A stretch of DNA of 64,000 nt from Candidatus Coprenecus stercoravium (GTDB lineage Bacteria; Bacteroidota; Bacteroidia; Bacteroidales; UBA932): NCBI GenBank assembly GCA_019116865.1, contig DXAW01000093.1, positions 14,640 to 78,639 of the forward strand, in the 5' to 3' direction. The notes under the pieces were generated by a model, which saw only the letters and a list, made by a program, of their open reading frames with translations, was not told the origin of the DNA and did not search any database. Each line of letters begins with the position of its first letter. The stretch's first letter is position 1. Both the position numbers and the translations under genes were made by a program. Shown one piece after another: positions 1-64,000 of the stretch.

Positions 1-656
1 CCCCGGACTCCGCCAGATCCGCCGCCTCGTCTGTGGCAGGTCTTCTGTACAGCTATCTTACGCCATGGCTTGCGGACAATGTTTATGAAAGCGGGGACTG
101 GACAACGCCTTTTTACAAGGATGTAAAGGATGATATTTCAAATGAGAGTATGGATTCACTGCCCTCGGTGCCCATAGGGGACCGGCTTACCCTGGCTCTT
201 CCGGCTGAGGAATTTTTCCGTCAGGACGACATGCGTATGCGTGGAATAGTGCTGCATGATATCCTCGCAAGGGTGGAGTCTGAGCGGGATCTGGAGGAAT
301 CTGTGCGGACGGCGGCGGCCCAGGGAATGCTTCCGGTGAAAGACGTGGAGAGGATAAGGCGGCGTCTGGAGGAAATGATAATGTCGGTGAGGGACCGTCA
401 CTGGTTTGACGGCACGTATTCCAAGATGACGGAGGCCCCGATTATAGCCCCCGGAGGAGACACCTACCGTCCGGACCGGATAATGTTTTCTGAAAATGAG
501 GTGCTGGTGGTGGACTATAAGTTCGGCAATAGGAGAGAGGCCGTGCATCATCGTCAGGTAAAGGGCTATATGGACCTGCTGAAAGGTATGGGATATTACT
601 CAGTGAGAGGATATTTGTGGTACGATAAGGAAGGTGTGGAAGAAGTTGCCGGATAG
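1..656 (+). CDS. C-terminal fragment of a PD-(D/E)XK (AddB/RecB-like) nuclease-domain protein; the 5' end lies outside the window
   Basis: The frame is open from the window edge to the stop at 656. The C-terminal pattern DRIMF..VLVVDYKFG..HHRQVKGYMDLL resembles the D..(D/E)xK nuclease motif at the end of Bacteroidetes AddB-like subunits. Confidence 0.5.
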   Translation, partial: PDSARSAASSVAGLLYSYLTPWLADNVYESGDWTTPFYKDVKDDISNESMDSLPSVPIGDRLTLALPAEEFFRQDDMRMRGIVLHDILARVESERDLEESVRTAAAQGMLPVKDVERIRRRLEEMIMSVRDRHWFDGTYSKMTEAPIIAPGGDTYRPDRIMFSENEVLVVDYKFGNRREAVHHRQVKGYMDLLKGMGYYSVRGYLWYDKEGVEEVAG

Positions 657-701
657 ATTTCCATTCACTATATTTGCACCCGGATTTAAACCAACAAAAT
701 T

Positions 702-2438
702 ATGAGAAATGAATTGAAGATTGCCGCCGCGGCGTTTTGCTGTGCGGCAGCCGGTGTTGTCTTCGCTTGCTCCTCGGAGCTTGACATCACTGAGGACAGT
801 CTCAACATCGGAATTACAGTAGGAGGAGACTCGCTGGCCCTTCCTGTGGGCACGACGGATTCCGTTACTCTGGCCGACTTTCTCAATGTCGGCTCGTCCG
901 AGGTCGTTCATCTGGATGAGAACGGCAATTATTATATCGAGACGCAGAGCGCTTTCGAAAGGGAAGTCTCGGTCAGTGATTACGCTTCCAGACTGACAGT
1001 GCCCGGCATAGACAAACAGTGCGGGGACAGGGATTTCACTGTGCCGCAGGGCAAGCTGCCCGAAGCCGACGGAGTGACGGTCAGGGCTGACTATGACTAC
1101 GATGACGAGTTTACATACAAGTTCTCTTTCGAGGAGGCCAGGGACTCAGGAGTCGTCAGTCTCAAGGAGGTATATCTGGAAGATACATACATGGTCCCCC
1201 ATATATCCATAACATCGGACAAGACCCTGCCTTCGACGATGCGTGTTGCGCTTCAGGTGGAGGTTCCTGACAAATATGTCTTTAAGGAATCCGAATATGT
1301 GGACGGCAATCTGGTTACTTTCGAGGGCCCCGTCAGGGCCGACGGAAGCGTGGATATCGCTCCTTTGGAAATGGAGGCTCTGATACTTAATGTTAAAGAG
1401 GGAGACGACTTCGCATTCGAGGATGTGTTCTATGTCCGTCAGTTCTCTATTATCGTGGATTACGGAGAGATGGCTGATTTCGAGGGAGCGGATGTGCATG
1501 TCGCTACCAGGGTCACTGCGGGAGCGGAGGACGGCTCGCTTCATCCTTCCTCATTCCTTGGGAAAGTGGATATAAACATTAATCCGATAGAGAATGAGTC
1601 TCTTCTTACTGGGATTCCCTCATATCTGATGTCCGATGACGTGTATCTGGATTTCACATCTCCCTCGGTCAGATTCAAACTGGAGACCAATGCGGCCGTT
1701 CCGCTGCTGGTGGATGCTTCGGTAGAGCCTGTGTATGACGGTGTGACCGACAATGCTTTCGAATTTACCATACCGGCGCCTGTGGCGGAGAACGGGACGG
1801 CTTCGGCATTGTACTGGCTGTCAGACGAGCAGCCGGCGTCTCTGTCTCCCGGATATGAGTGGATAGAGGCCGGACTTCGTGACCTGATAAGCCGCATTCC
1901 GGACAGGATACGCTATGTGGTCGCTCCCCGTTCGGATATGAGCGTGGAGGAGGATTATCTTGTAGACTGCCATGCTGATTATGTCTTTGACGGCGACATG
2001 ACATTCAATCTTCCCTTGGCTTTCGGAGACAGTCTCTATATACCTGTCCGTGATACTCTGACAGGTCTTCCCGATGAACTGGCTACGGCTTTGAGTACTT
2101 CCGGCGTGGAGGTGAGGGGAGAAGTGATAAGCACTTTCCCCGTGGATATCAATATCGGAGCCGTGTTCCTGGACAGCTACGGCAATCCTGCTGATGTTGA
2201 AGTGATTCCGCAGTATATAAGCGGTGCCGGTGCTGACGGAGCGCCTGTGACGTCGCCTTTGACACTTAAAGTAGAGAGCACCGGAGAGGTTCTGGACGTA
2301 GCTTCCGTGGTTGTTGTCTTTGAGCTGTTGCCCGGAGAGGTTCCTGGAGTGCAGATATCCGACGATGCGTGGATACAGGCATCTCTGGCACTGTCTGTCC
2401 CCGGTGGAATAACACTGGAATTGGGCGATAATGAGTAA
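702..2438 (+). CDS. Acidic lipoprotein of unknown function (578 aa)
   Basis: ATG start. The signal peptide has a lipobox-like VVFAC-SS. The mature protein is very D/E-rich with no catalytic motif I recognise. It lies 17 nt upstream of the next gene's ATG. Confidence 0.65.
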   Translation: MRNELKIAAAAFCCAAAGVVFACSSELDITEDSLNIGITVGGDSLALPVGTTDSVTLADFLNVGSSEVVHLDENGNYYIETQSAFEREVSVSDYASRLTVPGIDKQCGDRDFTVPQGKLPEADGVTVRADYDYDDEFTYKFSFEEARDSGVVSLKEVYLEDTYMVPHISITSDKTLPSTMRVALQVEVPDKYVFKESEYVDGNLVTFEGPVRADGSVDIAPLEMEALILNVKEGDDFAFEDVFYVRQFSIIVDYGEMADFEGADVHVATRVTAGAEDGSLHPSSFLGKVDININPIENESLLTGIPSYLMSDDVYLDFTSPSVRFKLETNAAVPLLVDASVEPVYDGVTDNAFEFTIPAPVAENGTASALYWLSDEQPASLSPGYEWIEAGLRDLISRIPDRIRYVVAPRSDMSVEEDYLVDCHADYVFDGDMTFNLPLAFGDSLYIPVRDTLTGLPDELATALSTSGVEVRGEVISTFPVDINIGAVFLDSYGNPADVEVIPQYISGAGADGAPVTSPLTLKVESTGEVLDVASVVVVFELLPGEVPGVQISDDAWIQASLALSVPGGITLELGDNE

Positions 2439-2455
2439 ACTTAAATTTGAATGAT

Positions 2456-3880
2456 ATGAAAAAGACATTAATATTATCGGTATCACTGCTCTTTACGGCA
2501 TTGACCGCAGGTGCGCAGAGCCTGACCGGATATTTTGTGCGTAACTCCACATTCAACCACGAGTTCAATGCGGCGTTTGCGCCTGATCAGGGATATGTGG
2601 GATTCCCTTTTCTCAGCGGGGTGAATCTGCAGGTGGGCAGCAACCTGACTCCTTCCAAGCTGATGTATCCTCTTTCTGACGGAAGCACAGGCCTTTTCCT
2701 GAACCATGAGGTAAGCGCCGACCAGTTCCTTTCAGGTATCAGAAAAAACAATTATCTGGGAACCAATATCAACTACAAGCTCATAGATGCCGGATGGTAT
2801 ACATGGAAGGATTCGTTCTGGACTCTGTCCTTCGGAGTGAAGGCTGATGTGGATCTGTCGATTCCAGGAGAGTTCATGCGTTTCGCCAAAGTGGGAATGA
2901 ATCAGGATCCTACAAATTACTGTATAGAGAATCTGGGACTTACCGGTCAGGTGTACGGCCAGATGGCCCTGGGTTATTCTCAGGGACTCGACAAGTGGGT
3001 CAAGGGACTTCGTGTCGGCGGTAAGTTCAAGTTCTTGGTGAGCATGATGGATGTTCAGGCCAGCATAGACCGTATGGACCTGAGCCTCGGTTCTCAGAGC
3101 TGGACGGCCAGGACATCCGCATCGGCTTCCGTATACGGAGGCGGTCTCGCTTTCAGGTACGGTGACGACGGTTATGTGGACGGACTTGCTTTCGATCCTT
3201 CGGCTCTTGGTGTAGGAGGGTACGGTGCCGCATTTGATCTCGGAGTCGAGTATACGATATCTGAGGGAACGCCAGTGGACGGTATGCGCTTCTCTTTGTC
3301 AGTGACGGATCTCGGCTTCATAACATATGCGGCGGACAAGTCCACCAGACTTTCATCGTCCGGAGAGGTGGTCTACGAGGGCTTCGACGGTTTGGGAAAA
3401 GATACGGATTTCAATTCCATACTGACAACATTGAAGGACGATGCCTTCTCGATGATATCGTTTGCTCCCGAGCAGTCGGGCAAGAGCAGGAGCCGTATGA
3501 TGACGGCCAAACTGTATGCCGGTGTGGATTATTCCTTCCTTCAGGACAAGATGAACGTAGGTCTGCTGTATACCGCACGGTTCGGCAAGCTAAGGACAGA
3601 GAATGAGCTTACGCTTGCCTGGAACTATGCTCCTGTCAGAAGTTTTGACATAGCCCTGTCATATTCGCTGCTCAAGACACATTCCACTATAGGCTGGCTG
3701 ATAACCTTTGTGCCCAAGCGTGGAATAGGTCTGTTCGTAGGCAGTGACTTCACACCGCTGAACTATACTGCGGTCAATATAATGGACGCACTCAAAATAC
3801 CGGTGCCCAAGAACGAGCTTATGCTGGATGTGCATTTCGGTTTGACTATATCTATGGGCGGAACCAACGCCAGACATTAA
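2456..3880 (+). CDS. Putative outer-membrane beta-barrel protein (PorP/SprF- or FadL-like by N-terminal pattern)
   Basis: The ATG at 2456 gives MKKTLILSVSLLFTALTAGAQS, a signal peptide (the ORF-track start at 2447 is TTG). Alternating hydrophobic beta-strand patterns run throughout, and aromatic-rich strands sit near the C-terminus. Confidence 0.65.
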   Translation: MKKTLILSVSLLFTALTAGAQSLTGYFVRNSTFNHEFNAAFAPDQGYVGFPFLSGVNLQVGSNLTPSKLMYPLSDGSTGLFLNHEVSADQFLSGIRKNNYLGTNINYKLIDAGWYTWKDSFWTLSFGVKADVDLSIPGEFMRFAKVGMNQDPTNYCIENLGLTGQVYGQMALGYSQGLDKWVKGLRVGGKFKFLVSMMDVQASIDRMDLSLGSQSWTARTSASASVYGGGLAFRYGDDGYVDGLAFDPSALGVGGYGAAFDLGVEYTISEGTPVDGMRFSLSVTDLGFITYAADKSTRLSSSGEVVYEGFDGLGKDTDFNSILTTLKDDAFSMISFAPEQSGKSRSRMMTAKLYAGVDYSFLQDKMNVGLLYTARFGKLRTENELTLAWNYAPVRSFDIALSYSLLKTHSTIGWLITFVPKRGIGLFVGSDFTPLNYTAVNIMDALKIPVPKNELMLDVHFGLTISMGGTNARH

Positions 3881-3920
3881 AGAAAGAGCGGATGCCGGTA
3901 ACGGCAGCCGCTCTTTCTTT
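3879..3920. terminator. Bidirectional intrinsic terminator between convergent genes
   Basis: The hairpin is AAAGAAAGAGCGGATGCCG-GTAA-CGGCAGCCGCTCTTTCTTT, about 19 bp with one mismatch. T-rich tracts flank it on both strands. Confidence 0.6.
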
Positions 3921-3937
3921 AATCTCCAATGAACGTA

Positions 3938-4357
3938 TTATATCGCAGGAGCTGCGAAGTGCTCCTTTGAGAAGATTCTCGCTTCAGTGATGACGACATC
4001 ATTGCCGTCCTTGTCTCTCATTTTCCCGACGATGGTGCCTATCATTCTCTTATGGTCCACATTCGTGCATTCGAAGCGGATGTGATACGGCTCGTCGATG
4101 TACACTGGCCTGAGGTAGGTGACGTTCTGCGAGATGAAATAGGACATTTTGTCCGCCGGCCACATGGTCCCGAATACTTTCGCAAAAGCGCAGAGAATCA
4201 GGACTCCCTGTGCGATCGGTCTTCCGAACTCCGTGCCTGTGGCGAATTCTCTGTCGATGTGGACAGGGTTGTAATCGTCAGTCAGCTTAGCGTAGACTTC
4301 GGCATCTTTCTGAGTGAATACTGTGTTGTAATCGTAGGTGTCATGAACTCTTATCAT
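3938..4357 (-). CDS. MaoC-like (R)-hydratase / hotdog-fold dehydratase
   Basis: The motif YAKLTDDYNPVHIDREFA..FGRPIAQGVL is typical of the MaoC dehydratase family. Confidence 0.75.
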   Translation of the reverse strand: MIRVHDTYDYNTVFTQKDAEVYAKLTDDYNPVHIDREFATGTEFGRPIAQGVLILCAFAKVFGTMWPADKMSYFISQNVTYLRPVYIDEPYHIRFECTNVDHKRMIGTIVGKMRDKDGNDVVITEARIFSKEHFAAPAI

Positions 4358-4421
4358 AGCGGTCAGTTTTAAAATTGCCCTATAAAGATAGGCATAAAAA
4401 ATAATTTTTCCAAAAACGGGA

Positions 4422-5189
4422 TTAGAAAACTACGGACAGACCGTCGTACGCAGGCTCCACTCCTTCGGGCAGTACCCGGCACAAGTCCTCGTATTTTTCC
4501 AGCTGATGAGACAGATGCGTGAGGAAGGATTGACGCGCTCCCACTTTCCGGCAGACTTCCAGCGCTTCGTCCAGAGAGAAGTGGGAGATATGTTTCTCAC
4601 GGCGTATGCAGCTGATTACGAATACATCCACTCCTTTGAATTTTTCAATGGACTCTTCGGATATGTAGTTGGCGTCGGTAAGGTAGCCCAGTCCGCCGAA
4701 TCTGAAACCCAGTACGGGCATCTTGTAATGCACGGCCCTTACAGGGACTATCTCCGCAGCTCCTATACGGAACGGATTTTCGTCTATGGTATGCAGGACA
4801 AAATCGGGGACTCCGGGATATCTGTGCTCCCCGAACGCATAGGCGTACTCTCTTTTCAGAGATTCCTGCACCGGAGTCTCCGCATAGATGGGGAAACCTT
4901 TGCCGGAGAAGTAATTATATGCCCTGACATCGTCCAGTCCTCCGGTGTGGTCCTTGTGCATGTGTGTGAGCAGTACGGCGTCCAGCTCACGTATGCCGCT
5001 CCTGAGCATCTGCTGTCTGAAATCCGGACCGGCGTCTATGACAAGACGGACTCCCTCATATTCCACATAGGCGGAGGTACGCAGCCTTTTATCATGAAAG
5101 TCATCGGAGCGGCAGACGCTGCATCCGCATCCGATCATCGGCACGCCCTGGGAGGTGCCTGTACCGAGAAATTCGATTTTGTTGCCCAT
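4422..5189 (-). CDS. MBL-fold metallo-hydrolase (PhnP/GPP-like)
   Basis: The metallo-beta-lactamase motif LLTHMHKDHTGGLDD is present. The ATG at 5189 is preferred over the TTG at 5198. Confidence 0.75.
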   Translation of the reverse strand: MGNKIEFLGTGTSQGVPMIGCGCSVCRSDDFHDKRLRTSAYVEYEGVRLVIDAGPDFRQQMLRSGIRELDAVLLTHMHKDHTGGLDDVRAYNYFSGKGFPIYAETPVQESLKREYAYAFGEHRYPGVPDFVLHTIDENPFRIGAAEIVPVRAVHYKMPVLGFRFGGLGYLTDANYISEESIEKFKGVDVFVISCIRREKHISHFSLDEALEVCRKVGARQSFLTHLSHQLEKYEDLCRVLPEGVEPAYDGLSVVF

Positions 5190-5227
5190 AGCACCCAAAG
5201 TTAGGGAAATTTGTGTAATTTTGAAAT

Positions 5228-5935
5228 ATGAATTGCAGACTTTATCTGGTGCCGGCTCCGCTTGGCGACAATCCTCCTCAGGAGGTTATCCCTCCTTATG
5301 TCTATACGGTGATATCGCATGTGAGAAATTTTGCGGTGGAGGACATCCGTTCAGCCCGCAGGTATCTTTCAAAAATAGGATTCAAGGGCATGATAGATTC
5401 TCTGTCGTTCTATGAGGTGAACGAGCATTCGGCTCAGGAGGACATAGAAGGGGTGTTCAAGGTGTTTGCTGAAAGCGGAGAGGATATGGCCGTCATCTCA
5501 GAGGCCGGTCTTCCCGCAGTGGCGGATCCCGGAGCTGCGCTGGTGGCCCTTGCACAGAAGGCAGGGATGGAGGTAGTGCCTCTGTCGGGTCCGTCGTCAC
5601 TCATGATGGCGCTCATGGCCTCCGGTATGAACGGACAGTGTTTTGCTTTCGCCGGTTATGTCCCTGTAAGGGGAGAGGAAAGGCGTAAGAGGCTTAAGGA
5701 GCTGGAGGCCAGGTCCAGGAAATATTCCGAGACAGAGATAATGATAGAGACGCCGTACAGGAGCGATTCTCTTTTTCAGGACATCCTGGCGGTATGCGGT
5801 CCGTCCACGAGACTGTGCGTGGCGGCGGATATCACTTTGCCCGGTCAGTATATAAGGACCAGAACAGTGGCGGAATGGAAAAAAACGGGCCTGACCATAT
5901 CCAGAAGGCCTGCGGTATTTTTAATTTTAGCATAA
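5228..5935 (+). CDS. SAM-dependent methyltransferase, tetrapyrrole-methylase (RsmI/YraL-like) fold
   Basis: LYLVPAPLGD at the N-terminus and ISEAGLPAVADPGA are typical of RsmI-like TP-methylase proteins. Confidence 0.65.
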   Translation: MNCRLYLVPAPLGDNPPQEVIPPYVYTVISHVRNFAVEDIRSARRYLSKIGFKGMIDSLSFYEVNEHSAQEDIEGVFKVFAESGEDMAVISEAGLPAVADPGAALVALAQKAGMEVVPLSGPSSLMMALMASGMNGQCFAFAGYVPVRGEERRKRLKELEARSRKYSETEIMIETPYRSDSLFQDILAVCGPSTRLCVAADITLPGQYIRTRTVAEWKKTGLTISRRPAVFLILA

Positions 5936-6292
5936 ATGGGAAAAGTAGAACTTTGCGGCATGAGATTCTTTGCTCATCACGGATGTTTCAGTGAGGAGAA
6001 GACCATCGGAAATTATTTTACGGTCGATTTCTCGGCCATGACGGACATGAGGGCGGCAAGTGAGAGCGACAATCTGGACGATGCCCTCAATTATCAGAAA
6101 ATATACGATATCGTAAAGGAGGAGATGGCAGTGCCCTCCAATCTCCTGGAACATGTGGCTGGCCGGATATTACGCCGTTTCAGCCAGGCGTTTCCGGATG
6201 TCTCCGGCGCAACTGTCTCCATATCCAAGCTCAATCCTCCGCTTGGAGGCGAAGTGGCCGCCTCCAGGGTAACCATGAGTCTGCCGTTATGA
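5936..6292 (+). CDS. folB: Dihydroneopterin aldolase
   Basis: The size is 118 aa. The protein shows the FolB pattern: an N-terminal segment of the L.G..F.A.HG type and the internal motif DNLDDALNY..IYD. Confidence 0.85.
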   Translation: MGKVELCGMRFFAHHGCFSEEKTIGNYFTVDFSAMTDMRAASESDNLDDALNYQKIYDIVKEEMAVPSNLLEHVAGRILRRFSQAFPDVSGATVSISKLNPPLGGEVAASRVTMSLPL

Positions 6293-7539
6293 GAGTGGCT
6301 GTGCATACTCTCGGTTGCAAGCTCAACTATGCCGAGAGCTCGACAGTGGCAAGGGAATTTGCCCGCAGGGGCTACGAGGTGGTGCCTCATACGTCGGAGG
6401 CGGACATTTACGTAGTCAATACCTGTTCCGTGACAGAGCACAGTGACAAGAAGGACCGGAATCTTATCAGCAGGCTTCACCGCCGTTCACCTGAGGCTGT
6501 GATAGCGGTCATAGGCTGCTACGCACAGCTTCAGGGAGAGAAAATAGCAGCCATGGAGGGAGTGGATATCGTGCTTGGCGCAGAGGCGAAGGGCCGTGTG
6601 GTGGATGAGGTGGAGCGGCTGCTGGCATCAGGCCGTAGACATGTCACGGATATCACCGACATAGACACTGTTCATAATATTTATCCGGCATTTTCCACAG
6701 GAGAGCGTACACGCTCGTTTCTCAAGATACAGGACGGATGTGATTATAAGTGCTCATATTGCACGGTTCCCTATGCGAGGGGCGCCAGCAGGAGCCTTCC
6801 TATGGACATGCTTCTGGCCCAGGCACGGGAAATAGCGGCTTCCGGTATAAGGGAGATAGTCCTTACCGGAGTCAATACCGGAGACTACGGCAGGAAGAGC
6901 GGCGGGAATTTTCTGGAACTTCTCAAGGGACTTGACGCCGTGGAGGGGATAGACCGTTACCGTATATCATCCATAGAGCCGAATCTGCTCAGGCCGGAGA
7001 TAGTGGACTGGATAGCATCCGGAACGAAATTTCTGCCGCATTTTCATATACCGCTCCAGTCAGGATGCGACAAGACCCTGCGCCGCATGGGACGCAGATA
7101 TGATACGGAGCTGTTCCGCTCCAGGATAGCTTATATCAGGGAGCGGATGGATTATGTGTTTTTCGGGATAGACGTGATAGTCGGTTTCCCCGGAGAGACA
7201 CAGGAGGACTTCGAGGCTACCTGTCGTTTTCTGGAGGAGATCGAGCCGGCGTTTATTCATGTATTTCCATATTCCAGACGTTCAGGGACACCGGCGGCCG
7301 TGATGCCGGACCAGGTGCCGGACCGGGAGAAGACCGCAAGGGTGGAGGTGCTGGAAAGGATGTCGGAAAGATTCCATGCTTCGTTCTGTGAGAAGAACAG
7401 GGGCAGGGAAGAGGAGGTGCTTTTCGAAAGTAAGGCGAAAAACGGTGTGATGTACGGCTATACCCGCAATTACATAAAGGTGGAAAGGCCTTATGACAAG
7501 GCTCTTATCGGTCAGATTGTGAAGATTGTCCTGAACTGA
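6289..7539 (+). CDS. mtaB: tRNA (t6A37) methylthiotransferase MtaB (radical SAM)
   Basis: The N-terminal HTLGCKLNYAES, the radical-SAM CDYKCSYC and a C-terminal TRAM-like region are present. An ATGA overlap links it to folB. Confidence 0.85.
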   Translation: MRVAVHTLGCKLNYAESSTVAREFARRGYEVVPHTSEADIYVVNTCSVTEHSDKKDRNLISRLHRRSPEAVIAVIGCYAQLQGEKIAAMEGVDIVLGAEAKGRVVDEVERLLASGRRHVTDITDIDTVHNIYPAFSTGERTRSFLKIQDGCDYKCSYCTVPYARGASRSLPMDMLLAQAREIAASGIREIVLTGVNTGDYGRKSGGNFLELLKGLDAVEGIDRYRISSIEPNLLRPEIVDWIASGTKFLPHFHIPLQSGCDKTLRRMGRRYDTELFRSRIAYIRERMDYVFFGIDVIVGFPGETQEDFEATCRFLEEIEPAFIHVFPYSRRSGTPAAVMPDQVPDREKTARVEVLERMSERFHASFCEKNRGREEEVLFESKAKNGVMYGYTRNYIKVERPYDKALIGQIVKIVLN

Positions 7540-10500
7540 AGGACACGGGGTCGCTTTCCAGATAATTCATGGGGTCCTCCTTGGGTTTCTGTATCTCTTC
7601 CTTGACGATATTGGCCTCCGCCGCTTCTTTTTCCAGCTCAGCTTCAGCTTTCTTCATAAGCTGAAGCTCGTATTCTTCCCTGCGTTTACGGGAGAAGAAG
7701 ATATTGCGCCAGAAATCCCCGAAACTGTCAAACTCGTCCTGATATGTGATACCGAATCCGCTGCGCTGCGTATTGTCGAGATAGTTGGAGTAGGAGTCCG
7801 CCGAGCGGGTGAACAGGGTGACTCTCAGCTTGCCCTGCTTGTCGACTTTGATCTCGGCATCGAAGTCACCGGCCCAGTTGGACGAGGTCTCGCTGTTGCC
7901 TACGTTGCCGTTTATTATAAGTCTGTTGTTGAACGCCTGGTATGAGATGGCGACGTCAAACATGTCCTTGCTGCCTGTGGCCGTTCCCGGCTGATAGTTA
8001 AGTCCCAGGTCCAGCGGGATGTCGAATTGCCTGAATATATTGTTGAACTGGTTGGACAATATCTCGCTGGCGTTGGAATACAGAATGGTCGAGTTGTTGA
8101 CTATGGTGGACTGCTCGTCGGGAACGAAGCTGCCGGAGAGAATGAGTGCGGCGAACTGTTTCTGCACCTTGTCCGGAGTGCTGAGAGCACTTTCCACCCG
8201 GCCTTTTGTTATCGGGTCAAGGTCGGGGATGTCTATGGAGAAAGATATCTCCGGATTGCTGAGCTGCCCCTGAATCTGTATTCCGCAGTTGACATTGCGT
8301 CTGTTTCCCACGGAAGTGGTGTCGGATATGAGCGTGGATATGGAGGCCTTGGTGCTGTATGTGGCCCCGATATTGAGGTTGGTGCTCATAAGGTCGCCGT
8401 TGAATGATATGCTGCCGCCTTCATTGAGGGTAAAATCACGGGACTGGATGGACATGACTACGAAGTGGTAGCTGCCTTCGGATACTGTGTAGTCTCCTCT
8501 GAGGTCCGTGATATTTCTGGCAGGGTTAAGCGTAAGGTCAATCTCTCCGTTTCCTGTGCACCTGAGCACATCTCCCATCTGCTTGTCCATCTCTATCAGC
8601 AGTTCCGTGCCTTGGGAGACGCTGGCTCTGGCTCTGATCTCCACGTTGCCTTTACGAGCCGGAGTCTGCGTCTGGTTTCCTTCACTGTCAGTCCCGGACA
8701 TGGAGACGGAGTCTTCCGGTAGGCTGAAATCAGTGTAGGAGATAAGGTCTGTGGTGGTCGCTGATGAGGCGGAGGACAGGGGGATGTGTATGGCGGAATT
8801 ATCATTGGTGGCCACATCGGCATTGATGGCCAGATTGTCGGTGTAGCCATTGAGGGATACATTGCCGGATGCGTATGCGGTGCCGTAGAATTTATCGTTG
8901 TCTTTCTCTACGGTGTTGAGGCACAGGAAGTTGTCGAACGCCATATTGGCGTCCAGATATATCTGTTTGAAGAAGTTGTGGGTCATGCTGCCGTTGAGTA
9001 CGGCTTTTGAGCCCTCGGGGTCTACAATGTCCAGCCCTCTGAGGTCGATGCTTCTCTGGTTCATTGTCACGGGGCCGCTGATGATGTACGGGACCTGTGT
9101 ATAATGCGGTGTGAGCAGAAGTGAGTCCAGTGTGGTATTGCTGCTGCTGAACATAAGCCTGTCCGCCGGTCCGCTGACGAGAATGTCTCCGCTGACGGTT
9201 CCTCCGGTTATATCCGCAAATTTATTGAGAACCGGGTCGAGATAGCTGAGTGCCAGGTCGTTCAGACTTAGGTTGAAATTGAGATATTTGCGGGAAGGGG
9301 AGTAGTATCCGCTGATATTAATCGGATTGGTATCTTCTATGTAGTTGTTGATTAATACATTGAATCTGTCTCTATTTATGTCTCTGCGGCTGAGTACGGA
9401 CAGGTGTCCGAGGTCTTTGCCGAAGATACTGAGTCCGTCGCCGTCTATCTCCATGGTCGCACCCATTCTGGAGAGCAGGCTGTAGAGGTCAATTTCTCCG
9501 GACAGTCTGCCTTTAAGGTCGATGCCAGGATTAATGAATGTGTTGAGTACGCTCAGGTCGATATTCTCTATGGTGGCGGACAGCTTGTCGTTCGGAGCAT
9601 CGGAAATGACTCCGGATATTTTGATGGTGTCGCTTTCTCCGGCAAGTCCGAAATCCCGGATTTCGTAGCGGCGGTCGGCGATGTCCACAGATGCCGGCCG
9701 GAGTCTCCACCTGTGTCCTCTGAGGTTTATTTCCGAATTGTCGATGTTGACTTTGGCCGTGAGCCTGCCGTTTCCGTCCCTGTCGAATCTGGCGCCTCCG
9801 GAAAGGTCCAGATAGGCGGTGTCGGCGTTGTGGTATGACAATGCGGCCCTGAGAGTGCTGTCATGTTCTCCGACGTACAGGTTGAGGTTGTCCATGATGA
9901 ATCCGTCGGAGGCCAGTCTGTCTACGGACAGTAGTCCGGACAGGGCGCCGGAGGGGTTGCTGGCAGATATCATCAGGCCGTTGAGATTGTAGTTCTTGCC
10001 TGGCCCCTTATGATATGAGATTGCTGATGATCTAGCCTTTACTTCCAGCTCGTTGTCTGCGGAGAGCCTGACATCCAGAGTGGTATTGTCCGCAATGCTG
10101 AGTCCGGGCAGCAGGATGTCGCATATCTTGGACACATCCATTGTCTTCAGGTGGACGGCATAGTGTCCGTCCGGTCTGTCCGTGTCCGAGGTGTCGGCCA
10201 TGAGCACTGGCGCCAGGGAACGGCCCTGCACTGCGAGCTTCAGACGGTTTATCATTCTGGCCGGGGAGTCTGTGCTGGAATAATCGGCATGCAGGATAGG
10301 GGACTTTACAGTGACGATGTTGCGGCCTTCCATGATGGCGGACCTGATATAGAGCGAGTCGATGAGATACTGGCCGTTGTCGTTGGCGTAGCTGATATTG
10401 TCCAGCAGTACGCTGCCAAGTACACTCTTGTCCGACAGGCGCAGGTCTGCCTGAGCTGTGATTCCGAGGCTGGATATTTCTCCTTTTTTAACGACGTTCA

Positions 10501-12040
10501 TTATATGGAGGTCGGAGTAAGGTACGTCCAGGAATATTCTGGCTCTTTCCGGAGAGTTGCCGTGGTTGAAATTGACGATGCCCTGGAACATCGCCGGCAG
10601 AGCCTGGTCGTGGCTGACCAGTCTGATATCTGCCCGATGCTCCCGCATCTGTCCTGTGACAGCTATATGACGGTAAGTGTAGCCGTTGATATTGATTCTT
10701 GATATGCGCAAGGAATCCAGATTTGCCGTTATCTCCCTATTGTCTCCTGCTCCCAGCCGGGCATGGAAGCCGGCTGTCATGTCAACAGGTCCGAAAAGGT
10801 CGTTGGACAGCACCCTGCCGATATCCATATTTTCCAGCCAGAGTGAGGATGAGATATCCATGCCTTCGCCTTTCTTGAAGCCGAGGTTGGCCTCATACCC
10901 GGCTTTGCCGGCATCGGAGGAGAGCTGGCCGATTGAGTAGATATCAGAGAAAGTGCCGTAGGCCTCGCCTCTGAGCGTGACTTCTGTGCCGGACAGGATA
11001 GAGTTGATGTTGTTGTCTTTACGGCTGAAGTGCTTTACTATTCCGGATACGTCGGCTGTGGTCGTGGAGATTTCCTTGAAATTGATGTTGAAATATGTGT
11101 TTTCAATATCAGGCAGTCCTGAGACGGAGGCGCCTATTCTGACTGACGTGCTGTCTCCGGAAGAAACCAGCAGGTCGTGTGTCACCAGATTGCATACCGG
11201 GCCGGTTATTTCGCCGTTGATATTGAGCTTCAGTATATTGCCTTGCAATGCTTTGGCGAAGTATCCCAAGCTGCGGAAGTCCAGATATGAGTTGCGGAAA
11301 TCCGCTCCAAGAGTGATTTTGTGGACGAAATCCTTCAGGTCCTTGCCGCTGTTGTAGCCGAAGGACAGATAGGCGGCGTCTATTTCCGAATAGGTGTCGG
11401 AAAGGTGCAGGTTGCGGATCCGGCTTTTGCTGGAGTTGAGGGAGAACACACCGGACAGGGAGCGCAGCTCATAACCTGAGCAGTCCATGGCGCTGATGTC
11501 CCTTATTCTGCATATTATGGTGTTGTCTCTGATTCGTATCCTGTTGATTCTCGCATCGATGTCTTCTATATTCAGGTTTTTGAAGTTCATCATTCCGCTG
11601 CGCTCTACCGTGTCTCCTGCCGGATTCCGCAGACTGAATCTCATGTTTCTGAGCGTCAGGTCGTTGATGTTCATGTCCGGCACTCTGAGCGGTTTTTTCA
11701 GAGAGTCTGGCTTGGGAGACAGATTAAGGATACGGTGTATGTTGGAGTATTTGCCGGGGCCTTCCTTTATCAGGTTGAAGCATCCGTTTTCGATGAAAAT
11801 CCTGTTTGCGGTAATCCTTCCGCGCAGCAGTTCTGCGGGAAGAAGCGAGACCGATAGCTTTTCGAATGCCGCCAGAGTGTCTCCGGCGGCACCGGTAACG
11901 GTCACGTCATATGCCATGACTTTATTGAAAAACACCACAGCAATCCTGCCGACTTCTATGTTGCCGTTGATTTTAGGCTCGATAGCAGTCACTACCCTCC
12001 GGGCTATCCTGTTCTGCACTTTCGGGAACTGAAGCGCCAC
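7505..12040 (-). CDS. tamB: Translocation and assembly module protein TamB (DUF490 family)
   Basis: The protein is 1511 aa, a repetitive beta-rich sequence with a DUF490-like C-terminal region. The listed start at 12040 is GTG. A TamB-like signal anchor is encoded in frame just upstream without a canonical start (see findings). Confidence 0.85.
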   Translation of the reverse strand: MALQFPKVQNRIARRVVTAIEPKINGNIEVGRIAVVFFNKVMAYDVTVTGAAGDTLAAFEKLSVSLLPAELLRGRITANRIFIENGCFNLIKEGPGKYSNIHRILNLSPKPDSLKKPLRVPDMNINDLTLRNMRFSLRNPAGDTVERSGMMNFKNLNIEDIDARINRIRIRDNTIICRIRDISAMDCSGYELRSLSGVFSLNSSKSRIRNLHLSDTYSEIDAAYLSFGYNSGKDLKDFVHKITLGADFRNSYLDFRSLGYFAKALQGNILKLNINGEITGPVCNLVTHDLLVSSGDSTSVRIGASVSGLPDIENTYFNINFKEISTTTADVSGIVKHFSRKDNNINSILSGTEVTLRGEAYGTFSDIYSIGQLSSDAGKAGYEANLGFKKGEGMDISSSLWLENMDIGRVLSNDLFGPVDMTAGFHARLGAGDNREITANLDSLRISRININGYTYRHIAVTGQMREHRADIRLVSHDQALPAMFQGIVNFNHGNSPERARIFLDVPYSDLHIMNVVKKGEISSLGITAQADLRLSDKSVLGSVLLDNISYANDNGQYLIDSLYIRSAIMEGRNIVTVKSPILHADYSSTDSPARMINRLKLAVQGRSLAPVLMADTSDTDRPDGHYAVHLKTMDVSKICDILLPGLSIADNTTLDVRLSADNELEVKARSSAISYHKGPGKNYNLNGLMISASNPSGALSGLLSVDRLASDGFIMDNLNLYVGEHDSTLRAALSYHNADTAYLDLSGGARFDRDGNGRLTAKVNIDNSEINLRGHRWRLRPASVDIADRRYEIRDFGLAGESDTIKISGVISDAPNDKLSATIENIDLSVLNTFINPGIDLKGRLSGEIDLYSLLSRMGATMEIDGDGLSIFGKDLGHLSVLSRRDINRDRFNVLINNYIEDTNPINISGYYSPSRKYLNFNLSLNDLALSYLDPVLNKFADITGGTVSGDILVSGPADRLMFSSSNTTLDSLLLTPHYTQVPYIISGPVTMNQRSIDLRGLDIVDPEGSKAVLNGSMTHNFFKQIYLDANMAFDNFLCLNTVEKDNDKFYGTAYASGNVSLNGYTDNLAINADVATNDNSAIHIPLSSASSATTTDLISYTDFSLPEDSVSMSGTDSEGNQTQTPARKGNVEIRARASVSQGTELLIEMDKQMGDVLRCTGNGEIDLTLNPARNITDLRGDYTVSEGSYHFVVMSIQSRDFTLNEGGSISFNGDLMSTNLNIGATYSTKASISTLISDTTSVGNRRNVNCGIQIQGQLSNPEISFSIDIPDLDPITKGRVESALSTPDKVQKQFAALILSGSFVPDEQSTIVNNSTILYSNASEILSNQFNNIFRQFDIPLDLGLNYQPGTATGSKDMFDVAISYQAFNNRLIINGNVGNSETSSNWAGDFDAEIKVDKQGKLRVTLFTRSADSYSNYLDNTQRSGFGITYQDEFDSFGDFWRNIFFSRKRREEYELQLMKKAEAELEKEAAEANIVKEEIQKPKEDPMNYLESDPVSFSSGQSSQSDR

Positions 12041-12122
12041 GTATGCTGTGAACGGGATAACGCATATCAGGATAAGGATTCCTGTGATTATTTTTCTTAT
12101 AGTTCTGATGGCGCTGGGTATT

Positions 12123-13088
12123 TTACTTGGCCTGCTCCGCCTTTCTGCGTGTTCTGGCGGCCGCTGACTCGAGAACGAGGACCAGGGCTATGCCTATGAG
12201 CGCAAAAAGAACAGCCAGACCGATGTGTCCGGAATATTTAGTAACGTCGCTTATTTCCTTGCCGGATGCAATCAGGCTCTGGAGACCTGTCTGTATGCGT
12301 TCGTCGAAAGGCAGGACGGGCATGGAGACTCCGTCGTGCTGGAACTGCCAGGGCCACACTTTCACCAGTGAGCCTATCATGATGCCGGCCAGGGCTGAAA
12401 TCGTGGTGACGTGATATTTGTTGAGCAGCCATGTCAGGAAATGCGAGAACGATATGATACCGATGGCGGCTCCTGCCACGAAGATGAGAATAAGAGGGAT
12501 GTTCAGGTCGGTGAGGGCCTTGAGCATGTATTCGTATTTGCCGAGGAGCAGCAGGATAAAGCTGCCGGATATGCCGGGAAGTATCATTGCGCAGATGGCG
12601 ATGGCTCCGCAGAGGAATATGAACCACAGCTCATTGGGGGTCTCGGTGGGGGATATCAGGCAGATTGCCGCACCGGCGGCTATGCCGAGCACGAGAGCCA
12701 GCAGATGCCTTATCTTGGTCAGGTCGATGTCTTTCAGAATGAGTATGGCCGATGCGATGATGAGACCGAAGAAAAAGGACCACAGGGGTATCGGCTCGTT
12801 GGCCATCAGGTACTGCATCAGCTTGGCCAGAGAGAAGAAGCTGATGGCTATGCCGAGTATCAGGGATATCAGGAAATTGCCGTTGATGTGTTTCCAGAAC
12901 TGTCCTATCTTGCCGGTGAACAGTAGTTTGAAGGCCTGCGTGTTGATGGATTTGATGGAATTGAGCAGCTCTTCATAGATACCTGTGAGGAAGGCGATGG
13001 TGCCTCCGGACACTCCGGGTATCACGTCGGCCGCTCCCATTCCGATACCCTTTAGGGTAATCATCGCGTAGGAGGAAAATGTTCTCAT
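12123..13088 (-). CDS. DUF368 family membrane protein (polyprenyl-phosphate transporter PopT family)
   Basis: The DUF368 signature GMGAADVIPGVSGGTIAFLTGIYEEL is present, with a second ILPGISGSFILLLLG half. The protein is polytopic. Confidence 0.85.
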   Translation of the reverse strand: MRTFSSYAMITLKGIGMGAADVIPGVSGGTIAFLTGIYEELLNSIKSINTQAFKLLFTGKIGQFWKHINGNFLISLILGIAISFFSLAKLMQYLMANEPIPLWSFFFGLIIASAILILKDIDLTKIRHLLALVLGIAAGAAICLISPTETPNELWFIFLCGAIAICAMILPGISGSFILLLLGKYEYMLKALTDLNIPLILIFVAGAAIGIISFSHFLTWLLNKYHVTTISALAGIMIGSLVKVWPWQFQHDGVSMPVLPFDERIQTGLQSLIASGKEISDVTKYSGHIGLAVLFALIGIALVLVLESAAARTRRKAEQAK

Positions 13089-13093
13089 GTTGT

Positions 13094-13639
13094 CTAATGT
13101 ATGGTAGTTAGATAGTTGATAATATTGTCAATAAGCCTTTCTGACCGACTCTCTCCGCCGTCATTGCCGCTCACTACCATATCGTACTGGCTGATGCGGT
13201 TGTTCTCAATGCCTATCAGAAGGGCCGCATTGGCTTTCTTCAGTAAAAAGTCGGCCTGGAACAGACGTTTACCGGATGTGAGGTCTATCAGTATGTCGAA
13301 CGGCTGTTGCAGAAACTGTGCCGTGCTTTCCGGACGGGGAATGCCGTACCAGTTAAGATTTCTGCGCCGAAGTATTGTGACATTGCTGTCGTTCAGCAGT
13401 TTCTGGTCGGTTAGCGGTTCCTTGCCGAAATCCAGGCATATCACTCTGCATGCCTTGCCGGCGGCGGCCATACGTTTCAGGAACGTCTTGACGGCTTCCG
13501 CTGTGTCCGGATTCTCGGTATTGACAATCAGGCCGACAAGATGTGCGGACGACAGGGACACATATTTCCCGTGATGGATGTCCGTCAGTTTTTTCAGAGC
13601 TTTTCTCTGTAATATGCGTGTCAGAAACCAATTTCTCAT
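13094..13639 (-). CDS. Hypothetical cytoplasmic protein (181 aa), first gene of the DUF368-tamB operon
   Basis: The ORF is clean and lies 5 nt upstream of the DUF368 gene. It has no signal peptide and no motif I recognise. Confidence 0.5.
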   Translation of the reverse strand: MRNWFLTRILQRKALKKLTDIHHGKYVSLSSAHLVGLIVNTENPDTAEAVKTFLKRMAAAGKACRVICLDFGKEPLTDQKLLNDSNVTILRRRNLNWYGIPRPESTAQFLQQPFDILIDLTSGKRLFQADFLLKKANAALLIGIENNRISQYDMVVSGNDGGESRSERLIDNIINYLTTIH

Positions 13640-13703
13640 CCCCCAAAGATAGCAAAAAGATTAAAATGATATATTTTTGCCTCGGATAAACGTTAAATTT
13701 TAT

Positions 13704-14903
13704 ATGAGTACAGTGAATATAGGGATTTTCGGCAGGAGAAATGTCGGAAAATCCTCGATAATCAACGCTATGACAGGACAGGAGGTGGCGATAGTATCGG
13801 ACCGGCCAGGGACGACTACCGACCCGGTGCGTAAGAGACTGGAGATATTCGGTCTCGGCCCGTGTGTGCTGATAGATACTGCCGGTATAGATGACGAGGG
13901 AGAGCTTGGACAGAAAAGGGTGGCCGGTACGGAGGCTGTTGTGGCTCAGATAGATGTGGCGGTGCTTGTGTTTGCCGGAGATGATTTCGGAGAGCCGGAG
14001 GACAGGCTCATGCGGCAGTTCAGGAGATATTCCTTGCCGGTAGTGCTGGTGCATAACAAATCCGACAAGGCAGCTCTTACCGGTAGCACTGCGGACAGAC
14101 TGTCCGCCGAGTATTCATTGCCTGTGCTGGAATTTTCCGCCCGGACCGCCGGGTCAGGGACAGGTGTGGCTGAGTTGACAGACCGTATACGTCAGGTGGT
14201 GAAAAACTCTGCTTTCAGTGCGGAGAGGCCAATGTTTGAAGGGCTGGTGGAGGAAGGACAGCATGTGCTTCTGGTATGCCCGATAGACAGCGAGGCTCCT
14301 ACAGGAAGGCTGATACTTCCTCAGGTCAATGCGATACGCAATTTATTGGACATAGGCGCCGTGGTCACAGTGGCGCAGCCTGACAGGATAGGACAGGTGC
14401 TTTCCTGCAGCCGCAACGGATTCGATCTAGTTGTCACGGACAGTCAGGCGTTCGGAGAAGTGGCTGAGGCTGTGCCCGGGGAGATTCCTCTGACCAGCTT
14501 CAGTATGCTTTTGGCCAGAAGCAAGGGCTGTTTCAAGGAATATTGCGAGGGGACACCGAGGATAAGCAGTCTGAAAGACGGGGACAGGATACTGATACTC
14601 GAATCCTGCACTCATCACGCTTCCTGTGATGATATCGGCAGGGTCAGGATACCGGCGCTTATGCGGAAATTCACGGGGAAGACCCTGGCATTCGATGTGG
14701 TGGGCGGACTTGATACAGTGGAGAGGCCGGTCAAGGAATATGCGCTGGTGCTTCAGTGCGGGGGCTGCATGATTACCCGCCGGCAGCTATTCTCCAGGCT
14801 GTTGCCGGCTATCGAGTCCGGTGTTCCGGTCACTAATTACGGTATGGCCATTTCCTATATGAAAGGCATTTACGACAGGGCGCTCAAACCGTTGCTGAAA
14901 TGA
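13704..14903 (+). CDS. hydF: [FeFe]-hydrogenase H-cluster maturation GTPase HydF
   Basis: The P-loop region GIFGRRNVGKSSIINAMTGQEVAIVSDRPGTTTDPV is present, with C-terminal Cys residues. The ATG at 13704 is preferred over the TTG at 13677. Confidence 0.85.
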   Translation: MSTVNIGIFGRRNVGKSSIINAMTGQEVAIVSDRPGTTTDPVRKRLEIFGLGPCVLIDTAGIDDEGELGQKRVAGTEAVVAQIDVAVLVFAGDDFGEPEDRLMRQFRRYSLPVVLVHNKSDKAALTGSTADRLSAEYSLPVLEFSARTAGSGTGVAELTDRIRQVVKNSAFSAERPMFEGLVEEGQHVLLVCPIDSEAPTGRLILPQVNAIRNLLDIGAVVTVAQPDRIGQVLSCSRNGFDLVVTDSQAFGEVAEAVPGEIPLTSFSMLLARSKGCFKEYCEGTPRISSLKDGDRILILESCTHHASCDDIGRVRIPALMRKFTGKTLAFDVVGGLDTVERPVKEYALVLQCGGCMITRRQLFSRLLPAIESGVPVTNYGMAISYMKGIYDRALKPLLK

Positions 14904-15937
14904 CAAGGGAGGAACTTATATCAGCTCTGGAGGATCCCGGTCCGGAGAATGCGGCCGTCCTGTATGCCAAGGCATATGAGGTGAAAAAAAAGACAGTGGG
15001 AGAGAGCGTGTATCTGAGAGGACTGGTGGAGATATCCAATATCTGCCGGAAGAATTGCCTTTATTGCGGCATACGGAGGGATAACGGCAATACACGCAGA
15101 TATGAGCTGGAGCCGGAGGAGGTTCTGAGGGCGGCTGAGTTTGCATACAACGGGGGCTACGGCTCGCTCGTTATCCAGGGAGGAGAGCGTACTGACCGCA
15201 GGTTCATAGATAAGATAACGTCCCTTTTGGCGGAGATAAAGCGCCGGTGGCCTCTCGGAATAACCCTTTCTCTCGGAGAGCAGTCCAAGGAGGTGTACCG
15301 GGAATGGTTTGAGGCGGGAGCGCACAGATACTTGCTCCGCATAGAGTCCTCCACAAAGGAACTTTATGAGAAAATCCATCCTGCTGATGCGCTTCACAGC
15401 TATGAGACAAGACTGGAGGCCCTTGTCAATCTTCGCGGATGCGGGTATCAGGTGGGTACTGGAGTCATGATAGGCCTGCCTTTCCAGACAGCCGCGCATC
15501 TGGCGGATGACCTGCTGTTTTTCAAGCGCATGGACATAGACATGTGCGGCATGGGACCGTATCTGGAACACTCCGGGACACCGTTGTATGAGTATCGGGA
15601 CCGACTCATGCCGAAGTATGACAGGCTGGAACTATCGCTTAGGATGGTGGCGTTGCTAAGGCTGCTCATGCCAGATATCAACATAGCGGCCACAACAGCC
15701 ATGCAGGCCATAGCTCCGGACGGCAGGGAGAGGGCTATAATGGCAGGAGCCAATGTGCTTATGCCCAATCTCACATTGTCGGATGTGAGGGAGGAGTACC
15801 AGATATATCAGAACAAACCGGGAGTGGGGGAGGATGCGGCCATATCCTCCTCCATGACCGAGAAGCGGTTGAGGGATATGAAAATCCCCATCGGTTATGG
15901 CCGGTGGGGAGATTCACTGCATTTCAGCAAGAGATAG
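14900..15937 (+). CDS. hydE: [FeFe]-hydrogenase maturase HydE (radical SAM)
   Basis: The radical-SAM motif CRKNCLYCGIRRDN is present and the architecture is BioB-like. An ATGA overlap links it to hydF. Confidence 0.8.
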   Translation: MTREELISALEDPGPENAAVLYAKAYEVKKKTVGESVYLRGLVEISNICRKNCLYCGIRRDNGNTRRYELEPEEVLRAAEFAYNGGYGSLVIQGGERTDRRFIDKITSLLAEIKRRWPLGITLSLGEQSKEVYREWFEAGAHRYLLRIESSTKELYEKIHPADALHSYETRLEALVNLRGCGYQVGTGVMIGLPFQTAAHLADDLLFFKRMDIDMCGMGPYLEHSGTPLYEYRDRLMPKYDRLELSLRMVALLRLLMPDINIAATTAMQAIAPDGRERAIMAGANVLMPNLTLSDVREEYQIYQNKPGVGEDAAISSSMTEKRLRDMKIPIGYGRWGDSLHFSKR

Positions 15938-15948
15938 AAGTGTCCGTA

Positions 15949-16893
15949 CTACAATTCGATGTGGATACGCTCCGAGATATATTTGTTTCCGGCCCGTAGC
16001 CGGATGTCTATGTAGTTGTCATCCTGCTCGTAGCAATATTCATCGTTGTATTTTATCACTATGGCGTTGCCTTCGATGGTGGAGGACAGCTGTGTGGCGC
16101 AGTTGGACTTGAGCACCGGTCTCTGGCTGGTGGAAATCTCTCTTCCGCCCAGCTTAAGGGTGACGACAGCCTTGCCTTTGCTTACCTGAACGCATTCCAG
16201 AGTAATCTGGTCGTACAGTTCCCGGTAGCGGTTGGAAAGTATCTGAACCTGACCGTACCTCGGATCCTGTGTGTCGAATTCGTCCAGAAACACCCTGAGG
16301 CGGTTGATATTCTCTCCGATTGATTCTACGGACGGTACTGTCCTGATACCGGATTCGAACTGTTCAAGTCCGGCGTTGAGACTATTGTCGTGCTCGATAT
16401 ATTGGGCGGCCAGCATCTTCATGTCATGCTCACTGTAGGGATATTTGACAGCATAGAAATAATCGGTCTGTTTGTTCGACTTCCATTGTCTCTGCTCCCA
16501 GTAGAAGTCCGTAGCCTTGGCCAGGGATATCTCGCTGATAAAAGGCAGTTTGGCTGTTCTGGACACGATGGATGTCTCAAGCTGTTGGGCGCTCGAGAAG
16601 CCGTCGGCGTTTTCCGAATAGGAGGAGAGCAGGCTGGACTCTGCGACGACACGGGTCGCTATGCTCTGAGCTATCTGCTGCTTGACAGACTCTGTCACGG
16701 CTGCTTTCGCCTCCTCAATGCTGCTGCCGGAGGCCGTTGCTATCAGATAGCCGTTCTCAACGGAATTAACCCATTCGGGCATGTGCTTTGCACTTGCGTC
16801 AAGTATCTTGTACTGTGCTTTCTGAGCATATGAGGGAAGGACTGACGCCACACTTGCCGCAAGAATGCAGATAATAGTCCTTAGTGTTTTCAT
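15949..16893 (-). CDS. Exported protein with N-terminal LPP20-like module (314 aa), last gene of the five-gene operon
   Basis: The signal peptide ends ..SVLPSYAQ. The stretch MPEWVNSVENGYLIATASGSSIEEAKAAVTESVKQQIAQSIATRV matches the LPP20 pattern. An ATGA overlap links it to the upstream gene. Confidence 0.6.
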   Translation of the reverse strand: MKTLRTIICILAASVASVLPSYAQKAQYKILDASAKHMPEWVNSVENGYLIATASGSSIEEAKAAVTESVKQQIAQSIATRVVAESSLLSSYSENADGFSSAQQLETSIVSRTAKLPFISEISLAKATDFYWEQRQWKSNKQTDYFYAVKYPYSEHDMKMLAAQYIEHDNSLNAGLEQFESGIRTVPSVESIGENINRLRVFLDEFDTQDPRYGQVQILSNRYRELYDQITLECVQVSKGKAVVTLKLGGREISTSQRPVLKSNCATQLSSTIEGNAIVIKYNDEYCYEQDDNYIDIRLRAGNKYISERIHIEL

Positions 16894-17363
16894 TCTGTCT
16901 TGTCTGATTGGTTAATATGCTCGTTGTAGTATTCCTTTGCCTGATTGATCATAGCCCGGAGCTTGGGGTCACGGGCCTTGATTTTCTTTACCGCATCCAT
17001 ATATGAGGACTTGTCATTGTCGGCTATGCCCTTTACCGTGAAGGATGTCTGGCTCAGGTTCTCTCCTGTCTCAATGTCTGTGATGAAGATTGATATCTCC
17101 AGTTCCGTGACGTACATCGGCGGAGCGGTGGGTGTGACGTCCTTTGACAGCAGGATGGCATCCGTCCTCATGATGAACCGGCTGTATTCCGCCGATACAT
17201 TGTTGAGAACCAGTGCCTGTGTAAGATTGGACTTGAGTGTTGCGGCAGCGTTCTCATGAGTGATTCCGTCCGGAGCGGCCACAAATATCTTCAGCTCGTC
17301 CTCGGCATGCAGGAGCATGACAGTGGACAGCAGGAAGGCAGCGATTGTAATAAACTTTCTCAT
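16890..17363 (-). CDS. Exported protein (157 aa), LpoB/TolB-N/FlgO-like pattern
   Basis: The signal peptide is MRKFITIAAFLLSTVMLLHA. The mature start LKIFVAAPDG is followed by the amphipathic helix AATLKSNLTQALVLNN. Confidence 0.6.
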   Translation of the reverse strand: MRKFITIAAFLLSTVMLLHAEDELKIFVAAPDGITHENAAATLKSNLTQALVLNNVSAEYSRFIMRTDAILLSKDVTPTAPPMYVTELEISIFITDIETGENLSQTSFTVKGIADNDKSSYMDAVKKIKARDPKLRAMINQAKEYYNEHINQSDKTE

Positions 17364-17378
17364 AGCGTATCAGTGTTA

Positions 17379-18344
17379 TCAGTCTCCAAGAACAATCCAT
17401 ACATTGCCGAGTCCCCTTTCATTGATGGAGTAGGGAAGATTGAAAGGCTCCTTGTTGAGGAAGCGGGCGAGATCCATGGCGAATGAGCGTGTGTCTATAG
17501 CTCTCTCCTTGCCAAGTACAGTCTTGTAGAGAGGAATCCTTACCTGCTCATAATCAGTGTAGTAGTCTCCGCCTCCGGCTCTGGTGAAGCGATGGTTGAC
17601 AGTGTTCTCGTCCATCCACCAGTCAAGTATGTCGGTGAGGGCCACTATCTCTCCCATAAACTCGAAATCGTCATACATGGTCACGGGGCAGTTGTCAGTC
17701 ATGCGTACTGATATGGTGACCTCGCGGCCGTTTGCGAACATGTCGTCGAAGTGATTCTGCAGTGCGGCGTTGAAAGCGTCCATATAGTTAAGTACGGCTT
17801 CCTCCACCAGAATGCCGGTGGATACAGCCGTGGAGGGCTGTCCGTCACCGGATGCAGTGGTGATGACCTTGCTGGTGTATGCGTCGATACCGCGGAGGTT
17901 GAACGAGATATATTTCTGAGGGCCTCTGGACTTGATGTTGAAATCCAGGTCCATGATGATGTCTGCCTTTGCAGTCCTTTTCAGTTTGTCCAGCGGAGAC
18001 TCATATATCGAACCGCCTCCACGGCCGGAGAATAGAGCGGCTTCGGCAGCCTGGCTCTCCATGGTCTTGAGGGTCTGTTCGAGATCCTTCAGAGGGAAGC
18101 CTCTGTCGGCCATGATTCTGGAAAGCTCGGAGATGGCAAGACGCAGGTTCTCATCGCTCAGGAAAGCCCTGCCGTAATCGGCTGATGAGTGTGTGGTGCC
18201 GTTTTCGTCCTGATAATTTGTGACATATCCTTCCCTTTCGCAGTAGATGTCGCTGGGGATTACCATGATGGTAGGCTTTTTTGCCTGTGAGAAAGCTGTC
18301 AGTGCAGACAGCATCATGATGATTGAAAGTATTGTCTTTTTCAT
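17379..18344 (-). CDS. Exported protein (321 aa), N-terminal LpoB/FlgO-like pattern plus C-terminal domain
   Basis: The signal peptide ends ..LTAFSQ. KPTIMVIPSD is followed by the helix LRLAISELSRIMADRGFPL. No catalytic motif is seen. Confidence 0.6.
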   Translation of the reverse strand: MKKTILSIIMMLSALTAFSQAKKPTIMVIPSDIYCEREGYVTNYQDENGTTHSSADYGRAFLSDENLRLAISELSRIMADRGFPLKDLEQTLKTMESQAAEAALFSGRGGGSIYESPLDKLKRTAKADIIMDLDFNIKSRGPQKYISFNLRGIDAYTSKVITTASGDGQPSTAVSTGILVEEAVLNYMDAFNAALQNHFDDMFANGREVTISVRMTDNCPVTMYDDFEFMGEIVALTDILDWWMDENTVNHRFTRAGGGDYYTDYEQVRIPLYKTVLGKERAIDTRSFAMDLARFLNKEPFNLPYSINERGLGNVWIVLGD

Positions 18345-18353
18345 AGTGCGGTG

Positions 18354-18854
18354 TTAAAATCCTGAATTAAGAGATCTGATTACGCCTGCATCCTGCAGGT
18401 CGTTGCGGAGGTTGTCGTACATTACCTGTACTATGAGCCCGATTTTATAGCCTCCTTTGACTTTTATCTTGTCCTGCTCGGGTATGACTCCGTCCGAGGT
18501 GATGTTGACATATCTAAGATACTGTCCTCCCGGAGTGAAGAAATTCTCGAAAAAAGCAGAGTGCTTCTGTTCGTCCGAACTGCTGCACAGAGCCGGGGTG
18601 CCGCTTACGGCCCCTGCTGACGGAAGTCCCCGGAAAATGCATACTTCCACGGCTGCCTTTTTGGCCAGAGCTATGGCTTTTTTCTCATTTTTCTCAGTTA
18701 CGTAGATTTTGAAAACTTTCGTACCGTCCGTTCCGACTCCCAGTGTGACTACCTCGTAGTTACGGGAATCCTTGTAAGTGTATTTCTGTCCGTAGGCCGG
18801 TGCCGCCAGGAAGGCGCATACGGCGAGCATGGTGATTATTGTACGTGTTCTCAT
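18354..18854 (-). CDS. Exported small protein (166 aa), unknown function
   Basis: The signal peptide is MRTRTIITMLAVCAFLAAPAYGQ. The gene sits 2 nt after the upstream gene and 9 nt before the next. Confidence 0.6.
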   Translation of the reverse strand: MRTRTIITMLAVCAFLAAPAYGQKYTYKDSRNYEVVTLGVGTDGTKVFKIYVTEKNEKKAIALAKKAAVEVCIFRGLPSAGAVSGTPALCSSSDEQKHSAFFENFFTPGGQYLRYVNITSDGVIPEQDKIKVKGGYKIGLIVQVMYDNLRNDLQDAGVIRSLNSGF

Positions 18855-18856
18855 GG

Positions 18857-19309
18857 CTATAGTATGTTGTCTACTTCAAATGCTATTTTCTTTTTTTCAA
18901 AATCATTGAAATCGTAAAGGATGTAGTAGAGATATACGTCTTGTTTCTTGATTACCCTGTGCTCCCAGTATGTCTCTACGGCGGTCCATTCGGATATATT
19001 GCGTACAAAATCCGTATTCTCCACGGCTTCAAGGATGTCGTTGACGTCCCTGCCCTGGAAATTAATACCGAGCAGGTATTTTGTGACCGACGAGACAACT
19101 ATGTCATGCAGCTTGTCAAATGCCGCATCCCTTGCGCTGTTGATACTTACTGTGCTTTCGCCGCGGACTTTCATCAGGTACGCGCTTCCCGGATCCTTCT
19201 TGACCCATACAGGACGTTTTTCGCTGCTGCTTTCCTGTAGCTTGCCCTGTCCGTATGAAGATGAGAGAGCGGTCAGGCAGACTGCAAGTATGAGTAGAAA
19301 TCTTTTCAT
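18857..19309 (-). CDS. Exported LPP20-like protein (150 aa), first gene of the operon
   Basis: The ATG at 19309 gives the signal peptide MKRFLLILAVCLTALSSSYGQ. The stretch RPVWVKKDP..VRGES..SARDAAFDKLHDIVVSSV matches the LPP20 pattern. The ORF-track start at 19351 is TTG and would include the predicted promoter box. Confidence 0.6.
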   Translation of the reverse strand: MKRFLLILAVCLTALSSSYGQGKLQESSSEKRPVWVKKDPGSAYLMKVRGESTVSINSARDAAFDKLHDIVVSSVTKYLLGINFQGRDVNDILEAVENTDFVRNISEWTAVETYWEHRVIKKQDVYLYYILYDFNDFEKKKIAFEVDNIL

Positions 19310-19338
19310 AGCATATAATTTATGATTGTCAATATTTA

Positions 19339-19346
19339 CAAATATA
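19339..19346 (-). promoter_or_regulatory. Bacteroidetes -7 promoter element (TATATTTG) for the exported-protein operon
   Basis: The minus strand reads TATATTTG, matching TAnnTTTG, 30-37 nt upstream of the ATG at 19309. Confidence 0.3.
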
Positions 19347-19415
19347 CGCAATAATGTTCAATCATGCCAAATGTGACATGAAAAAATGACTAGTGCGGGT
19401 GTTATCAGGTCCGTA

Positions 19416-20117
19416 TTATTCTAAATACATTGTTCCCAATTCTTTGAAGTTAATTTCATTATAACCGTCATTTATTACGCCAGTCATTATTTCGTCGCCA
19501 TTAAGCACGATATTGTGACCATTGCGTATGAATTGAAAATGCATTGTTTCCGTTTCAGTCGGACATGTATATGGCTCTGAAATGTCTTTCAAAGTGTATT
19601 TGTAAAAATGCCCGATATACGCTTTGTCTTCATGGACCAGTTGGTTAATGCTGTCACCGACATACTCTGTTTTCAGATATAAAGTGTCCTCCTCAACAAT
19701 TAATTCATATAGGTAGTTCCCGATATCGTCATTGTAAGAATGGGATTGGTCGGGATAATGATACTCCATTCTTGTGCGGGTACGAACTTGGTAGGTGCCA
19801 ATCGGCTTAACCTCATCTTCGAGGCTGCACTGATCATCAATTCCAAATGATAAAGTATACTTGCCCTTTATGTGATCTACATTCCAAACAGTGTCAATAA
19901 CATTTTTGGTTGACAAGAGTTCTTCCTTGAGCCTTTTTCTGATTTCTTCAGGGAGTGACTCAAATGTAGCTGAATCTACTTCCGAGTGCGGCATTATATA
20001 TTCTTGTACCCATTTTGTGTTTGAAAGTATGTCATCATATACAGGCGTTGGCGTGTTTGATGTTGAACAGGACAGAATAAATATCAAAGTCGTCAACAGG
20101 ACTAATCCCCTTTTCAT
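19416..20117 (-). CDS. Lipoprotein of unknown function (233 aa) in a low-GC islet
   Basis: The signal peptide carries the lipobox FILSC-STS. The gene is visibly AT-rich compared with its neighbours. GGAGG lies 10 nt upstream of the ATG. Confidence 0.6.
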   Translation of the reverse strand: MKRGLVLLTTLIFILSCSTSNTPTPVYDDILSNTKWVQEYIMPHSEVDSATFESLPEEIRKRLKEELLSTKNVIDTVWNVDHIKGKYTLSFGIDDQCSLEDEVKPIGTYQVRTRTRMEYHYPDQSHSYNDDIGNYLYELIVEEDTLYLKTEYVGDSINQLVHEDKAYIGHFYKYTLKDISEPYTCPTETETMHFQFIRNGHNIVLNGDEIMTGVINDGYNEINFKELGTMYLE

Positions 20118-20458
20118 TTATTTTCCTCCATAATTTTTTCTTTATAATCCGGCTTTTGTGTTCGACTGGATTGCAGTCTTCAAGGCATGTCTCTGAATCT
20201 GTTATTGTGTGCTTTGTGTAAAAGCCTGTTAATTAGTTAGATATGTGATGAGCGGCAAAACAGATAGGGCCATGTTGAGACTGATGTTTGCCTAAAAGGG
20301 CCGTATCTGTTAAGATGCCAAAGCGGTAAATTGTTGAATGCGAATACATTATAAGGATAGCAGGATTACAGATTCCGGGTGTACCTGTGTCATTTGCATC
20401 AGAGCACCGGCCGGGAAACTCTATTTTCGAAACCATACAACAATTGGGAAACATTTGC

Positions 20459-20491
20459 GTTCATTCTGCACATTTCCCGTGCAAAATGAAC
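20459..20491 (+). terminator. Stem-loop followed by a T-tract on the plus strand (possible terminator of an unannotated plus-strand RNA, or a structure in a minus-strand leader)
   Basis: The structure is GTTCATT-c-TGCAC-atttccc-GTGCA-a-AATGAAC, followed by GGACTTTTATTT. Confidence 0.3.
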
Positions 20492-20510
20492 GGACTTTTA
20501 TTTAAAACAA

Positions 20511-20549
20511 TAGGCGGTAAGCCTTTGGAAATGAAAAGCCTACCGCCTA
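20511..20549 (-). terminator. Probable intrinsic terminator of ppdK
   Basis: TAGGCGGTA and TACCGCCTA form a 9-bp stem, and two further pairs are possible. On the minus strand it is followed by ATTGTTTT. It lies 22 nt after the ppdK stop. Confidence 0.45.
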
Positions 20550-20570
20550 ATTAGTTAATGTTCAGCTATA

Positions 20571-23285
20571 TCACTTCTCATGCTCGATTGCAGCCTGCGC
20601 CGCAGCAAGACGGGCGATCGGCACTCTGAAAGGAGAGCAGGACACGTAGTCCAGTCCGATCTGGTGGCAGAATTCCACAGAAGCGGGGTCACCGCCGTGC
20701 TCGCCGCAGATGCCGACTTTGAGTTTCGGATTGGTGCTGCGTCCTCCCTGGACTCCGATTTCTATCAGCTTACCTACTGACTCGACGTCTATTGTCTGGA
20801 ACGGATCGGCGTCGAGGAGCTTGTTGGACAGATAGTCGCCCATGAATGCTCCGATATCGTCGCGCGAGAATCCGAATGTCATCTGAGTCAGGTCGTTTGT
20901 TCCGAATGAGAAGAACTGGGCTGTCTTGGCCATGAAGTTGGCGAGAAGAGCTGCCCTGGGAATCTCGATCATGGTACCGTAGAGGTAGTTGATGGTCACT
21001 CCTGTGGCTTTTTCCACTTCCTCGTGTACACGGTCGCAGATCTTCTTCTGGAAATCGAGCTCGCGGACAATGATGGTCACGGGAATCATAATCTCGGGTT
21101 TGGGATTAAGGCCCTCCTTGATAAGCTCTGCTGTGGCGTTGAAAATAGCGCGGAACTGGGTCTCGCTTATCTCGGGGTAGGTGACTCCGAGACGTACTCC
21201 GCGGTGTCCCATCATGGGGTTGACCTCGTGCAGGCTCTCGCCTCGTTTCTCGATGTCGTCGATGCTGACACCCAACTCTTTGGCCAGTTCGGCCTCTTTC
21301 TCAGGAGTCTGAGGCACGAATTCGTGGAGAGGGGGGTCGAGCAGACGGAATGTCACAGGCTTGCCGTCCATTACCTTCAGAGTGTTCTTTACGGCGTCCT
21401 TGATATAAGGCTCAAGCTCATTGAGCGCTGCGACTCTCTCTTCCTTGTTCTTGGAGAGAATCATTTTACGGAGCTTGGACAGAGGAGCCTCCGAATGCGC
21501 ACCGTAGAACATGTGCTCGATACGGAACAGACCGATACCTTCGGCTCCGAATGACAGAGCTCTTGCAGCGTCCTCGGGTGTGTCGGCGTTGGTACGCACG
21601 CCCAGCCTGCGGTATTTGTCTACAAGGGCCATGTACTCGACGAAGCGGGGATTCTCCGATGCGTCCATTGTCTCCACCGGCACATCGTAGACAAATCCTT
21701 TGGAACCGTTGAGCGAGAAGACATCTCCCTCCTTATAGGTCTTGCCGTTGATAGTGAGAGTCTTGGCGTCCAGGTCGATATGCATGGCGTCGCAGCCTAC
21801 TATGCAGCATTTGCCCCATCCGCGGGCAACGAGAGCCGCATGTGATGTCATACCACCGCGGGCTGTGAGCAGACCGTCGGCAGCGCGCATACCCTCCACG
21901 TCCTCGGGATTGGTCTCCTCACGGACGAGAATCACTTTCTCCTTGCGTTTTGATGCGGCTACGGCATCCTCAGCAGTGAAGACGATTTTGCCGACTGAGC
22001 CGCCGGGACCAGCGGGAAGACCCTGTGCGATGACAGTCTCCTTTTTCTCAGCTGCCGGATTTAGAATAGGGTGAAGAAGCTCGTCGAGCTGGTTGGGAGC
22101 TACTCTCAGAACAGCTGTCTTCTCATCGATGAGACCTTCGTGAAGCATGTCCATCGCCATATTGAGAGCTGCCAGACCTGTTCTCTTGCCGACACGGCAC
22201 TGGAGCATCCAGAGCTTGCCGTCCTGGATGGTGAACTCGATGTCCTGCATGTCCTTGAAATGCTGCTCAAGGTGATTCTGTATGTCGTCAAGTTCCTTGT
22301 AGACTTCGGGCATTGCTGTCTCCAGGGATGCGAGGTTGCGGTTATGCTCGTTCTTGGTGGCCTCGTTAAGAGGGTTGGGGGTACGGATACCTGCCACTAC
22401 GTCCTCGCCCTGGGCATTGATAAGCCATTCTCCGTAGAACTTGTTCTCGCCTGTGGCGGGGTTGCGGGAGAAAGCCACTCCGGTGGCGGAGTTGTCGCCC
22501 ATGTTTCCGAATACCATGGCCTGTACGTTCACGGCAGTACCCCAGTCATCGGGAATCCCTTCGATGCGGCGGTAGGCGATGGCCCTCTTGCCGTTCCATG
22601 ATTTGAATACGGCTCCGATACCTCCCCAGAGCTGCTCGTATGCGTTGTCGGGGAATTCCTTGCCGAGTACCTGTTTTACTCTTACCTTGAAGTCGGAGCA
22701 GAGCTGCTTGAGGTCCTCCTCGGTCAGGTCAGTATCGCTCTTGTAGCCCTTTTTGGCTTTCAGCTCACCGAGCATCCGGTCCAGCTGAACCCTGATGCCC
22801 TGGCCCTCAGCCGGCTCTATGCCTTCGGCTTTTTCCATTACCACGTCCGAGTACATCATGATCAGACGGCGGTATGCGTCATATACGAAGCGGGGATTCT
22901 GTGTCTTGGCAATCATCCCGGGTATGGTGGCGGAGCAAAGTCCGATATTCAATACAGTTTCCATCATTCCGGGCATTGATGAACGTGCTCCGGAACGGCA
23001 GGATACGAGGAGAGGGTTGTCCTTGTCCCCGAATTTGCGGCCCATCATTTTCTCTGCGCGGGCAAGTGCTTCATTGACCTCATTCTCCAGGTCCGCGGGA
23101 TATTTGCATCCCAGGTTGTAATACTCGGTGCAGCACTCTGTCGTAATGGTGAATCCAGCGGGAACAGGCATACCGAGCGTGCACATCTCAGCGAGGTTGG
23201 CACCTTTACCGCCAAGGAGGTTTCTCATTGAACCGTTTCCTTCGGCCTCTTTACCTCCAAAGAAATAAACTCGTTTGTTTGACAT
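20571..23285 (-). CDS. ppdK: Pyruvate, phosphate dikinase
   Basis: The protein is 904 aa. It starts MSNKRVYFFGG..GNGSMRNLLGGKGANLAEM, has the phospho-His region GGMTSHAALVARG and a PEP-utiliser C-terminal domain. Confidence 0.95.
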   Translation of the reverse strand: MSNKRVYFFGGKEAEGNGSMRNLLGGKGANLAEMCTLGMPVPAGFTITTECCTEYYNLGCKYPADLENEVNEALARAEKMMGRKFGDKDNPLLVSCRSGARSSMPGMMETVLNIGLCSATIPGMIAKTQNPRFVYDAYRRLIMMYSDVVMEKAEGIEPAEGQGIRVQLDRMLGELKAKKGYKSDTDLTEEDLKQLCSDFKVRVKQVLGKEFPDNAYEQLWGGIGAVFKSWNGKRAIAYRRIEGIPDDWGTAVNVQAMVFGNMGDNSATGVAFSRNPATGENKFYGEWLINAQGEDVVAGIRTPNPLNEATKNEHNRNLASLETAMPEVYKELDDIQNHLEQHFKDMQDIEFTIQDGKLWMLQCRVGKRTGLAALNMAMDMLHEGLIDEKTAVLRVAPNQLDELLHPILNPAAEKKETVIAQGLPAGPGGSVGKIVFTAEDAVAASKRKEKVILVREETNPEDVEGMRAADGLLTARGGMTSHAALVARGWGKCCIVGCDAMHIDLDAKTLTINGKTYKEGDVFSLNGSKGFVYDVPVETMDASENPRFVEYMALVDKYRRLGVRTNADTPEDAARALSFGAEGIGLFRIEHMFYGAHSEAPLSKLRKMILSKNKEERVAALNELEPYIKDAVKNTLKVMDGKPVTFRLLDPPLHEFVPQTPEKEAELAKELGVSIDDIEKRGESLHEVNPMMGHRGVRLGVTYPEISETQFRAIFNATAELIKEGLNPKPEIMIPVTIIVRELDFQKKICDRVHEEVEKATGVTINYLYGTMIEIPRAALLANFMAKTAQFFSFGTNDLTQMTFGFSRDDIGAFMGDYLSNKLLDADPFQTIDVESVGKLIEIGVQGGRSTNPKLKVGICGEHGGDPASVEFCHQIGLDYVSCSPFRVPIARLAAAQAAIEHEK

Positions 23286-23336
23286 AAAATATAAAAGTGT
23301 TAGTTAGATTTGATCTGATATTGATATGTCAGGGTG

Positions 23337-23344
23337 CAAAAATA
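23337..23344 (-). promoter_or_regulatory. Candidate -7 promoter element (TATTTTTG) for ppdK
   Basis: The minus strand reads TATTTTTG, 52-59 nt upstream of the ppdK ATG. Confidence 0.3.
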
Positions 23345-23360
23345 ACAAAAAAACTAAAAT

Positions 23361-24722
23361 CTATAAAAGTTTGCCGGCAAGTTCCGACAGGCCGCTTCTC
23401 TCTCCTTTGATCATGTTGATGTGGGCGAAGACGTTTTGTCCGAAGAATTTGTCACACAGGTGAGTCAGACCGTTGGAATTGAAGTCCAGATACGGCTGGT
23501 CAATCTGGTAGATATCGCCTGTAAAGACGATTTTGGTACCTTCTCCGGCGCGTGTGATGATGGTCTTGACCTCGTGCGGTGTGAGATTCTGTGCGTCGTC
23601 CACTATGAGGAACACATTGACCAGACTCCTGCACCGTATGGAGGCCAGCGGATTGATGACCAGTTGTCCGTCACGCTGCATCCGGTCTATGCGCACGGCC
23701 TCGTTGCTGTCCTGAGGGAAGCAGCTGCGTATGACTTCCAGATTGTCTGAAAGGGCCGGCATATACGGGGCTGATTTGTCTCCAGCCATGCCGGGGATGA
23801 ATCCAAGTTCCGGGCTGCGCATGGGAATGACGGGACGTGAGAGAAGTATCTGCTTGTAGTCAGCTGCCTGTTCGAGAGCTCCGGCAATAGCCAGAAGAGT
23901 CTTGCCGGTCCCGGATCTTCCTGTTAGGGCAATAATCTTTATATTCTTGTTCAGTACTGCGTCGAGGGCCAGTATCTGCTCGTCGTTGCGGGGGGCGATG
24001 CCGAATGCATTTCTTGGTCTTACACGTATTATGCACTTGGATGCGTCGTCATAGCGGGCGAGAGTGACTCTACGGTTGCTGTCGTAGATTTTGTAATATT
24101 GGTTGCAGGCAGGTTTCCGGCGTATGCCCAGATTTGCATAGGATACTCCGTTGTCGGCCGAGACAATATCCTCGATGAGACTGTCTTTCATGTTGCGTAC
24201 GGTAAGTACTTCCTTTTCTGTCTTCTCCACGCGCTTGTCCTCCACCTTGTCAGACAGATAGTCCTGGGCCATGAGTCCGAGAGCTTTGGCTTTCAGCCTC
24301 ATATTCAGGTCTTTGGTTACGAGTATTACCTTTCTGCCCGGATTGTTGTCCCTGAGCCAGACAGCCGTGGCTATTATGCGGTGGTCGGGGATGTCGTCTA
24401 TAAGAGAGTCCCTGATCTGTCCTGTGTAGCCGTGTCCCATCTCTATCTTTATGAGACCGCGGCCTTTGCCCAGACTTATGCCTTTGTCGAAAAGGGTGTT
24501 GTCCGATATTTTGTCCAGTACTCTTACAAAGGCCCTGGCGTTGTATCCCAGAATATCATCGCCTTTCTTGAATTTGTCCAGCTCCTCTATGACGCTTACC
24601 GGGATGTAGATATCGTTGTCCTGGAAGTTGAAAATACAGCGGTTGTCGTGAAGTATCACATTGGTGTCCAGAACAAACAGTTTCGGCGGTCTGGCCGGTT
24701 CTCTGTTGTCCGGGACTCTCAT
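23361..24722 (-). CDS. phoH: PhoH-family ATPase with N-terminal PIN domain (YlaK-like)
   Basis: The PIN-like LFVLDTNVILHD, the Walker A GRSGTGKTLLA and the IVDDAQNL box are present. The ATG at 24722 (MRVPDN) avoids the overlap with purL that the ORF-track start at 24758 would create. Confidence 0.8.
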   Translation of the reverse strand: MRVPDNREPARPPKLFVLDTNVILHDNRCIFNFQDNDIYIPVSVIEELDKFKKGDDILGYNARAFVRVLDKISDNTLFDKGISLGKGRGLIKIEMGHGYTGQIRDSLIDDIPDHRIIATAVWLRDNNPGRKVILVTKDLNMRLKAKALGLMAQDYLSDKVEDKRVEKTEKEVLTVRNMKDSLIEDIVSADNGVSYANLGIRRKPACNQYYKIYDSNRRVTLARYDDASKCIIRVRPRNAFGIAPRNDEQILALDAVLNKNIKIIALTGRSGTGKTLLAIAGALEQAADYKQILLSRPVIPMRSPELGFIPGMAGDKSAPYMPALSDNLEVIRSCFPQDSNEAVRIDRMQRDGQLVINPLASIRCRSLVNVFLIVDDAQNLTPHEVKTIITRAGEGTKIVFTGDIYQIDQPYLDFNSNGLTHLCDKFFGQNVFAHINMIKGERSGLSELAGKLL

Positions 24723-24739
24723 TTTGTTGGGAAAATGTC

Positions 24740-27700
24740 TTATCTTGTTTCCAGCCATACTCTTCCGTTTATGAACATCTCAATCCAAGGAGTGACAATG
24801 TCTTTTCGTCCGTCCGGATACCATGCCCAGTTCCACGGTCTCAGACATCTTTCAGGATGAGGCATCATGGCCAGATGGCGGCCGTCAGGCGAGCAGACTC
24901 CGGCTACTGCGGCAGGAGAGCCGTTGGGGTTGCCGGGATATGCGTTGTAATTGTATCTGAGGGCGACATTGTACTCTTCCACGGGTCTGGGGAACGAGAA
25001 TCTTCCTTCTCCGTGAGCGACCCAGATACCGAGTTTGGAGCCCTGGAGCGATGAAAGCAGGATAGACGGCGAGTTCTCTACGGAGACGCCTACGAAAGCC
25101 GACTCGTACTTGTGCGACTCGTTGTGCTTCATCTTAGGAGACAGCTCCTTGTGTTCCGGAGTGATGAGTCCCATCTCCGCCATCAGCTGGCAGCCGTTGC
25201 AGACTCCCAGGCTGAGGGTGTCCTTGCGGGCGTAGAAGCGCTCTATGGCTGTACGGGCTTTCTCGTTGTAGAGCAGAGCACCGGCCCATCCCTTTGCGGA
25301 GCCGAGGGTATCGGCGTTTGAGAATCCTCCCACGAATACAATCATCCGCACGTCGTCAAGTGTCTCACGGCCGGATACCAGGTCTGTCACATGCACGTCC
25401 TTCACATCGAATCCGGCCATGTACAGGGCCCATGCCATCTCGCGGTCTCCGTTGGAGCCGGTCTCGCGGATAATGGCAGCCTTGATTCTTCTCTCGGACG
25501 GCATAGTATATTCCCCGTCAAAATGCTTGGGGAATGCGAACGTCAGAGGCTGTGACTTGTAGTTGGCATATCTTTCGGCGGCGAATTTCTCTCCGGTCTG
25601 GATGCTGTCAAGCAAGTATGAGGTTCTGTACCAGCGGTCTCTCATCTCATTGATGTCCATACTGAGTTCACGGGAGTCTTTTCCGTATCTGATTCTCATG
25701 GTGCGTCCTGATACCGGATGTCCTATCGCATAGGATTTTATGTTTCCGAGATTCTTGAGGAACATGTCCTTTCCGGAGTTCCTGACCTGTACTATCACAC
25801 CGGGCACCTCGGACAGCAGGATGTCGGACGACTCAAGCTCTCTGAGGTCGATGTCCGCACCTCCGTCCGTATTGGCGAAGCACATTTCCAGCAGGGTGGT
25901 GACCATGCCGCCGGCGGATATGTCGTGGCCTGCGACTACCGGATTGTCTACAGAGTTGAACATGGCGTCCTGCAGGTTGCAGAAGCAAGTCTTGAAATAC
26001 TCAGGATCCGTGATGTCGGGGGACTTGCTGCCGACTTTGTTGATAGTGGCGGCATAGGCAGAGCCTCCGAGGGGGAAGCAGGCGTCCCCTTTATTAATAG
26101 GTGTGAACGGTATGTACAGCAGGGTGGTGTCGGGGTCCTGACTCATGACAGGATGCAGCGTGGCTCCCACGTTCTTGCTTTCTCCGGTAGCGGAAATAAT
26201 CAGTGTTCCGGGAGAAAGGACTTTCTCACCGTCCGGATATTTCTGGGTCATGGACATGGAGTCCTTTCCTGTGGGGATGTTGATGCCGAGAGCGATGGCG
26301 AAATCGCTGGCTCCCTGGACGGCTTTGTACAGACGTGCGTCCTCACCGTCATTGCGGCTGGGCCACATCCAGTTGGCACTCAAGGATACACCGTAGATAT
26401 TGTCCTTTATCGGAGTCCATATTATATTGGTGAGCGCTTCCGCAATGGCCAGTCTGGAACCTGCGGCCGGATCAATCATGGCAGCGGCAGGCGCATGGCC
26501 TATCGATACGGCTATGCCCTCGGGATCATCGTAGCCGATGGCTGTTACTCCCAGGTCGTTGAGAGGAAGCTGAAGTTCTCCGCAGCACTGCTGGCAGGCT
26601 ATAAGTCCTGTGACGGAGCGGTCTACCTTGTTGGTAAGCCAGTCCTTGCAGGCCACTGATTCGAGAGTGAGCACTTTGGAGACAGCTTCTTTAAGGGCAT
26701 CAGGAGTCATGTCTGCCGGAGTCCTGTCGACAGGAGTGAATCCTCCGTGTCCGTCGGCACCTCCCTTGGGGGACGAACCGTGCATTACTGTCCTTGGAGT
26801 GGAGCCGAACATATCGGAAAGTTCCAGGTCTATGGGAGCGTTTCCGGTCTTACTGTCTTTAAGGGTGAAATTCCCTTTTCCGCTTACCTCACCGATGACG
26901 TAGAAAGGAGCACGTTCCCTCTCGGCTATCTTCTTCAGCTCCTCAGTGTCGGATTTTCTCATGACAAGTCCCATACGCTCCTGGCTCTCATTGCCGATGA
27001 TCTCCTTGTCGGAGAGGGTGGGGTCACCTACGGGCAGTCTGGATATGTCGATATCGCCTCCTACTTCCTCCACCAGCTCGGACAGACAGTTAAGATGTCC
27101 TCCGGCACCGTGGTCGTGAATGGAGACGATGGTGTTGTGGTCTTTCTCCGCAACTGAGCGGATGGCATTGTACACTCTTTTCTGCATCTCCGGATTGGCC
27201 CGCTGTATGGCATTCAGCTCTATGGAGTTGCCGTATTCTCCCGTGGCTACTGACGATACGGCTCCTCCGCCCATGCCGATACGGTAGTTGTCCCCGCCGA
27301 GGAGGATGATGTCGTCGCCTTTGGACGGACGGTCCTTGGCTGCGTCGGCCATCTTTGCGAAACCGACACCTCCGGCCAGCATCACCACCTTGTCATATCC
27401 GTACTTGCGCTCTTTTCCGTCTGGATCCTGCTCTGTATGCTCGAGGGTCTGGAGTGATCCGCAGATAAGAGGCTGGCCGAACTTATTGCCGAAATCCGAG
27501 GCTCCGTTGGATGCCTTGATCAGTATTTCCGCAGGGGTCTGGTACAGCCATTTGCGCGGAGGACGCGCCTCCCAGTCCCTTCCGCTGTCGATGCGGGGGT
27601 AGGAGGTCATGTATACTGCGGTTCCTGCTATTGGGAACGAGCCTTTGCCGCCTGCGATGCGGTCCCTAATCTCACCGCCGCTGCCTGTGGCCGCTCCGTT

Positions 27701-28492
27701 GAACGGTTCTACTGTCGTAGGGAAATTGTGTGTCTCGGCTTTGAGCGAGATAACCGTCTTCACCTCCTCTTCCTTGAAGGAGCTGGGCTTGGTGGCGGAT
27801 GAGGGATGGAATATCTTGAGCTTGGGGCCTTCGATGAAGGCGCAGTTGTCCTTGTATGCGGAGACGATACGGCCGGGATTGACGGCCGATGTCTTCTTGA
27901 TGAGCTTGAACAGGGTGCTTTCCTGCTGCACGCCGTCTATGATGAACGTACCGTTGAATATCTTATGACGGCAGTGCTCGGAGTTGACCTGCGAGAATCC
28001 GAATACCTCGCTGTCGGTGAGAGGTCTTCCCAGCTTGTCCGACAACTCCTTGAGATACTTTATCTCGTCCTCGGACAGGGCAAGGCCCTCTTCTTTGTTA
28101 TAAGCTTCGAAATCAGTGATGTGCCTTATAGGCTCAGGCTCATGGTCTATGGTGAAGATATCTCCGTCAAGGCCGTGGTATATGCGTTGGAGCATCTTGT
28201 CGTGCGGTATCTCCGAGTCGGACGCATATTTTCCTTCCTCTACCGGGAAATATTCCTCGATACGGGATATGCCCTGAATGTTCATGTTGCGTGTAATCTC
28301 CACGGCAGCCGTGCTCCATGGAGTTATCATCTCTCGCCTCGGACCTATGAATGTCCCCTGGACAGAAGTTTCTTTGAGCATTGACGCATCGGAGAAAAGC
28401 CATTTAAGTGTGTCCGCAGTGCCGGCAGATATAGCTGCCTGTGAGCTTACTGCTATTATTTGCCCCTCTTGGGAGCGGAAGAAGTATACCAT
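24740..28492 (-). CDS. purL: Phosphoribosylformylglycinamidine synthase (single-chain large PurL)
   Basis: The protein is 1250 aa with AIR-synthase-like repeats and a C-terminal glutamine amidotransferase domain carrying GVCNGCQ. Confidence 0.95.
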
Positions 28493-28525
28493 ATATATTC
28501 AAAATTTGAATGTCAAAAATAGGGA

Positions 28526-28533
28526 TAATTTTG
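28526..28533 (+). promoter_or_regulatory. Candidate -7 promoter element (TAATTTTG) for folC-nhaD-pncB
   Basis: The sequence matches TAnnTTTG, 45 nt upstream of the folC ATG. Confidence 0.3.
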
Positions 28534-28577
28534 CTAAATGTGGAGAATTATTCCCATTTTTGCATGCAAAATTTCAA

Positions 28578-29924
28578 ATGATGCCTGAAACCACCCCGGA
28601 GCTCGACCAGAAATACAGCGGATGCGTCCGAAAGCTGTATTCAATCGCCCCATCTTTCCAGGTGGTCGGGGCTGCCGGCTATCATCCCGGACTGGAGACT
28701 ATGACGGATTTCGCAGCGTTCTTGGGTAATCCGCATAAGAGACTGAATACCATACACATCGCAGGAACCAACGGTAAGGGCTCCGTGGCCCATATGCTCG
28801 CATCCGCTCTTGCATCGGTGCGTCCAGGTTCCAGAATAGGCCTTTACACGTCGCCGCACTTGCTGGATTTCCGGGAGAGGATAAAGGTCATATCCACTGA
28901 TTACCGGCGGAACGGCGTGTATTTCCGGGAGATAGGCAAGCAGGACGTGGTGGATTTCCTGGACAGGGCCGGAGATTTCATGGATGTCCGCAGGCCTTCG
29001 TTTTTCGAGATTACCACTGCCATGGCGCTTGACTATTTTGACCGGATGAAAGTAGATGCCGCAGTGATGGAAACTGGTCTCGGAGGCAGGCTTGACTCAA
29101 CGAATATTATCATCCCCCAGCTGAGTGTCATAACATCGATAGGACTGGACCATAAGGATATACTCGGAGATACCATTGAAAAGATAGCGGCGGAGAAAGC
29201 AGGAATCATCAAGCCGGGTGTTCCCGTCGTAGTCGGGGACGTTCCTCATGAGGCATTTGAAGTAATCAGTGCCGTGGCGGAGCAGTGCGGAAGCCGTTTG
29301 TACATGGCGGGAGACATGTGCGATGACTGCGTGAGCGCTGAAGCGGCGGCACTGGAGGCCGACCTGCATTCGGACTGTCAGGAGAAGAATATCAGGACAG
29401 TACTGACGGCTCTCGGCGTAATGGGGCTGGGTGCGGTCCGTAAGGAATCCTCAGCTTATGAGGCCATTGTCCATGCGGCGGCCTTTACGGGACTGAGGGG
29501 CAGGTGGGAGAGACTGGCTTCACGGCCGGAGGTGATATGCGATATCGGCCATAATGTGGAGGCGGTCACGGTCTCTGTGAGGCAGTTGAAGGAACTGGCC
29601 GGAGGCAGGCATCTGACAATGGTGTTCGGTATGGCTTCGGACAAGGATGTGGAGGCTGTGCTGCGGCTTCTGCCTAAGGGTGCGCGGTATGTTTTTACAC
29701 AGGCTCAGGGTACCCGTGCCATGCCGTGCGGGCGGCTGCGTCAGATGGCGCTTGAAGCCGGGATAGCGTGCTCCCGTACTGCCGGGCGTGTGGCCGATGC
29801 CTTCGAGGCTGCGCTGGATATTTCATCTCCGGATGACATAGTGTTTGTCGGCGGAAGCAGCTACGTGGTGGCCGAAGCTCTGGAATATTGGAACGAAAAG
29901 ATGTGTAACAAAAAAGTTAATTAA
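28578..29924 (+). CDS. folC: Folylpolyglutamate synthase / dihydrofolate synthase
   Basis: The Mur-ligase P-loop HIAGTNGKGSV is present and the family resemblance runs the full length. The ATG at 28578 is preferred, because the upstream part of the tracked ORF overlaps purL on the opposite strand. Confidence 0.85.
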   Translation: MMPETTPELDQKYSGCVRKLYSIAPSFQVVGAAGYHPGLETMTDFAAFLGNPHKRLNTIHIAGTNGKGSVAHMLASALASVRPGSRIGLYTSPHLLDFRERIKVISTDYRRNGVYFREIGKQDVVDFLDRAGDFMDVRRPSFFEITTAMALDYFDRMKVDAAVMETGLGGRLDSTNIIIPQLSVITSIGLDHKDILGDTIEKIAAEKAGIIKPGVPVVVGDVPHEAFEVISAVAEQCGSRLYMAGDMCDDCVSAEAAALEADLHSDCQEKNIRTVLTALGVMGLGAVRKESSAYEAIVHAAAFTGLRGRWERLASRPEVICDIGHNVEAVTVSVRQLKELAGGRHLTMVFGMASDKDVEAVLRLLPKGARYVFTQAQGTRAMPCGRLRQMALEAGIACSRTAGRVADAFEAALDISSPDDIVFVGGSSYVVAEALEYWNEKMCNKKVN

Positions 29925-29948
29925 TATAACAAAATAGTTAAATAAACT

Positions 29949-31316
29949 ATGAGCCTGATTTATACTATGATTGTGCTGTTTATTGTCGGCTATTTTCTCA
30001 TAGCTGTGGAGCACAGGACAAATGTCAGTAAATCATCAGTGGCGCTGGTGCTCTGCTGCATTCTCTGGGGACTTCTGAGTATATTCTCATCCAGGATAGA
30101 CCCGGCCCTTACTCACGATGTCGTAAGCACCGACCTGTTGGCCGCTCTTGGAAGCACCTGCGAGATAATCATATTTTTGATAGGAGCGATGACCATTGTG
30201 GATATCATTGACACCCATGGAGGATTCGAGGTGATTACCCGTCAGATTAAGACCCGCAGGAAGACCAGGCTGATGTGGCTGATCGCTTTCCTTACGTTCT
30301 TCATGTCATCAGTACTCGACAATATGACCACCACTATCATAATGGTGATGCTGATGCGCCGGATGCTCTCCAATTATAAGGAAAGATGGCTTTTCGCATC
30401 CATAATAATCATTGCCGCAAACTGCGGCGGCGCATGGTCTCCTATCGGGGATGTGACGACAATCATGCTGTGGATGAAGGGCAATGTAGGGACGGCCAAG
30501 CTGATGAGCTCGCTTATACTTCCTTCGCTTGTGTCCGTGGTGATACCGACAGCGGTGGCGACCAGGTTCCTCAAGGGTATGATTGCCCGCCAACAGACCA
30601 ACGAGGAGATATCCATTAGACCGTCGTACATCACCGGCGGAGAGAGCCGTACGATATTGATTCTCGGAGTGCTGCTGCTTATAATGGTGCCTGTGTTCAA
30701 GAGTGTGGCCGGTCTGCCTCCGTATATGAGCGTAATGTTTGCCCTGGGTATTCTTTGGTTCTATACTGACATGATGTACAGGCGCAAACGCAATGTGGAG
30801 GAGTCGGTGAAACAGAAAGTGTCGAAGGTCATCAAGCACATAGATATGCCTACGATTCTATTCTTCCTAGGCATACTCATGGCCGTGTCCGCCCTGGAGT
30901 GCGCCGGCATATTGGGCGCTATGGCCGAGGGGCTTAATAAAGGCATGCACAATATATACGCCATCAATACCGTCATAGGACTGCTCTCGTCCGTGATAGA
31001 TAATGTGCCTCTTGTGGCCGCCAGCATGGGTATGTATCCTATACCCGATGCCGCTGCCATCGCTGCCTCGGCGGATCCTGAATTCCTTTCTCACTTTGTC
31101 GCAGACGGGGATTTCTGGCATCTTCTGGCATACTGTGCCGGCACCGGCGGAAGCATCCTGATCATCGGCTCTGCGGCCGGAGTGGTGGCCATGGGTCTGG
31201 AAAACATCAACTTCATGTGGTATTTCAAGAATATCAGCTTCCTGGCTCTTATCGGATATCTGGCTGGTATCGGAATATTTATCCTGCAGGACTTGTTTAT
31301 CGCTCCACTTTTATAA
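29949..31316 (+). CDS. nhaD: NhaD/ArsB-superfamily Na+/H+ antiporter
   Basis: The protein is 455 aa and polytopic, with NhaD-like motifs (SSVLDNMTTT, SSVIDNVPLVAA). Confidence 0.65.
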   Translation: MSLIYTMIVLFIVGYFLIAVEHRTNVSKSSVALVLCCILWGLLSIFSSRIDPALTHDVVSTDLLAALGSTCEIIIFLIGAMTIVDIIDTHGGFEVITRQIKTRRKTRLMWLIAFLTFFMSSVLDNMTTTIIMVMLMRRMLSNYKERWLFASIIIIAANCGGAWSPIGDVTTIMLWMKGNVGTAKLMSSLILPSLVSVVIPTAVATRFLKGMIARQQTNEEISIRPSYITGGESRTILILGVLLLIMVPVFKSVAGLPPYMSVMFALGILWFYTDMMYRRKRNVEESVKQKVSKVIKHIDMPTILFFLGILMAVSALECAGILGAMAEGLNKGMHNIYAINTVIGLLSSVIDNVPLVAASMGMYPIPDAAAIAASADPEFLSHFVADGDFWHLLAYCAGTGGSILIIGSAAGVVAMGLENINFMWYFKNISFLALIGYLAGIGIFILQDLFIAPLL

Positions 31317-31325
31317 TATTGCGGC

Positions 31326-32534
31326 ATGAGGCAGATAATCACCCATTTTACAGATGACGACCTGTATAAGTTCACCATGTGCTGTGCTGTGATAGATAAT
31401 TTCCCCCGCGCGCAGGTCAAATATACATTCACCGACAGGGACGGCACCGTATATCCGGATGGGTTCGCCCGTGATCTCTCGGAGCAGATAGCAATGCTGG
31501 AAGATGTGGTCATTACGGCTAAGGAGATAGAATTCATGAAGCGCCGCTGCCGCTATATTCCGGGTTGGTTTTACAATTATCTGAAAGGCTATCGTTTTGA
31601 CCGCCGCTGGGTTACTGTCAGGCAGGACAGTGCGGGACATCTGGAAATAGATATCGAGGGCAGCTGGGCTGATACGATTCTCCTGGAGGTAAAGATACTT
31701 GCGATAATCTCGGAGCTGTATTACATAAGGACAGGACAGAACGCCTCGTTCGACTATGACAGCTATTATCATAAGACCTATCGCAAGGCCGAAAGGCTTC
31801 TTGAGGCCGGATGTGTATACAGTGACTTCGGTACACGGCGCCGGGCGTCTTTCGAAGCCGAGGATACTGTGGTTCGGGCAATGAAGGACTGTGCCTCGTC
31901 ACGGGATTGGCCCGGACGGTTTGTGGGCACGAGCAATGTTTATCTGGCGATGAAATATGACCTGCTTCCTGTCGGAACCATGGCGCATGAGTTCATCTGT
32001 GCGATAGGAGGGATGTACGGTCCTCAGATGGCCAATCACATAGCAATGGATTGTTGGCGCAATACATTCAGGGGCGCTTTGGGAACTTTCCTTTATGACA
32101 GCTTCGGATGGAACATATTCAGCCTTAATTTCTCGGAGGATTTCGCCAATCTTTTCAAAGGACTAAGGGTGGACAGCGGGGACAACAGGGAGCAGCTGAT
32201 GCGTATTGTCGACAAGTACCGCTCTCTCGGCATTGATCCGAGGACCAAGCAGGTGGTGTTCAGCAATGCCCTGAACGTGGATCAGGCTATAGAAATCCAG
32301 AAATATGCGGTTGAATACTGTCAGCCTTCTTTCGGTATCGGCACCCACTTCACCAATGATTTTGACGGAGTGCGCCCGATGAACATAGTAATCAAGCTTA
32401 TTGCGACTAAAATCACAGAATCCTGGGACTTCTACAACGACACCTGTAAGCTCAGTGAGGACACCGGCAAGCACACCGGCCGTCCCGAAGTGGTAAGCCG
32501 TTTCATGGACGCCCTGAACTTCAAGCAAAAATAA
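31326..32534 (+). CDS. pncB: Nicotinate phosphoribosyltransferase
   Basis: The N-terminal TDDDLYKFTM and the internal FGTRRR and GTMAHE motifs are present. Confidence 0.9.
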   Translation: MRQIITHFTDDDLYKFTMCCAVIDNFPRAQVKYTFTDRDGTVYPDGFARDLSEQIAMLEDVVITAKEIEFMKRRCRYIPGWFYNYLKGYRFDRRWVTVRQDSAGHLEIDIEGSWADTILLEVKILAIISELYYIRTGQNASFDYDSYYHKTYRKAERLLEAGCVYSDFGTRRRASFEAEDTVVRAMKDCASSRDWPGRFVGTSNVYLAMKYDLLPVGTMAHEFICAIGGMYGPQMANHIAMDCWRNTFRGALGTFLYDSFGWNIFSLNFSEDFANLFKGLRVDSGDNREQLMRIVDKYRSLGIDPRTKQVVFSNALNVDQAIEIQKYAVEYCQPSFGIGTHFTNDFDGVRPMNIVIKLIATKITESWDFYNDTCKLSEDTGKHTGRPEVVSRFMDALNFKQK

Positions 32535-32546
32535 AGATAAAACAAA

Positions 32547-32580
32547 AGAAGCAGTCACATTTCTGTAACTGCTTCTTTTT
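32547..32580. terminator. Bidirectional intrinsic terminator shared by pncB and tRNA-Val
   Basis: AGAAGCAGT and ACTGCTTCT form a 9-bp stem, and T-runs follow on both strands. The hairpin abuts the tRNA 3' end. Confidence 0.6.
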
Positions 32581-32658
32581 TGGTGGGAGCTGAGGGAGTC
32601 GAACCCCCGACCCTCTGCTTGTAAGGCAGACGCTCTAAACCAACTGAGCTAAGCTCCC
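32581..32658 (-). tRNA. tRNA-Val (anticodon TAC), CCA encoded
   Basis: The reverse complement folds as a cloverleaf. The acceptor stem is GGGAGCT/AGCTCCC and the D arm is GCTC-AGTTGGTTTA-GAGC. The anticodon arm is TCTGC-CTTACAA-GCAGA, the T arm carries TTCGACT, and the 3' end is ACCA. Confidence 0.9.
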
Positions 32659-32676
32659 TTGTTGCTTTTGCGGATG

Positions 32677-32684
32677 CAAATATA
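32677..32684 (-). promoter_or_regulatory. Candidate -7 promoter element (TATATTTG) for tRNA-Val
   Basis: The minus strand reads TATATTTG about 19 nt upstream of the mature tRNA 5' end. Confidence 0.35.
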
Positions 32685-32726
32685 GGACATATTTTTATTC
32701 TACCAAAAATTTTTTGATAATTTTTT

Positions 32727-34598
32727 CTAATTCTGGATGACGATGCTGTATTTTTTAATCAGTCTGCTGATTTCCGGATCAAGATTACCTCTGAAAAACA
32801 GGGATTTGTCCTGCTTGACAGCATTGATGTAGCATTCTACGGCCAGTTTCTCATTTCCGATACGGGAATGACATACTGCAAGCAGGTAGTCTCTTCCTGC
32901 GGATACAGGCAGATCTTCCAGGATGTTCATTGCGGAGGCGTTGTAGTCCATTGCCAGGAATGCCACGGCGCTGTTGATGTCCCTGTAGCCTCCGAGTATT
33001 TTCAAGGCTTCGGCATAATTACGGTTCTTGAGAGCCTGGACGCCCTTTCGGTATACTGTGTCCAATTCTGTGGTGTGTACGGTGTCCTTGACCATGTCCT
33101 TGCGGTGAAGATGGAATTTAAAGTCCACTTCCCTCAAAAGCGGATAGAGAGAAGAGCGAATGTACGGATATTCTGGGTGACTGCTCAGAAGATGCTCTTT
33201 TTGTCCGCTAGGGGCATCATTGAGCATGGTCATGATTCCGGTCTTGTCTTTTACGGCTGAGTCGGAGATGACAAGCAGTTTTAATTTATCCCAGTTTCCG
33301 GGAATGTGTTTCTCTGAAGTCCTGACTCCAAGGCTGTCCAGATATCCGGATATGGAATGCGCTCTTCGTTTCGCCAGATATGAGTTCATGTCAGGACTGC
33401 CTTCAGGAGAGCATGAGGCCGTAATGATGATGCTGTCTGCGATGAACTCCTTGCTTGTCAGGATATCGGAGATAATGGACCGTATGTATTCCAGTTCCGC
33501 CTGATTGGACATGTAGCTGCCGTCAATGGTATATGCGCCGGGTCTGAAATTAATGGATGCCGTGGTATTGAACTCCATGCGGCGTTCTATGATTTTTGTC
33601 ACATAGCGGTCTATGTCTTCTGCGAATGTCGAGAATGACGAGACATAGAAAGTGACGGCGTCGGAGAGAGGAAATTTATGCAGCAGCTCTCCTTGACAGT
33701 AAATGCCTCCGTCAATTAAAATGTCTATCTTTTTCAGGTCCGCTCTTGTCTTGAAATCTTCAACATAGCTGAATGTGAAATCACCGTCGTCTTGAACGGA
33801 CAGGGTATCCAATCTTATACCTTCGTCGGCAACGGGGGCCTTTACAAGCTGGAAGAATTTATGCTGAAGATTGTTTTTCTTTCTGTTGTTGCGTGATATC
33901 AGTGCTTTCTTCGAGAAATGCTGCCTGGCCTCGGTGAAGGATATTCCGTACAGCCCGGTTATCCGGCTAGAGTCTACGAAGGATGAATCTGTCCTGAGTG
34001 CTGCCGCCTCCGGAAAATTACGCTCGATGAAGGCTTCCAGGGGACCGCTGTGAAATAGTAGGGTAGAGTCTGTGATGATGCTGGCCAGGAAGCGCCTGTA
34101 CAGCTCATAGCCTCTTAGCTGACGTTTTCTGTACTCGCTTCCGGTTATGTACAGCGGCTCCAGCTCCAGAGTGTCGTTTTTCAGAACCGCATGCGGAACG
34201 ATACGTATCTGCCACTGTCGGTTCAACATCTTTTCCGGTACGTTGATGTCAAATGCAAGGCGTATCCGGCCGTTTCTCTCCGGTATGTTCTTGAATCTGG
34301 CAGTGACGACCACCGGATTAAGGGGTACGCTTGCGTGCAGGGTGCCGGTGGAGTCCATGGTGGCTTTCATAAAATGGACCCGTTTCCCGTCCTCGTTCAC
34401 GATGGTGAGTGTGTCGGCATCCAATGTCTCCGGCAGTAGGTGTGCCGCAGAGTCAGGTGTGTGGTCCGGCGGAATCTGTATTGCGATGGATACACTGTCC
34501 CTGACAAGTGATCTGGCCTCCATTCTTGCTATGGCCGTGCATGAGGATGAAGCTGCGGCAGATACGGCAAAACATATGAGAAGAAATGTGCGCCTCAT
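32727..34598 (-). CDS. DUF3868-like exported protein with OmpA-like and TPR-like C-terminal regions
   Basis: A signal peptide is present. The N-terminal pattern RIRLAFDINVP..WQIRIVPHAV..LEPLYITGSEYRKRQLR is DUF3868-like. ITASCSPEGSPDMNSYLAKRRAHSISGYL is OmpA-like. Confidence 0.55.
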   Translation of the reverse strand: MRRTFLLICFAVSAAASSSCTAIARMEARSLVRDSVSIAIQIPPDHTPDSAAHLLPETLDADTLTIVNEDGKRVHFMKATMDSTGTLHASVPLNPVVVTARFKNIPERNGRIRLAFDINVPEKMLNRQWQIRIVPHAVLKNDTLELEPLYITGSEYRKRQLRGYELYRRFLASIITDSTLLFHSGPLEAFIERNFPEAAALRTDSSFVDSSRITGLYGISFTEARQHFSKKALISRNNRKKNNLQHKFFQLVKAPVADEGIRLDTLSVQDDGDFTFSYVEDFKTRADLKKIDILIDGGIYCQGELLHKFPLSDAVTFYVSSFSTFAEDIDRYVTKIIERRMEFNTTASINFRPGAYTIDGSYMSNQAELEYIRSIISDILTSKEFIADSIIITASCSPEGSPDMNSYLAKRRAHSISGYLDSLGVRTSEKHIPGNWDKLKLLVISDSAVKDKTGIMTMLNDAPSGQKEHLLSSHPEYPYIRSSLYPLLREVDFKFHLHRKDMVKDTVHTTELDTVYRKGVQALKNRNYAEALKILGGYRDINSAVAFLAMDYNASAMNILEDLPVSAGRDYLLAVCHSRIGNEKLAVECYINAVKQDKSLFFRGNLDPEISRLIKKYSIVIQN

Positions 34599-34599
34599 G

Positions 34600-35172
34600 T
34601 CAGAAAGTGTATTGAATGTTTATCTGGATATCGTCCGGAGCGATGAATGCTTTCCTCTCCGAGGACAGTCTTTTGCCGCATACAGGCGAACTGTAGGAGC
34701 GGAAGTCTGTGCCGCCGGCCCAGAGACCGATACCGAATTCTATATTGAGGTGTTTTGTGACCACCAGCGTGTATCCGAAATTGACCCCGAGTCCTATTGC
34801 GTCGCCTTCGAACGTCCTCTCGGAGACAATTCCGCCGGTGTTGAAGCGCTGCCATTGCATCCTGGCTCCGTAATAGAAGCCGGAATATACGAAGAACGGC
34901 CAGTACCGTGCCCCGGCGGCTATGCTGAGGGTCTTGTTGTGCAGAAAATCAGATGTGTTGCCTGCTTTTCTGAATTGAAACGGATTGTATCTTCCTTCTA
35001 TGGCCAGGCTCCAGTGCTTGTGCAGGGATACGCCTGCTTCGGCATTGACGGTTATAAAATTGGCATAGTCCAGTAAATTGGTGGCCACGCTCCATTTCTG
35101 AGCTGAAACGAAGGCAGGAAACATAATCAGCAGCAGAGCTGTTGCGGATAGTGACTTGATAGCTGTTCTCAT
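34600..35172 (-). CDS. DUF3575-like small outer-membrane beta-barrel protein
   Basis: The ATG at 35172 gives the signal peptide MRTAIKSLSATALLLIMFPAFVSAQ. The WSVATNLL..NAEAGVSL..WSLAIEGRYNPF pattern follows, and the protein ends in F. Confidence 0.6.
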   Translation of the reverse strand: MRTAIKSLSATALLLIMFPAFVSAQKWSVATNLLDYANFITVNAEAGVSLHKHWSLAIEGRYNPFQFRKAGNTSDFLHNKTLSIAAGARYWPFFVYSGFYYGARMQWQRFNTGGIVSERTFEGDAIGLGVNFGYTLVVTKHLNIEFGIGLWAGGTDFRSYSSPVCGKRLSSERKAFIAPDDIQINIQYTF

Positions 35173-35323
35173 ATTGTTGATGATTAAAAAACATCCGGCC
35201 CCTTCCATCTGCACGAGCCGTCCCTTTCTCTTTCTCCCCCACATCGGGTCCGGATGCGATGGCAAAGATACGGGCTTGATACATAGCGGAAAAACCACTT
35301 CGGTACAATTATGGAATGATTTT

Positions 35324-35357
35324 ATGATTATAAAATTCCTTTAATTTTTATAATCAT
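35324..35357. promoter_or_regulatory. Perfect 12-bp inverted repeat upstream of htpG (possible operator)
   Basis: ATGATTATAAAA-N10-TTTTATAATCAT lies about 100-135 nt upstream of the htpG ATG. Confidence 0.35.
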
Positions 35358-35458
35358 GGATTCTTGCTGTAAGTGCCTATGTGCCATTTTGGCAGGGCAG
35401 GGGCAGATGGTATGTGTTTTGCTCCGTAGTGCGGAAAGAAAATTAAAATTTTTAAGAT

Positions 35459-37510
35459 ATGTCACAGCAAAAAGGTAAGATAGGGGTTACGACAGAGAAT
35501 ATTTTCCCCGTAATTAAAAAATTTCTCTATTCGGATCATGAGATTTTCCTCCGTGAGCTTGTGGCCAATGCTGTTGATGCCACTCAGAAAGTAAAGGCGC
35601 TCTCAGGTACAGGAGAGCTGAAAGGCGAGCTTGGAGATCTGACCATCCGTATCACTGCGGACGATAAGAAGAACATCCTGACTGTCACAGACCGTGGTAT
35701 AGGTATGACAGATGAGGAAATAGACAAGTATATCAATCAGATAGCCTTCTCAGGTGCCGGAGAGTTCATCGAGAAGTACAAGGATGCGGCGGGCAATATC
35801 ATCGGTCATTTTGGTCTGGGATTCTATTCTGCCTTTATGGTCTCCAAGAAGGTTGTGATAGAGTCGCTTTCATGGAAAGAGGGTGCGAAGCCCGTAAGAT
35901 GGGAGTGCGAGGGCAATCCGGAGTTCGTGATGAAAGAGGGCAGCCGTACTGAGAGAGGTACCGAGATAACCCTTTATCTTGACGACGATGCCAAGGAGTT
36001 CGCTACAGCGGCGAAGGTGGAGGAGCTGCTCCGCAAGTACTGCCGTTTCATGCCTGTGCCCATTGCATTCGGAAAAGAGCAGGAGTGGAAGGACGGCAAA
36101 TATGTGGATACGGACAAGGACAAGATAATCAACGATACGGATCCGATATGGAATAAAAAGTCCGCTGATCTGAAGAAAGAGGACTATATGAAGTTCTATC
36201 GTGAGCTTTATCCCATGCTGGAGGAACCTCTGTTCTACATACATCTGAATGTGGACTATCCGTTCAACCTTACCGGTATCCTGTATTTCCCCAAAATCAA
36301 GGACCGTCTTGATGTGACCAAGAACAAGATACAGCTTTACTGCAATCAGGTGTTCGTCACCGATTCGGTCGACAATATCGTGCCGGATTTCCTGACCCTG
36401 CTGCACGGTGTGATAGACTCGCCGGATATCCCTCTGAATGTATCCAGAAGTTATCTTCAGTCGGATTCGAATGTGAAGAAGATTTCCACCTACATTACCA
36501 GGAAAGTGGCAGACCGTCTTGAGGATATCTTCAAGAACGACCGTAAGGAGTACGAGGAGAAGTGGGACAACCTCAAGCTCTTCATCGAATACGGTATGCT
36601 GACCGAGGAGAAATTCTGCGAGAGGGCCCTCAAGTTTGCCCTGATGAAGAACACTGACGGCAAGTTCTTCGCATACGATGATTACCGCAAGGCCATTGAG
36701 GCCGCCCAGACCGACAAGGACAAGAAGGTTATATATCTCTACGCCACCGATCCAGTGGCCCAGTACCAGTATATCGAGACAGCTAAGAACAAGGGCTACG
36801 ATGTCCTGCTCTTCGACTGCCAGCTCGATGCGCATTTTGTCAACCTGCTTGAGACAAAGATTCCGGACTCGACATTTGCCCGTGTGGATGCCGACTCGAT
36901 TGATAAACTTATCCGCAAGGAGGACGTCAAGGAGCCTGAGATGGCAGAGTCTGAGAAGACCGACCTCTCCGATATGTTCGAATCCGTCCTGCCTGAAGGC
37001 AACCACTACTTCGTAAAGCCTGAGAATCTGGGGGAGAACGGTGCTCCTATCCTGATTACCCAGTCTGAGTTCATGCGCCGTTACCGCGACATGTCGGCTC
37101 TCGGCGGAGGCATGAACTTCTACGGTGAGATGCCGGAGTCATATACTATCGACGTCAATATCCAGCATCCTCTTGTCAAGCGCATAATGGACGCCAAGGT
37201 CTCTGCGTTGTCGGAGCAGTGTGCTGCGTTTGACGCACGTAAGTCCGAGATTCAGGCAGGTATCGACAAACTGGATGCGGTCATGAAGGACAAGAAGGAT
37301 GAGGATATCCCCACTGCGGACAAGGATGCCAAGAAAGAGCTGGAGAAAGAGCTCGGAGAAGTACGCAGCCAGAGGAAGGAGGCGATGAAGGGCTTTGCCA
37401 AGGACAATGTCCTGCTGCATCAGGTGGTGGATCTGGCCCTGCTTGCCAACAATATGCTGAAAGGCAAGGACCTCTCGGAGTTCATCCGCAGAAGCATAGA
37501 AGTCCTGTAG
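35459..37510 (+). CDS. htpG: Molecular chaperone HtpG (Hsp90)
   Basis: The protein is 683 aa with the GHKL ATPase motifs FLRELVANAVDA and DRGIGMT. Confidence 0.95.
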   Translation: MSQQKGKIGVTTENIFPVIKKFLYSDHEIFLRELVANAVDATQKVKALSGTGELKGELGDLTIRITADDKKNILTVTDRGIGMTDEEIDKYINQIAFSGAGEFIEKYKDAAGNIIGHFGLGFYSAFMVSKKVVIESLSWKEGAKPVRWECEGNPEFVMKEGSRTERGTEITLYLDDDAKEFATAAKVEELLRKYCRFMPVPIAFGKEQEWKDGKYVDTDKDKIINDTDPIWNKKSADLKKEDYMKFYRELYPMLEEPLFYIHLNVDYPFNLTGILYFPKIKDRLDVTKNKIQLYCNQVFVTDSVDNIVPDFLTLLHGVIDSPDIPLNVSRSYLQSDSNVKKISTYITRKVADRLEDIFKNDRKEYEEKWDNLKLFIEYGMLTEEKFCERALKFALMKNTDGKFFAYDDYRKAIEAAQTDKDKKVIYLYATDPVAQYQYIETAKNKGYDVLLFDCQLDAHFVNLLETKIPDSTFARVDADSIDKLIRKEDVKEPEMAESEKTDLSDMFESVLPEGNHYFVKPENLGENGAPILITQSEFMRRYRDMSALGGGMNFYGEMPESYTIDVNIQHPLVKRIMDAKVSALSEQCAAFDARKSEIQAGIDKLDAVMKDKKDEDIPTADKDAKKELEKELGEVRSQRKEAMKGFAKDNVLLHQVVDLALLANNMLKGKDLSEFIRRSIEVL

Positions 37511-37516
37511 GGTAAC

Positions 37517-40500
37517 TTATCTGAATAAAAATTCTATAACCTCGCACATCAGGTCGTCCGCCTGTTGTTGCGAGGTTAGTGCTTCTATGGGGAAGCCGAT
37601 GCTGACGCAGCGGAACCCGTCGCCCTCGAATGCTGTGGCTGCGGATGTGTTGCTGCCCGTGTATCTCAGGAATGTACATGATGCGGGACCGGAAGGAAGG
37701 ATGGCGTCAGGGGACTGTACATAGAAGCGGTCGGGATTGGGTCCGGTCGGGAAGCTCAGATGCGCTGTCGTATCCGGGAAAATGCCGGCATGGTTCCGCA
37801 CTGATATTATTCCTCCGAGAGAGGAGGCGTTTCCGTTGCTCCAGATGTAGCCGAGTGTGTCGGCTGCGAATCTGTATGAAGTGTATGAAGGATCATTTTT
37901 CCGGCTGTATGATGACAGTGCCTTGTAGAGTAGGGATATGTCCGTGGCGGACAGGCGGCTGAGTCTGCAAGCCGTGCTGTCGATGATGCCGGTCAGGCTT
38001 GTGTCCGCTCTTTCAATGCTGTCTTTTAGCCCGTAAAGAGTCGTGGCCGCCATTTCCATAGTTTGCTGAATATTTCCGGCATATTGGCTCAGAGGATATT
38101 CTTTGTTGAAATCATAATTGACGGATTTTCCTATGCCTGAGCCGGATATAAGCAGGTTGCCGCCATTGCGCAGGTAAGTTCCGATAACTGACATCAGCGT
38201 GTCATTCAGGGACAGTGCGGAGTTGCCTGTCATCAAGTCCAGCATCTCATATGCGGAAATGTCAGTCTGTGCATTTGTAAGACTCTCCAGGGATATGGAA
38301 CAGAAGCTCAGTCCGTTTCTCATAAGAGCCTTACCGTGTATGAGCGGATAGTCAAAGTTGTTGCCGGCTACGGGCGCAGGGCCGTAATCCATATAGGAGG
38401 CTCCATAGCCGGGCCTGTCATCGTGAATCCAGTTTTCCGAGCGGTCAAATCCGTATTGTGCTCCGATGTATGCTATGTCGCTCAGATATGGAAGGGCGGC
38501 AGAGACGTCCGTGAACCCGTTTACCACAAGCGCTGTCTTTGCATCCGGGAGATATCCTGCGGAAAGTATTTCCGAGGGGAATGATATTCCGCCCTTATTG
38601 ACGGCGACTATCTTATAGCTGTAGATTCTGCCAGGTGCTACTGTGTCCGTGTATTCAGAGGATGATACTGGAGTCCCATTGTCGAAGCCTGGTGTCTCTG
38701 AATCAGATATATCTGTGACTCTGCGATATACTATGTATGAATCAGGCTCTGCGGACGGATCGTCCGTGTCTTGGCGCGGACTCCATGTCAGATGTACAGC
38801 AGCACGGTCTGGGAGTTTGTCCGTAATTGCTGCATTGAGATTTCTTACGGGCAATGGCTGTACCGTATATGGCTTTCCTCCTGAGATATAGGACATGTAT
38901 CTCAGGATACCTTTATATATAGCGCGCGACACGATGAACTTGAACTCCGGATCCAGGGCGCACTGCATATCCTGATAATTCTGGTGTGAGAGCAGTTCTA
39001 TCAGCACAGTGGGAATGTCCGGGACTCTGGCCTCCACGTAGGAGCGGTCCCATAAGCCTCTTCTGGTCCAGTCGCTGCGATAGTGTTTCCTTATATCGTC
39101 CACGATAGAAGTCTGTACGATGTCCGCCAGCTCACGGGCGGTGATTCGGGGACTGCCGTCTGTATAGAGCCGGCTTCCTTCCGATTCCTCCTTGTATATT
39201 GCCAGAGTTCCTATAATTGAGTCCTTTATCGTGCTTCCTGCATCGGTGTGGATGGCTACAGCTGCGTCTATCGGTATATTCAAGCTGTCTTTCATGTAGT
39301 TGACCCATGCCCCACGGGACATATAGTCATCTTTGTAGTCGTCAGTTCCGGTATTGGGACTGTATATGCTTTCAGGGAATCCGCTCCATTGCAGCCAATA
39401 TCTTGCGGCCTCCGCATATTTTGGAACTCCGCTTGTCCTGGAGCCGCGTATAATATTGCCGTATCCTCCTCCGAAACGCACAGCGTCCGTGGTAATGATT
39501 CCTTTTCCTTTGTTGCTGACACTCACCCCCTGGCGGTTATCGCCCTTGGTGAAATGGAATGTCCCCAGATATACCCACATGCCTCCTCCCATGCTTTGAT
39601 CCACGGTGAAGTGTTTCTCTCCTCCGGAATGAATCACTGTGTATATTGCATCCGAGCTTCCCGGCAGGGATTGGTATGATATGTAGACTGCATAGTTGCC
39701 GGATTCAGGGAAGTCAGGGGTATATGAAGCTGATACATGCGATTTTGATGAGCATTCAGCCATTCTGGCCGTGCCGGAAGCGAATGGATTCTCCCCCGGG
39801 AGATAAAAGTCTGCTGTGTCTGAGAATCCGGGTCTGGGAGAATCCTTCCAGGCTGAACCAGTTGTTTCCGGGCTATCGGTCTCGGAGTAGTACGGACTGC
39901 CGTTGTCAACGACAATTTCACATGTCTGAATGTCCCTTTCTCGGGGCATTACGATATGTGCTCCGGCATTTTCCAGCATCGGTGCCAGAAAACCGGTGAC
40001 GATGCTCTGCGTGAGCAGGTCTTCCACCGTCGTGAAAAAAGGAGCCCTCTGCCATTTCCATCGGTCCTCGTTGTTTGAATAGTAGTATCCGTGACTGGCC
40101 CACAGGGCTATATTGCGTCCGTTGAGTCCTTCTGTTATGGATGGAAGAGGGGAGGATATCCATCGGCGGCCCGGCTTGAGTTTGTGTCCGCGGTATTCAT
40201 TTCCGGACATATATCCTGAAATGTACCGTCCGATATCCTCACCGTCAACGGTTAGTGAGATTCTGTGATTGCGGTATTCTTCAGGAAGCCGGGTGCGTAA
40301 TATGTCCTCCATTGCGGATATGTCCTCGGCCCTGAGCGGATAGTCCTTAACGGTATTGGTCAGGCATATCTCCAGGCAGCGTCCCTTAATATAAAAGGTG
40401 TCGACTTCCACTGTCGACGTGATAGATGCTTTCTTTGAGAGATATGCGTTGACAGAATCGGCGTGCAGGCGCAGTGCTGCTGTCTCTGATTCGGCCCAGG

Positions 40501-40552
40501 ATATGCCGCATGCAGCTGCGGCGAATATGGCTGAAAGTAAATATCTCACCAC
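37517..40552 (-). CDS. Large exported protein with N-acetylmuramoyl-L-alanine amidase (Amidase_3)-like core and an FN3-like domain
   Basis: ALWASHGYYY, AVAIHTDAGS and VLIELLSHQNYQDM look like H/E/H zinc-site blocks. The GTG start inside GTGGTGA overlaps the upstream stop, giving the signal peptide VRYLLSAIFAAAACGISWA. Confidence 0.6.
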   Translation of the reverse strand: MVRYLLSAIFAAAACGISWAESETAALRLHADSVNAYLSKKASITSTVEVDTFYIKGRCLEICLTNTVKDYPLRAEDISAMEDILRTRLPEEYRNHRISLTVDGEDIGRYISGYMSGNEYRGHKLKPGRRWISSPLPSITEGLNGRNIALWASHGYYYSNNEDRWKWQRAPFFTTVEDLLTQSIVTGFLAPMLENAGAHIVMPRERDIQTCEIVVDNGSPYYSETDSPETTGSAWKDSPRPGFSDTADFYLPGENPFASGTARMAECSSKSHVSASYTPDFPESGNYAVYISYQSLPGSSDAIYTVIHSGGEKHFTVDQSMGGGMWVYLGTFHFTKGDNRQGVSVSNKGKGIITTDAVRFGGGYGNIIRGSRTSGVPKYAEAARYWLQWSGFPESIYSPNTGTDDYKDDYMSRGAWVNYMKDSLNIPIDAAVAIHTDAGSTIKDSIIGTLAIYKEESEGSRLYTDGSPRITARELADIVQTSIVDDIRKHYRSDWTRRGLWDRSYVEARVPDIPTVLIELLSHQNYQDMQCALDPEFKFIVSRAIYKGILRYMSYISGGKPYTVQPLPVRNLNAAITDKLPDRAAVHLTWSPRQDTDDPSAEPDSYIVYRRVTDISDSETPGFDNGTPVSSSEYTDTVAPGRIYSYKIVAVNKGGISFPSEILSAGYLPDAKTALVVNGFTDVSAALPYLSDIAYIGAQYGFDRSENWIHDDRPGYGASYMDYGPAPVAGNNFDYPLIHGKALMRNGLSFCSISLESLTNAQTDISAYEMLDLMTGNSALSLNDTLMSVIGTYLRNGGNLLISGSGIGKSVNYDFNKEYPLSQYAGNIQQTMEMAATTLYGLKDSIERADTSLTGIIDSTACRLSRLSATDISLLYKALSSYSRKNDPSYTSYRFAADTLGYIWSNGNASSLGGIISVRNHAGIFPDTTAHLSFPTGPNPDRFYVQSPDAILPSGPASCTFLRYTGSNTSAATAFEGDGFRCVSIGFPIEALTSQQQADDLMCEVIEFLFR

Positions 40553-41181
40553 TTGTAAACGATATTGACGGCGGCCTTGTAAGGAAGCCATTCAGTGGAA
40601 CCGTTCCATCCTACGTACATTGAGCCGTCGGATTTGTAATGGCCCTCATAGAAGCCGACCTGGACACCGCCTCCCAGTGAGAGCTCGATACCCCAGTGCT
40701 TGGTCAGGGTGAACGCATATCCGATGGTAAGTCCGGCCATGAAATTGGTGCCTACCTGATAATCAGAGGCATAGGCTCCCCAGTACTGCGGATGTATGCC
40801 CTTGCTCAGGTCCCAGACGGAGAATCCTATGTTGGGGCCTACGAAGAAACCTCTGAAAGACTGTATGGGATAGTATCTTCCTTCAAGAAAAGTCATTGCC
40901 ACTACCACAGGTCCGTCGATGAGTTTCCCGACGCCCTTCGGGTAGAATACCCCGAGTCCCTCAAGAGAAACGGAGATGTTCTCATGAACTCTGAATTCGA
41001 CAGCCGGATTGACGACGCCGAGTGCCACTGCGGCGTTGAGTTTTACTGCTGTCCTTACTGGTTCGCCTCCATACAGCCGCTCTATGCGCGCCGCGCATAT
41101 GGAATCCTTGTCGGTAGCGTGTAGTATCCCGGCGTTTACGATGATGAAAAATAAAATAAGAGCAGTGATGCCTTTTTTCAT
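40546..41181 (-). CDS. Small outer-membrane beta-barrel protein (DUF3575-like)
   Basis: The signal peptide is MKKGITALILFFIIVNAGILHA. Beta-strands alternate and the C-terminus is ..NIVYKW. ATGA overlaps the VanZ gene stop. Confidence 0.6.
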   Translation of the reverse strand: MKKGITALILFFIIVNAGILHATDKDSICAARIERLYGGEPVRTAVKLNAAVALGVVNPAVEFRVHENISVSLEGLGVFYPKGVGKLIDGPVVVAMTFLEGRYYPIQSFRGFFVGPNIGFSVWDLSKGIHPQYWGAYASDYQVGTNFMAGLTIGYAFTLTKHWGIELSLGGGVQVGFYEGHYKSDGSMYVGWNGSTEWLPYKAAVNIVYKW

Positions 41182-41612
41182 TTGCTGTGCTTGATTATAA
41201 GTCTGTCAAAATAATTTACTGCCGGAGTGCCGGCCAGAGAGACTATTACCGTGCCGATAACAATGGCAACGGAGTCCGCCAGGAAATCATAGACGTCCCC
41301 CTGTCTGGATTTGAAGAACTGATCCTGGCATACTTCTGTCAAGCAGGCGAATGCGATGCCGGACAGAAGAGTTATGACTATGGCGTGTCTCTTTATGAAT
41401 CTATTGTTGGATGAGTATCTGCAAGTCAGCCATGTGATGAACGGGTAGGGGAAGAACATGATGAAATGGGCGTATCTGTCCAGCCGTATGCCCAGAAAAA
41501 AGTTGCTGAGATCCAGACCTGTGGATGAGAACTTGTAAAAGCAGAAAAAAAGAACCATCCCCAGATATACCGTATATAATGTATTTATTAGTATCTTCGC
41601 AGCTTTAAACAT
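41178..41612 (-). CDS. VanZ-family membrane protein
   Basis: Four TM segments are present, with the VanZ-like motifs DRYAHFIMFFPYPF and EVCQDQF..R.GDVYDFLADSVAIVIG. Confidence 0.7.
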   Translation of the reverse strand: MFKAAKILINTLYTVYLGMVLFFCFYKFSSTGLDLSNFFLGIRLDRYAHFIMFFPYPFITWLTCRYSSNNRFIKRHAIVITLLSGIAFACLTEVCQDQFFKSRQGDVYDFLADSVAIVIGTVIVSLAGTPAVNYFDRLIIKHSK

Positions 41613-41669
41613 AGTAGCGCAAAAATAGAAAAAATGTCTATTTTTGCAAAATACACATTGGAACTAGGT

Positions 41670-44063
41670 ATGAAGAAAGTTTTTATGAGAAGAGCAGCCG
41701 TTCTTGTAGTGACCGCTATCGCCGGGATATATAGTGCGGGAGCTCAGTCAATCCAGGATCTCGGAATGCTGAAATCCCTGGCGCAGTCCTATGGATACAG
41801 TGATTATGAGATACAGCAGTTAATTCAGGGGCAGGGGTCCGGTCTGTCGTCAATGCTTGGTGGTCAGAGCACCGTGCAGAGTGTGACTTCGGACAGGAAT
41901 CTGATGTCCAGTTCACTGGCTCTTCAAAACTCAAGTGCTCAGCAGACCGTGAGTCAGACTGCGTTGGCGCAGTTGATGGACTCGACTCTGGCCGCTGCCG
42001 ACACTCTTTCCGAGAGGATATTCGGACACAGGCTTTTCAAATCGCCCAGTCTCAATTTCATACCTAATTATAATATTCCTACTCCGGCAAGCTACAAGCT
42101 CGCTCCCGGAGATGAGATCGTAGTGGATATATGGGGCGCAACTTCCATGAATTACCGTCTGGGCATCAATCCTGACGGAACTGTTCAGATAGACGGTGTC
42201 GGTCCTGTATACCTGACAGGATACACTCTGAAAGAGGCCGAGGCTGCGGTCAGGAAAAAGCTTGAGACACTTTATTCCGGTCTTGGCGGAGACAATCCGG
42301 ACTCATACATGAAGCTCTCCCTTGGACTGATACGCTCCCTGTCCGTTAATGTCGTTGGAGATGCGGTCACTCCCGGTACATATACTCTTCCGTCTCTGGC
42401 GACGGCATTTACGGCGCTGTATCTGGCCGGAGGACCTACCGAACTCGGGTCGCTCAGGGATGTGCGCCTTTACAGAAACGGGGACCTGGTGGAGGCCATT
42501 GACTTCTATGATTTCATAATCAACGGAGTGTTCAATGATAATTTGAAGCTTCAGGACAACGACCTGATTATCGTGTCTCCTTATGGTGCGATGGTAGAGG
42601 TAAAGGGTTGTGTTAAGCGTCCTATGCTTTACGAGGTAAAGGCAGGGGAAAGTATTGCTGACCTTATGGAATTCTGCGCAGGTTATACGAGCGAGGCTGA
42701 CAGAACGCTTATTCATGTGGAGAGAAGGGCCGGTGAGAGGACCAAGTCCTTCGATATCACGGCTTCTGATTTCAGCTCGTTCATCCTTATGGACGGAGAT
42801 GTCGTAACTGTGCCTGAGAATATATCAAGGCCTTTGAACTCTGTATATCTTGACGGCGCCGTATGGCATCCGGGATATTATTCCATATCTGATGAAGTGA
42901 AGACTCTGCGCGCCCTCATAGATTTCGCAGGCGGCCTGAAGGACGAAGCATATATGGAGCGCGGTTTCATCGAGCGCATAGACAGTGACAGGGACACTCT
43001 GTCCATCAATTTCAATCTGGCAGATGTGATGGAGGGCATCCAGGACATACCTCTTGTAAACGAGGACAGGGTGAGGATATTCGCAAAGGATGAATTCAAT
43101 GTGTGGTATCCTGTCTATACGCAGGGTGAGTTCAACCGTCCAGGAACTCTCGACTACAGGGAGGGAATGACTCTGGGAGACGCAGTGATGCTCTCGGGGG
43201 GATTCGCAATCGGAGCGTCCAGGACCAATGTAGACGTGGCGCGCAGGAATTTCTGTCATGGAAAATATAAAGGTGATACTGTGTCTATAGTGTATACATT
43301 CGACCTTAATGAGAATCCTGATGCCATGGATTTCAAATTGAGACCGTACGATATGATATCTGTCAGGACCGCACCTAATTACAGAGCACAGCAGGTGGTG
43401 AATATTACGGGAGAGGTGAACTTCCCCGGATATTATGTGGTGGAGAAGAGTACTGTACGTCTCAGTGATATCGTCAGCCGTGCAGGAGGCCATAGTAATG
43501 ATGCGTATCTGGAGGGAGCTACTCTGTACAGGGAGATGACCGAGCAGGAATACCAGCGGGCACTGCTGGCCCGTGTGCTTGCGGCCGAGGAGGCCGGAGT
43601 GGATACTGCGGACATAGAGATGCCGAGGCGTAATCAGCGGTACAGTGTGGCCATAGATATGGAGAAGGCTCTTAAGAACCCAGGATCGCCATATGATATC
43701 GTTCTCTCGGGAAATGACAGTATTGCCATACCGAAATACAACTCCACAGTCCGTATATCAGGAGCCGTGCTTATGCCCAATGTGGTGACATTCGATCCGT
43801 CATATAGTGTAAGGCAGTATATCAAGCTTGCAGGAGGATATACCAGAGGGGCGATAAAGAGTCAGAAGTACATAGTGTTCATGAACGGATCGGCAGCAGC
43901 TAAGGGCAGCCGTAATTTCAAACCCAGGCCTGGATGTGAGATTATCGTGCCTCAGAGAGAGGTGCAGCGGAGAAGAATCTCGGCAGCCGAGGTACTGTCT
44001 ATCGCATCGTCCACCACATCCGTGGCGGCAATGGTCGTGACAATGGTCAATCAGCTGAGATAG
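41670..44063 (+). CDS. Polysaccharide export outer-membrane protein (Wza/BexD-like, multiple SLBB domains)
   Basis: The ATG at 41670 gives a signal peptide. The Poly_export motif YKLAPGDEIVVDIWG and repeated SLBB-like segments follow. Confidence 0.75.
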   Translation: MKKVFMRRAAVLVVTAIAGIYSAGAQSIQDLGMLKSLAQSYGYSDYEIQQLIQGQGSGLSSMLGGQSTVQSVTSDRNLMSSSLALQNSSAQQTVSQTALAQLMDSTLAAADTLSERIFGHRLFKSPSLNFIPNYNIPTPASYKLAPGDEIVVDIWGATSMNYRLGINPDGTVQIDGVGPVYLTGYTLKEAEAAVRKKLETLYSGLGGDNPDSYMKLSLGLIRSLSVNVVGDAVTPGTYTLPSLATAFTALYLAGGPTELGSLRDVRLYRNGDLVEAIDFYDFIINGVFNDNLKLQDNDLIIVSPYGAMVEVKGCVKRPMLYEVKAGESIADLMEFCAGYTSEADRTLIHVERRAGERTKSFDITASDFSSFILMDGDVVTVPENISRPLNSVYLDGAVWHPGYYSISDEVKTLRALIDFAGGLKDEAYMERGFIERIDSDRDTLSINFNLADVMEGIQDIPLVNEDRVRIFAKDEFNVWYPVYTQGEFNRPGTLDYREGMTLGDAVMLSGGFAIGASRTNVDVARRNFCHGKYKGDTVSIVYTFDLNENPDAMDFKLRPYDMISVRTAPNYRAQQVVNITGEVNFPGYYVVEKSTVRLSDIVSRAGGHSNDAYLEGATLYREMTEQEYQRALLARVLAAEEAGVDTADIEMPRRNQRYSVAIDMEKALKNPGSPYDIVLSGNDSIAIPKYNSTVRISGAVLMPNVVTFDPSYSVRQYIKLAGGYTRGAIKSQKYIVFMNGSAAAKGSRNFKPRPGCEIIVPQREVQRRRISAAEVLSIASSTTSVAAMVVTMVNQLR

Positions 44064-44874
44064 AGGAGAGCGACAGGTCGGCCCGGATTTTGTCGATGAT
44101 GGCAGTGACTACCTGATAGATTTTCTTTCCTTCGGAGTAGTCGGCGGGGCAGGCGAAATGTACTCTTTGTTCATAGAGAAGTCTTTCCGACTTCTCTTTT
44201 TCTTTTCCGTCCGGATTGTAAACGGCGATGGAATGTCCGCCGAATTGTTTGACCAGCCTCATGCAAGGTATGTCCGTTGCTCCGTCTCCGAAGTATATCA
44301 TTCGGGAGAAAGGTACAGGACGGTCTTTCTCAGGCAGGTATCTGTTGACCAGCGTGTGATCCCGGATGCTCATGACTCCCTTGTTGATCTTGAACAGAAA
44401 CTGTGTCTTCGCAGTGTAGTCTACGGCTACGCCGGGCCATACGGCCTCTCCGTTTTCGTATAGGAAAGAGCAGGCATAGACCTTCTTGAACTCATTGTAG
44501 ATTTCCGTACCCTCTATCATCTCCGTAAGTCCTGATGAGTTGATGTAGTGCTCTACCTGAAGCCCTCTGCTATCTCCGTAAGCGTTGATTTTCCCGAACC
44601 ATTCCTTCACGCCCGGGTACAGTCTGACCATTGAGCCGAATTTGCGGAAATTTTCCTTAGTCAGATGGACTCCCGCCTTGCGCGCCTCGTCCACCATCGT
44701 CTTCATGTAGCATAGAATCTCGCTGGCGTCATTTTCCGAAGACATTCTGTTGCTTTTATTCCAGAAAATGCCCGGGTCCTTGTCGAATGTCTGCAATAAT
44801 CCGAATTCCTGCATGTTGGCCGGTGATAGTGTTCCGTCGAAATCGTAAATCAACGCTACTGTGGGTCTGTCCAT
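44047..44874 (-). CDS. HAD-superfamily hydrolase
   Basis: The ATG at 44874 gives MDRPTVALIYDFDGTLS (DxDxT motif). FGDGATDIPCM follows later. Confidence 0.7.
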   Translation of the reverse strand: MDRPTVALIYDFDGTLSPANMQEFGLLQTFDKDPGIFWNKSNRMSSENDASEILCYMKTMVDEARKAGVHLTKENFRKFGSMVRLYPGVKEWFGKINAYGDSRGLQVEHYINSSGLTEMIEGTEIYNEFKKVYACSFLYENGEAVWPGVAVDYTAKTQFLFKINKGVMSIRDHTLVNRYLPEKDRPVPFSRMIYFGDGATDIPCMRLVKQFGGHSIAVYNPDGKEKEKSERLLYEQRVHFACPADYSEGKKIYQVVTAIIDKIRADLSLSSISAD

Positions 44875-44949
44875 AATATTCTTAATTTGCAGCCAAATTA
44901 GCAATTTTTTTCATTTTTTCAGTATGTTTGTAGGATATAATTGAGCCAT

Positions 44950-45645
44950 ATGAGATACCTTTTAATACCAATTCTTCTTGTCAGCGCAGCTTGCGGCCTA
45001 AGTGCCCGGCCATGGTTCTGTACAGACGGGAATACCGAGCTGGTTTATACCAGGTATTATGCCGGGGACGGTTCCGTCAAATGGACTCATACTATGAATA
45101 TAATGGACGTTTCGGAGTCTCGGTCAGACTCCTCTCTTATCGTGACTTACTCGTCTTTTATCCGGACATCCGACGGAAAAGGACTTGAGAATATGGACTC
45201 CCCGGCCGTGATGACGGCCTATGTCAGTCCGGAAGGGGATGTGACTCTAGACATTGCCGCCAGTATGGTCTCGGTGCTCAGAGGAGTGCTTTGGAAAAAT
45301 GCCAGGATTACCGCTGAGGGAGGGCATACTCTGCTGCCGGCGGAGTTGACGGTGGGAGATACTCTTCAGAGTGCTGCGGGTAAAGTGAGAGCCCTGGGTA
45401 TGACCTTGAATGTTACGGTTACCGATCGAAAGGTGCTTGGCACCGACACAATCTGCACTCCGGCCGGCACATTTCCGTGCGTCATAGTCTCGGAGCATAA
45501 GGTGGAGAAAGGCATGATGCGCAACAGGGTCACCACCGCACATACATGGTACGCCAGGGGCATAGGTATGATTAGGCACGATACATACGATAAGAACATG
45601 AAATTGGAGACTTCTGAGATACTTGAGAAGATCATAAGGAAATAA
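44950..45645 (+). CDS. Lipoprotein of unknown function (DUF3108-like beta-rich)
   Basis: The ATG at 44950 gives MRYLLIPILLVSAAC-G, a lipobox. No catalytic motif is seen. Confidence 0.55.
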   Translation: MRYLLIPILLVSAACGLSARPWFCTDGNTELVYTRYYAGDGSVKWTHTMNIMDVSESRSDSSLIVTYSSFIRTSDGKGLENMDSPAVMTAYVSPEGDVTLDIAASMVSVLRGVLWKNARITAEGGHTLLPAELTVGDTLQSAAGKVRALGMTLNVTVTDRKVLGTDTICTPAGTFPCVIVSEHKVEKGMMRNRVTTAHTWYARGIGMIRHDTYDKNMKLETSEILEKIIRK

Positions 45646-45705
45646 TCGCAGTCGGATGCAACAGAACGAGTCAGTGCTGCGTTATATAAGTGAGCGAAGA
45701 TAGAA

Positions 45706-46221
45706 ATGATACCAAAAGAGATTACGGCATTTTACAACAGGTACAAGCAGAGATTGTACAATATAGCCCTGCGGATTACAGGTGATAGTTTCGATGCTGA
45801 GGAGATAGTTCAGGATACAGTTATTAAGTATTTGAGAACTAATCCGGTGAAATTGTCCGAGGAACAGACAGGGGCATGGTTGTCCAAAGCCTGCGTAAGA
45901 GCTTCTATCGACATGATGCGTCTGCGCAGAGGATTGAAGTTGAAATTGGAGAAATTTATTGAGGAAGATTCGGAGGAGGACTGTTCCATGCAATGGGATT
46001 CGTTCCTGCAGGACAGGGAGCCGGACGGGACAGTGGCGTTGATCAGACAGAAGCTGTCGCAGATGCCTGACGGCTATCGCACTGTTCTATCGCTCATATT
46101 GTTCGAAGGGTACGATTATGCTGAAGTGTCGCAGATATTGGGAGTAGAGGAAAGTACCGTACGTTCGCAGTATTTAAGAGGAAAGCGAAAACTGCTGTCA
46201 ATGATAGAAAATAAAAATTAA
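45706..46221 (+). CDS. ECF-type RNA polymerase sigma-70 factor
   Basis: The region-2 pattern YNIALRITGDSFDAEEIVQDT and the region-4 HTH YAEVSQILGVEESTVRSQYLRGKRKL are present. Confidence 0.85.
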   Translation: MIPKEITAFYNRYKQRLYNIALRITGDSFDAEEIVQDTVIKYLRTNPVKLSEEQTGAWLSKACVRASIDMMRLRRGLKLKLEKFIEEDSEEDCSMQWDSFLQDREPDGTVALIRQKLSQMPDGYRTVLSLILFEGYDYAEVSQILGVEESTVRSQYLRGKRKLLSMIENKN

Positions 46222-46222
46222 A

Positions 46223-47614
46223 ATGGATAATTTAGAGCAATACTTTAGAACGCATGGTGAATCCATCGGTAAATCAGATGATAATATGCCTGATGGAGAT
46301 GAAGCCCGTTTTGAGAGCCGCTGGGAGTCCCGCAGCCGGGACAGAATCCGCTTCCGTTCAGGACTGAAGCGGCGCAGGAGGCCTCTCTGGAAGGTAATAG
46401 CTTTTCCGGCCGTGGCATGCGTCGCTTTGATATTCGGTGTCCGCATGCTTCTTAATCCGTTTATTGCGGATGTGACGGAAGAAAATATGACTCGTGATGA
46501 AGTCTCTGCTATAGAAGTAGATACATTGGCACCCGGATATATTTACCGTCAATACTACAATACAGTTGCTGATATTATAGTGCAGGTGGCTGTGCTGACA
46601 GCCTACATGCCCGAGAGTTATGCTGAGGAGGCCATGAGCGCTGTATACGATATAATATATGAGGAAATTCCATTGATAGATCAGATAGACTGCGTTAATG
46701 AACAGAGGTATAGAGAGATATTGCAGGAATATTCTGCGCGGCAGATTGCTGCGCTTGACCATCTGGTCAGTAGTCTGGAAAAAGTCGGGGGAAATATGCC
46801 TTTGTGTGCGCAGGCAAGGTCCTATGACAGGATCACAAAGGAGGTAGAAGTACGTAATTTCAACGGTATAAGGGCCTCCAGCGGTTTTGATATAGAGGTG
46901 GAGAAGTCGGACGGCTATGGTTTGGAGCTTACAATTCCCTCTGAACTTGAGAAATACGTGACAGCAAGTGTGAAATCGGGAGAACTTGTCCTTTCATTTG
47001 ACATGTACAAGGCTCCCAAGGAAGTACGGCGCAGGTTCAGTCGCGGTGACTGGCCCCTCCGTGCTAAGGTGAGCTGTCCTGAAATAGAGAGCATACATCT
47101 TTCTGGGGCGGCTGATATGATTTTCCTAGATAAATTCGAGTCCGCATCGCTCAGCATAAGCGCATCAGGCGCCTCCAGTCTCAAGAAGGCTTCTTTCGGC
47201 TCTATAGGAGATTTGACGATGAAGGTCTCCGGAGCATCCCATGTAGAGATGGATTTTTCCGATGAGATAGGTAGTTCCGATATTCAATGCAGCGGGGCTT
47301 CGAATGTATATATGGTGGGAGGCCGCTATGCTGATTGTGTCGTGAGTAATTCAGGAGCATCGGATGTGTATCTGGAGGATGTTGACATGAACAGTCTCAA
47401 GGTAGTGCTTTCCGGTGCCTCGGATTTTTATGCAGACGGAACGGCGGATTATCTGGATGTCGATGCAAGCGGTGCGTCAAGTTGCAACACGGCTTCCCTT
47501 AAAGCGGACAGGGCCAGGGTGGAGGCCAGCGGCGCTTCGGATGTTATTGTCAATGCAGCGGATGTGGAACCGGTGAATATATCCTCGGCCTCTTCTCTAA
47601 GCAACCGTAGATAG
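46223..47614 (+). CDS. Putative anti-sigma factor with one TM segment and a C-terminal DUF2807/GIN-type beta-helix
   Basis: The gene starts 1 nt after the sigma gene stop. The TM segment is VIAFPAVACVALIFGV. The C-terminal half carries repeated SGAS(D/N/H)V units. Confidence 0.6.
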   Translation: MDNLEQYFRTHGESIGKSDDNMPDGDEARFESRWESRSRDRIRFRSGLKRRRRPLWKVIAFPAVACVALIFGVRMLLNPFIADVTEENMTRDEVSAIEVDTLAPGYIYRQYYNTVADIIVQVAVLTAYMPESYAEEAMSAVYDIIYEEIPLIDQIDCVNEQRYREILQEYSARQIAALDHLVSSLEKVGGNMPLCAQARSYDRITKEVEVRNFNGIRASSGFDIEVEKSDGYGLELTIPSELEKYVTASVKSGELVLSFDMYKAPKEVRRRFSRGDWPLRAKVSCPEIESIHLSGAADMIFLDKFESASLSISASGASSLKKASFGSIGDLTMKVSGASHVEMDFSDEIGSSDIQCSGASNVYMVGGRYADCVVSNSGASDVYLEDVDMNSLKVVLSGASDFYADGTADYLDVDASGASSCNTASLKADRARVEASGASDVIVNAADVEPVNISSASSLSNRR

Positions 47615-47615
47615 T

Positions 47616-48737
47616 ATGTTCTGGATACATTCTGACAAGGATTTTGTACTGGATTCGCACTGCGACACTCCGACGATGCTGCTTGAGGAGATAGATATCG
47701 GAAAGCGGCAGACGAGAGGGCATGTGGATTTTGTAAGAGCCAGGGAAGGAGGCGTGGACGGGATGTTCTTCGCACTGTATTCTCCGCCTGAGCTGTCAGA
47801 GGATGAGGCTGCTGCGCATGTTGTAAGGCTTATATCCAAATGCTATGATGCAGTGGATAGAAATGCCGGTACAGCAGCGTTCGCAATGTCTCCCGATCAG
47901 GCTTTTGAGAACAAACGCCGTGGGTTGATTTCAATTTTTCTGGGAATGGAGAATGGAACTCCGATTCAACATGATTTGGCATATTTGCATCTGTATTACC
48001 GTTTTGGAGTGCGTTATTTAACCCTTTGCCATAATAGGCACAATCAACTGTGTGACTCTTGTATGCCTATGGAGGCGGAATGGGGAGGTTTGTCTCCGTT
48101 CGGAAAGGAAGTTGTGGCAGAGTGCAACAGGCTCGGTATCCTTCTTGACTGCTCGCATGCTTCTGACGAGACTTTTTTCGATTTGTTGGAGTATTCCGGG
48201 ACTCCGGTAGTAGCCTCGCACTCATCATGCAGGGCATTGTGCGCTCATCCACGGAACATGTCGGATGCTATGCTGCGCGACCTTGCGTCATCGGGTGGGG
48301 TAATACAGATAAACTTCTATCCTAAATTTATCGATTCGGATTTTGCTATGGATGAGAAGTTCTTGAAACTTAGTGAGGAAGGTGAGCGTTGGCAGGAACT
48401 TTTCCGCTCTGACCTCTATAATATAGAGTACCGGGACAATTACTGGAGAATAATGGATGCTTTGGCTGTATATCCGGCACCGTCCGTCAAGCGAGTCGTG
48501 GATCATATCGAGCATGCTGTGAATGTGGCCGGTGCGGATCATGTCGGGCTGGGTTCGGATTTTGACGGGATAGAGGTGGCTCCAGAACGGCTGAGGGATA
48601 TCTCCATGTACGGCAATATTGCCGCAGAGCTGCGCAACCGCGGTTACAACAGTGGCGAAATACGCGGTATCATGGGAGGCAACTTCCTGAGAGTCATGCA
48701 TCAGGCTCAGAAAGCAGCACAGTCCTCAGCAGATTGA
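47616..48737 (+). CDS. Membrane dipeptidase (peptidase family M19)
   Basis: The DSHCDTP, SHSSCRALCAHPRNMSD and GLGSDFDG motifs are present. Confidence 0.8.
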   Translation: MFWIHSDKDFVLDSHCDTPTMLLEEIDIGKRQTRGHVDFVRAREGGVDGMFFALYSPPELSEDEAAAHVVRLISKCYDAVDRNAGTAAFAMSPDQAFENKRRGLISIFLGMENGTPIQHDLAYLHLYYRFGVRYLTLCHNRHNQLCDSCMPMEAEWGGLSPFGKEVVAECNRLGILLDCSHASDETFFDLLEYSGTPVVASHSSCRALCAHPRNMSDAMLRDLASSGGVIQINFYPKFIDSDFAMDEKFLKLSEEGERWQELFRSDLYNIEYRDNYWRIMDALAVYPAPSVKRVVDHIEHAVNVAGADHVGLGSDFDGIEVAPERLRDISMYGNIAAELRNRGYNSGEIRGIMGGNFLRVMHQAQKAAQSSAD

Positions 48738-49989
48738 GAGCACTGCCTGCGAAGCGGTCGATATTGGTGCTTCTGTCATTATTGAAACGGAACATCCGGG
48801 ACATGACAGCGGTCTTGCCCGGATTTTTTATGTCAGGATAAGCTACGGCCGTCCATACAGTACCGACAGGCTTGTCCGGAGTGCCTCCGTCGGGGCCGGC
48901 GATACCGGTAGTGGAGAGGGCGTAATCAGTACCGAGTGCCTTGCGTACACCCAGTGCCATGGCTTCGGCACATTCACAACTTACAGCACCTTTTGAAGTA
49001 ATAATATCGGTAGGCACGTGTAATATGTTTTCTTTTACAGAGTTATCGTAAGAAGTTACTGAGCCGTAGAAGAACCGTGAGGCACCTGGTATCTGCGTGA
49101 TGAGGGAAGCTATCCGGCCTCCGGTGCAGGACTCGGCTACGGCCAGGGTCTTTCCGGCAGCAGTCATCCTGCGGGCTATCACGGACTGGAGGGTGTCCTC
49201 GCCTTCACCGTAGATGGCGTCGCCGAGGACGGGACCGAGCTTGGCGAACTCAGCCTCGATGCGCCGTATCTCGTCCTCCCGTTCCCCGCCGTATATCGAC
49301 AGGCGCAGCTTTACGCCCGTAAGCGGATTGGGCAGATAGGCCAGGTGCATGTCCTCCGGCAGGGCATCCTCCCAGGGTTCGATCATCTTGGCCAGGGTGG
49401 ACTCGGCTATACCGTAGGTGATTATGGTCTTATGGTGTATGCTGTCGAGGGCGAAATGGCTGCGGATGTCGTCCATCATTGCCGGCAGCAGGCCGATGGC
49501 CTCGTAAGGCACTCCCGGCAGGGAATAGAGCACGGGACAATGGGGGTAGAGGGCTGCCGGGAAACGGAATATCATCCCGGGAGCGGTGCCTTTCCGGTTG
49601 ACCATGACCTCGCAGGTGTCGGGCACCATGGCCTGGTCCCGGTTGATGTCCGATATCTCGATGCCCCGGTGGGCCAGTATCCGCTCTATCACCTCCATCT
49701 GTCCCTGATGGAATACCGTGCTGCGGCTGCCTGACAAATCCCCGAGAGCTTTCTTGGTTATGTCGTCTTTCGTTGGGCCTAGGCCACCTGTAACTATCAC
49801 TATATCGTGGTCTTGTAGTAGTGACTTCAAGCTTTGCTTTATGTCTGCGTCATCGTCGCTGATAGAAACCATACGCAGTACTTTCACGCCAATGGCGTTG
49901 AGTTCCTTTGCGATTGCAGAGGAATTGGTGTCGACAATCTGTCCTATAAGAATCTCGTCACCGATGGTACAGACGGCTGCCCGTTTCAT
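48694..49989 (-). CDS. cinA: CinA-family protein (MoCF-binding domain plus nicotinamide-nucleotide amidohydrolase PncC domain)
   Basis: The N-terminal CTIGDEILIGQIVDTNS and VIVTGGLGPTKDDITK and the C-terminal AVAESCTGG are present. Confidence 0.85.
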   Translation of the reverse strand: MKRAAVCTIGDEILIGQIVDTNSSAIAKELNAIGVKVLRMVSISDDDADIKQSLKSLLQDHDIVIVTGGLGPTKDDITKKALGDLSGSRSTVFHQGQMEVIERILAHRGIEISDINRDQAMVPDTCEVMVNRKGTAPGMIFRFPAALYPHCPVLYSLPGVPYEAIGLLPAMMDDIRSHFALDSIHHKTIITYGIAESTLAKMIEPWEDALPEDMHLAYLPNPLTGVKLRLSIYGGEREDEIRRIEAEFAKLGPVLGDAIYGEGEDTLQSVIARRMTAAGKTLAVAESCTGGRIASLITQIPGASRFFYGSVTSYDNSVKENILHVPTDIITSKGAVSCECAEAMALGVRKALGTDYALSTTGIAGPDGGTPDKPVGTVWTAVAYPDIKNPGKTAVMSRMFRFNNDRSTNIDRFAGSALNLLRTVLLSEPDA

Positions 49990-51026
49990 TATTTATGAGC
50001 TTTAAGGTATTTCAATATTTTACGGACCATGCCGGGGCCGTTGTAGATAAATCCTGTATATATCTGAATAAGTGAGGCTCCGGCGTCCAGCATCTCCTTG
50101 GCTTGTTCAGGTGTCATGATACCTCCTACGCCTATAATAGGAAGAATGCCTCCGGTCTTTTCGTGAATATGACGGACCATGGCAATGCTTTTCTCATACA
50201 GTGGCTGACCGCTCAGTCCTCCGTTGCCGATGGTTTCCAATTTTTCCTTAGGAGTAGTAAGGCCTTCTCTGGAATTAGTTGTGTTTGTGGCGATTATGCC
50301 GTCCAGTCCGGATGTGAGCGCCAGCTCTACGATACGGTCGACGTGGTCGTACGGTATGTCTGGAGAAATTTTCAGCAGAATAGGGCGGTATTCATCGTAG
50401 TATCGCCGGAGTGTAAGCAGGCGGTCGACTATTTCCGCCAGATAGCCTACGTCCTGCAGGACTGTAAGATTCTTTACATTGGGGCATGATACATTGACGG
50501 TGAAATAATCCACGTAGTCGTACAGAAGCGAGAAAGCTCTCTCATAATCCTTGTAAGCCTCCTCGTTCGGTGTTGTTGACGCTTTGGCAATGTTGCCGCC
50601 TATGATGACGTTAGGAGAGTGTTTCTGTAGCTGTGCGACAGTGTATTTTACGCCTTTATTGTTGATTCCCATCCTGTTGATGATGGCGTTGTCTTCTATG
50701 AGCCTGAACAGTCGTGGCTTTGGATTACCCGGCTGCGGTTCAGGTGTCAGCGAGCCTATCTCCACGAAGCTGAATCCGAAGTTACCCATGTCATTGTAGA
50801 ACTCTCCGTTTTTGTCCAGACCGGCCGCAAGGCCCACCGGATTCTTGAATGTCAGTCCGAATACTTCGCGACGCAGGTCTCCTTCCTTGTCCCTTACGTT
50901 GAACAATGCACGGATAATACTTTGAGATAGAGGGATATAGTGCAGTAAATGCAGTAGTTTGAACGTAATGGCGTGCGCAGTCTCGGCAGAGAAAGAAAAA
51001 AGAATACGACGGATGAGTCTATACAT
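49989..51026 (-). CDS. pyrD: Dihydroorotate dehydrogenase (quinone), class 2
   Basis: The GLAAGLDKNGE, NVSCPN and GVGGI motifs are present, with an N-terminal membrane-associated extension. Confidence 0.9.
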   Translation of the reverse strand: MYRLIRRILFSFSAETAHAITFKLLHLLHYIPLSQSIIRALFNVRDKEGDLRREVFGLTFKNPVGLAAGLDKNGEFYNDMGNFGFSFVEIGSLTPEPQPGNPKPRLFRLIEDNAIINRMGINNKGVKYTVAQLQKHSPNVIIGGNIAKASTTPNEEAYKDYERAFSLLYDYVDYFTVNVSCPNVKNLTVLQDVGYLAEIVDRLLTLRRYYDEYRPILLKISPDIPYDHVDRIVELALTSGLDGIIATNTTNSREGLTTPKEKLETIGNGGLSGQPLYEKSIAMVRHIHEKTGGILPIIGVGGIMTPEQAKEMLDAGASLIQIYTGFIYNGPGMVRKILKYLKAHK

Positions 51027-51068
51027 AATTATGCTCTATTTGATATGTCGCAAAGATACTGTAAAAAA

Positions 51069-51467
51069 CTATTTGGGTGGATAAAATTCCTGAAATGTTC
51101 CGTCAGAGTAGAACAGGGTGATTCTGCGTACGTCTTTTCTCTCCGCCGGCTCTTCCATTTCCATATCAACGCCGCTGTATTCAGGCGCTTCATCCGGTTC
51201 TGTGAACAATACGTCCTGAGCGGACGAAGTTCCAGTCGGTAGAGCGGGGGAGTTCTGTTCACGCAGAGGCTTGCCTTTACCGAGCAGCAGCCAGTCCGGA
51301 TTGACGGACGGAAATTTGTTAAGGAACTTTTGAATGAAATCAAAACTGGGCTTGTTCCTGCCGGACAGGATATGGGAAACATTGGCCCTTTGAATGCCCA
51401 TTATGTCTGCGAACTGCGCCGGTTTGAGTTGTTCCAGCTCCAGAAATTGCTGTAAACGCCTATTCAT
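51069..51467 (-). CDS. XRE-family helix-turn-helix transcriptional regulator
   Basis: The stretch LKPAQFADIMGIQRANVSHILSGRNKPSFDFIQKFLNKFPSVNPDWLLLG is a common Bacteroidetes HTH_19-type module. Confidence 0.75.
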   Translation of the reverse strand: MNRRLQQFLELEQLKPAQFADIMGIQRANVSHILSGRNKPSFDFIQKFLNKFPSVNPDWLLLGKGKPLREQNSPALPTGTSSAQDVLFTEPDEAPEYSGVDMEMEEPAERKDVRRITLFYSDGTFQEFYPPK

Positions 51468-51469
51468 AA

Positions 51470-51902
51470 TTGTTAATTTTAATTTTTACAAATGTAAATA
51501 AAATATCGTTAACAAGTAAACAATGCGAACGATTAACAAATTTTAACAATTTCCATGTAGAAATCACAAGGCTTGTAAATCAAGTATATACAAAAATCTC
51601 ATCTGTTTAACAATTAGTGTATGTGAATATGTGTAAAATATTGATAATGCGCATACAATACTTAAAAATCTCAACTATATAACACACTTTTTCTGCCCAA
51701 AAGCGCAACGTCGTGCGCAAATTACTCAACAATACTTGATGTAAATATTATAAATAACTGATAATAGAAACAATAACTATCACAAAACATGCTAATAAAT
51801 TTTAATTATCACACTCTAAAAGCAGATGCATCACAAATGTAAACTACTCTATTCTACGGTTTATATTTGTTAAAATAGATAAACAGTAATTGTAATTAAC
51901 AA
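51470..51902. repeat. Array of seven TTAACAA/TTGTTAA heptamers in an AT-rich 530-bp intergenic region
   Basis: Copies start at 51470 (reverse), 51509, 51533, 51543, 51607, 51867 (reverse) and 51896. Two extended near-identical boxes are TTAACAAGTAAACAA (51509) and TTAACAAGTGTAAACAA (51896). Confidence 0.5.
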
Positions 51903-51953
51903 GTGTAAACAAAATTAGAAAACGGATTATTTTGACTTGGTCTGGATATTGTA

Positions 51954-51961
51954 TAGCTTTG
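51954..51961 (+). promoter_or_regulatory. Candidate -7 promoter element (TAGCTTTG) for queA
   Basis: The sequence matches TAnnTTTG, 40 nt upstream of the queA ATG. Confidence 0.3.
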
Positions 51962-52000
51962 CATCAGAAAGTCCGTAAAAACGGCTAAAAATGCGAAATA

Positions 52001-53236
52001 ATGCCTATACCAGAAATCAACATATCCGATTACATATACGAACTTCCTGATGACCGCATAGCGGCCTACCCTGCGGGAAGGCGTGATGCTTCTAAACTCC
52101 TATTATATAATAAAGGCGGGATATCTCAGGATATATTCTCCAGCCTGCCAGATTATGTGCCTTCGGGCTCGCTTATGGTGTTCAACAATACCAAAGTAGT
52201 GCCAGCTCGTCTGCTTTTCCGGCGCGCCACGGGGGCCATGATTGAGATTTTTTGTCTGGAACCGTCAGAGCCGGAGGATTACAATCTGTCCTTTGCCTCT
52301 ACTTCCGCCTGCGTATGGAAGGCCATAGTCGGCAACCGCAAAAAGTGGAAAGGTGAGCCCATTCAATTGTATTTGCCTGATGATCATAAGAGTAGCTTGG
52401 ATTTGCTGCATCTTACTGCAACCTTGGTCAGTGCAGACGGAGCGGATGTGCGGGTACGTTTCACCTGGGACGGAGGCGTTCCCTTCTCGCAGGTAATGGA
52501 AATGTGCGGGCGTGTCCCGATACCTCCATATTTGCATCGTGAGTCGGAAAGTATTGATACTGAAAGATATCAGACCTTATATGCCTCTTATCGCGGCTCT
52601 GTTGCCGCACCTACGGCCGGTCTGCATTTTACAGACGAAGTGCTGTCATCTCTGGAATCCATGGGGATTGTGCGCCGTAATGTCTGTCTTCATGTTGGAG
52701 CCGGAACATTTTTGCCGGTAAAAAGCGAGTCGATATCCGGGCATGCGATGCATTCGGAGCCGTTTTCTATATCAAGCAGTGTTTTAAATGATATATTGAA
52801 AGTAAAGGGAAATAAGCCTATTATAGCTGTAGGGACAACTAGCGTGAGGACGTTGGAGTCTCTATACTGGCTCGGAGCTGACTGTGCTGCGAAGGGACCT
52901 TCGTCTTGGGAGCCTTCGCCGGTTGAGCAGTGGGTTCCCTACACCTCCGCTCATGCTGAGATACCATTGTCCGAAGCTCTGGGCGCGCTTGTCGACTATG
53001 CAGACCGGCGTAGTACGGACAGGATTACGTGCAGGACAAGGATAATAATTGTTCCGTCATACCGTTTCCGTGTGGTTGATTGGTTGATAACCAATTTCCA
53101 TCAGCCTAAAAGCACTTTGCTGTTGCTTATAGCGGCTCTTATAGGCGAGGACTGGCGGAAAGTCTATGATTATGCGCTCGGACACGGTTTCCGTTTTCTC
53201 AGTTACGGGGACTCCTCCCTTCTGATACCGCGCTGA
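52001..53236 (+). CDS. queA: S-adenosylmethionine:tRNA ribosyltransferase-isomerase (long form)
   Basis: The motifs YELPDDRIAAYP, VFNNTKVVPARL, APTAGLHF, AVGTTSVRTLES and ITNFHQPKSTLL are present. An insertion of roughly 45 aa relative to E. coli QueA follows the GTTS motif. Confidence 0.85.
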   Translation: MPIPEINISDYIYELPDDRIAAYPAGRRDASKLLLYNKGGISQDIFSSLPDYVPSGSLMVFNNTKVVPARLLFRRATGAMIEIFCLEPSEPEDYNLSFASTSACVWKAIVGNRKKWKGEPIQLYLPDDHKSSLDLLHLTATLVSADGADVRVRFTWDGGVPFSQVMEMCGRVPIPPYLHRESESIDTERYQTLYASYRGSVAAPTAGLHFTDEVLSSLESMGIVRRNVCLHVGAGTFLPVKSESISGHAMHSEPFSISSSVLNDILKVKGNKPIIAVGTTSVRTLESLYWLGADCAAKGPSSWEPSPVEQWVPYTSAHAEIPLSEALGALVDYADRRSTDRITCRTRIIIVPSYRFRVVDWLITNFHQPKSTLLLLIAALIGEDWRKVYDYALGHGFRFLSYGDSSLLIPR

Positions 53237-53292
53237 TGGTTTTGTGAATGGAGCTTTTTTATTTAAATTTGCATGACTGATGCGTAATTGAA

Positions 53293-54897
53293 ATGCGGAG
53301 AATAAAAATAATCACGGCATTGATTCTGGCCATATTCACATTGTTTGTGTCTATGGGATGGCTTACTTTCCGCCGTTCCGCTGATTTTTTCCCTACGCAT
53401 AATCCGGTACGTGACATTGAGTTCATATCCGCCAGGCATCACTCTGTCGAGCATCCGGCTGAAAGAGCCGTAGTCAGGGGCTATCTGTACGACCGGCTGA
53501 AATCTCTCGGCGGACAGCCTGAGATATGCCGGTATGACTCTATTGCCAATGTATATTGCAAGTTCGAGCCTTCCGGTGCGGATACTTCCAGTGCCTATCT
53601 GCTCTTGGTGGCGCATCTGGATTCACGTTTCCCTGAGCAGACACCTCAAGGCGAGGTATGTTCTTATGGTGCAGCTGATGACGGTTATGGACTTGCAGTG
53701 ATACTTGAACTTGTTGACAAGGCTCTGGATTATTCTGGAGAATGGCGACAGGGTCTCAAGGTTCTGTTTACTGATTCCGAGGAAAGAAACCTCGACGGTG
53801 TGCGGACTGCATTGGAAATGGACAATTCACAGTTCGATAATGTCGGACTGGTCGTTAATGTGGAGGCGAGAGGAGTAAGAGGACCGGCCCTGCTGTTCGA
53901 ATCCTCCGCGGACAATGACCGGTTGATGGACTTTTATGTGAAACATGCCGGGATGCCGTACACTTATTCGCTTACGTCAGCAGTATACGGGATGATGCCT
54001 AATTATACGGATTTTACGTATCTGAAGCCGCTGTTTCCGGGTTATAATTTCTCTGTGATAGACAATCTGCATTATTATCATAACGACAAGGATAATTTCT
54101 CAAATATAAGCCCTGCCGCCATCGCTCATTACGGAGTTCAGCTGGAACCTATGCTTAAGGCATTCCTGACATCGGAACAGTTCTCGGATCCGGATTATTT
54201 CATAGGTGAAGAGGACAATGTGGTCTTTACACTGCCGGGGCTGGGTACCATAAATCTTTCCCGTACAGGGAATTATTTACTGAACGCAGCGGCTCTGGTG
54301 CTGTTTGTTCTTGTACTGCTTCTATATACGGCATCCGGCAGGGTCAGGCTAGCGGAGGTCTTTGCAAATGCTGTCAAAACATTGGTTTACGCACTTCTGG
54401 CCGCACTTGTTTCCACAGGAATCGTATATCTGGCCAGCAGGCTTGCCGGAGTTCCGTTCTCGTTCTTCTCTTTGAAATACCTTCGGGGAGACTGGCTTCT
54501 GGCATCCGGTATCCTGTTTGTCACAGCGGCTTTATATGTAGGTTTGTTTGCAAAAAGAGTCCGCAGGTCGGAGGATTTTGTATTCGGACATCTTCTCGGA
54601 CTATCGCTGACTGTTGTGATTATTTCCGCGGTGCTTCTTTTGACCGTTGGGGAAAATCTGTTCCTGCTCCTGCCTCTTTTCTGTATTCTTACAGGGCTGT
54701 TGCTGCATATATTCGTGCATATGAATATAGTGTCGCTTCCGGCCTTTCTTCTGGTGGAGCTTGCCGGTGCTCCGTTTCTCTATAATCTATATACTGCCTT
54801 GACTGTCGGCTCTTTGGGAATAATAGTCTTTTTAGCTTATATATACATTGCCATGATTGCCTCGCTTATGAGGCTATTTATGTATCAAAGGATATAA
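53293..54897 (+). CDS. M28-family metallopeptidase fused to a C-terminal polytopic membrane domain
   Basis: An N-terminal TM anchor is followed by the M28 motifs VAHLDSRF, GAADDGYGLAVILEL and FTDSEE. Five or six predicted TM helices follow. Confidence 0.7.
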   Translation: MRRIKIITALILAIFTLFVSMGWLTFRRSADFFPTHNPVRDIEFISARHHSVEHPAERAVVRGYLYDRLKSLGGQPEICRYDSIANVYCKFEPSGADTSSAYLLLVAHLDSRFPEQTPQGEVCSYGAADDGYGLAVILELVDKALDYSGEWRQGLKVLFTDSEERNLDGVRTALEMDNSQFDNVGLVVNVEARGVRGPALLFESSADNDRLMDFYVKHAGMPYTYSLTSAVYGMMPNYTDFTYLKPLFPGYNFSVIDNLHYYHNDKDNFSNISPAAIAHYGVQLEPMLKAFLTSEQFSDPDYFIGEEDNVVFTLPGLGTINLSRTGNYLLNAAALVLFVLVLLLYTASGRVRLAEVFANAVKTLVYALLAALVSTGIVYLASRLAGVPFSFFSLKYLRGDWLLASGILFVTAALYVGLFAKRVRRSEDFVFGHLLGLSLTVVIISAVLLLTVGENLFLLLPLFCILTGLLLHIFVHMNIVSLPAFLLVELAGAPFLYNLYTALTVGSLGIIVFLAYIYIAMIASLMRLFMYQRI

Positions 54898-56072
54898 TGA
54901 ATATGGATTATACCAGTATCAGGCCATACAATGACCAGGAGACATCCAGTGCTCTTAAAAGAATAGCGGCTGCGCCGGAATTGAAACCCATTGCGGATTT
55001 CGTATACGGACCGGGTCATGAACAGGAACTCAGGGAAAGACTGTGCCGTCTTGACGGAGTGTACCGGTTTCAGACAGAGGTGATGGCCGGTATCATACAG
55101 AGTATTATAGACAAGACGTCAGCAGGCCTGACAGTCGAGGGCTTGGACATCCTTGAGGACGGAAGGAAGCACGTGCTTATATCCAATCACAGGGATATAA
55201 TACTGGATCCGGCGATTATCCAGCTCGTGCTGTTCGGTCACGGAATCTCCCTGACAGAGATTGCGGTCGGAGACAATCTTATCGCAAATTCGTTGATTGA
55301 GGATATTTTTCGTTCAAACCGCATGATAAAAGTATCCAGGGGCGGTACTCCGAGGGAAAAATATGTGTCCTCGTCCATGCTGTCATCGTATATCAGGGAG
55401 AGGGTAGTTTCCGGGGCTTGCTCGGTGTGGATAGCGCAGCGTAACGGTCGTTCCAAGGACGGGCATGACATGACGGAGCAGGGCCTGATGAAAATGTTCG
55501 GAATGAGCGGGTCGGGAGACTTTATTAAGGACTTCAATGAATTGTCTATATTGCCGACTGCTATATCTTATCAGTATGAGCCTTGTGAGTTTCTAAAAGC
55601 CAGGGAAGTATATATATCGCGAAGGGAACATTACGTCAAGAGGCCAGGAGAGGATACGGTCAGCATACTGACGGGGGTGACTCAGAACAAGGGGCATATC
55701 GCATTTCATTTCTGCCCGGAGATTACAGAGGCGGAGTTAATCGAATGTGCCGCTCATGGTAAGAATGAGAGATTCAAGGCTCTGGCGGCTGTGATAGACC
55801 AAAGGATATGCTCCAGCTACAAGCTCTGGGATACCAATTATATGGCGCTTGATCTGCTTGACGGCGGTGCGGCTAATCGGGAAAAATATACTCAGGATAG
55901 CCTTGACGCATTCGTTCAGCATATGGAAAAGGGCCTTTCCGCCATAGTGGAGAAAGACCCTTATATCGATATTGAGGAACTTAGGGAGATATATCTCTCT
56001 ATCTACGCTAATCCTGTACGTTCCTTACGTGAACATCAAGCTGAGGATAGGGGAATGTCATGCCCTTCTTAG
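54897..56072 (+). CDS. PlsC-type lysophospholipid/glycerol acyltransferase family protein
   Basis: An NHRDIILD acyltransferase block and a later VWIAQRNGRSKDG block are present. The TAATG junction overlaps the upstream stop by 1 nt. Confidence 0.6.
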   Translation: MNMDYTSIRPYNDQETSSALKRIAAAPELKPIADFVYGPGHEQELRERLCRLDGVYRFQTEVMAGIIQSIIDKTSAGLTVEGLDILEDGRKHVLISNHRDIILDPAIIQLVLFGHGISLTEIAVGDNLIANSLIEDIFRSNRMIKVSRGGTPREKYVSSSMLSSYIRERVVSGACSVWIAQRNGRSKDGHDMTEQGLMKMFGMSGSGDFIKDFNELSILPTAISYQYEPCEFLKAREVYISRREHYVKRPGEDTVSILTGVTQNKGHIAFHFCPEITEAELIECAAHGKNERFKALAAVIDQRICSSYKLWDTNYMALDLLDGGAANREKYTQDSLDAFVQHMEKGLSAIVEKDPYIDIEELREIYLSIYANPVRSLREHQAEDRGMSCPS

Positions 56073-56913
56073 GGAAGTCGTCGTAAATCAGTTTGTTGAT
56101 GTCGAAATACAGACTCCAGTAGTCGCTGTTCTTGGTCCATGCTCTGGCAGTCAGCACGATTGCGCTGTCTCCGAGCTGTGAAAGGGCGGCGAAAGGCTCC
56201 TCCGGTGTGGAAAGAACACGCGGGTCCTTGCTTAAATATTCTTTCAGGAGCGCAATGCCCTTCTCGGCGTCGTCACCGTAGGACACGCTGATGTTCCAGT
56301 CCACGCGGCGTATGTCCGATGTGCTGTAGTTCAGGATATTGCTGTTGGCTACGGAGCCGTTGGGCAAGTGTACTATTTTGTTGTCGACGGTATGTATCTG
56401 CGTTGACGTGATGTTTATGGCGTCAACTGTTCCTCCGAATCCGTTGGCTTCAATGTAGTCTCCGACCTTGAACGGCTTGAACAGAAGCAGCATCACTCCG
56501 CCTGCAAAGTTCTGGAGGGTTCCGCTGAGGGCCATGCCGACAGCCAGACCGCCTGCGGCCAACAGGGCGGCGAAAGTGCTGGTGGGTACTCCCAGGATGC
56601 TGACAACTACAACGAACAGCAGAACCGTCAGGGAGATATTGACGAAGCTGACGGTGAATGTGGCCAGCGACGGTTCTATCTTGCGTTTCTGGAAAATATT
56701 TCTGAGCATTTTCCGGATGCGGCGTATAATCCATGCGCCGAGTAGATACAAGAGTATGGCAGCCAGTACTTTAAGGCCCCATTTGATGACGGTCTCGGAG
56801 ACCGATGTCAGGATTTCATGTCCGCTCATGCTGGACAGTTTGGTGATAGTTTCGCTGATTTCCACGGCCAGAGTATCTGACGGGTCAGGCGTAAGGTCTA
56901 ATTGAGGTAACAT
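56008..56913 (-). CDS. Mechanosensitive ion channel (MscS family)
   Basis: Three TM helices are followed by LLLFKPFKVGDYIE..GTV..I....T.I...DNKIVHLPNGSV. Confidence 0.8.
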   Translation of the reverse strand: MLPQLDLTPDPSDTLAVEISETITKLSSMSGHEILTSVSETVIKWGLKVLAAILLYLLGAWIIRRIRKMLRNIFQKRKIEPSLATFTVSFVNISLTVLLFVVVVSILGVPTSTFAALLAAGGLAVGMALSGTLQNFAGGVMLLLFKPFKVGDYIEANGFGGTVDAINITSTQIHTVDNKIVHLPNGSVANSNILNYSTSDIRRVDWNISVSYGDDAEKGIALLKEYLSKDPRVLSTPEEPFAALSQLGDSAIVLTARAWTKNSDYWSLYFDINKLIYDDFPKKGMTFPYPQLDVHVRNVQD

Positions 56914-56962
56914 AAAGAAAATATTTAGTTTATAAATTTTGGCAAAATTATAGAGAATTTAG

Positions 56963-56970
56963 TATTTTTG
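56963..56970 (+). promoter_or_regulatory. Candidate -7 promoter element (TATTTTTG) for the lysine-fermentation cluster
   Basis: The sequence matches TAnnTTTG, 29 nt upstream of the ATG at 56999. Confidence 0.3.
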
Positions 56971-56998
56971 CTAATTGTAATTTTAAAAACTATCTTTG

Positions 56999-57649
56999 AT
57001 GAAAAAGGAAATAACACTGGAACAGGCCGTTTCGATGGTTAAGGACGGCATGACCGTTATGGTCGGCGGATTTCTGGGTGTCGGAGCCCCTTTGCAGATT
57101 ATGGATGCTCTTGCGCAGAGCGGAGTCAAGAATCTAACCGTTATCTGCAATGATACAGCCTTTCCCGATAAGTCTCTCGGAAAACTTGTGGTCAACAAGC
57201 AGATAAAAAAGCTCATCGTTTCTCATGTGGGAACCAATCCTGAGACCGGCAACCAGATGAATGCCGGAGAGCTGGAAGTGGAGTTCTCTCCCCAGGGTAC
57301 TCTTGCCGAGAGGATAAGGGCCAAAGGAGCCGGTCTTGGAGGAGTCCTCACCACTACCGGAATGGGTACTTTAGTGGCAGAGGGTAAGGAGACAGTCAAG
57401 GTTGACGGAAAGGAATATCTGCTGGAGAAGCCTCTCGGAGCAGATATAGCCCTGCTCGGAGCATCTGTCGCCGATGAGTCCGGCAATCTGGTGTACAAGG
57501 GCACGACTCAGAATTTCAATCCGGTAATGGCTATGGCTGCGGATGTTGTGATAGTCGAGGCAGAGAAAGTTGTCCCGGTAGGCGATATCGCTCCTGAGGC
57601 GGTGCATACTCCGGGTATTTTTGTGAATTACATTTATAAAAAGAGATAG
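56999..57649 (+). CDS. atoD: 3-oxoacid (acetoacetate/butyrate) CoA-transferase subunit A
   Basis: The stretch [29 protein letters not shown] is typical of CoA-transferase alpha subunits. The ATG at 56999 is preferred over the TTG at 56996. Confidence 0.8.
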
Positions 57650-57651
57650 AT

Positions 57652-58038
57652 ATGGGAGCAAAATCACTTATAAGGATGCGTATGAGCTGCCATGACGCGC
57701 ATTATGGCGGCAATCTTGTGGACGGAGCGAAGATGCTCCAGCTTTTCGGAGACGTGGCTACGGAGCTGCTGATTATCAATGACGGAGACGAAGGTCTTTT
57801 CAAGGCATATGACAATGTGGAGTTCATGGCTCCCGTATATGCAGGAGACTATATCGAGGCCGAGGGTGAGATAGTATCTGTCGGCAATACTTCCAGGAAG
57901 ATGGTCTTCGAGGCCAGAAAGGTTATCGCTCCGCGTCCGGATGTCTCTGATTCCGCAGCGGATGTGCTTGCAGAGCCGATAGTAGTATGCAGGGCAAGCG
58001 GAACATGTGTGGTCCCCAAGAAATGCCAGAGGAAATAA
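57652..58038 (+). CDS. kal: 3-aminobutyryl-CoA ammonia-lyase (hotdog fold)
   Basis: The protein is 128 aa. The pattern [38 protein letters not shown] matches the Kal proteins I recall. Its position between the CoA-transferase gene and kce supports the call. Confidence 0.7.
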
Positions 58039-58054
58039 CAACATCACTATCTAT

Positions 58055-58882
58055 ATGGAGAAACTTATAATAACTGCCGCCATCTGCGGAGCCGAGGTGC
58101 TCAAGGAGCACAATCCGGCTGTTCCTTATACCGTGGAGGAGTGCGTCAGAGAAGCCAAATCGGCCTATGACGCCGGTGCTTCTCTCATCCATCTTCACGT
58201 TCGTGAGGATGACGGAACGCCTACTCAGAGCAAGGAGCGTTTTAGAGTAATAATGGAAGCTATCCGTAAAGAGTGTCCGGATGTCATTATCCAGCCTTCT
58301 ACAGGAGGAGCAGTGGGTATGACCAACGACGAGAGGCTTCAGCCCACAGAGCTGCTGCCGGAGATGGCCACACTTGACTGCGGAACACTTAACTTCGGAG
58401 GAGACGATATCTTCGAGAATACGGAGAATACCATCAAATATTTCGGTCAGAGGATGATAGAGCGAGGTATTAAACCTGAGCTCGAGGTCTTCGACAAATC
58501 AATGATAGACATGGCCCTCAGGCTGCACCGCAAGGGATTCATACAGGCTCCCATGCATTTTGACTTCGTAATGGGTGTCAACGGAGGCATCGGTGGAGAA
58601 CTCCGCGACTTTGTTTTCCTGCGCGGCAGCATACCCGCTGACGCCACATATACGGTGGCAGGCATAGGACGCTACGAGTTCCCTCTGGCAGCAGCCGCCA
58701 TCATCGACGGCGGTCATGTGAGAGTAGGATTCGAGGACAATGTGTACCTGAGCAAAGGTGTTCTTGCCAAGTCCAACGGCGAGCTGGTGGAGAAAGTGGT
58801 CCGCATTGCACGTGAGTTCGGAAGAGAGATTGCTACTCCTGCCGAAGCTCGTAAGATTCTTTCTCTCAAGCCACTTGAATAA
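58055..58882 (+). CDS. kce: 3-keto-5-aminohexanoate cleavage enzyme (BKACE/DUF849 family)
   Basis: The ATG at 58055 gives MEKLIITAAICGAEV. IHLHVREDDG and PSTGG, the DUF849 TIM-barrel motifs, follow. Confidence 0.85.
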   Translation: MEKLIITAAICGAEVLKEHNPAVPYTVEECVREAKSAYDAGASLIHLHVREDDGTPTQSKERFRVIMEAIRKECPDVIIQPSTGGAVGMTNDERLQPTELLPEMATLDCGTLNFGGDDIFENTENTIKYFGQRMIERGIKPELEVFDKSMIDMALRLHRKGFIQAPMHFDFVMGVNGGIGGELRDFVFLRGSIPADATYTVAGIGRYEFPLAAAAIIDGGHVRVGFEDNVYLSKGVLAKSNGELVEKVVRIAREFGREIATPAEARKILSLKPLE

Positions 58883-58925
58883 ATATTTTAACTAGACTTT
58901 ATTAATTATTAAAAATCAAAAACAT

Positions 58926-59972
58926 ATGGCACAAAAACACGGAAATAAATACGGAGTTCACAGAGTAATTTCACCCAAGGGAGTACTCCCTCAGCCCGCT
59001 GACAAGCTGGACAACAACATGGACGAAATCTACGACAATGAGATTCTTATCGACGTTCATACTCTCAATATCGACTCGGCTTCTTTCACCGACATCTCCA
59101 ACCGCGCAGGAGGCGATCCTGAGAAAATCAAGGAGATTATGTTCGATATCGTGGAGAAACAGGGCAAGCACCGCAATCCCTGGACAGGTTCGGGCGGAAT
59201 GCTGCTCGGTACTGTCGAGAAGATAGGCGATGCACTCAAAGACAAGATCGACCTTAAGGAAGGCGACAAGATCGCTACTCTTGTATCACTGTCCCTGACA
59301 CCTCTGCGCATAGACAAGATTAAAGAAATCCGTGCCGATGTGGACCAGGTGGATATCGACGGAAAGGCCATTCTTTTCGAGAGCGGTATCTATGCCAAGA
59401 TTCCTTCGGACCTGCCTGAGAAACTTGCGCTTTCAGCCCTCGATGTGGCCGGAGCTCCCGCCCAGACAGCCAAGCTGGTAAAGCCCGGAGATACAGTCCT
59501 GATTATCGGAGCCGGAGGAAAATCCGGTATGCTCTGCTGCTACGAGGCCAAGAAACGCGCCGGCGTTACTGGTAAGGTCATCGGACTTTGCCACAGCGAG
59601 AAGAGCACAAAACGTCTCCAGGATCTCGGATTCTGCGACTATGTGTTCTCAGCCGATGCGACCCAGGCCGTTCCCGTACTGGAGAAGATTGAGGAGATTA
59701 CGAAGGGACAGATGTGCGACATCACCATCAACAACGTGAATATTCCCGATACGGAGATGACTTCCATTCTCTGCACCAAGGACACCGGTCTGGTATATTT
59801 CTTCTCCATGGCCACCAGCTTTACGAAAGCTGCTCTCGGAGCCGAGGGAGTAGGCAGCGATGTCACCATGCTCATCGGAAACGGTTACACCAAGGGACAT
59901 GCCGAGATAACTCTGCAGGAGCTCAGGGAAAGCGAGAAACTCAGAAAGATATTCACAGAACTCTACGCCTGA
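58926..59972 (+). CDS. kdd: L-erythro-3,5-diaminohexanoate dehydrogenase
   Basis: The N-terminal GVHRVISPKGVLPQPA and the Rossmann motif IIGAGGKSG are present. Cluster context supports the call. Confidence 0.8.
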   Translation: MAQKHGNKYGVHRVISPKGVLPQPADKLDNNMDEIYDNEILIDVHTLNIDSASFTDISNRAGGDPEKIKEIMFDIVEKQGKHRNPWTGSGGMLLGTVEKIGDALKDKIDLKEGDKIATLVSLSLTPLRIDKIKEIRADVDQVDIDGKAILFESGIYAKIPSDLPEKLALSALDVAGAPAQTAKLVKPGDTVLIIGAGGKSGMLCCYEAKKRAGVTGKVIGLCHSEKSTKRLQDLGFCDYVFSADATQAVPVLEKIEEITKGQMCDITINNVNIPDTEMTSILCTKDTGLVYFFSMATSFTKAALGAEGVGSDVTMLIGNGYTKGHAEITLQELRESEKLRKIFTELYA

Positions 59973-59981
59973 TAGTTTGCT

Positions 59982-61238
59982 ATGGAAGACCGTTCGCGTA
60001 GAAAAATACTGTTCCCCGAAGTTACGGACGAGCAGTGGAATGACTGGAAATGGCAGGTCAAGAACCGTATAGAGACGCTTGACCAGCTCAAGAAATACAT
60101 AAAGCTCACTCCTGAGGAGGAAGAGGGGGTCCGCAAGACCCTCTCCACCCTCAGAATGGCTATCACGCCGTACTATCTCTCACTGATAGATCCTGACGAC
60201 CCTCATTGTCCTATCAGGAGGCAGGCCATACCTACGGCTGCCGAGACATATCAGGCACCGGAGGATTTGCTTGATCCCTTGCATGAGGATGAGGATTCCC
60301 CGACACCGGGCCTTACGCACAGATATCCTGACAGGGTCCTTATGCTCATTACGGATATGTGCTCGATGTACTGCCGTCACTGCACGCGCAGGAGATTTGC
60401 AGGACATAAGGACGCAGAGTCTCCGGCCGACAGGATAGAGAAGTGTATCGAATATGTGGAAAGGACTCCGGTTGTAAGGGATGTGCTGCTTTCAGGCGGT
60501 GACGCATTGATGGTCAGCGATGCGAAGCTGGAGTATATCATCAAAAGACTCAGGGCTATACCTCATGTGGAGATTATCCGTATCGGCTCCCGTACACCTG
60601 TCGTTTGTCCCCAGAGGATTACGGATGACCTGTGCAATATGCTCAAGAAGTATCATCCGATATGGCTCAACACGCACTTCAACCATCCCAATGAGGTGAC
60701 TCCGGAGTCGGCCGCCGCTTGTGCGAGACTTGCTGACGCAGGTGTGCCTCTCGGCAACCAGTCCGTGCTTCTGAGAGGAGTGAATGACTGTGTGCATGTC
60801 ATGAAGCATCTGGTTCATGAGCTCGTGAAGATGAGGGTAAGGCCGTACTATATCTATCAGTGCGACCTGTCCATGGGACTCGAGCATTTCCGTACTCCTG
60901 TGTCCAAGGGTATTGAGATTATAGAGGGACTCCGCGGACATACATCCGGCTTCGCCGTGCCCACATTCGTTGTGGATGCTCCGGGCGGAGGCGGCAAGAC
61001 ACCGGTCATGCCGCAGTACGTGATATCCCAGTCTCCGGGTAAGGTCGTGCTCAGGAACTTCGAGGGCGTGATTACTACATACACCGAACCGCCTGAGTAT
61101 CATTCGGAGTGCCATTGTCCTGAATGTGAGGCCAAGGCAAAGGCCAGGGTCGAGGGAGTGGCATCGCTTCTCGAAGGAGAGAAGATGACCATAGAGCCTA
61201 CAGTATTGATGAGAAGGGAAAGGCATCACAGCAAATAG
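59982..61238 (+). CDS. kamA: L-lysine 2,3-aminomutase (radical SAM, PLP)
   Basis: The CSMYCRHCTRRR cluster motif and the SGGDAL and FVVDAPGGGGK motifs are present. Confidence 0.9.
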   Translation: MEDRSRRKILFPEVTDEQWNDWKWQVKNRIETLDQLKKYIKLTPEEEEGVRKTLSTLRMAITPYYLSLIDPDDPHCPIRRQAIPTAAETYQAPEDLLDPLHEDEDSPTPGLTHRYPDRVLMLITDMCSMYCRHCTRRRFAGHKDAESPADRIEKCIEYVERTPVVRDVLLSGGDALMVSDAKLEYIIKRLRAIPHVEIIRIGSRTPVVCPQRITDDLCNMLKKYHPIWLNTHFNHPNEVTPESAAACARLADAGVPLGNQSVLLRGVNDCVHVMKHLVHELVKMRVRPYYIYQCDLSMGLEHFRTPVSKGIEIIEGLRGHTSGFAVPTFVVDAPGGGGKTPVMPQYVISQSPGKVVLRNFEGVITTYTEPPEYHSECHCPECEAKAKARVEGVASLLEGEKMTIEPTVLMRRERHHSK

Positions 61239-61246
61239 GACCAGTG

Positions 61247-62203
61247 ATGCTGCCGTTTGTCCATGAGCTGTTGAATTACCGGAGTGTGGCCGTAGTCGGC
61301 ATGGAGAAGAATTGCGGCAAGACAGAGTGCCTCAATTATATTCTCCGCAGTCTGCCGTTGGAAAAGCGCAGAATATGCGTGACATCCATTGGGCTGGACG
61401 GAGAGACTACCGACCAGGTTACCAGAACTCCCAAACCGGAGATCGTACTTCGGGACGGGATGTACTTCTCGACGTCTGAGGCTCATTACAGGAGCCGACG
61501 CCTGATAGCGGAAGTGGTGGACATATCCGGTGAGATGACAGCACTGGGGAGAATAATAACTGCGAAGGTGGTCTCGGAAGGAAATGTAATCCTTTCGGGG
61601 CCTTCTTCGACAGCTTCCCTGAGACGGTGGATGGACGGCCTTGCCGGTTACGGCATAGACCTGACTATAATAGACGGAGCGCTGTCTAGAAAGAGCAGTG
61701 CCTCTCCTGCGGTGAGTGATGCCGTGATACTGGCGACAGGTGCGGCTCTGTCATCCAGTCTTCCTACTTTAGTGGACATGACGGCTTTTTGCGTGGAGAT
61801 GATCCGGCTGCCGTTATGCAAAGAAGATGAGGGGGCTTACGACGAGACTGTAACCATCTCGTCGATGGACTCTGAAATCGATATAGGGCAAAATGTAAGG
61901 AGAGTGGATGTTAGCGGTGCCCTGACAGACCGGCTCCTCGGCCGCCTGACAGCGGAAAGCTGTATTGGGAACTTAGAGGTTACGGTACAGGATTTTACTA
62001 GAATATTTGCCTCTCCGCTCAGTTATAGAAAATTTACACGGGCTGGCGGAAGGCTGGCAGTAAGGCAGAGAACGAGGCTTTTAGCCTTGTGTGTCAATCC
62101 TTTGGCACCAAACGGCTATGTGATGGACTCTGATTTGCTGTGCGCGGAGTTGGAGAAAAGGACCGGCATGCCGGTTTATGATATAAAAAGACAAGAAAAA
62201 TGA
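61247..62203 (+). CDS. Uncharacterised P-loop-like protein embedded in the lysine cluster
   Basis: A deviant Walker-A-like VAVVGMEKNCGKTE sits near the N-terminus, and IIDGALSRKS follows later. An ATGA overlap links it to the next gene. Confidence 0.5.
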   Translation: MLPFVHELLNYRSVAVVGMEKNCGKTECLNYILRSLPLEKRRICVTSIGLDGETTDQVTRTPKPEIVLRDGMYFSTSEAHYRSRRLIAEVVDISGEMTALGRIITAKVVSEGNVILSGPSSTASLRRWMDGLAGYGIDLTIIDGALSRKSSASPAVSDAVILATGAALSSSLPTLVDMTAFCVEMIRLPLCKEDEGAYDETVTISSMDSEIDIGQNVRRVDVSGALTDRLLGRLTAESCIGNLEVTVQDFTRIFASPLSYRKFTRAGGRLAVRQRTRLLALCVNPLAPNGYVMDSDLLCAELEKRTGMPVYDIKRQEK

Positions 62204-63543
62204 AGTTGCGGGATATTATAGATTCGCCCTGCGGCCTGAGGTATATGATTGAGAAGCTTCCGGTCTCTTCCGGATATGCTCTCAGATGCCTTATGGAGCA
62301 GGACGCCATGGTCTCTAAAGACGGGATCAGGGCCGCTTATACCCGGCTGAGGGAGTTTCTTCCTCTGGTTTCGGACGGCAATCTGGTATCCATGCTGCAT
62401 TCGTCCTTGTGTACACTTAAGAATATTTCCCACACTCTTGGACGCATTGGGGCTTCGGAGAGTGTGGATGACATCGAACTTTTTGAGGTCAAGCATCTTC
62501 TGCTTCTGTCCCGAAGGACGGCATCATTGCTGACCGAAGCCGGATTCGGAAATCTTGCTCCGGATATTTCCGGCACGGAGGAGGCCCTTTCGATATTGGA
62601 TCCAGACGGTACTGAGATAGCGTCATTCTATGTCTATGATTCCTATTCAGAGCAGCTTGCCGTAATCAGACAGCAACTTCACAGGGAGTCCGATCCTGAG
62701 CGAAAGGAGCGGCTCATGCTTCAGGAACAGGAAGAGGAGCAGAGGATAAGGGACAGTATCTGTGACCGGCTCAGACCTTATGTCCGTGCAGCGGCCGGAC
62801 TTATGGCCGGGTTGGCGGACATAGACATTTTCCTTGCCAAAGCCCTCCAATATGTCAATATGGGCCTGTGTATGCCGGAAATATCGGACGGAATCACTTC
62901 GTATAACGGATTGTTCAATCCTTATATAAAGGAAATACTTAATAAAGGCGGCAAGGATTTCACACCGATAGACATAACTTTCGGTGACAAGGCCGTGGTG
63001 ATTATCGGGGCCAATATGGGAGGCAAGACAGTCGTGCTCAAGACGACGGCGCTGTGCCAGTATCTGTTTGCATTCGGTATGGGCATACCGGCTGTCAGTG
63101 CCCGGATTGCTCCGCGTGAGCGGACTTTCTTTATATCAGGGGATGCACAGGACATGGCGGCCGGACTTTCGTCATTCGCTGCGGAGATGACGGCCATAGA
63201 CGAAGTGGTAAGATGCTCCGCACATTCAGGAAGCGGGATAGCCGCAATGATAGACGAGCCGGCGCGCAGCACCAATCCTATAGAGGGTACGGCGCTGGTG
63301 GAGTCGCTGGTTCGCTTGCTTGGACATAGGGGAGTGGCGTTGCTTCTTACTACGCATTACAATATCTCTTCCGGGAATTGCCGCAGGCTGCGGGTCACCG
63401 GTATGGAGAATGGAAGAATGAATTACCGGCTCTGTCCGGCCCCTGACGGGGACGTGCCTCATGAGGCATTGAATGTGGCGGAGTCATTGAATATATCCCC
63501 TGAGTGGATCGGGGAGGCAAAAAAACTTTTGAAATATGAATAG
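62200..63543 (+). CDS. MutS-domain-V-like ATPase lacking mismatch-binding domains
   Basis: The Walker A GANMGGKTVVLKT, the Walker B MIDEPARSTNP and LLLTTHY are present. At only 447 aa it has no MutS domains I-II. Confidence 0.7.
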   Translation: MKLRDIIDSPCGLRYMIEKLPVSSGYALRCLMEQDAMVSKDGIRAAYTRLREFLPLVSDGNLVSMLHSSLCTLKNISHTLGRIGASESVDDIELFEVKHLLLLSRRTASLLTEAGFGNLAPDISGTEEALSILDPDGTEIASFYVYDSYSEQLAVIRQQLHRESDPERKERLMLQEQEEEQRIRDSICDRLRPYVRAAAGLMAGLADIDIFLAKALQYVNMGLCMPEISDGITSYNGLFNPYIKEILNKGGKDFTPIDITFGDKAVVIIGANMGGKTVVLKTTALCQYLFAFGMGIPAVSARIAPRERTFFISGDAQDMAAGLSSFAAEMTAIDEVVRCSAHSGSGIAAMIDEPARSTNPIEGTALVESLVRLLGHRGVALLLTTHYNISSGNCRRLRVTGMENGRMNYRLCPAPDGDVPHEALNVAESLNISPEWIGEAKKLLKYE

Positions 63544-64000
63544 CAAATTAGGATTAGATTCGAAAAAAGTGGCTTATGCCAGGCAGCTCGCCGCCAATGT
63601 AGCTGCTGATGTCCAGCATTTTGTGGACGGTTATACCACTGTCGCAGTGGAGAGGACCCTGTGCCGTCTGCTCGGAATAGACGGAGTGGACGCCAATTCA
63701 GTCCCCCTTCCCAATGTGGTGGTGGACAGTCTCAAGGCAGCCGGTGTCCTGGGTGAGGGAGCGTTGTTCTATGTAGGCAATGCCATGGTAGTGACCGGGA
63801 AGACTCCCATGCAGATAGCTGAGGAGATAGCAGACGGTAAACTGGATATAACCAAGCTGGAAATCCGGCCCAAGGCAGAGATCGACAAGGCTCTCGAAGC
63901 TCCGATAAATGCCTCTGTCGAAAAAATAAAGGCCCGCAGAAGAAGACGTGAGGAGTATATAGAGAAGATAGGCGAGGGCCCCAAGCCCTATATCTATGTG
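63536..64000 (+). CDS. kamD: Lysine 5,6-aminomutase alpha subunit, N-terminal part (runs off the window; absent from the ORF track)
   Basis: The ATG at 63536 overlaps the upstream stop by 8 nt, and the frame is open to the window end. The translation is MNSKLGLDSKKVAYARQLAANVAADVQHFVDGYTTVAVERTLCRLLGIDGVD.., which is KamD-like. Confidence 0.75.
   Translation, partial: MNSKLGLDSKKVAYARQLAANVAADVQHFVDGYTTVAVERTLCRLLGIDGVDANSVPLPNVVVDSLKAAGVLGEGALFYVGNAMVVTGKTPMQIAEEIADGKLDITKLEIRPKAEIDKALEAPINASVEKIKARRRRREEYIEKIGEGPKPYIYV

Follow-up and report, generated by a model that had tools for sequence, protein, structure and literature searches.

Within a 64,000-nucleotide stretch of DNA (the window), five consecutive genes, G1 to G5, appear to form a lineage-specific edition of a Bacteroidota-wide cluster whose core is G2-G3-G4 and whose G3 product belongs to the Pfam family DUF6175. 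Because the products have folds from which outer-membrane rings of other bacteria are built and the cluster is both Bacteroidota-wide and unstudied, G1-G5 are probably an unstudied cell-envelope assembly, a prediction made from folds and gene clustering. The genes and their putative promoter are arranged as follows.

G1: 18857-19309, minus strand; 150 aa, exported, one divergent LPP20-like module
G2: 18354-18854, minus strand; 166 aa, exported, conserved family without a Pfam model
G3: 17379-18344, minus strand; 321 aa, exported, Pfam DUF6175
G4: 16890-17363, minus strand; 157 aa, exported, short form of a conserved family
G5: 15949-16893, minus strand; 314 aa, exported, LPP20-like N-terminal module
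Putative Bacteroides-type promoter: 19339-19371, minus strand; -33 TTTG, 21-nt spacer, -7 TATATTTG

As a first-pass annotation of this DNA had described, the genes run on the minus strand from 19309 to 15949; the ORF coordinates bear out junctions with gaps of 2, 9 and 15 nt and one 4-nt ATGA overlap (-4). The -7 box that had been placed ahead of the first gene is likewise present (19339-19346), with a TTTG 21 nt upstream (19368-19371), and lies approximately 29 nt 5′ of the G1 ATG at 19309. We take this TTTG/-7 consensus, on established knowledge, to be the Bacteroides promoter type. The pattern TTTG-N18-22-TAnnTTTG occurs eight times in the window, compared with 0.54 expected from shuffling, and none of 100 shuffles reached eight. 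A longer ORF with a TTG start (to 19351) would begin inside the promoter, and therefore ATG 19309 was taken as the G1 start. These sequence features indicate that G1-G5 constitute a single predicted operon driven by a Bacteroides-type promoter. Its flanks are the housekeeping genes PPDK, HydE and HydF.

All five products are predicted to be soluble, non-enzymatic proteins exported by the Sec/signal peptidase I route. Each leader carries two K/R among its first eight residues and a hydrophobic core with a Kyte-Doolittle 11-residue maximum of 2.45-3.01, and no second hydrophobic segment is found in any product (19-residue maximum <=1.13). The leaders end in SSYG/Q (G1) and PSYA/Q (G5), for example, and predicted cleavage would leave Gln exposed in four of the five products. 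No lipobox was found in G1-G5; the only N-terminal cysteines (C11 in G1, C13 in G2 and C9 in G5) lie inside the h-region and have V/I at -1. In a pattern scan of the related loci described below, a lipobox was absent from 50 of 51 G3-family, all 49 G4-family, 17 of 19 G5-family and all nine G1-family members. Pfam and NCBIfam searches revealed no enzymatic domain in the five products. Thus, the earlier reading of signal-peptidase-I leaders without a lipobox agrees with the leader features, and its failure to find a catalytic motif agrees with the domain searches.

G3, which had been left without a family, is a full-length member of DUF6175 (PF19672; E 3.6e-98, 328.7 bits, cut-off 23), with residues 22-320 aligned to profile positions 1-293 of 293. 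Homologues of this protein number 6809. Its AlphaFold2 model (pLDDT 85.9) comprises an N-terminal alpha/beta domain of the CsgG/PelC/GNA1162/LpoB type (residues ~22-205) and a C-terminal alpha/beta domain (~207-321). All 14 Foldseek matches at E <=1e-3 fall in the CsgG/PelC/GNA1162/LpoB/LptE-type group, with probability up to 1.00; they include GNA1162 (4.4e-5), CsgG (1.4e-4), FlgT, PelC and LpoB, and the best TM-scores (0.62-0.66) are those of PelC against the N-domain.

The G4 model, built on an 11-sequence alignment, has a pLDDT of 86.5 (>90 in the mature part) and consists of a single PelC/CsgG/LptE/HpaA-type alpha/beta domain followed by a C-terminal helix. Most relatives are ~320 aa long and carry a helical extension, and thus the window protein is a short form. 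Foldseek returned 54 matches at E <=1e-3, among them HpaA (3.7e-6), FlgT (7.3e-6), 5tse, PelC (TM ~0.45-0.5), CsgG, GNA1162 and LptE. LpoB (4q6z), LptE (4rh8) and Cj1090c (7rxu) occur among the matches of G3 and G4. Neither protein matches CsgG, DUF799, LpoB or related models in Pfam or NCBIfam, PDB sequence and profile searches were likewise negative, and both proteins lack the N-terminal lipid anchor of the CsgG/PelC/LpoB/LptE superfold. With moderate TM-scores in Foldseek (0.2-0.66) and ~10% sequence identity, the kinship to the CsgG/PelC group is one of fold only. At that level, the models show that the predicted G3 N-domain and G4 share the alpha/beta fold of PelC, CsgG, GNA1162, LpoB, LptE and FlgT, as anticipated when LpoB/TolB-N/CsgG-type modules were proposed for the 321-aa and 157-aa proteins.

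G1 and the N-domain of G5 are paralogous. The P-x-W pattern that had been noticed in the first and last proteins is a sign of true homology: a joint G1/G5 alignment keeps P39 and W41 invariant, and a G5 orthologue matches G1 by tblastn (E 9.5e-5). Iterative HMM search also merged the two families. In G5, an LPP20-like module (~25-165) is followed by a helical linker and a beta-rich C-terminal part; the window protein lacks the CarboxypepD_reg and Laminin_G_3 domains found in 639-aa orthologues (loci L003-L010), and the long orthologues have a ConA-like lectin domain.

Neither G1 nor G5 matches Pfam LPP20 (PF02169; gathering score 25.9 bits), even at E up to 1, and G1 has no Pfam match of its own. 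Among 118 representatives of the G1/G5 family, LPP20 recurs (22/118, best E 4.5e-5) and no other Pfam family does. When this family was aligned with Pfam-positive LPP20 lipoproteins from related loci, hhalign gave 90.5%; with the signal peptide removed, it gave 88.1% across 112 columns. An HMM of the LPP20 lipoproteins matches one G5 orthologue at 6e-5, and the UniRef name for G5 is ‘LPP20 lipoprotein’; the lipobox of these lipoproteins is absent from the window G1 and G5. Judged by sequence, the segment that G1 and G5 insert behind the LPP20 helix looks helical, unlike the ring-forming beta-hairpin of FlgP; the corresponding insertion in Lpp20 is helical. Together these comparisons argue for a divergent LPP20-type module both in G1 and in the N-domain of G5, predicted at the superfamily level. 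The LPP20 call of the first-pass annotation thus stands as distant kinship (hhalign 88-90%) and not as membership, both proteins being below the Pfam threshold.

Similar arrangements recur in 50 related genome loci, in which the conserved unit is G2-G3-G4 and not all five genes. G4 is present in 49 of the 50, the exception (L037) being a contig that ends ~250 bp after G3. Co-conservation of the whole set, which had been offered as a check on the operon, therefore holds for G2-G3-G4, with their order, and fails for G5 (19/50 loci) and for G1, which is limited to the window's own clade (L003-L010). An exported protein of ~410-735 aa, here called GU, lies upstream of the core in most loci; neither GU nor any barrel is present in the window. 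A C-terminal OMP beta-barrel match was found in three of 20 aligned GU proteins, all three from Bacteroidales, and flavobacterial GU proteins have no barrel. The order GU-G2-(G2′)-G3-G4-(G5)-(LPP20) extends across Bacteroidales, Flavobacteriales, Chitinophagales and Saprospiraceae, and one locus (L056) has the same gene set in a different order. Some close relatives are without G2 or GU. The core is often accompanied by LPP20-like proteins, which by lineage are of three kinds: the G5/G1 family, true LPP20 lipoproteins and FlgT_N-like proteins.

Within the core, no partner is bound up with G3 as closely as G2. The two genes are neighbours in 41 of 50 related loci, and 13 of the 50 have a second copy (G2′), which is a lipoprotein. 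In three protein clusters (P0046, P0050 and P0157) G2 is naturally fused to mature G3; this fusion is present on at least 24 contigs and recurs in a 39%-identical lineage. Because the two are naturally fused in some lineages, G2 is predicted to act directly with G3. The first-pass annotation had left G2 unclassified, and the protein has no Pfam or PDB match. A match to Tako8 was rejected as a repeat artefact.

No mention of DUF6175 was found in the literature, and NCBIfam, PADLOC and PHROGs gave no match to pilus, T9SS, phage or defence families. This agrees with the earlier statement that no characterised system has this gene set, and no known pilus or T9SS accessory family emerged as an alternative identity.

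The closest known structures are the Vibrio H-ring (FlgT, FlgP and FlgO) and the Campylobacter FlgP basal disk, which likewise combine LPP20/SHS2-type with TolB-N/LpoB-type modules; in Foldseek, G3 and G4 each match FlgT directly. FlgP, FlgT and Lpp20 have an SHS2-like fold, and FlgP forms rings at the outer membrane (PMC12222027), where FlgT forms a C26 ring and FlgO and FlgP form C58 rings (doi 10.64898/2025.12.02.691832). The components of these structures are non-enzymatic and co-expressed, as G1-G5 are predicted to be, and are assembled as concentric rings under the outer membrane. The host, a member of the Rikenellaceae (Bacteroidota), offers no flagellar context, and no flagellar gene was found in any related locus. 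Furthermore, FlgO and FlgP are lipoproteins and none of G1-G5 is, a ring-forming beta-hairpin insert is not evident in G1 or G5, and nothing in the H-ring or basal disk corresponds to G2, the DUF6175 C-domain or GU.

Other systems share single elements. PelC (5t10/5t11, 9h80), the dodecameric lipoprotein ring of the Pel exporter, has the same single-domain alpha/beta fold as the G3 N-domain and G4, but it carries a lipid anchor and has the PelB barrel and the pel biosynthesis genes as partners, none of which is linked to the DUF6175 cluster. Ring sizes in this fold group are 9-mer for CsgG and 12-mer for PelC. CsgG and GNA1162, the top Foldseek matches of G3, have relatives in a widespread, largely uninvestigated proteobacterial cluster of three genes (CsgG/HfaB-like, GNA1162(DUF799)-like and a lipoprotein). 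Both this and the DUF6175 cluster are small operons for exported non-enzymatic proteins; however, the latter lies in a different phylum, has no Pfam CsgG, DUF799 or DUF4810 match and no lipid anchors in G1-G5, and carries the accessory set of G2, GU and LPP20-like proteins. No Pfam match to any Csg family, CsgA/B/E/F included, was found in the operon or its family alignments. Helicobacter pylori Lpp20 (PF02169) is kin to G1 and the G5 N-domain through the Pfam-positive LPP20 lipoproteins, but G1 and G5, neither of them a lipoprotein, fall below the Pfam threshold, and G5 has extra helical and beta-rich regions. H. pylori HpaA and its paralogues match the G4 model. LpoB and LptE, lower-ranked matches, have the alpha/beta fold class in common with G3 and G4; they are lipoproteins whose partners, PBP1B and LptD, are not linked to the DUF6175 cluster.

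On balance, and with moderate confidence, we predict that the five products build a hetero-oligomeric scaffold near the outer membrane, hypothetically, as the first-pass annotation had it, a ring or scaffold that serves another machine. The proteins would be made in roughly equal amounts and assemble into a hetero-oligomeric ring or lattice under the outer membrane, in which an oligomer of G3 with G2 may lie at the centre, G4 may serve as an adaptor or a second layer, and the LPP20-type proteins G1 and G5 may make up the periphery. Such a scaffold might support or gate some envelope process. The lectin-like domain on G5 of sister lineages points to contact with a glycan, either peptidoglycan or a surface polymer. 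Against a scaffold, PelC, CsgG, LpoB, LptE, FlgO, FlgP and Lpp20 are lipoproteins and none of G1-G5 is, and the GU barrel is missing here; with no lipid anchor on any product, G1-G5 would have to be held at the membrane in this genome by a partner encoded elsewhere or by the cell wall. The fold-only kinship of G3 and G4, the small alignment behind the G4 model and the helical look of the G1/G5 insertion also count against it.

The best structural matches of G3 (GNA1162, CsgG and PelC) could also suit an apparatus that exports or anchors an extracellular polysaccharide or amyloid, like PelB/PelC, CsgG/E/F, HfaABD or the CsgG-like/GNA1162-like cluster. G3 would then be a periplasmic funnel under an outer-membrane pore (the barrel of those GU proteins that have one), with G2 and G4 in accessory roles and G5 holding the polymer. 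The barrel in some Bacteroidales GU proteins and the lectin domain of long G5 orthologues fit this reading, as does the effect on PNAG and biofilm found for a CsgG-like cluster of A. baumannii that includes a GNA1162 homologue. We nevertheless consider polymer export unlikely: no gene for a substrate, a glycosyltransferase or an amyloid subunit is conserved beside the cluster, GU is missing from the window and its barrel from flavobacteria, G3 has no lipid anchor, and CsgG-type transmembrane hairpins are not evident in it. It is improbable that the operon encodes five independent secreted binding proteins or adhesins (HpaA- or Lpp20-like antigens) with no common structure, given that the genes keep a strict order and close spacing throughout a phylum, that the same set is kept after rearrangement and that some lineages have a G2-G3 fusion. 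Order, retention and fusion of this kind are typical of subunits of one assembly. In favour of independence, the adhesin HpaA and its paralogues are among the top G4 matches, Lpp20 is an antigen found in outer-membrane vesicles, and a complex of G1-G5 is itself a prediction.

We give little credence to a regulatory role, in which the products would act on the peptidoglycan synthases or the LPS translocon of Bacteroidota as accessory factors of the LpoB or LptE kind. The matches to 4q6z, 4rh8 and 7rxu speak for such a role, but they rank below PelC, CsgG, GNA1162 and FlgT, G1-G5 are not lipoproteins, and no locus links a PBP or LptD gene; moreover, G2 or GU is dispensable in close relatives, unlike parts of an essential machine. 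Least credible of all, and very improbable, is that the genes are an accessory set of a characterised Bacteroidota machine (T9SS, FimA/Mfa pili, Sus-like systems) or belong to the cargo of a phage, another mobile element or a defence system. No supporting evidence was found, Pfam, NCBIfam, PADLOC and PHROGs gave no match to such families, and T9SS or pilus genes show no conserved linkage in the 50 loci. The flanking genes are instead of the housekeeping type, both in the window (PPDK, HydE/HydF) and in another lineage, where they are FtsH and OMP decarboxylase.

The five minus-strand genes form a closely packed array in which gaps of 2, 9 and 15 nt are followed by a 4 nt ATGA overlap, as the first-pass annotation had described.

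Genes of the operon, in transcription order
18857-19309, minus strand: G1, 150 aa
18354-18854, minus strand: G2, 166 aa
17379-18344, minus strand: G3, 321 aa
16890-17363, minus strand: G4, 157 aa
15949-16893, minus strand: G5, 314 aa

The -7 box noticed earlier in front of G1 proved to be part of a full promoter motif. Minus-strand positions 19371-19339 read TTTG-N21-TATATTTG, which we take to be the Bacteroides -33/-7 promoter consensus, about 29 nt from the ATG. Because the mechanical ORF start (TTG 19351) falls within this promoter, the G1 start was placed at ATG 19309. The general form TTTG-N18-22-TAnnTTTG occurs eight times in the window (19339, 32677, 41620, 51931, 53241, 54517, 56938 and 56967) versus 0.54 expected (about 15-fold), a count that none of 100 shuffles reached, and the motif can serve to mark transcription units here.

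All five products begin with a leader that has two basic residues among the first eight and a single hydrophobic core, beyond which no further hydrophobic segment is present, and in no product does a cysteine lie in a lipobox. Predicted cleavage would leave an N-terminal Gln on four of the five, which fits the Q-rule whereby Gln follows the cleavage site in Bacteroidetes signal peptidase I substrates (PMC5837995). Pfam and NCBIfam searches found no enzymatic, nucleotide-binding or metal-binding domain in G1-G5. Thus, the initial picture of tightly coupled genes whose products are exported by Sec and signal peptidase I and carry no catalytic domain stands, with a single promoter driving the set.

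G3 belongs to Pfam DUF6175, with a full-length match (E 3.6e-98); the family gives the cluster its name, and G3 has 6809 homologues in the protein collection searched. Scanning one genome per species yielded 50 loci encoding DUF6175 relatives, which span Bacteroidales, Flavobacteriales, Chitinophagales and Saprospiraceae. Gene order across these loci is GU - G2 - (G2') - G3 - G4 - (G5) - (LPP20 lipoprotein), with spacers mostly below 30 nt; G2' is an optional lipoprotein paralogue of G2. G4 accompanies G3 in 49 of the 50 (in the exception, L037, the contig ends about 250 bp past G3), and G2 does so in 42. The G2-G3-G4 core therefore co-occurs phylum-wide. Co-conservation of all five genes, which the first-pass annotation had proposed as a check, extends to the core and its order, but G5 is present in 19 loci and G1 only in the eight closest (L003-L010). 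These eight loci lack GU and have G1 in its place; G2 is lost in seven of them, and is kept in the window and in L008.

GU, which is exported and about 410-735 aa long, is found in about 39 of the 50 loci (e.g. L012:3761-5374 and L018:3922-5463) and is absent from the window. It has conserved YRRSSL-type (N-terminal) and KIGxKEG motifs and no Pfam family as a whole; three of 20 aligned members, all Bacteroidales, match an OMP beta-barrel at the C-terminus (Pfam OMP_b-brl). Three loci from Flavobacteriaceae/Flavobacterium (L022, L026 and L044) carry a second, longer GU paralogue of 605-616 aa downstream of G4, and the only one aligned, from L026, has a beta-barrel-like C-terminus. Two DUF6175 clusters of typical flavobacterial organisation were assigned to bins outside Bacteroidota (L024, Oscillospiraceae; L043, Akkermansia), and are probably binning contamination rather than true occurrences.

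The proposal that the 321 and 157 aa proteins contain LpoB/TolB-N/CsgG-type modules was borne out by structure prediction. An AlphaFold2 model of G3 (59-sequence alignment, pLDDT 85.9) was searched against the PDB with Foldseek and gave 14 matches at E <= 1e-3, all in one structural group. These were GNA1162 (4.4e-5), the CsgG pre-pore (1.4e-4) and the FlgT crystal structure 3w1e; chain 8z5n_0 of the Vibrio LPHT ring, also matched, is presumably FlgT judging from its length. XCC0632, PelC (TM to target up to 0.66) and LpoB, from the same group, matched at weaker E values. The match spans the G3 N-domain (residues ~22-205) and leaves the C-domain (207-321) outside. For G4, a homologue search with a concatenated G2+G4 query returned only 14 proteins, hence a shallow alignment of 11 sequences; the model nevertheless reached pLDDT 86.5, above 90 across the mature part. 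Its 54 matches at E <= 1e-3 belong to the same structural group as those of G3 and additionally include HpaA, an A. baumannii minor lipoprotein, CC_3750, Cj1090c and LptE. Because only the signal peptides of G3 and G4 align in profile-profile comparison, the two proteins have a common fold without detectable sequence similarity. Sequence and profile searches of the PDB with G3, G4, G5, G2, the G5-family profile and GU were negative. The models place G3 and G4 in the CsgG/PelC/LpoB group by fold only, and DUF6175 is the sole family with a formal member (G3) among the five.

G1 and G5 are homologous over their first ~150 residues. The P-x-W pattern first seen in both is invariant in the alignment, their families merge in iterative HMM searches, and tblastn links them at E 9.5e-5. 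Their assignment to LPP20 survives in part. Neither window protein matches Pfam LPP20 or has a lipobox; in some related loci, true LPP20 lipoproteins lie within the same operon (27.8 bits vs a cut-off of 25.9), and these are matched by the G5/G1 profile at 90.5% and by a 118-sequence G5-family profile at 88.1% over 112 columns, signal peptide excluded. The G5-family profile search covered 1.84 billion representatives and yielded 446 clusters (50% identity). LPP20 is the only Pfam family matched repeatedly among 118 of these (22 members, best E 4.5e-5), all others being limited to at most two members each. By these similarities, G1 and G5 are remote LPP20 homologues that fall below the HMM threshold and differ from the family in not being lipoproteins. 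Two Flavobacterium loci, L049 and L050, encode FlgT_N-like proteins after the core that match the G5 N-domain at 91.8%; therefore, at least three forms of LPP20-type module have joined the core. The operon thus holds two PelC/CsgG/LpoB-type modules (the G3 N-domain and G4) and two LPP20-type modules (G1 and G5).

In L003-L010, G5 is ~640 aa and carries CarboxypepD_reg and Laminin_G_3 (ConA-like lectin) domains. The window G5 stops before this half (vs L003:7461-9380), no remnant of which lies between G5 and the convergent radical-SAM gene; short G5 forms occur elsewhere too.

G2 has no relative in Pfam, NCBIfam or the PDB, and in profile-profile comparisons with LPP20, G5, G3, G4 and GU only signal peptides align. 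A match of G2 to Tako8 was set aside as a repeat artefact because it contained zero significant stretches. Three protein clusters (P0046, P0050 and P0157), in two gene contexts, join G2 in frame to mature G3, the G3 signal peptide being replaced (L053:6001-7407 and L056:4782-6173). At least 24 contigs, from different samples, carry the P0046 fusion, arranged as [G2-G3]-G4-G5. P0157 is 39% identical to G3, and its contig carries the fusion with G4, G5, an LPP20 lipoprotein and GU in rearranged order. This Rosetta-stone fusion, and the retention of the gene set despite reordering, favour a functional unit over synteny that is simply inherited. The fusion also offers a direct starting point for structural work.

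PelC, CsgG, FlgT, FlgO and FlgP oligomerise as rings beneath or in the outer membrane (doi 10.64898/2025.12.02.691832; PDB descriptions), and FlgP, Lpp20 and FlgT have a common SHS2-like fold (PMC12222027). We somewhat favour a reading in which the G1-G5 products would assemble as a hetero-oligomeric scaffold near the outer membrane. In it, G2 and G3 would lie in the middle, with G4 as an adaptor layer and the LPP20-type proteins G1 and G5 as layers at the periphery; the lectin domain that G5 carries in sister lineages may hint at glycan contact. A specific ring geometry is less likely than this general scheme, whose main weakness is that, with no lipidated subunit and no GU, anchoring is left without an account. 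In function, the nearest analogues are the Vibrio H-ring and Campylobacter basal-disk proteins, PelC and CsgG/GNA1162-type clusters. Unlike flagellar rings, the DUF6175 set sits in a non-flagellated phylum, and it combines familiar modules in a new gene set without lipid anchors.

The strongest rival, which we consider improbable though worth weighing, is a polymer export or anchoring system like Pel, curli, holdfast or the proteobacterial CsgG-like/GNA1162-like cluster; no substrate or biosynthesis gene is linked to the operon, and the window encodes no barrel. That the products are independent secreted binding proteins is less probable again, as both the G2-G3 fusion and the conservation of the gene set contradict it. 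Slightly less credible still are LpoB- or LptE-like regulators, since neither PBP nor LptD genes are linked and none of G1-G5 is a lipoprotein. A known T9SS, pilus, phage or defence set, the first two of which had been named at the outset as what would overturn the scaffold idea, is very improbable, and these readings were dropped when Pfam, NCBIfam, PADLOC and PHROGs gave no family match.

Bacteroidota dominate animal guts and many marine habitats, and to our knowledge much of their envelope biology is uncharted. A literature search found no publication mentioning DUF6175 and nothing on this cluster, in agreement with the earlier remark that no characterised system has this gene set. Just one of its five or six families holds a DUF number, and G2 and GU are two families without any annotation. 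The cluster is real, widespread and unstudied; its function and assembly we infer. Its folds tie it to the ring-builders PelC, CsgG, FlgO, FlgP and FlgT, making it a candidate new envelope assembly in a non-flagellated phylum. A bolder proposal, which we put forward only tentatively, is that the DUF6175 cluster (GU, G2, G3, G4 and LPP20-like proteins) encodes a phylum-wide Bacteroidota envelope machine that has gone unrecognised so far, an outer-membrane-associated ring or lattice of PelC/CsgG-type and LPP20-type modules distinct from T9SS, Sus, Bam, Lpt and Tol-Pal. If so, these ring-building modules would be older than their use in flagellar motors, curli and Pel export, or independent of it. 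Confirmation would add one more machine to the Bacteroidota envelope parts list and shed light on the evolution of flagellar accessory rings and polymer-export funnels from shared modules.

The G1-G5 proteins are identical to HIZ85851-HIZ85855 of a Candidatus Coprenecus stercoravium MAG (Rikenellaceae, Bacteroidales), all five annotated 'hypothetical' by NCBI. UniRef labels G1 'Lipoprotein', G2 'DUF4124 domain-containing' and G5 'LPP20 lipoprotein'; our scans do not support the first label, nor do Pfam scans of G2 and 33 relatives support the second. A pyruvate phosphate dikinase (PPDK) gene lies upstream of the operon.

Genes flanking the operon
13677-15937, plus strand: HydF GTPase (Pfam HydF_dimer, HydF_tetramer) and overlapping radical-SAM gene
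19416-20117, minus strand: G0, 233 aa predicted lipoprotein (leader ends LSC), between PPDK and the promoter

The downstream pair converges on G5, with 11 nt separating the stop codons, and comprises [FeFe]-hydrogenase maturation genes, the radical-SAM member being HydE- or HydG-like by inference. G0 was ruled out as a sixth operon member because none of the 50 related loci encodes a homologue, its GC content is 0.38 vs 0.51 for the window, and the promoter lies between it and G1. Pfam, NCBIfam and PHROGs gave no match for G0, which may have been inserted recently between PPDK and the operon promoter. Elsewhere, positions 50001-52000 have the lowest GC content of the window (0.421 vs 0.506).
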